From Entomortierella parvispora E1425 (lineage: Eukaryota > Fungi > Mortierellomycota), in NCBI GenBank assembly GCA_020891255.1, contig BQFW01000013.1, forward strand, positions 1,302,001 to 1,366,000: 64,000 nt of DNA, read 5' to 3'. The notes under the pieces were generated by a model that searched no databases, was not told the DNA's origin, and saw only the letters and a program-made list of their open reading frames with translations. This document shows, one piece after another, positions 1 to 64,000 of this stretch. Position 1 is the first letter of the stretch. Each line of letters begins with the position of its first letter. Position numbers and translations under genes: made by a program.

Positions 1-823
1 ACTCGTCTGCCGAGCTTCGTTTCCGTCGGATCACTCCAGACTGTTTATCGTACAAGATCGCTTCAGATTTTGTCCTGGACTGTGTCACAACCTTTGGTGG
101 AAACTGATACGAAAGATCGAACAGGATCTCTGCGACCATCATCTCCAGTTGTTCGAGCACCCACTCGCGAGGTTGCAGTCTTGTCTCCATGAAGTCGACG
201 TGATCGCCATTTTGAGAGGCAGGATGGGGAGGGATTGGTCTGTCAACCTGCAGCCTTGCCGGACCTGAGCAAAAAGTTCCTTGATCAAAGTTTTCGGATG
301 ACAAGAGAGATGGAAAGGGCGACGGCGGATATTCAGGACTGCTGCAGATTTCCGCCAGTTCAGACGAGGGGAAGGTCGACGTGCTAAACGACGAGGGGAA
401 GGTCGACGTGCTAAACGACCATGGTAATGCAGGCATTTGATCCGGTCTGTCAACATCTGACCAGCTGAAGCTATCAAAATCGTCCGTAGTGGAGGGCAGC
501 CTCATGTCCCATTCACCAAAAGAGTGGATACATTCGTGGTCATCGACATCCTCCTGGTTGGAGACTAGATCATCCTCCACGATGGTACTGCTGATTCCAG
601 AATACTGGGATTTCTGCCCGTCAGTGTAAAAATCGTCATCAAACAGCATCTCAGATGGAAAGTCGGGCAAGATCTGGAAACCTGAAGATGAAGGCCCATG
701 GCAAATTGGTGTGAGTGGGTCAGTTGCTGGTTTGATAATTTGGCCTCCATCTAGGTCAAACTCTAGACTGAATTCATCGGATTGTAACGGAGGGACTTCA
801 TTGTCAGTGGAGAAAGCAGGCAT
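1..823 (-). CDS. 5' part of a gene running off the window start; acidic N-terminal extension followed by a segment resembling the Spo11/Top6A N-terminal region (tentative)
   Basis: Stop-free minus frame from ATG 823 to the window edge (absent from the ORF track because it has no stop): MPAFSTDNEV...RLQPREWVLEQLEMMVAEILFDLSYQFPPKVVTQSRTKSEAILYDKQSGVIRRKRS. The helix plus 'YD..SG.IR' pattern recalls fungal Spo11 N-termini; the catalytic Tyr and TOPRIM domain are outside the window. Confidence 0.4.
   Translation of the reverse strand, partial: MPAFSTDNEVPPLQSDEFSLEFDLDGGQIIKPATDPLTPICHGPSSSGFQILPDFPSEMLFDDDFYTDGQKSQYSGISSTIVEDDLVSNQEDVDDHECIHSFGEWDMRLPSTTDDFDSFSWSDVDRPDQMPALPWSFSTSTFPSSFSTSTFPSSELAEICSSPEYPPSPFPSLLSSENFDQGTFCSGPARLQVDRPIPPHPASQNGDHVDFMETRLQPREWVLEQLEMMVAEILFDLSYQFPPKVVTQSRTKSEAILYDKQSGVIRRKRSSADE
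364..417. repeat. Perfect 27-bp tandem duplication (in frame, SFSTSTFPS x2)
   Basis: acgaggggaaggtcgacgtgctaaacg at 364-390 and 391-417. Confidence 0.95.
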
Positions 824-1128
824 TTGGCATGGAGTGGAAGGAGTGGAAGGAGTGGAAGAAGGAGCTAAAAGTCTAAAACTGGTTCAGCAGGAATTGTTTT
901 TTTTTTTTTTTTTTTTTGGTGATATTTGAAGTTTATTGTACATGGTAGATATGATGAGAAATGATGCTGGGAGGGAAAGAATGGAGGCAAAAAAGTCGTC
1001 TATGGGTAAAAAAAATTAAAAAGTCATCAAGGATTCGTTATGCATTTGTCCTGTAGGCGATGTCTCTCGTTCCTTCATTCGATCCGGCTCGTTTGCTGGG
1101 ATGTGTGGGAGGTGTAAACCTGTGGTGT

Positions 1129-4100
1129 TTACTCGTAGTCGCTCATGGGTGGGCAAGAGCAAACCAAGTTGCGATCACCATAGCTGTCATCGATGCGGGA
1201 GACAGTGGGGAAAAGCTTGAACTTGTGGAGGTAAGGCAAGGGGTAGGCGGCCTGGAGACGAGAGTAGGTCTTGTTCTTCCAGAACTCGTCATCCTTCATC
1301 AAGACAGCCAAGGTGTGGGGAGCGTTGTTGAGGACGTTGTCCTTCTGGGGCTGCTTTCCATCCTGGACGTCCTGAATCTCAGCACGGATAGCAATCATGG
1401 CATCGCAGAAGCGGTCAAGCTCTTCCTTGCCCTCAGATTCAGTGGGCTCAATCATGAGAGTGTTAGGCACGGGCCAAGACATGGTAGGCGAATGGAAGCC
1501 ATAATCCTGGAGACGCTTGGCAATATCAATAGCCTCGACACCGACAGAGCCGAAGGGACGGATGTCGATGATGAACTCGTGGGCGCACATGCCGTTCTCG
1601 TTGGTGAAGAGGACCTTGTAGTGCTTGCCAAGGCGGTGGGCCATGTAGTTGGCGTTCAAGAGAGCAATCTCAGTGGCGTTCTTGATTCCCTCACCTCCCA
1701 TCATCTTGACATAGGCCCAGGAGATGGGCAAGATCGAAGCCGATCCGTGGGGAGCAGCAGAGATGGGTCCAATGGCCTTCTCTCCTCCAGTCTTGAGGAC
1801 AGGATGGCCGGGAAGGTAAGGAGCCAAGTGAGACTTGACACCAATGGGTCCCATACCAGGTCCTCCACCTCCGTGAGGGATGCAGAAGGTCTTGTGCAAG
1901 TTCAAGTGGCAAACATCAGCGCCAATGTGGCCAGGAGAAGTCAATCCAATCTGGGCGTTCATGTTGGCACCGTCCATGTAAACCTGACCTCCGTTCGAGT
2001 GAATGATCTCGCAAGCATCAGAAACAGTGTCCTCGAACACACCAAAGGTCGAAGGATAGGTAACCATGAAGGCAGAGAGACGGTCAGAGTACTTGGCAGC
2101 CTTGGCCTTCAAGTCGGCAAGATCCAAGTTTCCGTTGGCCAAGCACTTGACAGGGACAACCTCCATGCCGGCCATGGCAGCGGAAGCAGGGTTGGTACCG
2201 TGAGCAGAGACAGGGATCAAGCAAACGTTACGCTTGCTGTCGCCACGACCCTCGTGGTAAGCACGAATGGTACGGAGACCAGCATACTCGCCCTGAGCAC
2301 CCGAGTTGGGCTGGAGCGAGACATCATCGAATCCAGTGATCTCGGCCAAGTCACGGCGGAGCTCCTTGAGCATGATTTGGTAACCCTCAGTCTGGTTATC
2401 GGGAGCGAAAGGGTGGATGTTTCCGAGCTCAGGCCAGGTGACGGGGATCATCTCCGTGGTGGCGTTCAACTTCATGGTGCAGGAACCGAGAGGGATCATG
2501 GAGTGAGTCAAAGAGAGATCCTTGTTCTGGAGGCGGTAGATGTAACGGAGCATCTCGGTCTCAGAATGGTAAGAGTTGAAGATCTTGTGGGTCAGGTAGT
2601 CCGAGGTACGGGTGAACTTCTCGCTCAACTTGGCGGGGCTAGTCTCGGAGATGTTGAGCTTCTGGGCAATGCTGAGAAGATCGGGAGTAGCGGCACCATC
2701 CTTGGTGAAGACCTTGATCAAGTTGTCAAGATCAGCCTTGTTGCAGGATTCGTCAAAGGTGACACCGACGGTCTCGGCATCGAACTGACGGACGTTGATT
2801 CCGGCAGCAAGAGCCTTCTTGACCAAGTTGTCGGCACCACCCTGGACCTTGATGGTCAAGGTATCAAAGAAGTGCTCGTTCTCCACCTTGTGGCCAGCCT
2901 CACGGACACCCTCGGCGAAAACGGCAGTCATGCTGTGGATACGCTCAGCAATTTGCTTGATGCCAGCAGGTCCGTGATAAACAGCGTAAAGAGCGGCCAT
3001 GTTGGCGAGGAGAGCCTGAGCTGTGCAAATGTTGGAGGTGGCCTTCTCACGACGAATGTGCTGCTCGCGAGTCTGGAGAGCAAGACGGAAGGCCTTGTTG
3101 CCCTGAGAGTCCTTGGAGACACCAACAAGCCGACCGGGCATTCTGCGCTTGTGCTCATCCTTGCAGGCAAAGAAAGCAGCGTGGGGACCACCATATCCCA
3201 GAGGAACACCGAAACGCTGGGAGTTTCCAAGGGCAATATCAGCACCCCACTCACCAGGAGGGGTCAACATGGTTAAGGCCATCAAATCAGTGGCAGCGAC
3301 AACCTGGGCACCGTATCCATGGATCTTCTCAGCAAAGCCCTTGTAGTCAGAGACGTTTCCGCGGGTGTCGGGATACTGTTTGAGGATGCAATTGGGGTTA
3401 GTTGTCGTCTCTTTGACTGTCACATGTATTGTTGACTTTTTTTTTCCGAGTTCTCCTTTTTTGCTCCCTTTGTGTCTCTGTGTTCACTGTGCTCACCTGG
3501 ATCAAAACACCAGCCATCTCGCCCTTGATAGACTCAAAGTCAAAGTCGCGGTGGTTTCCAACAACAACCTTGATGTTGAAAGCCTCAGCACGGGTCTGGA
3601 CGCAGGAGATGGTCTGAGGGTGGCAGTTCTCGTCAACGAAGAAAGTGCTCTTCTTGCGGTTGGTGGCGGACCAGCACATCAACATGGCCTCAGCAGCAGC
3701 AGTACCCTCATCCAAAAGCGAGGCATTGGCAATGGACATGCCAGTAAGATCCGTGACCATGGTCTGATAGTTAAGAAGGGACTCCAAACGACCCTGGGCG
3801 ATCTCGGGCTGGTAAGGAGTGTACTGGGTGTACCTGCGAATATTGTTCAATTGCAATGAGGTAAGTATTTCATGTCCAAGTGCTCGTTTTGAGAATGACG
3901 ATGATTGATGCTGAGCATGGTGAGCCAGAGAATCCTTCCGCCCCCTCGCGTTTTTTCTCTTCCTTCCTTTGGTCCAGGCTCTCCTGGCGATGTCGTGTCG
4001 TTCAGTCAACTCGGAATCGCCTACGAGCATCCTTGTCCGTGTCAGAGTGATGTAGTCTATCAACAAAGACCTTTGCGTGTGCCTTTTTCTTTCTTTTTTC

Positions 4101-4716
4101 CCTTGCCTGGTCCTGTGTTGTGGCTTGCATTTGATGTTTCATTGATCATCCCCCAGGTTGGTTGTTTCTCCTAGGCCAAGTCTCCGCACCACAACGTCCT
4201 TGTTGTTGGGCAAAACCGAAATCTTTCCTCAAAATTAGCTTACCATCCGGGGTTCTCCATAACGTTGCGGAGAATGACATTGGGGACCACAACATCGGTG
4301 TATCCCATTCCGATATAGTTCTTGTAGAGCTTGTTCTTGGAGGCAATGTGCTTCAGGCGCTCGAGGACTTCTTTCTCTGTGAAACCGTGATCAAGGGCAA
4401 GGGCACGGGTGGATCGGATGCGATCGGGAATGGTCTTGCCAGTGAGTCCGTCCATATCCTTCAATCCGATGGCGCTCAACATCTCCTTGATCTCTCCCTG
4501 ACTGGGACCGTTGTGACGACGGACAAAGGTATCGAGGGGGGAGAAGACGGTTCTTGGTGGGGGCTTCTCGGTGTGAATGGATCTAAGAGCGGATCGGATC
4601 GAGAGAGAGGCGGCAGTGGGTCTGGAGATGAAGGAAGGGACGGCGGGGGTGGTGGCAACACGCTGGATGGTCGTTGCCAAGCGACGAGCGTTTCTCTGGG
4701 CGATGTTGGCAAGCAT
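1129..4716 (-). CDS. GCV2: Glycine dehydrogenase (glycine cleavage P protein), mitochondrial
   Basis: Three exons (4716-4244, 3833-3497, 3375-1129) with GT-AG introns. Motifs [27 protein letters not shown] (PLP lysine), PHGGGGPG; Arg/Ala-rich presequence. Confidence 0.98.
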
Positions 4717-6070
4717 GGCGTATGGCGTATGTATGTATGTGTATATATGATTAGAGTATGATATGGGAGGGTGCCGAGAAGAATACAGGAGGAAGAGAAA
4801 GAGGAGGAGATGAGAACGAGTGAAGAAACAAGGCGATGAAATGAGACCTTGGCCTATTTGAAGGGGGAGGAGGGAGGAGGAGTGGAGAGAGGAAACAGAG
4901 GAAGCAGCGGGAGAGCGTGAGGAGAAGAGGAAAAAGAAGAAAAGAAGGAAAGAAGAGAGGCGATTGCGGTTTATGAAGGAGCAGGAAGAGCAAACGTGAG
5001 CGAGTCAGAGGAGCGAAGGAAGGTGTTTGTTACGGATCTGTTTCTGCCTCTGCTCCTCCTGCAGCCGAAGGAGGGAGACAACCATTGGTATCCGGACACC
5101 CATTCCACTGTGTCAAGAAGTATAAAAAAAAAAGATGAACGCCCGCTTCCACCGTGCCAAATATCGAAAAAAAAGTTTAATTTCTACAACAACGTGTCCC
5201 AGCACTCGCTGCATGCGATTTGTGCGAGATTCCTCTCTGCCTCGTCCTACGTCTGCACGCCTATGGTCTGATCTGTCTCGTCGACCAGGGGCCTGCTTGC
5301 CTGCCTTGATGGGAGAAGGCCGGTAGGCTAACTACCCCTTCTAGACTTCAGACAGAATGAGCATGTGTATATTCACGCCCTTCCTTGCATGTTTCTTTCT
5401 CGCCTTCTCTTCCCTTCATCTGTTGTCTCAATCGCTGTCGGTCTTCTTTCGCCCTGATTTTTTCGTTATGTTTCCAGCAAAAAAAAAAAAAAAAAAATTC
5501 GACTCGGTGGAATCAAAAATGTACACGTGACTGGTGGAAGGGAAAATTAGGAGACGCTTTTGCCCGTTCGCGAATGATTCCCCACCATTGTTGACCCTCC
5601 ACTCTCGGAAGAGCGCCACTTGTGGACACCACCTATTCTCAATTGGATTGGGTCTCGAGCAGTCTCGCAGGCTGGCCTCACTACTACTTCAAGGGGCCGC
5701 GCACTGTCCACCAAAAGCCAAACACCTAGGGTACGTGTTTCTTGTAAAAAAAACTCTTTTCTCCACACCACTGGCACTCCCTGCTGCTTCCGAACTATGA
5801 ACCTCTACACTTTCTCCCTACAAAAAACCTTCGTCACTATTGATTTTGGTGGCGCTGCCCTCTTACATGGACACAGACTTAAACATCAACGGTCTCAACC
5901 TCATGTAAGAAAGTCTGTTGTGGATCAAAAAAACGTGGTATTTTTTTTTCTGTTCCCCTTTCATTCTGCCCCCCTTTGCATTGTTGGTAGCTCATTGGCA
6001 AGATGTCCATGAGATTTGCATATTATTGAGGAAGCTTTTACACCGAGGGTTGGTGCACAACTGGATTTGT

Positions 6071-7169
6071 TTACTCGTAGCCAAGACTTTCCAGGAACGC
6101 ATCTGTACACCTTGAGCATTGGGCAAAGTTTCTGTCAAAGCCTCCCTGGGGCCCGTAATAAGGGTCCTTGATGATGCGGTCACCCTTGGGGTCAAATGTG
6201 CCAAACATTTTCACTATTGATAGAAACAAGTTGACAAGGGGATAACAAACAATGTTGGCAAAGCTGAGCACGAGTGATTCGCAGGAAGCGAAGTAAAGAC
6301 CTCTCCTCACTCCTTGGCCCTTGTGGAACGCCGATTATGCAAAAACATCGACTGATGGTGTTGCTTGTGAAAATGCAGAAGACCGGAGAGCGCCAACACT
6401 CTCACAGCGCAAAGACTACACAATGCAGCCCATTTTTTTTTCCATGCTCACACTGCAGGAACAAGATTTGTGCTTACTTGTAGCTGTGTATCCCTTGGGA
6501 GCCATGTCTTTAAGATCCCGCAAGTTTTCCTCGTCCATGCAGAGAATATAATCGTATTTAGTAAAATCATCAGCAGAGACCTGGCGAGCTCTATGCTTCA
6601 CGGGTACTCCATTTTTGCGGCACGTTTCTGCTGATCGGGCATCTGGACTAGCTCCCACCTACGAGTTCAGATGAAGAGAGTGGATCATAAGTACACCATC
6701 ACTCAAGGAATCGGACCTACAGATAAGCGGCGAACCAAGTCTCCAAGAGCGGGACAAGAGCATGAGGGAACATGTGCTGAAGGCGTGTTCTACCCCAAGA
6801 GAGCCTCAGACTTGTCCCGGTCTTCTCCCGGGCGAGGGCGAACAACAGAGAGCAGTTTTTATGTAATACCAGAACATTGGACTGGGAAGAGTCTGACTTA
6901 CATGATACGAGGCTGTTCCGGCACTGTCGATATCGAACTCTGCGCTGAGTCCACGCTTTTCTACAGTATGCTTGAACACAGCTTCAGCCCTGTTGGTAGT
7001 GAATAAATGGTGAAAGGATGAGCATGGAAGATCAGGTAAGCGAATTCAGTGGCTGAAGAATGAATCGAAGAAGGGTATGAATGGAGTGAGTAACACAAGA
7101 AGAGGAATCGTACATGGGAGATCTGCAGATGTTCCCGAGGCAGACAAAGAGGACACTGGTGGCAGGCAT
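6071..7169 (-). CDS. LTP1: Low-molecular-weight protein tyrosine phosphatase
   Basis: Spliced exons give [24 protein letters not shown] (CX5R loop), DSAGTASYH, YILCMDEENL and DPYYG. Confidence 0.96.
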
Positions 7170-7874
7170 GGTGGGCAGTACGAAAGGAAGTTGGATGGAG
7201 AATGAATGAAGAAGAGATGGTAAGAAGGGTGCTCAACCGTGTGAAATATGTACCAGGACCCCAAACAAAACGGGGGACAACCTTGCTTTGCACTCACTGC
7301 TCCTTCCTCGGTTGGGCAACCTAATTGTACAAGTCTGTGAATCAAGAGGACTCGCCAAACTTGTTGGTGCGGCAGTCTGCTGGCAATGCAAGTTTTCTTT
7401 GCCCGTCTCAGGCGCCTGACGCTTCTTTTGCCACCACTGACAGATTCGCGCTAGCCTCTGCATTGTTCCGGCTCGGGTTGTGTTGTTGTCTGCATGTCTT
7501 GCCCCTTGTTGCCTCTTCCCGCGACTCTTGGTACCCTGCAGCCTGTGGTTTTGTGGTGCTCCCGATGGTTACTTGATTCCTGAAGGCTATGCCACGTTTT
7601 CCCCCTTGAATATTGTCGAATCAGATCACTGCCCTGGAGAGATGAAAACAATACACGCCACCAAAATTATCTATTCTTGTGGTGGCGCAAGAACGTGGCT
7701 GTGCAAGCAATGGCTCGACATGGACCAGGTGTGGCAGTGTGCTTGACCAGCATCGCCCATGCTCGCTGCGCTAGAATGTGACTTGAGAGCGTATGCCTCA
7801 TTGCTTTCAGTGTGCCCTATGGTACAATTTATTTCTAGTCTACATGAATGGTGGTATTGGTGATCTTACTATGC

Positions 7875-8735
7875 CTATAGCTTGACAAACTTGGCTTGCA
7901 AAAACCTCCTGTCGATACTGATGTCCATAGCTCTATTGATTGTCTCACGGTGAACGTATTCGCACTCAACAGTGGTGAACCCTTCCTTCTCAAAAAGCTC
8001 CTGGATTTGTTCCTTGGAAAAGAAATGGGAGAGAGTTCCATCCTGACGGACATAGAGATTGGTATCCAATTTGTGGCCAGGGTTGGAACTGAACTTGACC
8101 TGTGCTGCATCGTACACAGCATAGTCTCTGAAGCAAAGCATGCCTCCGGACTTCATCACCTCCTTGATGTTCCTGACAGCTGCCTCAAGCTTCTCAGCAG
8201 GGATGGCAGAGAGAACAAAGATGGAAGAGACAACATCCAGCGAGCCGGCAGCGATAGTGTCTGTCAAGGGGTCTTTGGTCAAATCACAAACAAAGGCTTC
8301 GCAGCGTCCCTGAGCGTAATCATCATGCTTCTTGACCAGCTCGATCGCATGAGGGGCAAAGTCACAGGCGTACATGAACAAATGGGGGTTGCGCTCCAAG
8401 ACTGGAAAGATAAAGTTGCCGACGCCGCAGCCGACTTCGAGGCACTTCATTTGCTCTCCCTCATTGCTGTTCTCCTTGAATACAGTGAATTCGCGTTCAA
8501 TCCAATGTCTGTCCTTGTAGAATCGGGTCTCGTTGCGTTGATAGAAGCGGTTCCAGTTCTTGGCTGCTTCGTTCTTGTACTTGTTGACCCAAAAGGGTTT
8601 GATGGAGACATCCTTGTCAATGATCTGACGAGCGTACTCGAGCTTTTCGGGAGGGATGACAGATGGCTCGAGAGGCTGCAAGAGCTTCTCTTGACGAGCC
8701 TCGATGGGGGAGATTTCAACCTGGGGTTCGGCCAT
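7875..8735 (-). CDS. METTL6: tRNA N3-methylcytidine methyltransferase (METTL6/Trm140-141 family)
   Basis: ATG 8735. Motifs WNRFYQRNETRFYKDRHW, LEVGCGVGN, YACDFAPHA, IFVLSAI, FRDYAVYD. Confidence 0.92.
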   Translation of the reverse strand: MAEPQVEISPIEARQEKLLQPLEPSVIPPEKLEYARQIIDKDVSIKPFWVNKYKNEAAKNWNRFYQRNETRFYKDRHWIEREFTVFKENSNEGEQMKCLEVGCGVGNFIFPVLERNPHLFMYACDFAPHAIELVKKHDDYAQGRCEAFVCDLTKDPLTDTIAAGSLDVVSSIFVLSAIPAEKLEAAVRNIKEVMKSGGMLCFRDYAVYDAAQVKFSSNPGHKLDTNLYVRQDGTLSHFFSKEQIQELFEKEGFTTVECEYVHRETINRAMDISIDRRFLQAKFVKL

Positions 8736-8916
8736 TGATGTGGAGATGAATGATGAGAGAGCGAGCTGCATGCTGTCCCCAAAAAAAGGTAAACAACCGT
8801 GACTGCTGTTATTTTTTTCTTTTTTTTCTTTCTCTCCCTTCAAAGAGGCACGAACTCGCTCTGCGGCGCATGTCTCTCCATCCCCTATACCATTTCCATC
8901 CCTCCACGTCGCAATC

Positions 8917-10591
8917 ATGGACAAGAAGAACCAAAAGATGCCTCTCAAGTCGGCATTGAAGAAGACAAAGCCCGTCGAGACTGCCCCCGCTGCCTCGACG
9001 AAACGCAAACACTCTGCCGTCTCATCCGCGCCATCAGCCTCGACCAATGGAGCCAAGCGTGCCAAGCCCTCTGCCGCTGGCAACCAGAAGCCTCAGTCAA
9101 AGAACAACAACAATAACAAGAACACAAAGAATCAACAAAAACAAACCAACAACAACCAGAAGAAGAAGGGCGTGACCATCAGTGCTCCTCACAAGAAGGG
9201 AGCGTCTGTCACTTCGGGATCTGCCCCTGCCGCTGCAGCCAAGAAGGTTGTCAAGCCCAAGAAGGCTGAGGTCGTCCCTGAGGGAGCCTCGTTGGAAGAC
9301 TTTAGAATCGTTGCAGGAACATACGAGAACATCCTCTATGGTGTGGATGCTTACTGGAACGAGGTGAGCATTATGAGCGTTCATCAATTGACAAGGCACA
9401 AAGAGGCACATGGACTGCATTCGAAACATACTGATGTTGCATCGCATTTCCCTTTGTAGGATATGACCTTGAGACTGTCGCCTATTTTCATCTTTGCTGC
9501 CCATATCGGATGCATCAAGTCACTAGCAATCGGTGGAAACTTCTTGGCCTCAGGAAGCACAGACGAAAAGATCCAGTATGAATTTCGTCTCTTTGGAATT
9601 GCTTGTGTTGAATGGGAACCACCCTGTCTAACTGCCACTCACTCTATCTTATAGACTGTATGATCTCAAGCGCAGAAAGGAATTGGGAAACTTGCTTCAG
9701 CACCAGGGAACCATCACCTCGCTTACTTTCCACAACAAGACTCACATGCTCTCTGGATCTGATGACGGAAAAGTCTGTGTGTGGCGATCCAAGGATTGGG
9801 AGTGTCTCAAGAGCATGAAGGGTCACCAGGCTTCCGTCCACTCTATCGCTATTCACCCCTCGGGCAAAATTGCTCTCAGTGTCTCTGCGGATCATTCTGT
9901 TCGTCTCTGGAACTTGTTGTTGGGAAAGCAGGCCAGCATGACTCGTCTGCATGGTGAGGGCATGAAGGTCTGCTGGAACCCTAGCGGCACTGGATATGCA
10001 ATTCTGTTTGATCAGGAAGTTGGTATCTACGACATGGCAACAGCAAAATGTGTCCAGACGATCAAGCCAGCAAAGAAGACTCGCTTGAACTCGATGATCT
10101 ACTACAAGGATGAGTACTTGATTGTTGGATGCGAAGACAAGATGGTTCGCATCTACAAGACCGCCACTGGGGAGCTGGTCAAGACTTTGGCAGGACATGG
10201 AAACCGAATCAAGGATGTCGCTCTGGTCACTGTCCCCTACACCCCCGAGGAGACTTCAAACAAGGAATTTGTCGGCAAAGCCTCGACAAAAATGGTTGAT
10301 GTCCTCTCCAGTGTTTCTTCGGACGGCACCATTTTGCTTTGGAATATGGAGGATGTGATTGAGCATAAGGACTCTGAGGAGGAGAAGATCATGAAGAACC
10401 ACATTGGAGAGCACAAGACTGACATGCGTGTTACTTGCCTTGCTGTCCAAAAGGGTATCTGGAAGAATGTCAACTGCTCAGAGGCTGCCGGAGGAGCTGA
10501 AGATGATGAGGACAGTGAGGAAGAGGAGCTGGCCACTGCTGAGGCTTCAGCTTCGGAAGAGGATGAAGACGAAGAAGAGGATGACGAGTAA
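8917..10591 (+). CDS. MAK11: WD40 60S biogenesis factor (PAK1IP1/Mak11)
   Basis: IVAGTYENILYG, FAAHIGCIKSLA, LASGSTDEKI, several GH..WD-type repeats and an acidic tail; two introns near 9364-9459 and 9576-9653. Confidence 0.9.
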
Positions 10592-10781
10592 TTCGCCATG
10601 CTCTAGAGACATAATAAACCCATTCACTTTTGCATCATCCAACGAAAGAACCATTTTTTTTTTGTTTTGGTATTCATGTTTTATTTCCAGTACTGATTGG
10701 TAAACACTTCTTTTGTTCTGTATCTCTCGCTTCTTGCTCCCTCCTTCTCATGCGCCCCTCTCTTGTCGATTCCTTGGCAAC

Positions 10782-13700
10782 TTACTTCCGCTGCTCTTTC
10801 GAATGGCTGCTGCGTTGCAGAGGGATCTCTGGTAAGCCATGTTCAGAGTCGACCGGCTCTTGGTAGGCGCTAGCGAACGTAAGAGCCCTCACCACTCCGT
10901 CAGTTTGCACGCCATTTTGTTGGTCAGCTCTCCCAAAGTAGGCGCGTTCAGCCTCTGCCATGACAACATTATTGAGCTGGAATGTGAGATACTCTGTGTT
11001 CATCTGTTGATCTGACGGCGTAGAAACCAACGCCTCTATCGGGGACACTGTGTGAGGACCCGACACTTGCTCCAAGCCGAGCGTATGTGGGGAATCCAGA
11101 GTTTGAAAGTTTGTCAAAGGCGTCACCTGCGCTGGGACTGGAGGCGCCACATTGACAAAAGGGTTGTCGATCTCCATTGATCCAACTGCGGCCGTCAACC
11201 CCGCGACCGTTTCAAGATGAACTTGGCCACGCGCTGTCGACGACGAGGAAGAGGAAGACTGCCCAGGTGTCGTAGCTCTTCCGCATTGAGACTGAGTCAT
11301 GTCTTTTTTAACCATGAATATCAATGCCTGGGCAGTCTGGAGTTGTCTCTGGCGATTGGTGATATATCGGAACTGTTCCTCGTTGAATTCACTGCTGCTC
11401 GAGTTTCCTTCTTGATCGAGATGCTGAATCGGGTATATCTGGCTCGCTGCTTGAAGGGCCTGGGCAGCGCTCGCACTCCAAGGGCGTCCATCGCTGCGGA
11501 CAGGCCCTGTTGACGTGGACATGGCTGGGACCTGGGGGTTAACTTGTAACTGAGAAGACGTATACCCCGAGGAAGAGGACGATGAGAGCGACTCGAGCGA
11601 CTCGAGTAGCCACTGGTGGCCATTCGGAGCCACACCTGGGGAAATGTCCACCCGCTCGGCTTCACGTCCCTGAGCATCATTGGAAACAGCTGCCCTGGCC
11701 TGCTCTTGGTTGCTGGGACTGCTGCTCTCCGCAATGTTTGACTCCCCAGTGTCAGCCTCGCCGTCCGAGTTGTGGTAGTATGTTAGACCAAAGGATGCCC
11801 ACAGCTCATCCTGAGCCCTCCTCCATTGCTGCTTTTCAATCACTCTGCGTTCGGCTTCGGTTACGTCCTTGTCGGCAGGGGCAGAGTCCACAGGCTCTGT
11901 AAAGGCACGTTGAGAGTAATTGTTGGTTGATGCCGAGACAGGGTTCATAGGTCTCGTACGATGCGCCCTCTCGGGGACGATCTCTGGGACTGACTCAGCC
12001 ACCAGAGGTGGCCGACTGAGGTTGCTTCTTTGCGAGTTGGAACCGAGGCATCGAGAGTGGATCTTCCGGGCGGCATCCTCTCGAGATGGATAGATTGTCG
12101 GAGGCACAGGGCAGGATGCAAAGCCAAGATAAGGGGGTCTGATGGCTTCGTCCTCATTGGACTGTGCAATCCAAGATTCGAAAGAGTTCAGGACCGCTTG
12201 GTCTGGAAGAGGGGTCCGGCCACGACGACGATGGCAGGTCCTCTGAAAGGAATCGTCCTCCGTGGGTGTGAATGGTGCACACAGCAGCAAGGTGGGACTT
12301 GAGGGTCGAGCATGGCGCTGTTGCCATGCCCTGGCAACCCCATCGTCGCTCGCAGCAGAATCGGGTGTTTCGGCATCAGAGATAGGGTCCGGATTGGTGA
12401 CGCGTAGGACACGCGGTGGTTCAGGGAGCTCCAGCTCGTAGTTGTTGACACCTAGGTTGTGCATATCTGGCCGATCGTGGTAGGACGAAAGAGCTTCGCA
12501 ATAGCCCCATTCACCGCCGCGGTGGGCATCGCCATGGTCACTGTCGCTACTATCGTCGTCTCCAGTATCATCAGTGTCCTCATCCTTCTCCTCATCATCG
12601 ACGTCGGTTTCGGTATCAGCTTTGGCGTTTTCATCGTCGTCTCTGTCCTCTTCGCTATCGCCGCTGTTGTCGCCGTTATTCCCTTGGTGATTGCTCTGGT
12701 TACCCTCCCCATCGTCTTTTTCACTGTCTTCCTCCTCATGCTCGAGCTCATTGTTGTCAGAATTGATGGATACTTGACTGCTCGAATAGTGGTATCTTCC
12801 TGCGGTCGCGAACGAATAAGCACTCAAAGGACGATTGCGCGTGGGAATGACCTATTCATCAAAAAAAAAAAAAAAAAAAAAAAGTTAGAAGTGAACCTCG
12901 AATATGACCTGTCGTGCACTCCAAGTACAAACCTCGGGACTGATATTAGTATCCGATGGGACCAAAGGCCGGGCAAAGTTGCCTTCAGAAGTAGATGAGG
13001 CTTCATTCGAAGGTCCGGTAATGTTGAAGCAGAGCTGGTCTACTAAAGGATGGGTCTCGCGCGCGGCGTTGTGTGTGTGCTGTGTGTGCTGAGTGTGGGC
13101 AGGGCCAACTGAAGGACGATCCGCTGTAGTCTCATTTGATCGAAAAGCACTGCTTGAGTGGAACTGAGCAGCTGCTGGATGGGTCGCATTGGCGACACTG
13201 TGCGATGCTTGCGCAAGGGCAGGACCAACTAAAGGACGCTGCGTCGCCACTACATTTGGTCGAGCCGCTGTGGGATGGGGCTCATTCACGGTATTGTGCG
13301 ACCCATGTGTGGGGATAAGGTCGATCAATGGACGATGGGTCATGGCTGCAGAACGGCGAGCCTCGTTTGCGATGTTGGATGACGTCCGGGTAGGAATGAG
13401 ATCGATCAGTGGACGCCAAGAAGAGGTCGCGTTCAAACGAGAGGCACCACTGGAGATGGATTGGCCATGGCGGATCTCGCTTGTGATTCTACTCGGTGTC
13501 CTTGAAGGGATGAGATCAATCAGTGGACGTCGTATAGTGGCTGCATTCGAGCTGCTAGAGGTGGATGCAATTCGAAATGCCGGACGCCTGACAATTGACG
13601 AGTGACTTGGTACCTTGGCCATGCTGTCGGTGTCAACAATAGGGACTCTTTGACGGTGCCGCGCTTGACGAAATCTGCTTGGCCCTTGATGGAATGGCCC

Positions 13701-16700
13701 ATGCTGAAGTGATCTCCTTCGCACAAATGGGGCCGTTACCAAGTTTTCCATCTCTTGTCGGTCTTGGACAAGAGGTCGCGCAGGAGTTGAAGGAGCTGAG
13801 AGCAAGATCGCCCCCGATGTTCTTCGATCTCGGATATGAGCACGGATTGGGGTGACTGGAGTGTGAGCGGGCAGCCTCCTAGCCCTTGGGACTCCCAGTC
13901 GATTCCGGCGAACTGCTGGAACAACATACGCATATGTGGGAGGCCGAGAAGCATCAATGTCTTCAGAAGAACGCGCTGCCCAAACGCGGGTGGGGTCAAT
14001 CTCGGCATATGGAGGTGGAATGTCCAAAGGCGCCAACAGTTGAGCCGCTACCTGATTCTGGTGCAGCCCTGGTCGGTTCTCCTCCGGTGGCACGAAGGGG
14101 GCTGTCAACACTAGTGATGGCAGTGTGGGCAAGCTGTAGTGAGGTTGAGAGGATGACGATGATTGAGATTCGTCCAGCGATACAGGCGGCGCTGGCAATA
14201 CCAGTGATGGCATTGTAGGAGAAGGCAGGCGCTCTTGTAGAGATGATATTTCCTGCATTCCCTCGACACCGAGCGAGGCGGTCGTAGCTTCCATTGCCAT
14301 GCGGCCTGGGAGGGCATCTAGAGCCTCGGAGCAGACTAGAGTCGTTGTTGATGACAGTGCCGCCTCCGTCTCTGTCTCCTGTTGGACAGGGTTTCCTCCG
14401 GTGGGACCCTTCTTCTTCTTGATCTTCAAAACATGAAGAGTCGACTTCCACAGTACACTGATGGAGCGCTTGGTCCGTCGAAAAAAATTCCTTGGTGGTG
14501 GCGTGTGTAAGCTGTGATAGAGTTGCTCGTTCCTGTCGGCCATCGCCTGATCTTCGCTGTTGAAGTCCCATTGAGATGATGCATTGTTCAAGGTGCGATT
14601 GGATGAAGCAGCCACCGTGCCTTCTGGTGTGCTATCGATATAAAATCGAGGGGGCTGTGGGAGACTAGCAAGATAGCGCTGGTACTCTGCCTGAGCAACT
14701 TCTCGATCCTCCTCTTCAAAATCGATTCCTCTGTAGTCCAGATGTGTGCCCTTGTATTTCCGCAAGCTTTGTGCCTCGTCTTGGAAGAAGCGATATCTCT
14801 GCGTCTGAGCCGCCTGTTCACGAGCCATAGCCCTATTTCTGGGCGCAGGAACTGCAGCGTATGAGTCTGTCATACGAATGTAAACATACATTCGACCCGG
14901 AGGAGGATGTGGAAGGCCAGTTGGATGCGGTCCGTGGGGATGATGTCCATTTGTTGAACTGCAAGACGCTGAAGCACCCAGAGTGGTGGGCTGAGCCAGA
15001 TCTGGAGTTAGACGGTGGTCATTGGGCCCAGTGGTAGGGTCGCAGTGCTCGGAATGGCATCCTGGAATACAACTCGAACCATCCACGATAAGTTGATCCT
15101 GAGGCCCGACTTGAACCTGGCCCTGAGTAGCATCTTGACTTGAAGCCCTCACTTCATCTCCCGTTGGCCTTAAGGAATCAAACTGGGCGAAGACGTTTGA
15201 GAAAGATGGGTCGGCACCATCAATTTCACGACTCTCCAAGATCTCTTCAAGCAGGCAGCGACGCGCTTCCTCGAGTTTGATCTCTTCATGGATAGCTGCT
15301 CTCGGTGTGCTCGAGCAGGGGGAAGAACGTGGCTGTGATCCTGGCAATGACTCTGCCGTTGAGGAAGTACTAGGAGTAAGTTCGCTCAGGCGGTTGAAGA
15401 CGCTGATCAGCTTATCCAAAGGAGACCGCACTGTGCCTTGGAGGGCCGAGTAGGGGAACTCTTTTCGCTGACTCTCCATCTCAGCCATGGCTGGTGTCAA
15501 CAGGGAACCGAGAGGATAAGAGTAGCCTCTTGGGTCGCCATAGTCAACAACGGTAGCTGGAGCAGCCGGAAGGAGTCCTGGATTGTTGGCGGCTCTATTA
15601 GCTCCAAGACTGCTTGGCCCAGCTGCAGATGGATCAGCGAGCATGAAAAGCTCCTCTGAGGGCGTAGGTGACGGAGGAGGATCTACCGCGCGACCCTTTC
15701 CTTTGTCTCTGCGAGGTTCACTTTGCTCGTCATCTGATGATTCGTCGGTATCGTGCTCATCCACGCAAGAACTGGCGACACCCTGCCCAGCACCATCACC
15801 ACCTAGAATCTGAGCATTGAGGCTTGATCCCATCTCTTGGAGTGGGCGGCACCCTTCCGCAACAGCATTCACAACGGACCCACCACCCAAGCTTGAGTCC
15901 AAACTTGAGTTCAAAACAGATCCCGAGGTCGGGTCGGGCCCAGAGGCTGGATCCATGGTAGGCGAGTCGAAAATAAGCGGACGACGGCAACAGATCGTAG
16001 ACGAAGATTGTTGGGGGGGAGCAATCACTTTGCTGGTCATAGAGTTCAGTACGCTTGGGTCGCTACCCTGCAGAGTAATCGGTGCCACCTCTTGGGGGAA
16101 GACATGAGATGCGGACCCCACAGCATCTTGGCCAAGAACCTTGGACAAACCCGGCAGAGACAGGAAGTGGACTTGAGACTCGACCCAAGCTTGAATTCCT
16201 CGGGTCACTTCAGCGTCACCACGCTCTGAAAACACAGACGATGGTACCAAATCATCTTGCTGCAGGTCGTCACCATCGGGAATCTCAATGGTTATGAATT
16301 CTTGAGAGGGGGATGGTTCCGGTGTCGCAGCGCCTTCGCCTCGTTGCTGGGCAGTCCAGTTAAAGACCTCGTTGCGGAAACTGATGAACTCAAGATTGGC
16401 ATTTCGATGGTCCAGAACGAGCTCCTCGGCTTTCTCATAGGATGCGTGGTTCCACTGCATCGCGCGGTTGTAAACTGCACCTGCGACTGGAAAGAAAAGA
16501 GCAATCTAGAAGTTTGGATGGTGCACGAACATAAGAGTCAACTGGCTGCTCAGTTTGATTCCGACAATCTCATCCCTATGGTCATTGTCACTTACAAGGA
16601 ACTGCTTCACCATGTGCCACCAAGCTTTGTTGATCAGGGCAGCCTGAGCTGGCCTTCCAATTTCAAGCGACTTGATGCGGCGGTGGACACGGAGGTAAAA

Positions 16701-17402
16701 AAGCAATGCGCAAATTATTGGACCTGCCACGGGAATGAGACCTAACCATTTGAATTGTCATCAATTACATAACATATTGTCAAAAACATGAAGAAAGGTA
16801 GGTTGATCCGCCACATATTCGAATTCGTAGTCCGAGGACAGCACCATGCACAATTAGTGTGGCCGATGGAAGAAGGCAGAAGGAAGCAAAAAAAAAAAAA
16901 AAAAATACATACCCAAAAGCAAATTCGTGCCAGCAAACTTGGAACATCTAAAAGCCTGGTTCGAAATATAGGAGAGCACGGTAATGACCACAGAACAGAG
17001 TCCCTTTCTCGCGCTACGTGTGGCCTCGCTGTCAAGGCGGACAGGATCCAATTGCTCATTGTCTATCCAGATGGTGGGCCCAGAATCCAACGACACAGGC
17101 GGAAGAATATCAGCGCTTTCAATAACAGTGATTCGATCCAAGGGGATCATGTCGGCAGAATCCATTTCAGCCCATAAGGCTCGACGCTGCCCTCGGGGAA
17201 AAGGGCCATCCAGAGCAATAATCTCGAGATATAGCTCCCAAAGCTTCTCGCGATTGATCTGGATCTTCAGAGACAACCCCTGGCATCCTTCTTCAACTCT
17301 GGCCTCCAGAGCTGAAAGACAAATACCGTCGGATTGACGATCAATTGAGATTTCTGAATGAACAGAAGTGGACATTTCAGGAGAACCTGAATAAATGTCC
17401 AT
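10782..17402 (-). CDS. About 2090-aa protein with a divergent DUF4112-like hydrophobic hairpin near the N-terminus and a very long disordered tail
   Basis: Exons 17402-16913, 16741-16596, 16505-12933 and 12851-10782 join in frame across GT-AG introns. Spliced NQAFRCSKFAGTNLLLGLIPVAGPII...FLIALFFPVAGAVYNRAMQWN resembles the two G-x-I-P-x-x-G motifs of DUF4112. The start codon is uncertain. Confidence 0.65.
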
Positions 17403-19297
17403 GTCTGACAACCGAAGAAAAAAAATGTTAGCTATCACATTGAAACTATTCATAATAGTGCACCCCAAGATCCATTGCTTTTGGGCAGGCAGTTCACATT
17501 AAAGGCTTCTTTCTTCATCTGCTCTTCCTATGATATGCAACGTTTATGTCTCTCATTTTCTAGCCCTTCCTGACAGCTCAGATAATGGTGGTATCCGTAG
17601 TATTGTAATATGATTAATCGCTTCGATAAAGTATGATTCCTCTCTTCATAAAAGTAGTATGATCCGTAACCCTCTACCCCAACGTATTCTCAAAGAGCAA
17701 TCTCTTGCTTTACGACGAGGGCCTACCTCTTCTCTGGGACGAATCACGAACGTTGTTACTCTCTCTTTCACAACCTGCCACAAAACATGAAAAGCCGATG
17801 CTCTCAGTCCTTCTATCGTAAGCACTTTTTTGAACCCCTCCCCACAATAAAATGAACCAAATCACTCACTCTTCTAGTTTCACCTCTTAGACACGAGTAT
17901 CAGATAGATAAAGATAATGTGCCTGCTTCTACGACCTTAGTGCCACTGGATTCACTTACATTCGTTGCTGCGATCGTCGATTGAGAGTATTATGGGCTGT
18001 GCGTATGGTGGGTGGGTAGGAGGACACAAAAAAGTACAACAAGGCGATGCTGGAGGCGATGAGTCTGTTGTGGGAATGCGAAGCTAGGCGGAGGAAAAAT
18101 GAGTGGAGAAAAGAAAGGAAATAAAAAAGAAACCAAACGAAGGCACTCCCTTTTTTGGGAGGGGGGGCCGTAGGCAATTTTTTGACGTGTATTTCCAGGG
18201 GACACCCTGTCTGCAGCTACCTATGGAAACTATACTATATTCGACGCGTCGTTTGCTTTATGTCCATCACGGACCCGGGCCATCCATGAGCATTTTTGGT
18301 CCGCACTTCATAACACCATTTTTGGAGACAATTAGGAACGGGTACCTGATGGGAATACTGATGGGGAGAGCCGGACTGGATATACGAAAACCAAAAGCCG
18401 CTTTTCCCTGTACTGCTTGGATCTAATAGGTAGGATGAGACCGGCTTTGATCGCGGCTTGCTAATAGTCGGTTATACATGCGCAGACGGGATCAAACCTA
18501 AGAGAATCGTGAATTGTAGAGGCAGATTAGAGGCAGAACAGAGGTAGATTAGAGACAGAGTACCAGAAGTGCTGCTGACCATGGAAGAGAAAAAGGTGAG
18601 GTACCTTTGGATGGAATATGAAAGGAAGACTACGCACGCAAACGCGGCAGTCGACGCGCTTTATATATTGACACTCAATTTGAGTGTGGTTTTTGTTCCC
18701 CTCTTTGTAAGGAGTGTACGAGTACGACGTGGCTAAATCCGAGAATAGTGGTTGAAGACCACGCATTTCAACTCTTTCTCGGAACTCGGGGAATAGACTG
18801 GTTCCCATAGCCACTTTCTTTTACCTGTATTCAAAAAAAATGACCTAAAGATACAAGCCAGACAAAAGTTCTTTGTTCTTTCAGGACATATCGTAGCGTT
18901 CAAAAGTGGAACCATACTCTATCCAGCTGCCATTGTAAATCGACCGCTTTTTTCCGATTTTGGATATATTGCCGTCGTCTCGTCGTTTTTCAGCTCTCTT
19001 CGCAGAGTCGATAAGAGAGAGCGTTTGTTCAAGTCACTTTTTAACAAAAAAAAAAAAAAAAAAGGAAGTCAACTCCAAACTCAAGGGTTAGCTGTTTCCA
19101 AGATACCCAGCGTTCAACCCCTTCGCAAACAGCTCTAATGAGGTCAGGTCGACTCACTAAAAATGACGATATCTCTTTCTTTTTTCAATTTTTATTTGAG
19201 AGGTCAGCCAACTATCTCATTCATATGCCCTCTTCCCAATTGGTATTCATCGCTCGCCAGAAAACTCAAGGTCGAGCGGAAGTATCTGCACTGGTGT

Positions 19298-20314
19298 TCA
19301 GCAGGACGTACAATCGACGTCAGAAGACGGTTCCTCCTGACAAGCCTCGTCATGGATGATGAAGGGCAAGCTTTGGATCTTGGGCTGGAAGATCGTCAAG
19401 GGCTCGACCGTGGTGGTGGGGCGGATCGTAACCGTGGAACCCAAGCTGACCGATGAGCGACCCAGACTTTGGTCTTGCTGTGGAGCCATCTCCACCACAG
19501 TCGCCTTCTGGTTCACTTCCGGTTGGTAAACGGTCGAGGGCACCACCTTGGTGATGGGCAGGATCATGGTGTGGGAACCTAAGTTCACATTCGACTGCCT
19601 CAAAGTCGAGTGCTGAACAGGTGCCGCCGCGATCTCGGCCTCCTTGGATTGGACATGACCCTGGTATACGGTATTTGGCAGCACCACGTCTGAAGGCAAA
19701 GCCGTCACCAAAGAGCCCATATCAGTCGAGGACACGGGCAAGGACTGCTCGCAAGAATTGAACTCGGAGGGGACGCATTCGGGAGTCATCAAGGTGCGCT
19801 TGGAGATGATACCGCTGTTGTTGATCACAGGCGTTCCAATCGCGTTCAGGTTGCGGGTGCCGACAGCATAGCTATCCAGTCCACCGAGGTCACCGTGATT
19901 CAAATAGCCCATACGGTTCATGAAACGGAGGCGACTCAGCTCACCAACGCGGTTGACGTTGAAGCGGAATCGGTCATCGCCGGAGTACATGCCGTGGCCA
20001 TACATGCTGTTAGGGTAGAAACGACGGTCGGGGTAAAGCATGGGGTCCACCATCGAAGAAGGGAGCGACTCCTCGGCGCAGTTGTTCTCAGATTCAACGA
20101 TGGGGGCAAAGGACTGGACGATTGGCTGGTAGCGGGTAATAGGCGTGACTTGTGTAATGGGCGAGATGTTGGTGGTTGAACCCAAGTTCACGTTGCCTGA
20201 GCTTAGAGACTGGCTGCATTCGGAACCGGCACAGCGGCGATCCAATGGGGCAGCGTGGATGGCGCAGGTAAAGGCGAGAATGGCCGCGGAGATCTTGATG
20301 ATGAATGCAGTCAT
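19298..20314 (-). CDS. Secreted repeat protein (signal peptide, Kex2 sites, four ~40-aa repeats), unknown function
   Basis: Single ORF of 338 aa. MTAFIIKISAAILAFTCAIHA-APLDRR; repeats of S(N/S)V(N/S)LGS..I.P.T.V.P.T.(Y/F)QP.(I/V)QS. Confidence 0.85.
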   Translation of the reverse strand: MTAFIIKISAAILAFTCAIHAAPLDRRCAGSECSQSLSSGNVNLGSTTNISPITQVTPITRYQPIVQSFAPIVESENNCAEESLPSSMVDPMLYPDRRFYPNSMYGHGMYSGDDRFRFNVNRVGELSRLRFMNRMGYLNHGDLGGLDSYAVGTRNLNAIGTPVINNSGIISKRTLMTPECVPSEFNSCEQSLPVSSTDMGSLVTALPSDVVLPNTVYQGHVQSKEAEIAAAPVQHSTLRQSNVNLGSHTMILPITKVVPSTVYQPEVNQKATVVEMAPQQDQSLGRSSVSLGSTVTIRPTTTVEPLTIFQPKIQSLPFIIHDEACQEEPSSDVDCTSC

Positions 20315-21453
20315 GGCTAGAACTGGTAGAACTGGTCTTGAACGAGGTGTTGATATGTGAAGGCTGGAGGTACGCGAGTGGAAGCGTGAGCAGGCAAGAG
20401 TGAAGGTGTGGGGAGAATAGGGGGCATACTGAAGCAGGCCACGCCACTGACTTTATAGAATCGGTACCACCTTGGGCCGCAATCAATTAAACTCCGTGTA
20501 CGTTCTGCTAGAAGCATCTCCGCCCTCATCATGAAGAGGCATGGAAGGATGCGAAGGAAGGGTTTGGTCTCGAGTCTATGATATTCGAAGTGCTACGAGA
20601 ATGCAATAAGAAAGCAAGAACTCTGGGAGACATTAGCTTTTTTAATTGCTTTTCTGGGAATATTCTTTGCCTCTTTGCTTGCTGATTGCATCTAAAACGC
20701 CTCCGGAGAAGAGAAGCTACGGAGTCTGGAGGCGGATCGGGAAGATTGTCGCCGTCATATGGCAGTGCGTTGTAGACTCCTTCGAGCTCTTCCACCCGCG
20801 TGATGTTTGAGAACCTGAATGCGCTCTACAGGTTCAATTGGGTGCGTAGTCCATTATAGAATATATAACTTCCTTAACAAAGTGAGACTCGAGCTCATCG
20901 AGATGAATCTGAAGGCTGTGGTTATCCTTGCCCTGGTAGTGGACTTCAATGTTTCTTCTGCCAGCGCATGCTCCACTTCCTCTGCAGCAGAGCTAACGTC
21001 CTCAAAAAGACTGGAGCCCCTGGTTTAGGACAAACGAATTGGAGAAGCAAATTCAGTTTGCAGTCTGATTTGTTGCCACCAATTTCGAGTGACTCTGTAA
21101 CTGGAGGACTTCAATTCATGTTGATGAGGATGAATTTGACGAGCTGAATGACTGAGCAGTGAATGAACTGTGAATGAACTGAGAAAAAGGCAAAGAATGA
21201 GAAAACAACTGTGGTGTTCACAAATGCCTTCGGAGTCGGTCGAGACAGGCGGAAAACGTGGACGAGGAGTGATGTCTGTACAAATCGGTTTTTTTTATTT
21301 CCGTCAAACAAAAGGACCTAGAGTAGGGCCTCTTCAGGGCACGCGTGTGTGCGTGCGTTGAGTGTATGATACAAAGTCGGCTTTACCCATGGACAGTGCG
21401 AGCACCAAAGATGAGAGCGACTGTGAGGACGAGAAGGGCGAGTCCACTCTTCT

Positions 21454-22639
21454 CTAGTCACAACGCCAGAGCGAGTGCGCGACCGTGGGTGCCCAGTCAC
21501 CCTGAGCATTGTGTCCCTGCAGGCAGATGTACTTGCGGCCATCGTACTTGACCTTGTCGCCGGCAGAGTACCATCCATAGGGCTGCCACTTCTTGCCCTT
21601 CTTGCTCTTCTTGCACGAGTCATCCGAGTCGGAACTAGAGTCAGAGTCGCTATCGTGGCGGTTGTGGCGGTCATGGTGCTCATATCCGCCTTGATGAGGC
21701 TGCTGGTACTGGGGCTGGTACTGGTTGTGTTGCTGTTGCTGGTACTGCTGCTGCTGCTGCTGGAAGGCGGCCTGCTGCTGCTGGAAGCGAGCCTGCTCCT
21801 CTGACTGCGTCCTGGCAAAGTTGGCACGCTCCTCTTCCAATCGCCTCCTCTCGGCCTCGGCGCGTTCCCTCTCCTGCTGGGCGTTCCTCTCAGCAGCCTT
21901 GCGAGCCTCCTCCTCGCGGTTATGATCGTTCACGAGCTTGTTGGCCAAGAAACCGGCACCGACAGCCAAGATACCGCCAAGAGCGGCAGTGCCGACATCG
22001 GCCATTCTCTCCTTATTCTTCAGGGACTTCATCCTGCGCTGGTGGAGCTCAGAGATATGAGAAGTTCCTCTGACAGGAGCACCACCCTGACCACCATAGG
22101 CCATGTTCTGACCGGGGACGTTGTGGGCTGTCAGAGTCAAGTGGATCTGACCCTGCTGCTTGCCATCGGGGGTATAGACATCAAAAATGCCGTTCAAGGA
22201 TCCACCGGGAGCATGGACGATCTGGTTGATGGGAATGGCGGCAAAGGCAATGGGCGCATCCGTAGTGATCTCGTCGTCCATAATCTCGAGATACAGCTCG
22301 GGCTCGCCCTGCAGAGGGATGTTGAAGGACTGGTTCCAGACGGGGTTCTTACCAGCGTTCTTATGAACAAAGGTCTTTTGGAACGACTTTACGTTGTTGA
22401 AGTCGAGCGAGAACTGGACATAGGGATCCTGCTTTCCAAAAGCCTGGAATGCATCAAAGGAGAGAGTATGGTTAGTGCACAGTCCCTTGGAAGTGAAAGA
22501 ACAGGGAGCAGGAGAACAATAAATGAGCGGTTGCCTGTACCTCAACGTCGATCAAGTTCTGGGCACCGTGGGCGGTGATGGCGAGAGTAGGGGGACCCTG
22601 CTGCTGGTACTGGTACTGGGGGGGCTGTTGGTGAAGCAT
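21454..22639 (-). CDS. C2-domain protein with Gly-rich hydrophobic helix, coiled coil, polyQ and C-terminal CBM5/12-type (chitin-binding) module
   Basis: Exons 22639-22541 and 22443-21454. C2 motifs DVEAFGKQDPY, NAGKNPVWNQSF and IMDDEITTDAPI; C-terminus WQPYGWYSAGDKVKYDGRKYICLQGHNAQGDWAPTVAHSLW. Confidence 0.88.
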
Positions 22640-24028
22640 TGTTGTGGGAGTGGGAAGAGGGGTGGGAGTAAAAGGAGAAAAGGAGTGTGGGAAAGAACAA
22701 ACGAAAGAAAGAAAAGGAAAGAAAGAAAAGGAAAGAAGGAAAGAAGGACAGGGGAACAATGCGACAAAGGAAAAAGATCAACTTCTTTTTATACTTTGTG
22801 ATCAGTCGTGCTGTCCATCTGCCCATGGCTTCCTGTCTTGGTCCAAGGATAGCCCCAAGGCTGTACATGTACTTGTATTTGTATCCCCATCACAGCGGCT
22901 CTCTTTTGGACCATCGCCTGTGCCGTCCACTCTCGATGATATTCCCTCACTCAACGCCTCTCTCTCTCTTTCACTCTCTCTCTCTCTCTCTCTTTCCCTC
23001 GTCCTCTTTCCCCAGCTCATCATATCATCTATCTTTACTAACCTTTGCCGCCGATCCTCGCTTGTAATTTTGGTTATTGCACAAAATTATATTTAGACCC
23101 AGGCAATTAACAGGGGTCCCGCCAAAACTCAAACCACAGCCCGACGTTGGACCCCCGGGACTGACTTTTCCCAAGACGGTGACTGTGGCTGTTTGTTGAG
23201 CTTGTCCAACGGAGTCTCTCTCTCTCTCCAAAAGTATCATTGCCCCTATGGAAAAAGAATCGTGTTACTGACAACGATGTGCCACGTCCTTTTTTTTTTC
23301 TTGGCACAAAGGAAGGACAAAAAAAGGACTCGCACGCCATCTATGATCTGTCAACTGCAAAAGGGAGCTCAATCGCTCAAACTGAACATTGTCAATTGGT
23401 CTCACCTGTCCCATCCCGACGCGTTTCGCTTGACAGATCCACCACGGAAAAGAAAAGCAACAGAGGAAGAAAGATGTTTATTTCCCCCGGTTGATAAAAA
23501 CCCAACCCCGGAACAAAGTATTGATATGAGCAGGAACAATGATTCTGCATTTATTCTCTCTTCCCTCGGTACCAAAATGGCAAACACAGCTCATGTCGTG
23601 GGCGGTACTCATTCTCGAGATGTATCTGTCATTCGTGTCTGCTGCCAATGGCGTCGTTCCGCGGTGGGGTCGTGGTTTTTCTTTCTCTTTTCTTTTGTGT
23701 ATGTCCCCATCGGTCTCTTCCCGCTCAAGTCCCTGGGGAGGAGCCATCTATAGAAGAACATCTTACGACAAACAGCACTCCAAACAATTAAAAATCAGAA
23801 GGTCAACCCCACAGAACCATATCCACATTCACTGCTCACTCTGTTTGGCGTTTTTGTTTGCTATTTTTTTTTTATTTACAGAAACTGCAACAAAGAAAAC
23901 GAGATCAAAAGTGTCTGGTTTCTTTACCGAGGGATACCCTCTCTCTGCCTTTTTTTTTGTTCTTTTTGGGATGTGTTTGGTATATACATGCAGACGAGGA
24001 CAGTTCCTTTTCTCGTGGCTCGTGCTAC

Positions 24029-24806
24029 TTATTGGTTACCGGCCAAGGCAGCATCGCGCTTGGCAGCCTCCTCGGTCTTCTTGTCATTCTTGTGCTGGCT
24101 CAAGAGGTATCCGGCACCAGCGGCGGCCAAACCGGCCAAGGCCAGGCCAGCACCATCCGCCAAGCGCTCCTTGTTCTTCAAGCCCTTGACGCGGTGCTGG
24201 TGGTCAGCAATAATGATGGAAGTTCCCTTGGTCTGGGGGGACGAGGCTGCGTTGAGCTCAATGGTGGCTGAGGTCTGACCAGGCTGGGCCAAAGCGATCG
24301 TCAAGGTGATGAATCCCTTTTGCTTGCCCTCGGGTGTGTACAAGTCAAACTTGGCGGACAAGACATTTCCGGGAGCTTCCAAGACCTGACGCAAGGGGAT
24401 GGCGGCGAAACCGATGGGGGCATCGGCCGTCTTCTCGTGATCGAGAACCTCAACATACAACTCTTGGTACTCTGGCTTGTAGTTGTCCAAGGTCAAGGTC
24501 TGGTTCCAGGTGGCGCTCTTGCCAGCGTTCTTCTGGACGGCAGTCTTCTGGAACGACTTTTCGTTCTTGTAGTCAAAGGTGATCTGGGTGTAAGGGTCGT
24601 TCTTGCCAAAGTGCTAAAAAAAATGGGGGAAGCGCGATAAGAATCGGGAGAGAGAATTGATTTAGTTGTCAAAGAAATACGGATTGACATTGTCATGGGA
24701 ACTAAAATTGTATGTAAAGAGACAGATACGATACCTCAACATCAGCGAGATGGTCAGCAGAGTGGACGGTGACGTTGAGGGAAGCGTTGTGGTGGCTGTG
24801 GAGCAT
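24029..24806 (-). CDS. C2-domain protein, tandem paralog of the 21454-22639 gene without the polyQ/CBM tail
   Basis: Exons 24806-24735 and 24613-24029. DVEHFGKNDPY, NAGKSATWNQTL, VLDHEKTADAPIG, KGLKNKERLADGAGLALAGLAAAGAGYLL; intron in the same position (after DVE) as in the paralog. Confidence 0.88.
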
Positions 24807-25703
24807 GTTGGCTATAGTTGTTAGGAGGGATGGGTGTGTAAAGGAAGTGAGTGGTTGATGAATAGGGTGGGAAAGGAGGGGTATTTATACAAAATGAAGA
24901 ACGATGAGACGACACGCCATGGTGGATGATGCGATGGGGAGGCGCGCTTTCCCCCGCCCGAGGAACTCCAAAGGAAAACGTGCACCAGCCCAAGGCAAAC
25001 TGAATTGGTTGAAAGAACGGTGATAGACTAGTCCGCTTAAAGAATCCTGCTCCAACCTGTGGCCGTGCACAAAAGGCCACACTTCCAAGACCTTCTATCA
25101 AACACTGTGGGTGGGTCATGTCGCGTTGGCGCTAATTCTTGATTATTTGACAAGGCTCCTGGCCAGGGTACCCTGACCAATGAATAGCTGTGGCAACACG
25201 CGTCATGATACCTCTCCACTCGTTTGTTGAGGGGACAACTTCGTCTCCAGCCCAGTCCCAGTCCAGCGAAAGAAGGGCACTCAACTCTCTGCTGAGGAAA
25301 GATGATGATCCTGTTCTTGTTGAAAGTTGAGAGCACTTTTGTCATTGTGCGCTTACCAGGATTTATGACGAAAACAACGACGCGTACTGTGCCACGGCCC
25401 GTGTCATCATAGAGAAGGGAGATGCATTTAATGTACGTGATCACGTACATGTTATTCGTGCAACACTTCATTGGATCACTGCTTGCCATCCGAAAATAAG
25501 TTGTGTCTTTTCCACAGGATTGTTCTTTTTGTTTTTTTTTGCATGATTGTCTTTTGTAATTTTGGGGCATTGGGCGGAATGGCTGTGGCCCTGTGCTGCA
25601 TAGGTAATCTCAATTCGAAAACAAGGATCAGATCTTTATTCTCCTGTGGTGATTGAAAAACAGGTTGAGAACGGGGTATATACACAATGGAGAACTTTTT
25701 TCC

Positions 25704-27682
25704 TTAGTTACGGCGCTGATTGTATTTGCCGCAATAGATGGGCCGACCTCGGGACGTGTACTCATAATTGGAATCAAAGACCAGACCTTCAGGCAGGACT
25801 ACCTGGCGGTAAAAGTTACTGCATTGGTAACCGACCCGGTGTGGGATATGACTCGCAAATAACCCCCACTTGTCACCACAGCCATGCTCTCTGGCCACTT
25901 TCAGGAACAATTCCTTCTCCGGCTCGGTCCAATCGCCCGTCCATTGTTCCTGGGTCGAGTTTGCACAAAAACCAAGGAGAGAGACACGTTAGAAGTCAGA
26001 CTACGATGTCTTCACCTTTCGAAACACGAGTGTCCTTACCTGCCCAGGCTCATTGTGGCGATAAAAGAACGCGTTGGGGTTCTTTTTGAACATGGCCTTA
26101 GCTACCATCTTGGCATCATGCTTTGGTCCTCTCTTTCCAGATTTGCTCCTAACAGCATTTTCGCCCAATGGATCCTTAAAAGAAAAGGATCCGCCTCCAT
26201 TTGCATCCCAGGCCTCCTGTGCTGATCCTTCAAATCCATACTTGGTCATAACTTCTGAGTTCAGCCAGCCTCTGTAGTGACCATCCACACGAATCGCCTT
26301 TGCCCGCGTCTCTTCATCGAAAAAGAGATCGCCCGACATCAGCTTGCCTGCATCTTCCGCCTCGTCCTCGCTCAAACTATCAGCAGCGCTTCCTTTTCCA
26401 CTTTGATCCCGAGAGTTGACTTTACCAGCTACTTTAGAGCCTCCAGTTTGGATTTGATCGTTCTCATCGATCTCGACTGTTGTGTCAACTGCGAGGCCAC
26501 GAACCCGATTAGAGACACGGACAGGCAAGATAATCTTGGGAGCTGCTTAAATAATGAGAATAAATTTAGAAACCAGAAGCCACCATCTCGACTCCCGCTT
26601 GAATGAAACGACGAAGTCCCCTACCTTTTTTGACGGGATTTTTTCTTGGTATCCTAAGAATCAAGAATCAAATATGTATGTCAGTCACTTCTGAGACGTT
26701 CGCTTCTCGGATCGGAGATGTCTGTGAGTTCCAAAAAGTTCAATGTTGCTTACCTGACTGGCGCAGGTGTCGAACTCTCGGCTTTGAGTGCTACAACACT
26801 CTCTACAACTGCAGAGACAGCTTCTGGAATCCTCAATTGCAAAAGCATTTCCTGATTTTGTCTAATGTTTTCCAGTCGCTTTAACTCTATCGATATATAT
26901 AAGCGTGAGTGAAAGAAGTTCAGCGGTTCAACAGGCATCTTGTCCATTGAAAGTTGAGATGGAGCAAGATTCGTACCGTATTCAGACAATTTTGCCTGCT
27001 TCTGGCTACGCCTTGGCGCTGGCTCGTTTGCACTTGCGACACGTTTTGTCCGCCCATAGTCTCCGTCGTCTTCATCGTCGCCTTGTTCTTCTTCAGAATC
27101 AGTCCTATCGCCATCGCTCTCGCCATCGTGTCCAGCATCCAGATCCGACTGTTCTGGCTTTACAACTCGCGTTGGTCGACTCCATTTACGCTTCTTGGCC
27201 GATAGCAACGCCGGTACCACTGCAAGATTATCAATGGTCTCTACCGTAGAGAGTGATACAGTGGTCGCCTCCGACATTGTTGTGGCTTTTTTAGGCGTGG
27301 ACGCGAGCTCCTTTATCTCTGTATCCTCTCGATTTTCTTCACAGACTGGCGGTAAGTCTCCAGTAGTAAATGTGCTCTCCACAGCAACACGATCGAGATC
27401 TGATAATTCTCTGTCAGAGTGCTCTGGATTGCCGATCGATAGTTGCGTAGCCTCGGGCACGTCGTGGCTTTGGAAAGATGTTTCGGTCCCGTCGGCGAGA
27501 TCCATGCCATTTGTAGTCAGCTTCGACGAAATTGAATCATCAGCCACTTCGACCTTCGTCTTCACGACATCCACAACTGATGCGCGCTTTTGTGCAAGGG
27601 GTGGTATGATATCTGCCGTCGCGTCAGCCACGCCTACGCTCATTCGTGTTCTCCGGGTGCTGACCATGTTAATGTCATTCAA
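25704..27682 (-). CDS. Myb/SANT-like domain protein with a long low-complexity N-terminus
   Basis: Four exons including a ~29-bp microexon near 26622-26650. C-terminus FFYRHNEPGQEQWTGDWTEPEKELFLKVAREHGCGDKWGLFASHIPHRVGYQCSNFY. Confidence 0.8.
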
Positions 27683-27891
27683 TACGTTGGAAGTGATCAG
27701 CCAAAAAGGCGCGCGTTGTCGTGCCTCAAATTCAAAAAAAAAAAAAAAAAAAAAAAAAAAAGCACGTGATCTTTTTTTTTTGCTGCATCTTTGCCTTCAC
27801 AAGTTCTGTGGGAACTCTTCGTTGTTGTCAACAGCAAGTTTTTATTCGCAGACAATGGTGGTGGTGATACAAATGAGATGAATAAAATATA

Positions 27892-29978
27892 TTACTCCTT
27901 CCGCCTCTTTCCATCCTTGCTCGATGCCATGTCGAGACCAGTCCTCTTCTTGGACACATCTTTGTTAAAGCTGTCAAGTCCGAAAATATCATCCTCCTTC
28001 TCGAACGCTACAGGTCCATCACGCTGCATATTCCGCCCACCTTCAGCTCCCTTGAAACCTCTGGAAGTTCCACTAATACCAGCGCCGCTGAAACGATCTG
28101 ACGCCAAGGCTCGGTTAACATCATCCTCCGTTCCGACATCGTCGTTACCGCCATCGCCGCCTGACCGCTTAGGTCTATAAACACTTGATCCTGTGTGCGT
28201 AAACATGGGCTTGTCGTAAACACTGTAAGCTTCATCGTCCTTGAATCCAGAGTCCAAGCCTGCTGACTGGTTGAACAAGCGGGAATCATACATGCTGTCT
28301 TTGCTCTGTGTCGGCTTGGCAAGACCCAAAGCAATTTTCTCAGAGATATCTCGTCCCTCGTTTCTACAAGAAAAAAAAAGGATGTCCAGAGAAACCATGG
28401 ACAAGTATTAGCATACATTCTCTCTACTTTGACTGGCACTCGAAAGATCCATAATCAAATTTTACCTGGCCATGACCTTGGCTTTTTGCTCAGCACCCAT
28501 ACGAGACATACGGATATCCTTCTCACGCTCATGGTCCCGCTCCTTGCGGAGTGCGTCTCTTTCACGGGCGCGTTTCTGTGCATCCTCGTCTTCCTCATCG
28601 TCAGATCCTGACTCTGATCCAGAATCCACGCGTGTCTTCTGATTGTCTGAAGCTCCTGCTGAGGATGAGACGATGCCAGCTCTCTCGTCGCGAGCCCTCT
28701 GAGCGAGAGCACGCAAGTTTTGTTCCTTGGCCTCCTTCTCCTTCTGAGCCACTCTCTGCTGCATCAAGCCTCTCTGGCGAACCTCCTCCTGGGCGTGACG
28801 GGCAGTAAGAGCTAAAGCCTCAGCAAGCTTTGCAAAATTGTCATTGATCTGCACATCCTGCAATCCGCGTCCATCTGCAGCAAGACGCTTATCCAATGGA
28901 ATGGTATAACCCTTTGCGTTCTTCCAGTTGGAAATGCAAGGGGGGATCACCCAGTCTGCCTGCTCCTTTGCTGTGACTTTGCGAGGGGGGGAGTGAAGAA
29001 CTGGAGGGGGAGGCGAGGGAGGTCCACGGGGAACTTTCTTGTGATGATGCTTTGGTGGTTCCATAGGGTCCACAGGCATCTCCACCATCCTGATAACTCG
29101 TTGATTCACTCCTGCTGCTGATGCCGACTGGTTGGCCGGTGTATAACGAATATAAGTTGGTGCTCCGGGTTTGTTATTGGACACAACGCTCTTTGGCTGA
29201 GCAGCAGTGATCTTGGCTAAAGACCACATGTATAGGAGATGGTAACATTGGTAAGAACAATGGTCGTATTTGTACAGCGCCAATTCCGTCTGACGTCCAA
29301 CAACAGTGCTTACACTTTGAAATCTTTCCCAGGGCAGCAGCAGTGCGTTCCGCAGTGGCGTTCACTTCTTCTTGACTAGGACGACTCAAAGAAATCTCGC
29401 CCACATCGGCACGCTCAGCCAAAGGAACAAGATCTTTAAACTGCGACTGCACAATCTGATTCGAGGAATGTCCACGCTTGGCGATGGCATCATAGGCGAT
29501 ATTTCCTTGTCCATCCACTTGAAGTGCAATAGTCGATCCTGCCTTTGTTGCGGTCTAGACACCACCCGACAAGGATTAAGATAGCAATTAATACAAGGAA
29601 AGAGTCATGCTCATGCGTGTATAAATATAGAGAATGGGTAGTTTGGATAACGAAAAACTCGCTTTACCTTCTTCTTGCGACCCATGTCCAGAGGATATTG
29701 AGCACAGTTGATTTCAGGATAAGCGCCTCCATCACCGAAGTCCTCTGGCTTTCTGGGCTTCCATCCCTTTCGCTGTCCGTAAGCCGGTATCCTGGCAACA
29801 GGCGCTGCAATAGCATTGCTGTGCTGATGATGGTCGTGCTGAGCCTGCTGATGCACTGGGGCAGGCAGAAGACTATATCAAGCATGCAAAGGACAGTCAG
29901 CATCAGCCCAATCATTGCTCTTTACCCGACCTGTCTGCGAAAGAGGCATCATAATAGTTACCCAGAGAGAGAAGACAT
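27892..29978 (-). CDS. PRP45: Spliceosomal SNW/SKIP protein
   Basis: MSSLSGLLPAP, GDGGAYPEI, SNW motif IPPCISNWKNAKGYTIPLDKRLAADGRGLQ, YDSRLFNQ. Confidence 0.97.
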
Positions 29979-30399
29979 TTGAAACGATGTAAGAAAGAGA
30001 GGGAGAGAGATAAGGGATAAAGGTGAATGCAGGACGGAGGGACCAAGACAGGGGAGAAGGCGAGATTCAGAATGAATGAGGAAACGCAGCGGATCAATTA
30101 TGTGATGCGCCCCCCTTTGCATCAACCTTGGGACCAAATTTCCCAAAAAAAAAAAAATGACGTCACCGTACAATCCAACAGTGTGGGTGCTTCCCGAGTA
30201 CCCACCACGCGTCGCACTTGCGCACTGCTGGAGCGTGTCCTGCCCTGTCCCGTCCTGTCTTGTTCTGGTTGTCCATCGCTCGACTCCTTGCTTGCTTCAT
30301 TCTCCCTCTCCCTCTCTCTTTCTCCTTCTTGATATTATTGTCTCTTCTTTTCAACAACTTCTCATCACCCAGTCACCCCCCTTCGTAATCACATCCACA

Positions 30400-31451
30400 A
30401 TGTCCGGTCTTAAGCCAGGAGAGGTCAATCTCGGTGTAAGTTCCTCCACGAGAGGCTCATTGTCCAAAACCCCACCCGAGCAAGCCCTGCCAAATATACT
30501 GTTACTTTGCGTCTACTAAGTCTGTCCCACTGCCTCCCTGTTCTCGCTCTAGACTTCCATCATGGCCGTAGAATTTGCAGGAGGCGTCATCATCGGTGCC
30601 GATTCTCGCACAACTACAGGATCTTATATTGCCAACAGAGTCACTGACAAGTTGACGGAGGTTCACGACACCATCTACTGCTGCCGATCAGGAAGTGCAG
30701 CCGACACACAGGCCGTTGCCGACATTGTTCACTACTACCTCCAGATGTACTCGTACGTACAATATGGCGCATTCTCGTTGTTGATATTTATCTGGACTTT
30801 ACGCGTGTTCTGATGCAGGATGGTTAACACTGACTGGATTTCAATCTCTGTTCATTTAATGCAGTGTCCAGAACGGAAAGCCCACGGTCCCATTGGCCGC
30901 ATCATTGTTCCAGGAGCTGTGTTATCAAAACAAGGACAACCTCAGCGCTGGAATCATCGTTGGAGGATGGGATAAGGAGAACGGCGGAAGCGTTTGGAAC
31001 ATCCCCCTGGGAGGATCTCTTCACCGCCAGCCCTTCGCTATTGGAGGCAGTGGATCGACATACATCTACGGTTACTGTGATGCCACATTCCGTGATGGCA
31101 TGAGCCAAGAAGAGTGCATCCAGTTTGTCAAGAACTGTGAGTAGATCTTTTGTGTGCAATGTTGTTTGATATTTTTATTAATACTGACAGACATCTTTGC
31201 TCGTCCCTCCCTACAGCTCTGGCCCTTGCAATGGCTCGTGATGGCTCTTCCGGAGGTGTCATTCGCATGGCAATTATCACAGAGAAGGGTGTTGAGAGAA
31301 TCTTTGTTCCTGGCGATGAGCTCCCTGGTAAGAAACAAATTTTGCCATACACCGCCCCGACTCCATTCGATACAACTGTTCTTCTTGACTTGAATGCTTA
31401 CTCGAGTTCAAATTACTCTTCCTTTTTCTAATAGTCCACTGGGAGGGTTAG
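30400..31451 (+). CDS. PRE3: 20S proteasome beta1 subunit
   Basis: [12 protein letters not shown]|TSIMAVEF (catalytic Thr), [27 protein letters not shown]; four introns. Confidence 0.97.
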
Positions 31452-31720
31452 AGTATGACTATAAATTCGAAAATTGTATCGATCAAAGTGAACATCCGGA
31501 CAAAACATCAAATTGCTTGGATTGTTCAATAAAAACAACAGCTTCCAGTCAACCGCTTGTAAGAACGGGTGCAACGAAGAAGGTCAGGGGGCCATTCTCT
31601 TCGATGGTGTTCATGATTTTATTTTTGGTATTTTCGATCGCGTCGATTTCTATGCAGCGACTTGTTTTGTCCTCTAGCGAGTCGTTTTCCATGGCACATT
31701 TGTCCTGTTTACGTCGTTAT

Positions 31721-32484
31721 TTACTTCTTTCCGTAGACCTCGCCGTCCTTGAACTCCTTTGCCCACTAAATGCCCGAAAAAAATAAAATAATTAGATCAA
31801 GGCGCCCCAACACATCCATAAAACAATGGACGATGATAAAATGAGGAACATGACCGTGATTCATACCATCTGGGATGGGATCCAGCCGGTAGGACGAGAG
31901 TGGCGTTGCTAGTGTGACAATGAGAAGACATAGAGGTATGTTCTTAGCAACTGCTCGTCTTTATCGCCAAAAAATCTCGGACATATCCAAAAAATGCTTT
32001 GGGGGCATACCTCGTTGTTTGCAGAGTACTTCCAGGCACCAGCAACAATGGCGGCAGTGATACCAACAGCGACGGCAGTGTTGGACTTCCAGTTAGTGGG
32101 CTGAGTCCACCAACCTCCAGTAGGAGACCTGGAAAAGAGATGGCGGGTACAATGAGAGACAAATCTTTAACATGCCGTCTTCAAGCAATGGAATAATGAC
32201 AATGATGATATTATAGACTGTCGAGCACGTCAGGGCCATCATTCTAGAGAATGAACGACTTCTCTGCGAACGCAGATTCTTCCTGTTGATCCAATTGAAT
32301 GATGAAGCACTCCTTCGTGCATTGAAAAGGAGTCCTAGGAAGTCCTGTGAAGTCCAATATCCCGAGAGCGGTTCGGAAGAACATTTCCGAGGACGGAATT
32401 GGGTCCAGGAAGGGGTTTGTGACGGAAAGTTGGTCAGCCGACATACCAGACATGCTTGGGGTAAGGGTAGCGACCACCGGACAT
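31721..32484 (-). CDS. Small complex I accessory subunit (fungal NUUM-like), ~80 aa, four exons
   Basis: Spliced MSGGRYPYPKHVW|SPTGGWWTQPTNWKSNTAVAVGITAAIVAGAWKYSANNE|QRHSRPTGWIPSQM|WAKEFKDGEVYGKK*. Confidence 0.8.
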
Positions 32485-32715
32485 TGTGATTAGAGATGGA
32501 GGGATGGGGAAGAGTGGAGAGGAAAGATGACAATGAATTAGTTGCAATTATCACCCCAGGTCAATGTATTTTGGTCGGGTGGCTTGCTGAGTGCGGCCGA
32601 TGTAGGTCACGTGCCGATCTGCGAGGCCAGCTGCCCGCACAAAATCAGATAACGTTTTTTTTTGACTCAGTCTTCCTCTTTGCATCAGCCTATTCATTCG
32701 TTTCATTCACCTACC

Positions 32716-33511
32716 ATGACCACTCTCATCAACCAGAACCCTGTCATCTACGAGGCCTCCGCTGGACACTCGACCCGGGAATGGCGTGAGGATGACGAGA
32801 ACGAGGACCAGGAGGACCCTATCGACGCCCAGGAGATCTTTGGTACATTCCATTCTCTCTCTTTCGCCACTCTGCGCAGACCATGGACATGGAACCTGCT
32901 GCAAGGAATAGCAACAAGCCCTCTTACTCATCAGTCGTACTTGGACTTTATATTCCCTTTATAGACCTCATTCGTTCCATTTCAGACCCAGAGCATCCTC
33001 TTTCCCTGGAGCAGCTTAATGTCACCCAGAGAGACCATATTCAAGTTTCGGACGAGAACAACAGCATCCTTGTCGAGTTCACGCCTACAATCCCACACTG
33101 CTCCATGGCAACATTGATTGGGCTCTGTATTCGTGTTCGTCTTCTTAGATGTCTTCCTTCTCGTTTCAAGGTAACGTACAATTCGGAATATCCTTAAGAA
33201 CTGTGTCTCTGTTGACGGGCAGTTTCGCAACGGATCCTCCCGGGCTCCTTATCCGTTCTCCGAGAATTATTTCGAATATCCATTCCTAACTTTTTTTTTC
33301 ATGATTCGCATTGCTATAGGTCGATATCTCTGTGAGGAAAGGTACACACCAGAGTGAGCACGCTGTGAACAAGCAGTTGAATGACAAGGAGAGAGTCGCA
33401 GCCGCTTTGGAGAACTCTCATCTACTTGAAGTTGTCAACCAGTGCCTCGCAACTGCCACCAGCGGAGGAGTCGTCGCCAACATTGTCAAAGGACCAACGG
33501 CTGTCAACTAA
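32716..33511 (+). CDS. CIA2: Cytosolic Fe-S assembly factor CIA2/FAM96B
   Basis: [58 protein letters not shown]. Confidence 0.97.
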
Positions 33512-33667
33512 ATCCGCCCACTCTACAATTTTCAATACCTCACCCGTTTGCCCGTTTGCTGTGCTCAGACTCTACTTGTACAATATTCTGTGAAATAAAA
33601 AAATGCGCTCTGTTCTCAAGTCAAAAGCCGAAGGGGAACATCCAACAGTACTTTATTGCGTGCTCAA

Positions 33668-35339
33668 TCAAAAGACGAGGTTCAGTTTGGTAGCATAGCC
33701 TTTCATTTCAACTCTGGGAAGGTAACCAGGTTCATCGTCCCATTTCGACACGTAGCCTTCAAAAGTGTGGTTGTCCTTATAGGTTGGAAAAATACAGCAA
33801 GGGCCATTCACCACAGGAAGTTCAGAACTTTTCAGCGAAAAACGGCCATTAAAAGTTTTGGTCTAGTAATTTTTTGGAAGGGAAAAAGGGAGGTGAGTTG
33901 ACTTGTTCAATTGATGAGTGGAATTCTCGCGAGATATACTGTCTTGTCCCTACCAAGAAGACGATCACCTTGCTGGAGGTTGACTTTGCTTTGACATAAA
34001 GAGTTGGACTTCTGGAAGCCAATTCCAGACCGATTTTTCCCCGTGCTTCCAGGTTGACTAAAGACATTGCCTTCACATCTGCCTTGATACTTCCACTGGA
34101 CTTGACGCTCAACTCTTTTCCTATAGAAGTGTCTGTGATTTCGACATCGCCTCGTATGGTCGTGACCACCATCTTGTTGGTGAGCCTGAAATCGTCCATC
34201 ATGATGAAAACATTACCCTTGAAACTGCTTTGAATCTCGAGAGCCCGGAACTCTGTGATATTACGCGGGAAAATAATGTCGATGTAGACACTTGTGCAGT
34301 TCCGGTAGAGAGCCTTTTTGAGGATCGGCGCCGTCATGTTCATAAAGAGGTTGGAGTCTGCCCTGCCCTTCTGGGTGTTCAACTGCAGAGAGTTGGCCAT
34401 GTGGGACAGCATATCTGGGGTCGACGCCTTCATGGACATTATGATTTGGATCTGGTCGGCGTTGATATCCCTGGATTGCACAACATTGATGTCGCCAGAC
34501 TAAAATAAAAAGATTTTGAAGACGCGTGAGAAACGGGTATTGTTCTAAGAGACTCCTCGCGTTATTGAAGCAGGCCATCGGTCAAGGGAACAATATACAA
34601 CTGCTAGGCCGAGTGACTTTACAATTCCATCTTCAAGACGAAAGGTGAGCTCAGAATACAAGACGGGGTCGATTGTTTGGCTCATGGTGACCACTTCAGC
34701 CCCTTTTGGCACAACACACTCGGGTGCAAAACAGTCAAACCACCAGAGCTGTTTTAGAGAGAGAGAGAGAGAGAGAGAGAAGGAAAGACGATCAGTGTTT
34801 GTTCATGAAATTACCATTGACTACAGTTGCACAGCTGCAAGGCAAGACTTACAATAAGAATGAACAGGGGTAATATTGAGGTCAAGATAATCAGGAACAC
34901 ACAAAATGTGTTTTGTCGCCCCCATGCTATCGTTCGCCGTGGTGTACGTTAGTATGAAGTGGCTACTAATAGCAAATTGGTCGAGGATTATGTCCAAGCA
35001 CATACCTCTGCATCTATTACGTCTAAGTTTGAGGCTGTCGCGCACATTGTTCCAATTGACTGATCGAGGCCGAGATCGAGGTCGAGATTCATTGCCAAGT
35101 AAAGGCGACCCCTCTGTGCTTTGACCGGCGGCATTGTCTCCGTTGATAGCGCCGTAGCTGTTTTGAGGGGGTTTCTTGGGTGGTGGGGGTGCAGTAGGGT
35201 ATGATGCTATCGGTCGACCGCTTGGTGTGTATTTTGGTGGTTGATCCTCGCTCATGGGGTCGATATCCACTACGGTGGATTCGGAAGTGTGGCCCTGCGC
35301 TGTAGCTGAGGAGTCGTCCGTTGGGTGTCCTTGGGTCAT
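33668..35339 (-). CDS. Hypothetical multi-exon protein; disordered N-terminus plus a beta-rich DUF4097/adhesin-like region (tentative)
   Basis: Exons give MTQGHPTDD..., SGDINVVQSRD, FKGNVFI, IRGDVEI, SSGSIKA, FNGRFSLKS...KLNLVF*, with periodic G-[DNS]-[IV] motifs. Confidence 0.5.
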
Positions 35340-35945
35340 TTTTTCTTCCGAGTAGGGTTCTGGTTCGGATTCAGGGGGGGGGGGAAGGTGAGCAAAAAGG
35401 AGAGTGATGGGCGACTGGAAGTATTTATTGACATTGCATCGTTGGCCGAACACAAACAACAGCCCACATTTGGTGCGGTTGTGCCATGCATGGATGACGG
35501 TCAAATCCATTTTTTTTCCTCGCCAAGGGAAATTTGGCACTGTTAACTCAGCGTGTGAACATCGACTTCTACCGCAGCGGATCATGTCCAAGGGACAAAA
35601 GTCGACATGGTATCGCAGCCAAGTAAAAAAATCATCCTCGATCACTAGCCCCAAGTTTTCGCGGATAAAGAGCTGTGCAGATGTTTCCATGTCCTCCTGC
35701 CTCTCATCCAAGACCTTGGAACGATTGATATCGGGCAAACACAGCTGTCCGTCAACGCGCTCTCAGACGCGTTTTCTTTGATAAACTATTCAATATTTAT
35801 GAAACGTCATTGAAGCCAATTTTTAGCAGATTTTATGCTAGCTTTTTTTTTACCCAAAAAAAATCGCTCCCCTGATTCGTCTTCACAACTGTCGCAAACA
35901 TCCATCTCTCCAATTCTCCATTCATCACCAACAAAGAAGACCTCC

Positions 35946-37380
35946 ATGGAATCACTCAACAAAAAGACCCCCTCAGGAACAACGCCCCTAAGCTTTGCTT
36001 CTGCTGCTGCTGCTAGCAAGACAACAGCCACCTCTGCCACTGGAACTGCAACACCAGGAACAGGAGCATCGACACCTTCGGCCAAGAATGGCAGCCATCC
36101 ATCCACCACCCAGGCATCGCCAGTCTTGGGCTCCCAATCTTCCGCCACTCTCAGTTCTAGGCCTCAGTCGGGAAAGAGCTCTGCTGCCCCAACGACTGCC
36201 AGTAGTCCCACCACCCCCGCCGCGCCGACCAATGGACTGGAGTGGATTCTTGAAATGCCCGTCAGAGTCGTCACCACGGCGGATGAGATCTTTGAAGGCA
36301 AAGTCTACGCCTACGACGTGACCATGAACTGCCTTGTACTTCATATCAATCTCGTGTCTCGAAGCATTGCTTGTTTTCGTCGTTACTGTTTTTTGCAGTT
36401 TTTGCTTCCTTTTTTTTTTTGCTTTTTTGTTTTTTTACTTGTTTGATGCTCTGAGCGTTTGATCCGCTTCTGAAGGCAAAGCCTATAATCCCTTAACTGC
36501 GAATGCAATGCCCTTTTTGCAAACCTTTTCTATTTTGACTCCAACACAGTGCCCGTCCAAGTCTGTATCAGCTACCGGAACCCCGACGACCTACTACAGT
36601 CCATCTCTGGGGAACAATAACAGCAACAATGGCAACGCTGGAGCACGTCCCAAGTACGATTTCCGGATTCTCAAACTCAACTACATCAAGGATGTGACTC
36701 CCTTGGAATCGCTTAACACGAGCCAGAACAAATCAGGAGCCGAATCCTCTGCTGCCACGGCTTCGATCAAGAGTAACAATGGCAGTGCTGCCAGCTCCCC
36801 CAAGCCTGAGTCTGGGGAGGAGGAGAGAGTTAATAACAATACATTTGGCAGCACGTACGCGTCGGTATTACCTGCCGTAGGTTATGTACAACTCGATAAA
36901 ATTCAACAAAAGGAACAGCAGGCTGTTCGGGAGGCACATGCAGCCGCTGCTCGCATTGGTGTTGGCGTATCGACCATTGCACAGGATATTTTCGACGCCC
37001 TTAGCAAAACGTAGGCTTTTCATCTGCATATTTCTGATGGCCTTTCGATCAATGAACATGGCTTGTGGAGATTAACACTCTAGAATTTTATTTCTCCCTG
37101 AAATAGTCTTCCCTGTCGGTGGGCCAAGGATTCAATTGTGGTTATGGATGAGGTTATCATTGCACCTCCATATGAGCCCGAGAACTGCAAGGCTAACGCC
37201 TCCTCATCATACACGCTTGCACGTGTTAGGAAAGTGGTAAGTCTGCCTCCAGAGTTGATGCTTCCCCATTTCACTTTGATGCAACATAAAGATTTGTCTT
37301 TGAATAACGAATCTCTTCACCCGCTCTGAACACTATAGCTTGAAGGAGAAAGATCGCGTCTGGCAAATGGTCGCAAGTAG
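35946..37380 (+). CDS. LSM12: LSM12-like protein (Lsm fold plus anticodon-binding-like domain)
   Basis: VRVVTTADEIFEGKVYAYD, DFRILKLNYIKDV, IGVGVSTIAQDIFDALSKT|LPCRW, VMDEVIIAPPY. Confidence 0.9.
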
Positions 37381-37593
37381 ACCTTGAATAAAAATTGTAG
37401 CAATCTGGCCATTGAGTCGTGCTCCTCACTTGGTGGCGCTCAGATCACAGTCACGCAACTTTCTTCAAAAAAAAAAAAAAAAAAAAAAAGGAAACAACGT
37501 TGATTCGGCATCAGGTGTAAGCATCAACAAGCTGTAGGAGCATCAATTGGAGACAGGAATAGATCGTAATCCAGGAAACAACCTAGGGCAACC

Positions 37594-38864
37594 ATGGCCA
37601 TTGCTAAAAAACCAAAGCGTTCGGTTACTCGCCGGAAACGACCTGTAACTGCCGACGCAGGGGTTACAGTGTCTTCTCCAACTATGCCACCGACCATAGC
37701 CTCATCCTCGGCAGCCGATCCCGTTGCGTTGCTTTTGGCGCTGACTCCTTCTGGCGCGGATACAACTTCGAAAACTTCGTCCCTTTTGACTATTACCAGC
37801 TCCAAGACGGTGGCGCGGAAAAAATCTTCTCTCGCTACTGCTCAATTAATTAGACGATACCACACTCTTAACAAGGAGCTTTCACAATGCCTGGCCAGGA
37901 TCGAAAAAAGCAAGGAGAAGACGGGTCCAGCACGTAACGCAACGAATGGAGTGTCTGACCTTGCAAGAATCGCAGAGATCCGGAAAGAAATGGATGATCT
38001 TGGAGGATTGGACATGTACCAGAAGGCGTCGACCCTGGGACAATCGAAGCAACGAGGCGGAGACTCCAGCAAATGGTTGATCCCTGTCATTGAAAAATGT
38101 TACGATAAATTGGACAAGAAGGTAATTATACCAGAAAGGAGCTCTTCTCGAGGAAGCAACAAAACAAAGCGGTGAAGAATGCTCAACTAATATAACGCCA
38201 CAACCCCATGTCAACTTTGACAACCAAATCTTTCGAACAACAAAAAGGCTGGTCCGCCATTGAAATTATTGGATATTGGCGCGCTTTCACCACACAACTA
38301 CCAAAAGTACTCTTCCTGGATCAAGACAACGCCGATCGATCTCAACCCTCAAGACCCACTGATCACGAAAATGGATTTTCTGGAAATGCCTGTTCCTTCT
38401 AAACCCGCAGACCTTTTTAACGTTGTGTGCCTGTCTCTGGTTGTCAATTTTGTGGGTGATCCCGCTCAACGTGGACAGATCCTTCGACATTCGACTCAAT
38501 TCCTGGTCCCTGGCACAGGTCTCTTATACCTGGTGCTTCCTCTCCCATGTATTCAAAATTCGCGCTATATGGACCACGAGCTTCTGGTCGACATGATGGA
38601 CTCCATAGGGTATTCTACTGTGGTGGATCACCACTTTGCAAAGAAGCTTGCTTACTACGTCTTCAAACTGGATGCTCGTCCTTCCGGAGGCAAGAAGGGA
38701 ACGAAACCGTTCCCAAAGAAGATGCGACATGATAAACCAAACCGGAACAAGTAAGTGCAATACACTGTCACCACCTCTGGTTGACCTGTAGGGATCCGCA
38801 AACGGACTGTCGACTAACATGAGCGCGTATTTTATTCTCCAGCTTTTGTATTGTCCTTACATAG
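37594..38864 (+). CDS. BMT2: 25S rRNA adenine-N1 methyltransferase (Bmt2/SAMTOR family)
   Basis: LGGLDMYQKAS, RGGDSSKWL, LLDIGAL, SLVVNFVGDPAQRGQIL, LPLPCIQNSRY. Confidence 0.92.
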
Positions 38865-39137
38865 ACACGATGTAATTCTATAAAATTCTCCCGCGGAACA
38901 TATCGATGGCTCGCGTTGCACAAAAGTCGAAAGCGCAAAACAGCTCAAGGGATTTAAGCGGGCGGATGAAGAAAGTTAGCGACTTTTCGCTTAATCCGAA
39001 AGCAGTGTTGTCCACCTGTCAGTTTACCTCCAGTTTAAAGACTTCTCTCCCTTTTCCCTTTTCTGCTCTCTTTTCATTTTCTCTCGCCCATTAGCCCTTC
39101 CTCGACGTTGACGACACAACTTTTTCACGCCATCCAT

Positions 39138-39569
39138 ATGTCGACCAGTAATCAAACTACCGTACAGTTTAACGACTATTTCCGTTGGGTGGCACTCGGT
39201 TTGGGCTGCTTTGCCCTCATATCTGCACTCGCAAGGCTGCATTTGGTCAGAAAAAGAGCGAAGGCCGAATTGCAAAGGATACGGGAACAAAGGATACCTG
39301 ACGTGGAATATGATCCAGAAACAATGATGTCCATATCGCGTCCACCAAATCTGGCGTCGTCTGCAGACCGTCCCTGGCAAATGGAGATAATCAGCACCAA
39401 CAGGACGGCGACTCGGGAGTCTGGCCAATTCCTCCCTACCTACGCGGTGGCCGCTTCATTGCCCGCCGTCGACCCGACTACAGTCGAAGCGATCACCATA
39501 GCCATTGATTCTGAACGAGAGGTGCAAGATCAGGGCCAGGGCCAGGAACAACCGCCACTATATACCTAG
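39138..39569 (+). CDS. Small single-pass membrane protein with PY motifs
   Basis: 143 aa; hydrophobic WVALGLGCFALISALARLHLV followed by RKRAK; LPTY and C-terminal PPLY. Confidence 0.7.
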   Translation: MSTSNQTTVQFNDYFRWVALGLGCFALISALARLHLVRKRAKAELQRIREQRIPDVEYDPETMMSISRPPNLASSADRPWQMEIISTNRTATRESGQFLPTYAVAASLPAVDPTTVEAITIAIDSEREVQDQGQGQEQPPLYT

Positions 39570-39799
39570 TCTTGTTTATGCTTTTTTTTTAAAAAAAAAA
39601 AAAAAAAAAAAAATAACGCTCGATTGCCTTGTTCCATGGACCATGGAGGAATTGCCATTTCTCTTTTACTCTCTTTCCTCTCTCTCTCTCTCTCACAAAC
39701 ACACACACACTCTCTCTCTCTCCCTCTTTCTTTTTTTTTTCCTTGACAAACATCGCATCGTGTCTCCTCGTTAACAAACCCATCATCACTCTCATCAAG

Positions 39800-41791
39800 A
39801 TGACTCTTGATTTCTCCATTCGGCGACATCCTCTCGCAATTCAAGAGCTCTGTGACCACATCGCTCTCTATCTCGACTTTCCAGCCTGCCGCAGTCTATG
39901 TCAAGTCTCCCGAGCCTGTCACCTTGGATTCCTTTCCCACTTCTGGCAACTCTCCAATCTCGGTCGGAAAGATACATCCCTATCTCTCCTCCGCGGTCTT
40001 GCTAAGCATGGGCACAATGTCCGTTCTATCAACGTCTTACAGTGGACGGGTCGCGAACTCTTGCTGTTTCATCTGCGAAAGCACTGTCATTTTCTCTCCT
40101 CGATCGAAATCCTCGACAAATCGTCGCTTTCAAACTCCACCTTGACGCGTCAGTTGTTCTTTGAGGGAGAACTGGATGTGGATGAAGAATTGGAGGAAAT
40201 GGACTATGCAGATCGCGTCCTTTGGAAGAAGGCCGGAAGTCCATTGCGGAACCCTGACCTGGATGTTTCAAATCTTCGGCGCCTTCGTCTGACGCTTTCC
40301 CACCACGATGCTGAGCAATTCCTCCTGTATGCAACGCGATCCGCCAGAAATTTTATTGCAAAGGACACACTCTCTACTCAGGAGGATGAAAAGGCGGAAA
40401 TGGGATGTCGGTTGTCGTTACAGCATGCATGGGCGCCACAGCTGCAAGAGTTTACTCTAGAAGCTGCTATACCGTACTCGAGGTACCCACGCAAAAGTCG
40501 GCTAGCACTTCCCGATCTACTAGTCGCCTTTCCGAATTGTCGATCATGGGCATTTGATGGTGTTTATGTTACAGAGCTCAACCCTGCATGGAGTGAACGC
40601 TCTCTAGAGGAACAAAGAGAGATTGAGAATCGCAAAATCAATCGACTGAAATATATGAGTATCAAGGAAAAGTCATCACAACAGGAGGTTCGGCCCAACA
40701 TTCATCTACAGGACGCAGAAGGTGTATACGGAAGAACACTACAAACACTCTCGATCGAAGGAAACATTCAGATTACTTCTCTGGAATGGCTCCTAACTCA
40801 TTCGCCACGAGTACAGAATCTGACACTCTCTTATGTTCTGGAAAACATGGAAACAGCAAGAGCTGTACTTATATTTGAAGCGCTGACGCTCTCTTGTAAA
40901 GAGTTGCGCGCGCTTCAACTGACAAAGCCTCTGTATATGGGCGATGGAGGATATGACGCCTTGGATGCAATGTTCGTCTCACTCAGGAAGCTGGAGACGC
41001 TGACCCTTCCTTCATGGCTCATTCACAATGAAGTCTTTGACTCCTTGGTGTCTCGACATGGAAATATTGAATTCGAAGAAAACGAAATGACAGGGGCCGA
41101 GGAGAGACCACGTAGACAACAAGGACTTGTCCACGCGTCATTTACACAATGCAGCATCAACGACATGTCAGGGATTAGAAGGTGGTTGGCGAGCCAGGCC
41201 AGCTGGCGACTGGTTGTCTTAGATCTCTCTGGTACCATACTCAGCGTCAACCTTTTTGCGCCTTTGTCTACGAATATTTCTGTCGGTGTCAACGTGCCAG
41301 CGGATCCGACCGGAACGGAGAATATGGAGCTCGTATGGGGCTGTGACAATACTCTGGAAGTTTTGAAGATTGATCGGATCAGATTTCTTAGCTCCCATCT
41401 CTATGACGACGAAGGCCTCGATGCGGTCCTCGCGGATGCTCGAAGAGTTCGTCAGCGGCTGGAGCGGCTGGTCCGCCTGAAGACTTTGGTGATTGGCAGG
41501 GCAAATGTTCCCCAGTCTATCTTTCTTCCACAAGATAATACATCCCCTGTGAATTCGGCTTCTCCTCCAGACTCCTCCGATTGTCTCCTCGTTGAACAGA
41601 CAGAGCCAAGGCAACCCATGTTATTCAATCACCTCACATCTTTAAGATTGGAAGGTCTCTACCCTAAACTGGGACCTTCAGAGATAGATCGGCTCCTTAG
41701 TCTTTATCCCTCCTTAACGAACCTCCAGGCGTATGATTCTTTCACACAGGAGGGACTCGAGCATTTCATGAGAATCTGTAAAAATGAATAG
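39800..41791 (+). CDS. F-box/LRR-like protein of the expanded Mortierellaceae type
   Basis: Intronless 663 aa. N-terminal HPLAIQELCDHIALYLDFPACRSLCQVSR..W followed by degenerate L..L.L leucine-rich repeats. Confidence 0.8.
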   Translation: MTLDFSIRRHPLAIQELCDHIALYLDFPACRSLCQVSRACHLGFLSHFWQLSNLGRKDTSLSLLRGLAKHGHNVRSINVLQWTGRELLLFHLRKHCHFLSSIEILDKSSLSNSTLTRQLFFEGELDVDEELEEMDYADRVLWKKAGSPLRNPDLDVSNLRRLRLTLSHHDAEQFLLYATRSARNFIAKDTLSTQEDEKAEMGCRLSLQHAWAPQLQEFTLEAAIPYSRYPRKSRLALPDLLVAFPNCRSWAFDGVYVTELNPAWSERSLEEQREIENRKINRLKYMSIKEKSSQQEVRPNIHLQDAEGVYGRTLQTLSIEGNIQITSLEWLLTHSPRVQNLTLSYVLENMETARAVLIFEALTLSCKELRALQLTKPLYMGDGGYDALDAMFVSLRKLETLTLPSWLIHNEVFDSLVSRHGNIEFEENEMTGAEERPRRQQGLVHASFTQCSINDMSGIRRWLASQASWRLVVLDLSGTILSVNLFAPLSTNISVGVNVPADPTGTENMELVWGCDNTLEVLKIDRIRFLSSHLYDDEGLDAVLADARRVRQRLERLVRLKTLVIGRANVPQSIFLPQDNTSPVNSASPPDSSDCLLVEQTEPRQPMLFNHLTSLRLEGLYPKLGPSEIDRLLSLYPSLTNLQAYDSFTQEGLEHFMRICKNE

Positions 41792-41821
41792 ACAAAGGTC
41801 ATCTTATGGCACATTGGTATT

Positions 41822-42659
41822 GTTTATTGTTTTATAATGTACAAGTGAGTGACTGAGTGAGAATGCAAGTGATGGGTATGACACTGAGTGGTATCTTGGG
41901 TGGAGGAGTCGTTTAAAGGCGGATGTTGCCTTGGAGGACTTGACCACCATAAGACTTGTTAAGGGCCATCTGGATGGCCTGTTCGCGGGTCATGGTCGAC
42001 TTGGTCTTGGAGTCGCTTGAGCGAGAGCCCTGCATGGAAGAGCGAGGGGTCGAGGCGGCAGATGAGGCAGCGGACGAGGTCTGGTTCTTGGAGGACTTGA
42101 AGAAAGACATGGCTTTAGTTGTTGTGGTTGTTGTTGATTTTGAGGTTGGGTCGTCTTTGGAGTTTGCTGAATGCAGGAACAGAGGCTAGTTGTTGTTGGT
42201 TGTTGAGTGAAGAACAAACACAAAGAGGGGGAATGCGATCTCTTTTATACCTTTGACAGGGCCTCATCTTGGCACGGATCCGGGCACCAGCAATTGAAAG
42301 TCGATTGCCGCAGCGCGAAATTTAAGCATGGACCACAGCGCTTCCCGCAGTTTCAACCTTGGCGACCCAAATTTGCTCCAACTGTGCCGATTTCAGCTCC
42401 AGTTGCGGATTTCTTTGCCAACGCGGAGGGAATTGGTCTGACCACCGCCAAGTGCTCTCAGGGGGGAGTGATGTCAAATCGAGAAGTAGAAGAATTTATT
42501 CCCGGGGCGCGGTTGCTTGGCTGGGTTGCACGACACACAGGGATGACGGTTTTGTTGTGATGCAGGTTGTGTCGTGCCGAGAAGCAGCATCAGCGGCAGC
42601 AGGCGGAAATGAAGGATGCACGCCAAGAATGGAAAGTCGATCCAGCACTTGGCTATCTT
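41822..42659. repeat. Left arm of an 838-bp inverted repeat
   Basis: Reverse complement of 45825-46662 with about 11 mismatches by manual comparison. Confidence 0.97.
41913..42110 (-). CDS. 65-aa Ser-rich orphan microprotein, copy 1
   Basis: MSFFKSSKNQTSSAASSAASTPRSS...MTREQAIQMALNKSYGGQVLQGNIRL. TATAAAA upstream, A/C-rich leader; a diverged paralog conserves the frame and motifs. Confidence 0.8.
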   Translation of the reverse strand: MSFFKSSKNQTSSAASSAASTPRSSMQGSRSSDSKTKSTMTREQAIQMALNKSYGGQVLQGNIRL

Positions 42660-42856
42660 CTCGCACACGCCTTGACTTTCGTTTGTTTGCCTGTCCCATC
42701 ATTATAATTTATTCTAACTTTGGCTATTCAAGATTTCTGGCCTTGAGAATATAATCACGTGATTATTGAAATCGGCACCCTTAAGCCATCACAGTATTTG
42801 TCCCCAAGCGGACCTTGGCTTGGAAAGCTCTTTCTTTCTCCATCGATATTCTCACA

Positions 42857-43846
42857 ATGGTTGCTCAGAGAACTGGAATCATCTCTGGCCAGAATGCTGG
42901 TCACATCACCACCGTTCGCGAGTTGAAGACGCCCATGTCCTACAAGAAGGGTGTTGTAAGTCATTGATGACAGATGGAACGGAGGTTTATGGCCAAAGGA
43001 TGGATCGATGGATGAAATATCGACAAAGGATCGACGGATACGTCTCAGCAGGATTTTTTTCTTGGGATGCGCCATGATGCTGGATTCAAGGCGACACCAT
43101 CATCACTTTCTGTTTCCAGAATGCATGCCGGTACCAGGATCCAGCATGCAAACGAAGATCATCGCTACCAGCATTCCTGCGATGATTCCTCTATGAACCT
43201 TAACTTGTCAGAGATTCATGGCAACCCTGTGATCTCGCCCGCTCTGTCAATCAACTTCGTCTTGAACATCGGCATACGGGAAGGCAACACAGTTCACTCA
43301 GCTGTGCGATGTAACTCTACAACGTCTGAACAGTGGATGTATTATGAGGCGCCAACATCAAACCATAGGGTGAAGCCTCCAACAATCGGAACAGCAATCT
43401 AATGAACAGGATGCAACACAGGAATGACAGAGTCAACAGTGTGGGCAGGGGTGGCAGAATATGGCACTCTTTACAAGACACTTTTGGATGTACGCTGACC
43501 GACCTTTCAACGGACCTCGTTATTTTTTTTTACTTTACAGGCCGGCAAGCGTGTCGTCTTCGTCCGCTCCCTCATCCGTGAGGTCGCTGGCTTTGCTCCC
43601 TACGAGCGCCGCATCATGGAGTTGATCAAGAACTCCAAGGATAAGCGTGCCCGCAAGCTCGCCAAGAAGAGAGTATGTTGGACAGCCCCTTTATGATCTT
43701 CAGGCGGCGGCAGTGATTTATACAGACCATAGATTTCTAACCGCACTTTTTGTCTTCTGTTCGTATAGCTCGGAACCTTCCTTCGTGCCAAGAAAAAGGT
43801 CGAGGAGATGACCTCCGTCATTGCTGAGTCCCGTCGCGCCCACTAA
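42857..43846 (+). CDS. RPL36: 60S ribosomal protein L36, copy a (102 aa)
   Basis: Exons 42857-42955, 43541-43672 and 43769-43846: [19 protein letters not shown]...[52 protein letters not shown]. Confidence 0.97.
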
Positions 43847-44267
43847 ACTACTATTCAGTCGTTATGTTCGCACGGAAATAAAGCCGATCTTTCAGCTTAA
43901 AACATCTTTATTTCGTTATTACAATGTCTTCTTTATTTGAGTACTCACGGACGCTTTGTGTGCTTGTAGTCTACGGCAGTACCCTAAAAATATCACTGCC
44001 GAAGAACCCTACCATCTTTACCGACGGCAGCTCTAACACATTTGAGTTGTCAACTGTCTGTCGCGCCTACATGAATAAACATTTGACGCTTGTAGTCCAT
44101 TTTGCAGACCCTACATATTTCTAACTCCATGCCATTCACCCCTTGCCCTACCCAGTTCTGTGTTCACTTTCGTATTCAGTAGTTTATCCAGCAACAGCGC
44201 AGAAAAGCTCTAATGTTGCCAGAACTGATTTTATTTTTTCCTGCTAACAAATGACTGTTTGGAGGAT

Positions 44268-45279
44268 TTAGTGAGCGCGACGGGACTCGGCGATGACGGA
44301 GGTCATCTCCTCGACCTTTTTCTTGGCGCGGAGGAAGGTTCCGAGCTACATGAACAAAAATGACAATGACAGTAAAGGCAGTTAGATACCCATGACTTGA
44401 ATAGATCACTATGGCCAAAAAATCATGCAAGCAGGGTGGAACATACTCTCTTCTTGGCGAGCTTACGGGCACGCTTATCCTTGGAGTTCTTGATCAACTC
44501 CATGATGCGGCGCTCGTAGGGGGCAAAGCCAGCGACCTCACGGATGAGGGAGCGGACGAAGACGACACGCTTGCCAGCCTGTAGGATAAAAAGTTTGTTG
44601 AGAGGTTGGTCAGAGTACATCCAGATGAATTTGAAAAGAGACATATCGTTTGTTCCTCCTGCGTGATATTTGCTCCTTCCTGCCGACGCCGTTGTTGTAG
44701 AGCTATTGCATGGTTTCGCCCGTGTTGCTTCCTGTCTGACCGATTGTGATAACTAGGCGAAGGCACTGAAAGCTGTTGATTTGATGTAGGTGCCTTCCAT
44801 CCAGCCAAAACATCAAAACGTCAAAGTCCAGGCGACATAGCGATGTTCTGCTTCTTAACTCCTCTGTAACGATATTCGCATCCTGTGGGCTTGAATGAAC
44901 CAACAATAGATTTGAAGGTTGATTTGCTGGCTGAACACAAGATCATGGTTCCATCATGCATCTTTTGACATCTGTAAGGCTGCTGCATGATGAATCCTAG
45001 TGCCGACATGCATTCTGGAAACAGAAAGTGATGATGGTGTCGCCTTGAATCCTGAATTATGACACATCCTGAGAAAAAAAATCCAGCTGAAACGTATCCG
45101 TCGATCCTTTCGTGGATATTTCATCCATCGATCCATCCTTTGGCCATAAACCTCCGTTCCATCTGTCATCAATGACTTACAACACCCTTCTTGTAGGACA
45201 TGGGCGTCTTAAGCTCGCGAACGGTGGTGATGTGACCAGCATTCTGGCCAGAGATGATTCCAGATCTCTGAGCAACCAT
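44268..45279 (-). CDS. RPL36: 60S ribosomal protein L36, copy b (convergent paralog)
   Basis: Exons 45279-45181, 44578-44447 and 44345-44268. Same protein except T6S; other differences are synonymous. Confidence 0.97.
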
Positions 45280-45451
45280 TGTGAGAATATCGAAAGTAGA
45301 AGGGCGATTCAAGGTCCCAAGGACCGAATTGCTCAAAGACAGCCTCCGACAATAATTTCACTTAAGGGTTAATAATCAGTCACGTGTAATGATTTTGGAT
45401 CTTTTATTTTACAATTGATGCTATGTGGGTATAGATAGAGCTGCAAGACGC

Positions 45452-45643
45452 TTATACGCGAATGTTGCCTTGGAAGACATGGCCTCCGAGTGACTTGTCC
45501 AGCGCCATCTGCAGTGCTTCATCGCGGGTCATCTTCTTTGCCTGTGCTGCTGGTCGGGTCTCGTGGATTGACGAGCGAGGAGTTTGAGCTGGGGTCGAGG
45601 CAGCAGAGGCGGATTGGTTCTTGGAAGATTTGAAGAAAGGCAT
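45452..45643 (-). CDS. 63-aa Ser-rich orphan microprotein, diverged copy 3
   Basis: MPFFKSSKNQSASAASTPAQTPRSS...MTRDEALQMALDKSLGGHVFQGNIRV; TATA-like tatataa near 45767-45773 on the minus strand. Confidence 0.8.
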   Translation of the reverse strand: MPFFKSSKNQSASAASTPAQTPRSSIHETRPAAQAKKMTRDEALQMALDKSLGGHVFQGNIRV

Positions 45644-45824
45644 GTTCGTAATTTTTTGTGCCAGAGATTGAAAGTGTTGCAGGCCAATGCGCTTGGTGCA
45701 GCTTGCTTTGGATGATTGATGTTGTTTGGATGTGGATAAAAGATGGGAATGCGGAGGGTCGATACTTTATATACAAGAACCGCAAGGTTGCAAAGTGCAG
45801 AACAGTACTGAGCGAAGTTTCTCC

Positions 45825-46662
45825 AAGATAGCCAAGTGCTGGATCGACTTTCCATTCTTGGCGTGCATCCTTCATTTCCGCCTGCTGCCGCTGATGCTGC
45901 TTCTCGGCACGACACAACCTGCATCACAACAAAACCGTCATCCCTGTGTGTCGTGCAACCCAGCCAAGCAACCGCGCCCCGGGAATAAATTCTTCTACTT
46001 CTCGATTTGACATCACTCCCCCCTGAGAGCACTTGGCGGTGGTCAGACCAATTCCCTCCGCGTTGGCAAAGAAATCCGCAATTGGAGCTGAAATCAACAC
46101 AGTTGGCCAATTTTTGGGTCGCCAAGGTTGAAACTGCGGGAAGCGCTGTGGTCCATACCTAAATTTCGCGCTGCGGCAATCGACTTTCAATTGCTGGTGC
46201 CCGGATCCGTGCCAAGATGAGGCCCTGTCAAAGGTATAAAAGAGATCGCATTCCCCCTCTTTGTGTTTGTTCTTCACTCAACAACCAACAACAACTAGCC
46301 TCTGTTCCTGCATTCAGCAAACTCCAAAGACGACCCAACCTCAAAATCAACAACAACCACAACAACTAAAGCCATGTCTTTCTTCAAGTCCTCCAAGAAC
46401 CAGACCTCGTCCGCTGCCTCATCTGCCGCCTCGACCCCTCGCTCTTCCATGCAGGGCTCTCGCTCAAGTGACTCCAAGACCAAGTCGACCATGACCCGCG
46501 AACAGGCCATCCAGATGGCCCTTAACAAGTCTTATGGTGGTCAAGTCCTCCAAGGCAACATCCGCCTTTAAACGACTCCTCCACCCAAGATACCACTCAG
46601 TGTCATACCCATCACTTGCATTCTCACTCAGTCACTCACTTGTACATTATAAAACAATAAAC
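45825..46662. repeat. Right arm of the 838-bp inverted repeat
   Basis: Reverse complement of 41822-42659. Confidence 0.97.
46374..46571 (+). CDS. 65-aa Ser-rich orphan microprotein, copy 2 (identical protein to copy 1)
   Basis: One synonymous difference (AGT/AGC) from copy 1; TATAAAA near 46235. Confidence 0.8.
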   Translation: MSFFKSSKNQTSSAASSAASTPRSSMQGSRSSDSKTKSTMTREQAIQMALNKSYGGQVLQGNIRL

Positions 46663-46751
46663 CATGGTAACCACGAAACCAAAACGCTTTTTTTCATAAG
46701 GAGAGATTTTCTGGTCGCCCAAGAGCAGCAGCCACGGAGGGTGTTGACTCT

Positions 46752-48543
46752 TTAAACTTTAGACTGCAACCGGACAACGCCCTCTTGTGCTACGGACACA
46801 GCCAATGTTCCATCCTCCTTGTATATCCTTCCAAAAGTCAGTCCGCGATCACATCCCGACCGAGGACTGAAAATAAAGTACAATTGTAAGTTTCTAATCA
46901 GCCTATTGTTGGGCCACATCTCTCATCTTTGCAAGTGAAGAATCAACTTACGTTTCGCAGACATAGAGCATCCACTCATCAGCTCGGAAGGGGCAATGGA
47001 ACCACATTGAATGGTCCAATGATGCCATCATGGTGATCTTTGGGTTGGGTCCTCTCCTTGAGAACCAGGTGCTTCCATGAGCCAGTGGCACTGTGTTCAA
47101 CAGGTTATGATCGGATCCGTACGCGACCACGCACTGATGCAAGGCCAAAGCATCCCCAAGAGTGCCCTTGCACTTGATCCAAAACATTTGTTCGGTCCTG
47201 ATCTCTGGGTTCTGAATCTCTCTCAATGTATGGCGCTTGGTATCTTTAAAATCTAATGCCACAGGCTACAGAATAAACGAGGATGATGAGCTTCTCCGGA
47301 AAATGAAAATCAAAGCAACGACCACAATCAGGCGATTAGTAGCTATACCTCTTCCAATCTAAGCTTCAATAGCTCAGTGACATTTTCTGGGATTTTGGGG
47401 TTGTTGATCAAACCGCGGATCAATTCTTCTTGACTGGGGAGAGTGCTGTGATGGGGCACATCTGGCATGGTGTATTGATGACCAGGGGCGTTCGGGCGAG
47501 GCACCTGGAAACTTGCTGTACACACAAAGATGTTTTTGCCTCGCTGCTTAGCTGTCACTGTCCTAGTGCAGTATGATTTGCCTAGAGGGAAGCAACTAGG
47601 TCGGTGAGTAGAGAAGATCGCGTGATGAGCCAAAGGCGGACCTTTTTTTTTTTTTACCGTCTCGGACACGCTCCACGTGGTACAGGATCGGGGTGGAATG
47701 ATCTCCAGGCATCAGGAAATAGGAATGAAGCGACTAATAGTTCATTGAAAGGGAGCATCCAAATTCGCACGAGTGAGCATCTGAGTCTTCCTTCCAATGT
47801 TTGGTTCCTGACAAACGTATATGATCCCCGGGTCCAATCTTATCCGTCTCTCTTTCTTTGCACTCTTCCAATGGTATCCAAGACCGGGCTAGGGACTTTT
47901 CCACTTTTTAGTCCTGCATCACATTGTCCTGTCTTCTTTCTGTCCTTGGGTAACTACAGGGAGAGTGTGATGAAAACACAAAGTAGCACGTACATGAACG
48001 GAGTAGTTTGTCGACACAGTGTTTGTGGCAGCTACCAAGGCCTGTCCGACGACATTCCCACCTAGATGTTTCCAAATTGGATCGCAGAAAATATCAGTTT
48101 TTTCATTTCCGAGAAATTCAGCCTTCGTCACATTCTTGCTTCTGTTTACCAAAAACACCTCGTGCGCCCATAGGCATCCACAACTTCTTGGATCGATAAA
48201 GATCTTTGTCAATCTCTTCCAGATCCAGCATGGACTCGATTATGGTGTTGTCTAATACAAACGAACCGTTAGCAAAGATTATTTTTTTTTTTTGCAAGGA
48301 GAGCCAACAGAACAAACTCTCCGCTCATGATCGAAACCCAGCCGATGGAGACAAGAATTTGTGGGGGCAGTGGGAAAGTGCGGACACGGACTGAGGCCCT
48401 ATTGTTCCTTGTGCCATCGCTTTTTTTCCCATTCAGGCTTCTCAGAACGAGAAATGTGCTCTCGTCATGTTCTTACTCGAGTTGCCATCGGCGTCAGGGG
48501 CAGGTGTCACGAACAAAGATTCAGAAGGCGTCAGAGAGGACAT
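46752..48543 (-). CDS. TES1: Peroxisomal acyl-CoA thioesterase II (TesB/ACOT8 family)
   Basis: LDLEEIDKDLYRS, RGVFGGNVVGQAL, HQCVVAYGSDHNLL, MASLDHSMWFH, GRIYKEDGTL...QEGVVRLQSKV* (PTS1-like SKV). Confidence 0.95.
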
Positions 48544-48875
48544 TGCGAAATGAATGGAATTAGGACAGGCACTGGGGACAAGGTGGAGATGAGGGACTGT
48601 GGAAGACACAGAAGTAAGATAGGAGAACAAAAAACAGAGGAAGAGAGAAGAGAAGGAGGAACAGAGTTGACAAACAAGGCGGGCAGACAGCGCTCTCTTT
48701 TGGCTTTGGATCGCCCCTGCGAATTCCGAGCCGAGCGAAGAGACTCGAGTGCACTTGGCGCTGACACGCCCCCATTTTCTGTCTCTCGCTCGCTCTCCCC
48801 TACCCTCGCGTGCTGTTTATGTGGTGTTGTGTTGTTGACATTTATTTTTTATCGCCAATATTACAAAGAGACACC

Positions 48876-49618
48876 TCAAACAACCCCACGCCAGTCGCAA
48901 GCCTCAACCAAAATCTTGGCCACCACTTCCAATCCAGCCTGATCGACCTCATCAAAACCTTCTGTCACCTCACAATCCAAATCCAGCACTCCAATGACTC
49001 GCTAAAAAACAAAAAGACGAAATCAACCGTTGTTGGTCAGCAGTTTACCCTTGACAGTATGTGCGCGCTTTCCTTGAGGCCTTCAATCCCTTCCTTACCT
49101 CATTCAGCACCAATGGCACAACAATCTCAGAGTTGGAGGCTGAATCACAAGCAATATGTCCTGGGAACTCGTGAACATCCTTGACCAACAGTGTTCGTTT
49201 CTCCGCAGCAGCTGTGCCACAAACACCGCGGCCGAACGCGATGTTGGTGCAGGCTACCTTTCCCTGAAATGGACCCAAAATTAAGGCGTCCTTTCTTTGC
49301 CCAGTGGTGGAGTCCGTTGCAAGGGACTCGGTCGTTTGGTCAAGAACATAGAACCCTGCCCAGTTGATGGGCTTGTTTGTCACGGCACGAAGTCCATGGT
49401 AGATCAAGGCGGAAGCATTGGCGAGGTTTGTGATCTATCAGAGGAGGGGAGCCACGAGTAAGTAAATCCTGGAAGGAAGAGCCAACCCACCATTTGCTTC
49501 ATCGTCCATTGCTTACCCAGTTGCGCTGTCCATCGACAACTCCTTGAATCTGTAGCTCCAAGTCTTGATAAAACTCGGCTTTATCAGAAGCGGTTGAGGC
49601 AGTGATATTTGGTGTCAT
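48876..49618 (-). CDS. GAF-domain free methionine-(R)-sulfoxide reductase (fRMsr/MsrC family)
   Basis: NLANASAL, NWAGFY, LGPFQGKVAC, GRGVCGTAA, FPGHIACDSASNSEIVVP, GVLDLDC. Confidence 0.95.
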
Positions 49619-50184
49619 GATAATTGCTGCAGGTTGGTTATAGAGGAGTGAGTTTCCAACTGCTAATCAACAGATGAGGAATGAGGAATGAGGAATGAAG
49701 AAAACGGATGAATGGGATGAAGTATTGCAACACAAGCAATTGCAAATAGACCCTCAAGGTCCTTTGTCATCCAACGATCCAATGACGAGCTTCAGAAATG
49801 ACTCCGCCCAAAAAAATGATTTGTTTGTTCGCACTGCACGCCTTATCTGAAAAGCTGCAAAAGCCTATGGCGCTTCCTGGCCCTGCATCCTTGACAAGAG
49901 TGTGGCAGTAATTGGCAAATCATGATCTGTTTATTGTACAAGTAAGTTGTGCGCCTCCCTCCAAGCCCTCCTGCGACGCAAACGGATCGGAAGCTATGCT
50001 TCAAGAGGATAGATACGGGATATTTACCTCCAAATTCCTCTTGCACAACATCCCTCGTCATTACTCCAATTGCTAGTTGTGCTCTTGGTCAATAATCCCC
50101 TGTCAAAAGTGCCAGCTTCTGGTGACAAGTCTCTATTGCTACAAACGCTGTGACCCTGAGAACTCCGAAACCAACACGCCTCTC

Positions 50185-51422
50185 TCAAGGCTGCGATCCG
50201 TTGCTGGAATCCTCGGGCCTGAAGCGCTGTTGCAACAGATCACGGATCTGGGGGTATATTTCGTCCGAGGTGTTTCCTGCAAGACTGACCAAGATATTCT
50301 TTTGCTTATAGTAATCCAGCAATGGCTCGGTGAGCTCGTGGTGCTTCTGCAATCGAATCTTGAACGTTTCCTATATCAAAAATTAAGGTAAGGTCAGTCA
50401 CCATTTGTATCACCTGAGCACAGCAGACTAAGACCAAAAAAGAAAGAATCGTTTCCGCAGAAAACGGATAAAGGGTGAATGCGGAAAGGAATGCGGAAAG
50501 GAATGCCCAACACTCAAAACCGCCCACTCGAGAGTCTCTGGATCGCACATTGGTATCTTCTCGACCTCTTTGCTGAACTTACAGGGTTGTCATCAGGCCG
50601 GCGCTCCAGAGGTTCTCCTGTCACATCATCCAGGCCAGCTTTCTTGGGAGGGTTATACGTCATATTGTAAACGCGCCCGGAAGGAATGTGCACCCAACGA
50701 TCTAATCATCAAAGAGGAGTCAGCAAGTGTAATTGATCGATAATACTATAGCTATACCGGACCTTGATACTAATGGATCCTTACCCATGATACGCTGAAG
50801 AATCACTTCCTCAGGCACGTTAAGGTGAATGACAAGGTTCAGCGGCTGATTGCATTTCTGCAAGGTCGCATCCAGGGTCTTGGCTTGACTCATTGTACGA
50901 GGAAAGCCATCAAGAAGCCAGTTCTGCTCCGATCCAAGCTTCTCCAGCTCTGCGTCGATCAGCCTGACCATAAGTTTGTCGGAAACGAACGCGCCATTCT
51001 TCATTTCCTTTGCAGCCTGGATACCAATCTCAGTGTTCTGGGCAATATTCTTCCTGAGCAAATCGCCACTGGAGATAGTGTTGACCTCAAAGTTGTTCTC
51101 GATTCTGCTCGACTGCGTTCCCTTCCCGGCACCCTATGGAAATAGGGAGAATGGTATCGGGTCGGTTAGTTCTTTCGGTTCAGAACAACAAAGATTCTAC
51201 ACAGAGCGAATGGCATGGGCAGTGACAACGACTTGACATTCTCTACGTTACAGGACTGCCAATGAGCAAAAGACGGAGGGCTGATTGTCCCTCGACCATG
51301 CGGGACATTCGCAGGTTCGAGGCTGAACCGGACAGGAATCTTGCAGGTTGAGAGAAGGAGGTGGCGGTGCGGCGGTGCGCACCGGAGAGGAGGGAAGACA
51401 GTGAAGGTCGAGCAAAGGACAT
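50185..51422 (-). CDS. ADK2: Mitochondrial GTP:AMP phosphotransferase (adenylate kinase AK3 type)
   Basis: Presequence, [47 protein letters not shown]. Confidence 0.93.
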
Positions 51423-51819
51423 GGGTTGGCTGAAGGGAAGACTGGTGAAGAGGAGCAGGAAGGGAAAAGAAGCCGGAAGGCGAGAGAGGAGGGAGGAGGA
51501 AGACTTGGAATCAAAGGAAAGAAAGAAGGAAAGGAAAAGGAAAGAAAGAAGGAAAGAAAGAAGTACAAGACGAGCGGACTGACTGCCTCCCCCTGTCTGG
51601 CTCCACATCCCACGCAAGGTTTCCCCTCTCATGGCGCTGCTTAAGAGGATCCTCGTCCAATTCCCACACTTTTCCTGCCGGAAGAGAACCCCATCGATCA
51701 TCATTCCTCATCCTCATCCCCATCATCCGCTCCCTCCTCCCCTCATTTTTCTGCGCAACCACATCCCATCTCATTCAGCCTCATTTGCTACCTCCGCACG
51801 CAAGAGCTCCAAAGTCACC

Positions 51820-53496
51820 ATGACAACTTCTCCCTCTACCCCGCAGCAAGACTTGGACAAGGCCTTGGCCCTGTCCGGTGCCTCCTCTTTCCTGGACTCG
51901 TCCTTTGCTTCGTACATGGATGAACATGACTCTCTTCGTGCTCTCAGAGACGAGTTTGTGATCCCCACCCGCGGCGAAATTGCACCTGGTAAGAGCTGAA
52001 TGCAAGGCAAACCCTGTGCCTGGTCAGTAGTCGCTACTTTTTTTGTGGTCTCACACTATGCAAAATCGCCTTGAAATTGATTTCTAGGTGCCGATCGTCC
52101 TGAAGAGAGCTGCATCTACTTTTGCGGAAACTCGCTCGGCTTGATGCCCAAGGCCGTGGCCCGCTATGTCACGGAAGAGCTCCAGGTCTGGGGTGAAGGC
52201 GCCGTTAACTCCCATTTCAAGCATCGCTTCGGTCGCCCTTGGGTCCGCATTGAGGAGACTGTGCAAGAACAGTCTGCCAAGGTCGTTGGTGCTAAGAAGG
52301 ACGAAGTCGCCATCATGAACACCCTCACCTCGAACCTCCATACTCTCTTTGCGGCTTTTTATACCCCTACCGCCACGCGCCACAAGGTCTTGATCGAGTC
52401 CAAGGCCTTCCCCTCTGACCACTATGCCGTCGAATCCCAGATCCGCTGGCACGGTCTTGATCCTAAGGATTCTTTGATCTGCCAAGAACCTCGGGAGGGT
52501 GAGGTCCTGTTGCGAACAGAGGACATCCTGGAAACGATTGAAAAGCATGGTCACGAGATTGCTGTTGTCTGCTTCTCTGGCATCCAGTTCTACACAGGCC
52601 AGTATTTTGAGATGGAAAAGATCACGAAGGCTGCTCAGGCTAAGGTAGGACGAATGTTCAAAAAAAAGCAGAGGACTGAGATTCTACCGTAGAAACAGCA
52701 AAATATTTAACAGTGACAACTATCCGCCTCCGTTTAGGGCTGTATTGTTGGCTGGGACTTGGCTCATGCTGCTGGCAATGTCCCTGTCCAGCTGCACGAT
52801 TGGAACGTTGATTTCGCGTGCTGGTGCTCGTACAAGTACCTGAACTCAGGACCTGGAGGCATTGCTGGCATCTTTGTTCACGAACGTCACGGCGAAGACT
52901 TTGCTCGCAACCGCTTGGCAGGCTGGTGGGGCCACGACAAAGCCACCCGTTTTGACATGGTCAATGGTATGGTCGACACGTATTTGATCCGTGAGATGTT
53001 GCCCTCTTGCATGTCAAATAGAGCAGAAATTAATCAGATTCAACGCGCCTTCTTTTTGATTCATTGCTCCAACCTAGTATTCAAACCAATGGCCGGTGCA
53101 GCTGGCTTCCAGCACTCCAACCCCTCTGTTTTGACAACGAGCGCACTTCTGGGATCGCTCTCTGTATTTGAGAAGACCTCGATGCAAGAGATGAGAAAGA
53201 AGTCGTTCTTGTTGACTGGATATCTCCACCATCTCTTGACAACAGAGTTCTCGTCCGAGGTGCTTGAGATCATCACACCTGTTGATCCAGAACAGAGAGG
53301 ATGCCAGCTCAGTTTGGTTTTCAAGCGCGGAAAGATGATGGAGATCTTCACTGGTCTCGCTGCAAGAGCCATCATTGGTGACGAACGCAAACCCGATGTC
53401 ATCCGTATCGCACCTACACCTCTTTATTCTCGATTTGAGGATGTTCGTCGTTTCGTCGTTGAACTCAAGGAGTTGGTCGCAGAGAAATACAACTAG
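51820..53496 (+). CDS. BNA5: Kynureninase
   Basis: YFCGNSLGLMPK, FPSDHYAV, GWDLAHAAGNVP, WCSYKYLNSGPG (PLP lysine), RLAGWWGH, IRIAPTPLY. Confidence 0.97.
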
Positions 53497-53528
53497 AACA
53501 AGAGCCCAATAAATACAGCCATGTTGGA

Positions 53529-53973
53529 TTTTTTTTTCTTGTCAAAGGGTCCCTCACAGGTACGGGGTCTATTGCCTGTTAATTGTAAGTACACATACCC
53601 AGTGCGCCTGCTCCACCCAAGGGAAACGGACTAAATAAAATGCTTTTGCATTGCACGACCCGTCTATGACGGCCCTTGCACCCTGGTTTCATAACACCGC
53701 GGCCAAAGAGCGGGAGCTTCTAGCTTGCTACAGCAAGGCCAGGCCAGTCCCCTCTGTGTCCTTTCATGCTCGTTCGTCACTAGTTTCCGAGATCCTTTTC
53801 CAAGAAGAACTTCACTCCCCCCTGTTCTTTCCATGACGTTCAACACGCGCTTTCCTTGGTATTCTTCTAAGACATCTTTGTCCGCAGCCTTGTGGAGTCT
53901 CTTCATCCTTGTCGCATCAAACCTGTCCACCAAAGTAATGTTGCTACCTCCGTGTCCGTCAACACGGGTACCC
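53529..53973 (-). mobile_element. 5'-truncated non-LTR retroelement, family B, copy 1 (ORF end frameshifted)
   Basis: Poly(A) tail on the minus strand (T9 at 53529-53537); high similarity to 60603-61060; ORF remnant RMKRLHKAADKDVLEEYQGKRVLNVMERTGG. No clear TSD. Confidence 0.8.
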
Positions 53974-54011
53974 TTTTTTTTTTTTGCAGGGGACCGATCT
54001 GTGCGATAGAA

Positions 54012-54477
54012 TTTTTTTTTTTTTTTTGCAACATTTTATTTGCTATGTCGAGCCAAAGAAGTGAAGTGCGATACCAAACTATCTACAACCTGAGCAAAGC
54101 CGCGTGGTCCAGACGAACAAAGACCCCGGATCCCCACGCAACAAATGCCACGGCTCGTCACCGTGTAATAAAGAAGAGTAAAATGTTACAAAAAATGGAT
54201 CTTCCCCATCTTTTCTAATGTCGATAAATGAACCTGGCCACGCACACAAGCCAGTAAGCGCTGGTCGGCCAGCGTGGGATTGTCTTGGGCACCAGGGCAG
54301 AGGCCTTGATGGTGGTCGGTGTTAGGCTTTCCGCATTGGCAAGTGTCCGGTGGTAAGATCGTACCAGAGGCATTATTCCACGGTTGCCCAGTCTGGGCTT
54401 GCTTCTTCATCTTGGGGCGGATACCTTGTGTCTTCTCCCATGCAATAGTCACTTCGCAGCGCGTCTTCCAGAGCCGA
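54012..54477 (-). mobile_element. 5'-truncated non-LTR retroelement, family A, copy 1, with 20-bp TSD
   Basis: Poly(A) tail at 54012-54027; flanked by gaccgatc(t/c)gtgcgatagaa at 53992-54011 and 54478-54497. Open frame 54476-54186 (RLWKTRCEVTIAWEKTQGI...KIHFL*) begins at the truncation point. Confidence 0.88.
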
Positions 54478-54498
54478 GACCGATCCGTGCGATAGAAT

Positions 54499-54537
54499 CA
54501 CGTGATTAGTGGACATTGGTCTGTTGCCGGTCACGTG
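54499..54537. promoter_or_regulatory. Paired TCACGTG E-boxes (Cbf1-type) upstream of tRNA-Ala
   Basis: CACGTG at 54499-54504 (-94) and 54532-54537 (-61). Confidence 0.5.
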
Positions 54538-54592
54538 ATTTGTTGAGGTTTTCAGAATCCCAGATCCCTTCGGTTTTCGGAGATCTAGCTCT

Positions 54593-54665
54593 GGGGATGT
54601 AGCTCAAATGGTAGAGCGCTCGCTTAGCATGCGAGAGGCACTGGGATCGATGCCCAGCTTCTCCA
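54593..54665 (+). tRNA. tRNA-Ala(AGC)
   Basis: GGGGATGTAGCTCAAATGGTAGAGCG-CTCGC TT AGC AT GCGAG-AGGCA-CTGGG ATCGATG CCCAG-CTTCTCCA; G3:U70 identity pair; T-run terminator downstream. Confidence 0.97.
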
Positions 54666-56122
54666 ATAGAGACCTTCTTTTTGTCTTTTTGCGGTCTTTT
54701 TGGCCCCGGAATGCGCTTTTTAAGCTGGTTGTGGAAAATGTTGGTAAAGAATCGACCAGGAGCAAGGTTGCACTGGCAACCTGTCACCCTTTTGCGGTCT
54801 CGATGAAATAAAGTCGTGTGAACCTATCTTTTTTTTTTTTTTTGGCTATTGGACAATGCGCGCTTCCGTCGATCACCAAAAAAAAGCGCGTTCCCAGTCC
54901 GTATGCCCAAATCACGATCTTGGCTTGGGTTCCTGCTTGACCAGGGGCGTGTCCCCTGTTCACCTCCTTGTGCCTGCTCACTTCATATCATGCGGACGTG
55001 AGGGAGTGTGCATAGTTGAAAACAAAACGAGGGTTTTTTAGCCTCGTTCTCATTCTGCAAAGAAAGAAGGAAAAAAAGAAAAGAAAAAAAAATGAGATGT
55101 TTGAGAGCTATGACGAGAGTGGCTCGGTGGAGCTTAATGTTTTCATGGATCCTCTTGTCTGGGAATCAGAATGCCGAAATAGATAAGCCTCCCTCGAGGT
55201 CCCTGTCTTTGAGATGCGGGTCACTACAAAGAGGCAACAGAACAGGTACGAGGAAAATACATAATCAAAAAAAAGTCGAAAAAAGTCAACAGCGATGTGT
55301 TGCACTCGTGGTTCCTGTGAAAAATCGGCGCAATCCTGCAGTTCTCTCTTTTTTTTTTTGACGGGAATGGTTGTGGAACACACAGCAAAGAAAGACCTCC
55401 GCAAACTGGTGCAAGGGGGTGACTGGATGGATGGATGAATGCTTCTTTTCTTGTACCTTTTGCATACAAAACGAGGGGGGAAGGTTGCTTGACTGCTTGG
55501 CAGCACGGAATGAATGATTCGAATCTTGACCCCCTTCGTTGACACGCGCGAGCATTGCGAGAGAACGCATGGTTCCTGGGCTGGATCCTGGTCTCAAGTT
55601 TGCTGGCAATGTTCCCTTTTTCTATAAACTTTACGCAAGGGAGTCATTGCACGCTCTGCCTGAGTGTGGATCCAGACCTGGGGAGTCAGGGTGGCAACAG
55701 CATTGACGACAATGCAAGGTGCAAGGGAGAGCCAGCACAAAGCAGCAGCACCGCAGTCGTTGCGCTGACTCCGATGGGTCTTTGACAAGAAGGCGATGCC
55801 CTCATCAAAGCAGTACAGTAGCGGGAAGAACGTTCCTTCTGTCTGTTTGCTTGTCTGAATGAAATGCAGGATCCCTTTGTATGCTTGCAAGCTTCCCCCT
55901 TTTGTAATGCTTTTCCCTTCTTCTCTCTCCTCCTTTCGTTATCTCTCTTCCCTCTTCCTCTTCCTCTCTCTCTCTTTCTCTTTCTCTTTCTCTCTTCTTC
56001 CCCCCGCATCCACCCATCCTGCCCCAACGACATCACTCCTCCCCTCGACCCTCTCTCTCCATCAGCCCCAACACTTTATCCTCTGCTTTCCAAGATATCA
56101 ACCACATCAGCAGCAATCACCC

Positions 56123-57592
56123 ATGCTTCGAAACGCACACGGATACTTCCCTGTCACTCTACCAACAGAGCCGCCTCTGCCCGCGAAGGATTCACCGCAG
56201 CCCATGACGATGGAGGCCAACAACAAAGGATCGCCTATGCAGCAACAGCAGCCTCAATATTACAACAACAACAACAACAACAACAACAACAGCAGCAACA
56301 ACACTGATATGACCAGCAAGTCCTCATCCCTCGGCGCTGCCGTCACAGCAAGAAGCTCGCCCATCATTGACAGCAGCAGTAGTAACAGCAGTGCCGGCAC
56401 AGGGCCAACGAACAACCACACAACCCAAGAGACCCAAGGAGGTAATAATGGTTACCATCAGGGCTTCAACAACGGTAACAGTGGCGGACGACAACGCGTT
56501 GTTAATGGGGAGAGCGCCACCGGTAATATTACCGGTGGTGGCCGAGACTCACCCATGGAGGGTATCCGGCGCGGATCGCTCATTGAATCCGCCGTGGCCG
56601 CCACTGCGATCGCTCGAGGCTCTCCTCCCATGATGGAGATCAATAGGGGATCGCCCTTTGATAACCCGAGCGGCTTAGTGAGAGGAGCTTCCAACGAGGC
56701 TAGATCGCCTTTCGAAGAGTTCAAGCAGCACCAGCATCAACAGCAGCCACATAAACCAACCTCTCCCTTTGAACAGCTACAAGAGTTGCAGTTAAAGCTT
56801 ATGGAGCAGCAGCAGCAGCAACTTCAACAGCAGAAGCAACAACAGATGCAACAGCAGCAACAACAACTCCCCCCTCAAGCTGTTGCCAGAGTGCCTCCAG
56901 GTGCTGACAACAACAGCAACAACAGCAACAATAACAACAGGCCAATGCAGAATGAACAAGGGCGGGGTTCTCCTGTGCAAGCCAAGAGCGGCAACAATGG
57001 CACAGTGGTGACCAGCAATGCAGGCGGGAGCGCAAACGGGAGCGGGAACAACCACAAGGCAACTCCTTTCGAGAACTATCATGCAAAAGGCTCCCCTGTT
57101 GTGGACGTGCACCAAGGCTCGCCCTTTGACAACACTAAGGTTTCACCCTTCGGGATTGCCCGAGGATCACCATTCGATGCTCCTCGTGGTCCGTTCTTTG
57201 AACCTGTCGTCCGAGTGTCACCAGGAGGCGAGAACATCCAGCTCAACAACTTTCAACAGCATCAGCACCAGCACCAGCAACACCAGCAACATCAGCAGCA
57301 GATGCAACAACAACTGCAGTTACAGAACAACCCCAATATCAATAGAGGTGGTTCCCCTGTTGAGGTGAAGAGACAGTCGCCGACCGAAGCGAGCGCGCAA
57401 TTGGCACGGGTGCAGCAAGCTCAGTTTGAATCGCCCATCGTGCAACAACCACACCAGCAAAAGCATGCGGTACAGCCCTATCTACAACCCCCAGTTCAAC
57501 ATCAGCAGTACCAGCAACACCAGCAACCACAGCAGCAGCCGCAGCAGCAACCGCAACAACACCAGCAACAGCAACAGCAACCGCAACAACAC

Positions 57593-57623
<31 letters not shown>

Positions 57624-57634
57624 CGCAACAACAC

Positions 57635-57679
<45 letters not shown>

Positions 57680-60201
57680 TACTTCCATCAACATCAGCAA
57701 CCGCAGCAGCAAGGTCAACAGCCGTTGCAACCCCAGATTTTCCAGCAACAGCAAGCTATGCAGCTGGTGCCTATCCATCCTCCACAGGGATTTGTGCAGC
57801 ACCGACCTGCTCAGCTGCAGATAGCGGCTCTGCATGAACAATCGCCAACAGTGGACCGAATCTCCCCCTTGTTGCAGCGTCAGCCATCAATCCCTAATGT
57901 CGCTCAGGGTTTCCAGACAATTGAGCGCCATGTAGACGAACGACTTGAAAACGAAACAGAAGAGACCTTGAACCAACGCATCAAGGCTGACATTGTGGTT
58001 ATGTGCCAGGAGCGAGGTACGCTGCAGCATTCTCCCACTTACTTTATTTTGCTGGGGACATGGAAGTGTTTTTTTTTTATGTCATCATACACCAGGTGCC
58101 CTTCCGCCATTTTTTTGGGGAGAAGGGAATGAGGTCTTCGATTTTGTACATTGTTGTCCCGCATCCTATCCCGTGTGTGATACGTACCCTTCTGTGGCCA
58201 TCCATCCCTTTGTCTCTCCCGCGCTTTTCGTTCTCCCGCTTTTGCAATTTTTGACGTGGCGCAAAATCGCATGCAAGCGCGCGCAACTGCATGCTTGCAT
58301 GAAACACAACGACGCTTCTTCGCTTGGAAACTCCCCAAACTGACACAGAACTTGTACCACTCTCTTTTTCCTGCCTTTGGTTACCATTTCATGCCTCCCC
58401 TGCAACTCTATCTTTCGCGCTCTCGTTCCTTGATACTTCTCTTGTCACCTCCTTCGGCCCCTCTTTCTACATTTTTCGCCTCTTCGCACTTCATTCTCCG
58501 TCGCTCTTCTTCATTTGTGGCATTCTTTTTTTGGTGTTCAATATATTAGGTCTACCTGCTGAAGGCGAAAAGAAAGCTTTGATTCAGGCACTTCTGGATT
58601 GGGTAAGTTGTCCAATAGTTGAAGCAAGCGAACAAAGCATTGATTCTCCTGTCACGCATAATAATGTTCTTTTGCTTTACGATATAGCAACAAGCTAAGC
58701 CTGTGCCAGGTCCGTCAACCCCTAAGCTCTGTTCAATGGAGCCAGCGATGGTGGCGAAGAAGGCTCCAGTCAATACGATATACCTGAACTCTTTGTTGGC
58801 AGACGAAAACTTTCAGGGGGAGATCGCCTATGATCAGCTAACTGTTGGGCGCAAGCTGGGATCTGGAGGATTCAAGGACTGCTATGCTGGAGTTTATTTA
58901 GGTGTAAGTATCAGGATTGACGGAACGACTCACGTTTGTTCATATTCTAACAGGGGCTTGCACGTTCATTTGTAGGAACCGGTCGCTATTGGCGAGTTAC
59001 GAGTTCAGAACTTTACAGAGATGGATATTGCAGAAATGAAACACGAAATCAACGTATTGAAGTAAGTCTCTCGCTACTTTACACAATCCTCAAAACTTAT
59101 GAACTCACCAATTGTATTTTACCGGTACTTTTTCTTTGGGTTGGCTCGATAGGCAACTTCGCCACGAGAACATCATCCGGTTCATTGGTGTATGCACCAA
59201 CATCAAGCATCTCTGTATAGTTACAGGTATGAGACCTCGAGGAGAATGCCAGAATGACAAGAACGTCAAAATGTATTTTGTTACTAACATAAACAACGAT
59301 CACTAGAGCTTTGTGAAAACGGCGACCTTTACGACTTCATGCGAAAGAGCAAGAGACCTACATTTGGTCGAATGGTAGCTGCCCTAATTCAGATTCGTTT
59401 GCATTGCGACCTCTCACACTATGTACTGGATCTAATGAAAAGATGAATTTTAGATCATGTACATGCACGACATTGCTCTGGCCTGCTCATACCTCCACAC
59501 TCGTCGCCCAAGTATCATCCACAGAGTAAGGGCTATAGCTTTTATACTATGACACATTGCTTGTCTGTGTTGTAACGCCTACTAACCGCTTCACCTTTTA
59601 CTCCTATAGGATATGAAGTCCATGAATGTTTTGGTGAGTTACAGAAAGAGGCTTACTTTTTTTTTTTTTTTGACGCGCTTTTGTTTAACACAGTTTTCTC
59701 GTTGATTGGATTAGATATCTGCGGATGATCGTGCCAAGATTAATGACTTTGGACTGGCACGTATTCGACCTGGGGCTAGGGCTTCTCTTCACACACAGTG
59801 TGGAACGCCCAATTGGCAAGGTAAAAATCCTGCAGCGTGTCCTTTTTCTCGGATATTCAAACGTCGACTCGAAACTCAACCTATCTTATCTTTACCATTT
59901 CCTAGCCCCCGAGTTTTGGACGCCGAATCCCAGCTATACCGAGAAAGTGGATGTATATGCTTGCGGCTTGATCTACTGGGAGATTCTGTCTTGGGCAGAG
60001 CTTGGATACCCTTACCACAATTTAACAGAGCACCAGCTGTACGAAGCAGTGCGCGACAAGGAGGAAAGACCACCACTGGAAAAATTGAAGAAGTACCCGC
60101 AGTCACTCATCTCTTTGATACAGGATATGTGGCGAAAGGATCCAAAGAAGCGCCCATCGATGTCGCATGTTGTCGATCGTTTGGCTGAATACTTGGAGTA
60201 G
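56123..60201 (+). CDS. TKL-like protein kinase with polyQ/polyN N-terminus and SAP domain; atypical lysine placement
   Basis: Multi-exon. SAP-like LNQRIKADIVVMCQERG|LPAEGEKKALIQALLDW; LGSGGFKDCY, VAIGEL, HRDMKSMNVL, DFG, GTPNWQAPE, RPSM. Confidence 0.92.
57513..57678 (+). repeat. CAG/CAA trinucleotide (polyQ) tract with higher-order QQQQQPQQH units
   Basis: Directly visible inside the first kinase exon. Confidence 0.95.
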
Positions 60202-60491
60202 ATATCGGGAGCGAAATACAAGGAATCTCAAATTTTTGGTGCCGCTGTTAGCCGAATCGATACGCTCAACCCTTCTGATTCCAAGGGGGGGTTTTTTTTT
60301 GTGCTTCTTCGACATATTCTATCTCCTCGCCTCTGTAATGAATTTCTTGTAGAGTTCATCCAAAAAGAAAATAAAGAAAGTGATGAACAGCCACTGTTCG
60401 ATAGAGAATTCGAAGCTGTAGTGAAGATGAAGGCCGTTCGTTGGTAATCATAGTCTCCCTCTCGACATTAGGTAATGGGTTACACCCTTAA

Positions 60492-60570
60492 TTTTTTTTT
60501 TTTTTTTTTTGCAACATTTTATTTGCAAAGAAGCGATACCAAACTATCTACAACCTGAGCAAAGCCGCGT

Positions 60571-60602
<32 letters not shown>

Positions 60603-61138
60603 CTTATCAAAGGGTCCCTCGCAGGTACGGGGTTTATTGTCTGTTAATTGTAAGTACACATACGCAGGTGCGCCTGCTCCACCCAAGGGAAACGAACTAA
60701 ATAAAATGCTTTTGCATTTTTTGCATTGCACAACCCGTCTATGACGACCCATGCACCCTGGTTTCGTAACACCGCGACCAAAGGGCGGGAGCTTCTGGCT
60801 TGCTACAGCAAGGCCAGGTCCAGTCCCCTCTGTGGCCTTTCATGCTCGTTCGTCACTAGTTTCCGAGATCCTTTTCCAAGAAGTACTTCACTCCCCCTGT
60901 TCTTTGCATGACGTTCAACACGCGCTTTCCTTGGTATTCATCTAAGACATCTTTGTCCGCAGCCTTGTGGAGTCTCTTCATCCTTGTCACATCAAACCTG
61001 TCCCGGTTAAAGTTACCAAAGTTACTGTTGCTACCTCCGTGTCCGCCAGCACGGGTACCCGGTTCCTCAGGCCTGGTACGTTTGCTCACACCAGTAACTC
61101 CGAAGCCGCGTGGTCCAGACGAACAAAGACCCCGGATC
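60492..61138 (-). mobile_element. Composite: short family A retroelement (9-10 bp TSD) interrupted by family B copy 2
   Basis: T19, then A-type 3' end (60511-60572), with A resuming at 61114-61138; outer TSD cacccttaa at 60483-60491 and 61139-61147. Confidence 0.88.
60573..61102 (-). mobile_element. 5'-truncated non-LTR retroelement, family B, copy 2, nested in A with an 11-bp TSD
   Basis: T30 tail at 60573-60602; TSD aagccgcgtgg at 60562-60572 and 61103-61113; ORF end ...AADKDVLDEYQGKRVLNVMQRTGGVKYFLEKDLGN*. Confidence 0.88.
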
Positions 61139-61156
61139 CACCCTTAATCATTGAAT

Positions 61157-61182
61157 CACGTGGTGTCTTTTGATATCACGTG
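61157..61182. promoter_or_regulatory. Paired TCACGTG E-boxes upstream of tRNA-Arg
   Basis: CACGTG at 61157-61162 (-94) and 61177-61182 (-74). Confidence 0.5.
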
Positions 61183-61250
61183 ATGTGACAACCTCTGCAA
61201 GTTGATCCAGCCAATTCAAAACATTTCCAACCAATGAGGTCGCAGCAAAT

Positions 61251-61322
61251 GGGCTTGTAGGATAATGGATAGTCCCCTAGACTTCGAATCTAGTAATCCG
61301 AGTTCGATCCTCGGCAAGCTCA
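61251..61322 (+). tRNA. tRNA-Arg(TCG)
   Basis: Acceptor GGGCTTG/CAAGCTC, D arm GGAT-AATGGATA-GTCC, anticodon arm CTAGA CT TCG AA TCTAG, T arm CCGAG TTCGATC CTCGG; T-run downstream. Confidence 0.93.
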
Positions 61323-63393
61323 ACAATTAATTTTGATTTTTTTTTCTTCGACGGAGTGGGGTGATGTTGAATCCACTGGACGCTCGGAGGCAGCTCTGAT
61401 CCATTACTGCGCTTCCTGCCCGTTCTTTAGTGGACGACATCCTTTTGGGAGGTCTAATCGTCAACCTCCATCTCTTTAACTAACGACTTTCTAACCTCCT
61501 TCTTATCTGCTGAATGGTGATCAGGCTATCCAGCGTCAAGATCTGCGGAACCAGCAGGCAATCGTTGAGTGGATGCGAATGGCTGGCGATTATGGGAGAG
61601 TTGGTTATTAAAAAGATATCGAAGTCGACCACACGGCCCATCTTAAAAGAGTTCCTGTATGGGTGGTCGCGGTCAGCCATCAACTAATGAACAGCGCCAG
61701 TCTGTCCAAACACAACACAATTGATGATCTGATGATCTTGAACCGTTATTTTGTGGTGCACCTTTTTGGACTTTGGAGTTGTGCCTCGACCATCAGTCCT
61801 CGTCGAAAGCTTTGTTTTTTTTCGCGCAGTCGTTCACTGACGGCAATTCATTCAAGCGACACGGATCTCTTGGCGAATGTGTTTTGGCAACAGACAGTGA
61901 GAACGCTGCTAAAACACACACAGAGGAATCACTCCACTCTCTGCGTTCAAAAAAACTTCAGAGGTGTTTTGCGTCGGTCAAAAGTGCCATGCCATAACGT
62001 GGCATGGGCTGACCTCTGCAGTATTTGTTTGTCCTCTACACGGACAAAAGAGAGACAAACGACTCCCAACAGAGACACGGTCAAAAAATAAGGATCTGAT
62101 AAGAAAACAAAGGGCCAAGTACCCTGTGAATTTTTTTTTTTTTTTGTTTTTCCTTTTCTTCTTTTGTCGGTGACCCAAAATATCCGACCCAACGACAGGG
62201 GCGCACTTTTTTGTGGGCGAGAAAAAAAAGTGACTTATCAGATCCGAGTCAGATTGTTCACACCGGCCCCCCAGGTCCAAAAAAAAATGCTCTGGACCCC
62301 CACCAAGTCCGTATCCTTTCTTCATAACAAAGCACATTTGCTAGACAAGTGTCAGCACGAATCACCGCTTTAAGAAAAAAAAAAAAAGAAAAAAGGAAAG
62401 AGTGAAAGAAGCCTTGGTTCGGAGCCACTGACAGGAAGACAGAAAAGTGGTGTGTGAGTAACGGCAGTCGTAAGGCTCTCACATGTGGGAATGACAGGTC
62501 TGGAATGACCTTCCGAGTGGGGCCATTTTTATTATTTTTTTTCCTCTACCTGTTCCACTTCACGGGACCGACCTAATAATATAAAAGAGTTTTCCGAAGG
62601 TGGGATGAACTCAATGCATTGTGCCAGTCAGAAAGTAAAACGGCCGAGATCGAGGAGCAAATCCCGAAGGATTGGCCATTGCGGGCTGTCAGGCAGGCTC
62701 GGGGAAACCAGAGTCTTTCTGTCCTACGATTGTCTTCTCGCTCTCTCTAGGTCATGGTTCGGGGGGAGACATACTGGAGACGAGTCTTTCTGATGTGTCT
62801 CTCAGACCGTAATCACGCCTGTTGTTATCAGATCCAAAGTCATAACGGGAGACCCTCTGCGATTTGGGTGTCACTCGAAGGCAATGGAGGATCAAAGAGG
62901 GAGGGGGACAAAGACAGAGAGAGAAAGCAGGAGAGAGACAGGAGGAGGGGGGAGCTAGGTGAATAGTGATGTTCGTTGTGCGCTACTTGCCCCCGATAGA
63001 CGAGCCGAGTCAGCCAAAAGGGCTGACTGACTGACAAAAGAGACAATGGCTGGCTTCGTATCCCGTCCCGGGTCAGGCGGGGATCTGATAAGATTTTGTT
63101 TGTCATTTATCTCTTTTTCCTCCTCTTCCTTCTTCCGCCCTCCCTCCCTCACTTTCGTTGCTGCCTCTTTGTTTTCTGGCGGTTCGTCTCTTCTCAATCC
63201 TTCCGCACTCTCCTCTCTCCTTCACCCTTCTGTCTCTTCGCCTTGTCTGTTGAATCTCGCCTTTCATTCCTTCTCTCCATTGCTCATCTCTCCCTCCGCC
63301 CACCAGCCTACTGTTCCTCCACCAAAAGAAAACAGAAAATTGCTCCTTCCGGCAAATCCCTTTCACTTTCAACACAGCACACACTCATACGCC

Positions 63394-64000
63394 ATGTCGA
63401 CCTCCACACTGCAACTCATGCCTTCCGCAGAGCCGGGCAGCGCCACTGACCTCTCTCAGCTCGACCCCGCGACTCTTGCTGCCATCCCTGGCATCACCTA
63501 TGACCTCAAGCGCCTTAAGGTCTACTCCTCTTGTCTCCGATGCAGAGCCAAGAAGGTGAAGTGCGACCGCAAGGAGCCTTGCTCCCGTTGTGTCAAGCAT
63601 TCGGTTGAGTGCTCCTACCGCGAACTGGCCTCGGTTCAGCTCGATATCCGTCAGTTCCAAAGACATCTCAACAACCCAAAGGTCAGAAAGGACGGCGCCG
63701 GTATCATCACCTCGACTGCTACTCCAATCCTGACGCTTCCCTCGGGTGACACCGCTGTGCTCTCAGCTGGGTCTACGACTGGTGTTGGCGCTTCCTCGCC
63801 CGCTGCAGCCTCTGCCGCTGCAGCAGCTGTAGCAGCCGCTACTTTGATGGCCGCTGCAGCCAAAGCATCTTCGAGCGCTGCTGTGACGTCGACTTTGTCC
63901 ACTTCCACATCTGCCTCCCCTACTTCCTCAGAGTCTATGTACAATGGCGCCCCTAGAAAGTCAGTCAAGTTCTCTTCTGCTCCAACCTCGTCATTGTCCC
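63394..64000 (+). CDS. Zn(II)2Cys6 transcription factor, 5' part (runs off the window end)
   Basis: SCLRCRAKKVKCDRKEPCSRCVKHSVECSY in an open frame from ATG 63394 to the edge (not in the ORF track). Confidence 0.95.
   Translation, partial: MSTSTLQLMPSAEPGSATDLSQLDPATLAAIPGITYDLKRLKVYSSCLRCRAKKVKCDRKEPCSRCVKHSVECSYRELASVQLDIRQFQRHLNNPKVRKDGAGIITSTATPILTLPSGDTAVLSAGSTTGVGASSPAAASAAAAAVAAATLMAAAAKASSSAAVTSTLSTSTSASPTSSESMYNGAPRKSVKFSSAPTSSLS

Follow-up and report, generated by a model that had tools for sequence, protein, structure and literature searches.

Two families of non-LTR retrotransposons, designated A and B, were found upstream of tRNA genes throughout the genome of the soil fungus Entomortierella parvispora E1425 (Mortierellomycotina), in a single orientation, at family-specific distances and regardless of the target sequence. 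Their integration is very probably positioned by something assembled on RNA polymerase III (Pol III) genes, including tRNA genes, a 5S gene and tRNA-like pseudogenes with A and B boxes, and not by the local sequence. Target choice by LINEs has been worked out for elements that recognise a specific sequence and, among protein-guided ones, for a single case, TRE5-A of Dictyostelium. The analysis started from a 64,000-nt stretch of contig BQFW01000013.1 (hereafter the window), in which four retroelement fragments had been noticed next to tRNA genes.

ARAGORN identified exactly two tRNA genes in the window, the same number as in the original prediction. BLAST searches with the full-length elements returned only the B1, A1, A2 and B2 sites, all on the minus strand, in agreement with the claim that these repeats occur nowhere else in the window. 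The fragments had been described as poly(A)-tailed and 5'-truncated; indeed, all four end in poly(A), visible as T runs on the plus strand, and lack 5' sequence present in longer genomic copies elsewhere. The target-site duplications proposed for A1, A2 and B2 were re-read at coordinates that matched within 1-2 nt. The features of the two loci, in order of position, were as follows:

53529-53973, minus strand: B1, a 5'-truncated family B copy (3' end and short poly(A)), 93% identity to B positions 2877-3335
53974-53988, minus strand: T run and 'gca' between B1 and the A1 duplication, read from the sequence
53993-54011, no strand: A1 target-site duplication, distal copy (accgatc[c/t]gtgcgatagaa at both junctions)
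54012-54478, minus strand: A1, a 467-bp 5'-truncated family A copy, 98% identity to full-length A positions 9324-9791
54479-54497, no strand: A1 target-site duplication, proximal copy, at -113..-95 of tRNA-Ala (19 nt, one mismatch)
54499-54504 and 54532-54537, no strand: two TCACGTGA boxes, at -93 and -60 of tRNA-Ala
54592-54666, plus strand: tRNA-Ala(AGC), targeted Pol III gene (ARAGORN)
60483-60491, no strand: A2 target-site duplication cacccttaa, distal copy (sequence reading)
60492-60572, minus strand: 3' part of A2, comprising poly(A) and 3' UTR and lacking 29 nt internally; identical (100%) to A positions 9695-9730 and 9760-9794
60562-60572 and 61103-61113, no strand: B2 duplication aagccgcgtgg (11 nt), the latter copy at -147..-137 of tRNA-Arg
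60573-61102, minus strand: B2, a B copy of 530 bp, 5'-truncated and ending in 30 nt of poly(A), sitting inside A2 and splitting it in two
61103-61138, minus strand: 5' part of A2, 97% identity to A positions 9669-9706
61139-61147, no strand: A2 target-site duplication cacccttaa, proximal copy, at -111..-103 of tRNA-Arg
61157-61162 and 61177-61182, no strand: two CACGTG boxes, at -93 and -73 of tRNA-Arg
61250-61324, plus strand: tRNA-Arg(TCG), targeted Pol III gene (ARAGORN)

In the stack upstream of tRNA-Ala, B1 is the outer and older copy, and inspection of its junctions revealed no clear target-site duplication. The T run and trinucleotide at 53974-53988 are probably a further A-family insertion cut back almost to its poly(A) tail; similar tails of 6-30 nt were present at the corresponding position in front of other tRNA genes. 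In A1, the final 94 ORF2 codons are followed by the 3' UTR and poly(A), and a tblastn comparison gave 100% identity to ORF2 residues 2268-2361. The TCACGTGA box seen at this locus is a lineage-specific upstream element that is frequent at the tRNA genes of the E. parvispora genome.

The window repeats represent the 3' ends of autonomous APE-type non-LTR retrotransposons from two families that are only distantly related to each other. The full-length A copy (C2:3481291-3491093) is 9803 bp long and is flanked by a 19-bp target-site duplication, with both ORFs open. The full-length B copy, of approximately 8.2 kb (C2:2886769-2902641), is flanked by a 20-bp duplication at -148..-129 of tRNA-Gly. 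The original prediction called for reverse transcriptase (RT) and endonuclease in full-length copies, and APE endonuclease, RT, RNase H and ORF1 were all found to be encoded. The 2361-codon ORF2 of A matched the Pfam families Exo_endo_phos (E = 3.9e-8), RVT_1 (E = 7.4e-15) and RNase_H (E = 9e-13), while its ORF1 contains RRM_1 (23.4 bits versus a cut-off of 20.7) and one CCHC knuckle (CFQCGSHEHRRADGC). The ORF2 of B aligned to that of A over the endonuclease and RT, and the two ORF1 proteins are homologous; identity between the families was 52% in the RT core and approximately 30% elsewhere. Among solved structures, the nearest to A ORF2 were human LINE-1 ORF2p (E = 2e-19) and the L1 endonuclease, the PDB offering L1 and R2 only, and no relative of A ORF1 was found. 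Neither terminal repeats nor a Pfam integrase domain were present in A when looked for, and its 3' end is poly(A). Across the genome, the point of truncation differs copy by copy, the tails are poly(A) and the target-site duplications measure 9-21 bp. The 5' end of A is single copy genome-wide, and copies 99-100% identical to full-length A were found at different tRNA genes, a sign of recent activity. In the one RNA-like run inspected (as contigs), the neighbouring spliced gene was covered and the single-copy 5' 1.9 kb of full-length A was not, which is not evidence of silence. A had also been considered as a short SINE-like element, as many hits span the whole 466-bp query; this reading was dropped because the copies continue 5' with common sequence.

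The association with tRNA genes was evaluated from both sides. In the element-centred test, the flanks of 60 insertion loci of A and B were sampled; the set leaves out C2:3406039, C11:419969, several internal fragments and five matches to the 3' end of A that are nearly identical to one another (74%). Bona fide tRNA genes were present at 33 of these loci and a 5S rRNA gene at one. Approximately 0.02 such loci are expected by chance, given the 192 nuclear tRNAs of E. parvispora (PMC8759367), and the binomial tail was ~1e-89. In the tRNA-centred test, the upstream region from -105 to -160 was checked for A or B in the 59 top-scoring nuclear tRNA genes, of which 13 were occupied (binomial tail ~1e-37). 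The genome-wide counts exclude chance. The predicted enrichment and orientation bias near tRNA genes were both borne out, with at least 33 tRNA genes (from at least 13 amino-acid families) and one 5S gene occupied, and with all scored junctions (32/32) antisense, the element 5' end toward the gene. The 5S case is a single A-like copy, antisense and 92 nt from the gene. A further ten loci comprised five tRNA-like pseudogenes that retain A and B boxes, three LTR-split sites and two sites with a tRNA gene at 298 or 758 nt. At the examined loci, no copy lay on the downstream side of a tRNA gene or in sense orientation to one.

The remaining 16 of the 60 loci had no tRNA gene, Rfam hit or B box in the readable flank. 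Rfam searches of 17 loci without a tRNA gene, at the gathering threshold and at E <= 1, returned nothing, and a rescan of short flanks yielded the one 5S gene; relaxed ARAGORN thresholds at tRNA-less loci gave mostly junk calls. Two of the 16 (C15:1927239 and C11:701859) are young copies with clean duplications. Thus, either the targeting is not absolute or some of the targets were not recognised.

The distance to the gene depended on the family. Median spacings were 113 nt (A) and 148 nt (B), a difference with a Mann-Whitney p = 5e-4, within an overall range of 101-187 nt over the scored junctions, and the insertion window of each family was approximately 30 nt wide. At C9:249765, tandem copies have one common duplication, that is, the identical nick site was reused. 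The sequences of the target-site duplications are unrelated among loci, and B2 entered the sequence of A2 at the usual B distance; hence, it is position and not sequence that is recognised.

The geometry of the insertions suggests how integration could proceed. The elements would be tethered by TFIIIB, TFIIIC, Pol III or a nucleosome positioned by these. The endonuclease would then nick the tRNA-sense strand upstream of the mature tRNA 5' end, at a distance of ~90-115 nt for A and ~130-140 nt for B. Reverse transcription, starting from the poly(A) tail of the element, would be primed at this nick, and a second nick would be made 9-21 nt farther upstream. Such nicking and priming would leave the element antisense, with its usually truncated 5' end toward the gene. 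Head-to-tail stacks, with the younger copies closest to the gene, would build up as one site is used again and again.

An alternative is that the elements are tethered to a factor binding the TCACGTGA box, or to the chromatin that this factor creates, in which case the Pol III machinery itself would not be targeted and the link to tRNA genes would be indirect. The 57 tRNA upstream regions contained 56 occurrences of CACGTG, all of them within -120..-33, beside the insertion zone, and the box was present in 10/13 occupied versus 20/44 unoccupied tRNA genes (Fisher p = 0.06). Nevertheless, CACGTG is missing from the targeted 5S gene and from at least seven targeted tRNA genes (C12:1679396, C5:1749192, C9:661109, C2:3182108, C7:712303, C13:623353 and C5:653120). 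Moreover, insertions lie anywhere from 0 to ~50 nt from the nearest box, whereas their spacing to the tRNA gene is tight, and no insertion was present at seven further CACGTG sites in the window. We consider tethering by a box-binding factor unlikely.

It is very improbable that the elements insert at random and that purifying selection spares only copies that happen to lie harmlessly upstream of tRNA genes. The genome is gene-dense, with 11,641 CDS in 38.7 Mb (PMC8759367), and the 16 loci away from Pol III genes would fit this explanation. However, selection does not account for a window of ~30 nt per family, for the uniform orientation or for two family-specific distances, and the reuse of a nick site at C9:249765, the lack of downstream or sense copies and the 99-100% identity of many tRNA-associated copies also speak against it. 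Least probable of all is an endonuclease that reads a DNA motif happening to sit upstream of tRNA genes, as in elements of the R1, R2 or Tx1 type: a TTGGTGGCG motif lies in or beside several target-site duplications, but it is missing at some targets, no consensus emerged among the duplicated sequences and their flanks, B2 went into A2 sequence, and the spacing is unchanged at the 5S gene and the tRNA-like pseudogenes.

The likeness to the TRE5 elements drawn in the original prediction is apt; these, too, are APE-type LINEs found upstream of tRNA genes. TRE5-A (as well as TRE5-B/C and NLTR-B) resembles A and B in having two ORFs and an oligo(A) tail and in inserting upstream of tRNA genes whatever the tRNA family. 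TRE5 elements also form tandems at one site and hit 5S genes (PMC5391098, PMC5911963), the latter represented here by one case. Both hosts combine a compact genome with a tRNA-targeting Ty3/gypsy element, DGLT-A there and LTR repeat 'X' here. In contrast, the TRE5 host is an amoebozoan and that of A and B a fungus of the Mortierellomycotina, and the spacing of TRE5 is 40-54 bp (PMC5911963, PMC5391098), as compared with ~95-115 nt for A and 130-150 nt for B. The ORF2 of the TRE5/L1 clade holds APE and RT only (PMC5911963, PMC5391098), whereas that of A adds RNase H over its 2361 codons. ORF1 of TRE5-A is unlike other ORF1 proteins (PMC5391098), while that of A and B has an RRM and a CCHC knuckle.

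Among fungal elements, Ty1 of Saccharomyces cerevisiae (also Ty2 and Ty4) likewise inserts upstream of Pol III genes, at distances that overlap -90..-150. It integrates beyond the TFIIIB footprint, from ~80 bp upstream, guided by AC40, a subunit of Pol III, and by upstream nucleosomes (PMC7459421, PMC5911963). Ty1 has LTRs and an integrase, and its window reaches to ~1 kb upstream with nucleosomal periodicity, whereas A and B are poly(A) LINEs that use target-primed reverse transcription and enter a narrow window in one fixed orientation. Ty3, Tj1 and the Yarrowia elements Tyl3, Ylt1 and Tyl6 are also fungal retroelements steered by the Pol III machinery; unlike A and B, they carry LTRs and an integrase and integrate only a few bp from the transcription start. 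In a 2018 review, the tRNA-targeting non-LTR elements came from dictyostelids only and the fungal targeters were LTR elements only (PMC5911963). Our literature searches found no earlier fungal description, and the published LINE examples they returned were all from social amoebae. The fungal RNase H-bearing (Tad1-like) LINEs share with A the fungal host and an ORF2 composed of APE, RT and RNase H, and the position of RNase H C-terminal to RT in A is the order expected for the Tad1 clade, as judged by domain order only. To our knowledge, and in the literature searched, Pol III targeting has not been reported for these elements.

Two protein searches returned only unnamed or Mucoromycota proteins, the nearest named ones being LINEs of Linnemannia, Rhizophagus and Geosiphon. 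The one Linnemannia elongata relative inspected, a truncated and frameshifted copy with a 16-bp duplication, had no tRNA gene within 25 kb. A metagenome scan for relatives gave short or unrelated contigs without tRNA genes. Contigs with the closest ORF2 relative (P0002) extend over only 81-142 nt of 5' flank, and the canonical arrangement was seen in none; one of them holds, in sense orientation, a sequence that includes a B box. The E. parvispora genome itself contains a third LINE family, E, which displayed no tRNA association.

On balance, and with moderate confidence, we favour the view that an RNase H-bearing fungal LINE lineage gained Pol III-complex-guided integration independently of the dictyostelid TREs, giving two deeply diverged families with different rulers (~-113 and ~-148) that use tRNA genes together with a Ty3-like element at -15..-33. 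If so, these would be the first fungal LINEs shown to target tRNA genes, differing from TRE5 in kingdom, protein architecture and the presence of two distinct spacings. A second, apparently independent case would show that Pol III safe-site targeting evolves repeatedly in LINEs and not just in LTR elements. It would also provide another, independent system for studying how transcription complexes are read by the machinery of target-primed reverse transcription, in a fungal host that can be cultured and whose genome is finished, with A and B serving as natural 'ruler' variants for mapping the targeting domain. The TCACGTGA element and the co-resident Ty3-like element would add a compact model of competition among mobile elements for the same safe sites. 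That co-resident element, the Ty3-like LTR repeat 'X', abutted 5 of the 59 tRNA genes.

Annotation with ARAGORN yielded exactly two tRNA genes in the window, in agreement with the original prediction. Reading of the sequence, together with alignment of the full-length elements to the window, placed four copies of two LINE (non-LTR retrotransposon) families, A and B, upstream of these genes:

53529-53973, minus strand, B1
54012-54478, minus strand, A1
54592-54666, plus strand, tRNA-Ala(AGC)
60492-60572 and 61103-61138, minus strand, A2, split by B2
60573-61102, minus strand, B2, sitting inside A2
61250-61324, plus strand, tRNA-Arg(TCG)

The alignment revealed no further A or B copies in the 64 kb, as originally observed. 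The target-site duplications lay at -113 to -95 (A1), -111 to -103 (A2) and -147 to -137 (B2) from tRNA +1, within 1-2 nt of the earlier figures.

Across the genome, at least 47 matches were found for A and at least 46 for B. Most of the copies extended 5' beyond those in the window, and the truncation point differed from copy to copy. The 5' end of A occurred only once; the full-length A (nuclear contig C2:3481291-3491093) spanned 9803 bp, with a 19-bp duplication. Its ORF1 (748 codons, counted from the first Met) encoded an RRM and a CCHC knuckle, while the 2361-codon open frame of ORF2 contained the Exo_endo_phos, RVT_1 and RNase_H domains, with human LINE-1 ORF2p as the closest solved structure. 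The sole RT-bearing B copy (C2:2886769-2902641, 20-bp duplication) carried, nested in its ORF2, a 7.66-kb LTR retrotransposon (C2:2893798-2901454; sequence pieces L149, L150 and L034) with 165-bp LTRs and a pol ORF on the minus strand, so that B proper is approximately 8.2 kb. The two families shared no DNA similarity apart from the poly(A) tail, and their protein identity was 52% in the RT core versus approximately 28-36% elsewhere. The ORF and domain content and the structure of the full-length elements show that both are non-LTR retrotransposons of the autonomous type. Full-length copies thus carry RT and endonuclease, as the original proposal requires.

For the element-centred test, fetched loci were merged into islands, long copies were extended by a short 5' flank, and elements and tRNA genes were annotated by BLAST and ARAGORN, respectively. 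The resulting 60 independent loci were distributed as follows:

33 loci: bona fide tRNA gene, with the element in antisense and its 5' junction 101-187 nt from tRNA +1 (two of them very short tails)
1 locus: 5S rRNA gene, A-like copy at 92 nt, same geometry
5 loci: tRNA-like pseudogene with A and B boxes kept (Rfam tRNA only 16.4 bits), the full-length A among them
3 loci: LTR-like repeat X separating the LINE from the place where a tRNA gene would be expected
2 loci: more distant tRNA gene (298 or 758 nt)
16 loci: flank read without any Pol III feature

The 5S rRNA gene (L069:93-213, C16:100404-100524) scored 64.8 bits in Rfam, and the 5' end of the A-like LINE faced it in antisense. One arrangement, comprising an A copy, a B fragment and flank, was present near contig ends in opposite orientations (C6:13369-18415 and C14:2239200-2244263); it is a segmental duplication, probably subtelomeric, and was counted as one locus. 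Given the 192 nuclear tRNA genes and 38.66 Mb of the E. parvispora genome (19 nuclear contigs; PMC8759367), the probability of a random insertion falling in an oriented 120-nt window was 3e-4. For a conservative count of 30 out of 58 loci, this corresponded to a chance expectation of 0.017 loci and a binomial tail of approximately 1e-89. The genome-wide enrichment near tRNA genes in one orientation, as originally proposed, was confirmed by the 33 loci found against this expectation. With 16 of the 60 loci located elsewhere, the elements do not target such genes exclusively.

The tRNA-centred test covered the 59 best-scoring nuclear tRNA genes of an Rfam search, picked regardless of repeats, with 360 nt of upstream sequence read for each. 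A or B was present at -105 to -160 in 13 of these genes, always antisense, compared with approximately 0.01 insertions expected by chance; in four of the 13, just tails of 6-30 nt plus poly(A) were left. The proposed targeting of tRNA genes by fungal LINEs is thus strongly supported (33/60 loci, 13/59 tRNA genes, 32/32 junctions in the same orientation), and we regard Pol III-gene-directed integration by these elements as real.

Orientation was identical in all the scored junctions. The spacing had a median of 113 nt for A (interquartile range 109-125, n = 17) and 148 nt for B (interquartile range 137-151, n = 15), a significant difference (Mann-Whitney p = 5e-4). The duplicated target sequences (9-21 nt) were mutually unrelated, B2 had inserted within A2 sequence at the usual B distance, and the spacing at the 5S gene and tRNA-like pseudogenes was the same as elsewhere. 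At C9:249765, successive A copies had one common duplication, and therefore a single nick site was reused. These observations show that position relative to the Pol III gene is read, not a DNA motif. For antisense elements with the poly(A) tail on the side away from the gene, target-primed reverse transcription would start from a nick in the tRNA-sense strand, at the edge of the duplication closer to the gene, and the second nick would fall farther upstream.

In 57 upstream regions of 360 nt (L079-L131 and earlier loci), all 56 occurrences of CACGTG lay between -120 and -33, and the core was preceded by T in 48 and followed by A in 48 of them. At least one TCACGTGA box was found in 30 of the 57 tRNA genes (two in 17, three in four), frequently with a TTGGTGGCG motif close by. 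Within the window, TCACGTGA boxes were located at 54499-54537 and 61157-61182, upstream of the two tRNA genes. No literature linking CACGTG with tRNA upstream regions was found; TCACGTGA may represent an upstream component of Pol III promoters that is specific to this lineage. Tethering of the elements by a CACGTG-box factor would be in line with the confinement of the boxes to this interval, but it is unlikely, because the targeted 5S gene lacked the box, as did at least seven of the targeted tRNA genes, the insertion-to-box distance varied from 0 to approximately 50 nt, and seven other boxes in the window had no insertion. Survival by selection alone does not explain the narrow windows specific to each family, the uniform orientation, the nick-site reuse or the youth of many copies.

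Directed integration at Pol III genes has been described for TRE5-A of Dictyostelium, which inserts upstream of tRNA genes at a distance of approximately 48 bp, its 5' end toward the gene, forms tandems, also targets 5S genes and is thought to use contacts of its ORF1 protein with TFIIIB (PMC5391098, PMC5911963). A and B behave like TRE5 but differ from it in size, in spacing, in the type of ORF1, in the presence of RNase H and in the kingdom of the host. The non-LTR tRNA-targeters listed in a 2018 review are all from dictyostelids, and those listed from fungi are all LTR elements (PMC5911963). We found no report of a fungal LINE near tRNA genes in a full-text collection that includes few subscription journals and not Repbase Reports. 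Conservation beyond this genome drew no support from the one Linnemannia relative or from the metagenomic relatives, and contig-level RNA data showed no transcript of the full-length A.

Several other elements were noted in the genome. Repeat X, which is bounded by TGTCGTGACTCTC... and ...GAGAGTCACGACA, terminated at -15 to -33 upstream of five other tRNA genes of the 59 (L086, L113, L117, L128 and L130), and the three loci where it separates a LINE from the expected tRNA site were L020, L025 and L039. This pattern suggests that, in the same genome, the Pol III start site is targeted in the manner of Ty3. A small family of tRNA-like pseudogenes, missed by ARAGORN and scoring only 16.4 bits against Rfam tRNA, had its A box intact and its B box perfect. 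It was found at L066:2013-2074 (C2:3491206-3491267) and in six or more further places in the genome, and the only full-length A copy lies upstream of one member. A B-box-containing sequence of approximately 100 nt, starting GGGCGGGCGAGCC and without an Rfam match, was found in L029 (C16:95249-98631, around 700-900) and L141:1-100. It is conserved between E. parvispora and a related fungus, known here from a metagenomic contig, and in both it adjoins A-type LINE ends in a non-canonical geometry. A third LINE family, E, was represented by two full-length copies (L146, C1:514745-521200; L148, C11:1440128-1446500), 98.7% identical and with a common 5' end, whose RT was 46% identical to that of A. 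No tRNA gene or Rfam match was found upstream of either copy, and Pol III targeting is thus not common to all LINEs of this genome. Five nearly identical matches of approximately 397 bp (C11:855432, C4:2822681, C4:677162, C2:1604099 and C1:1810727) resembled the 3' end of A at 74% identity and may represent either an additional subfamily or a derivative that is non-autonomous.
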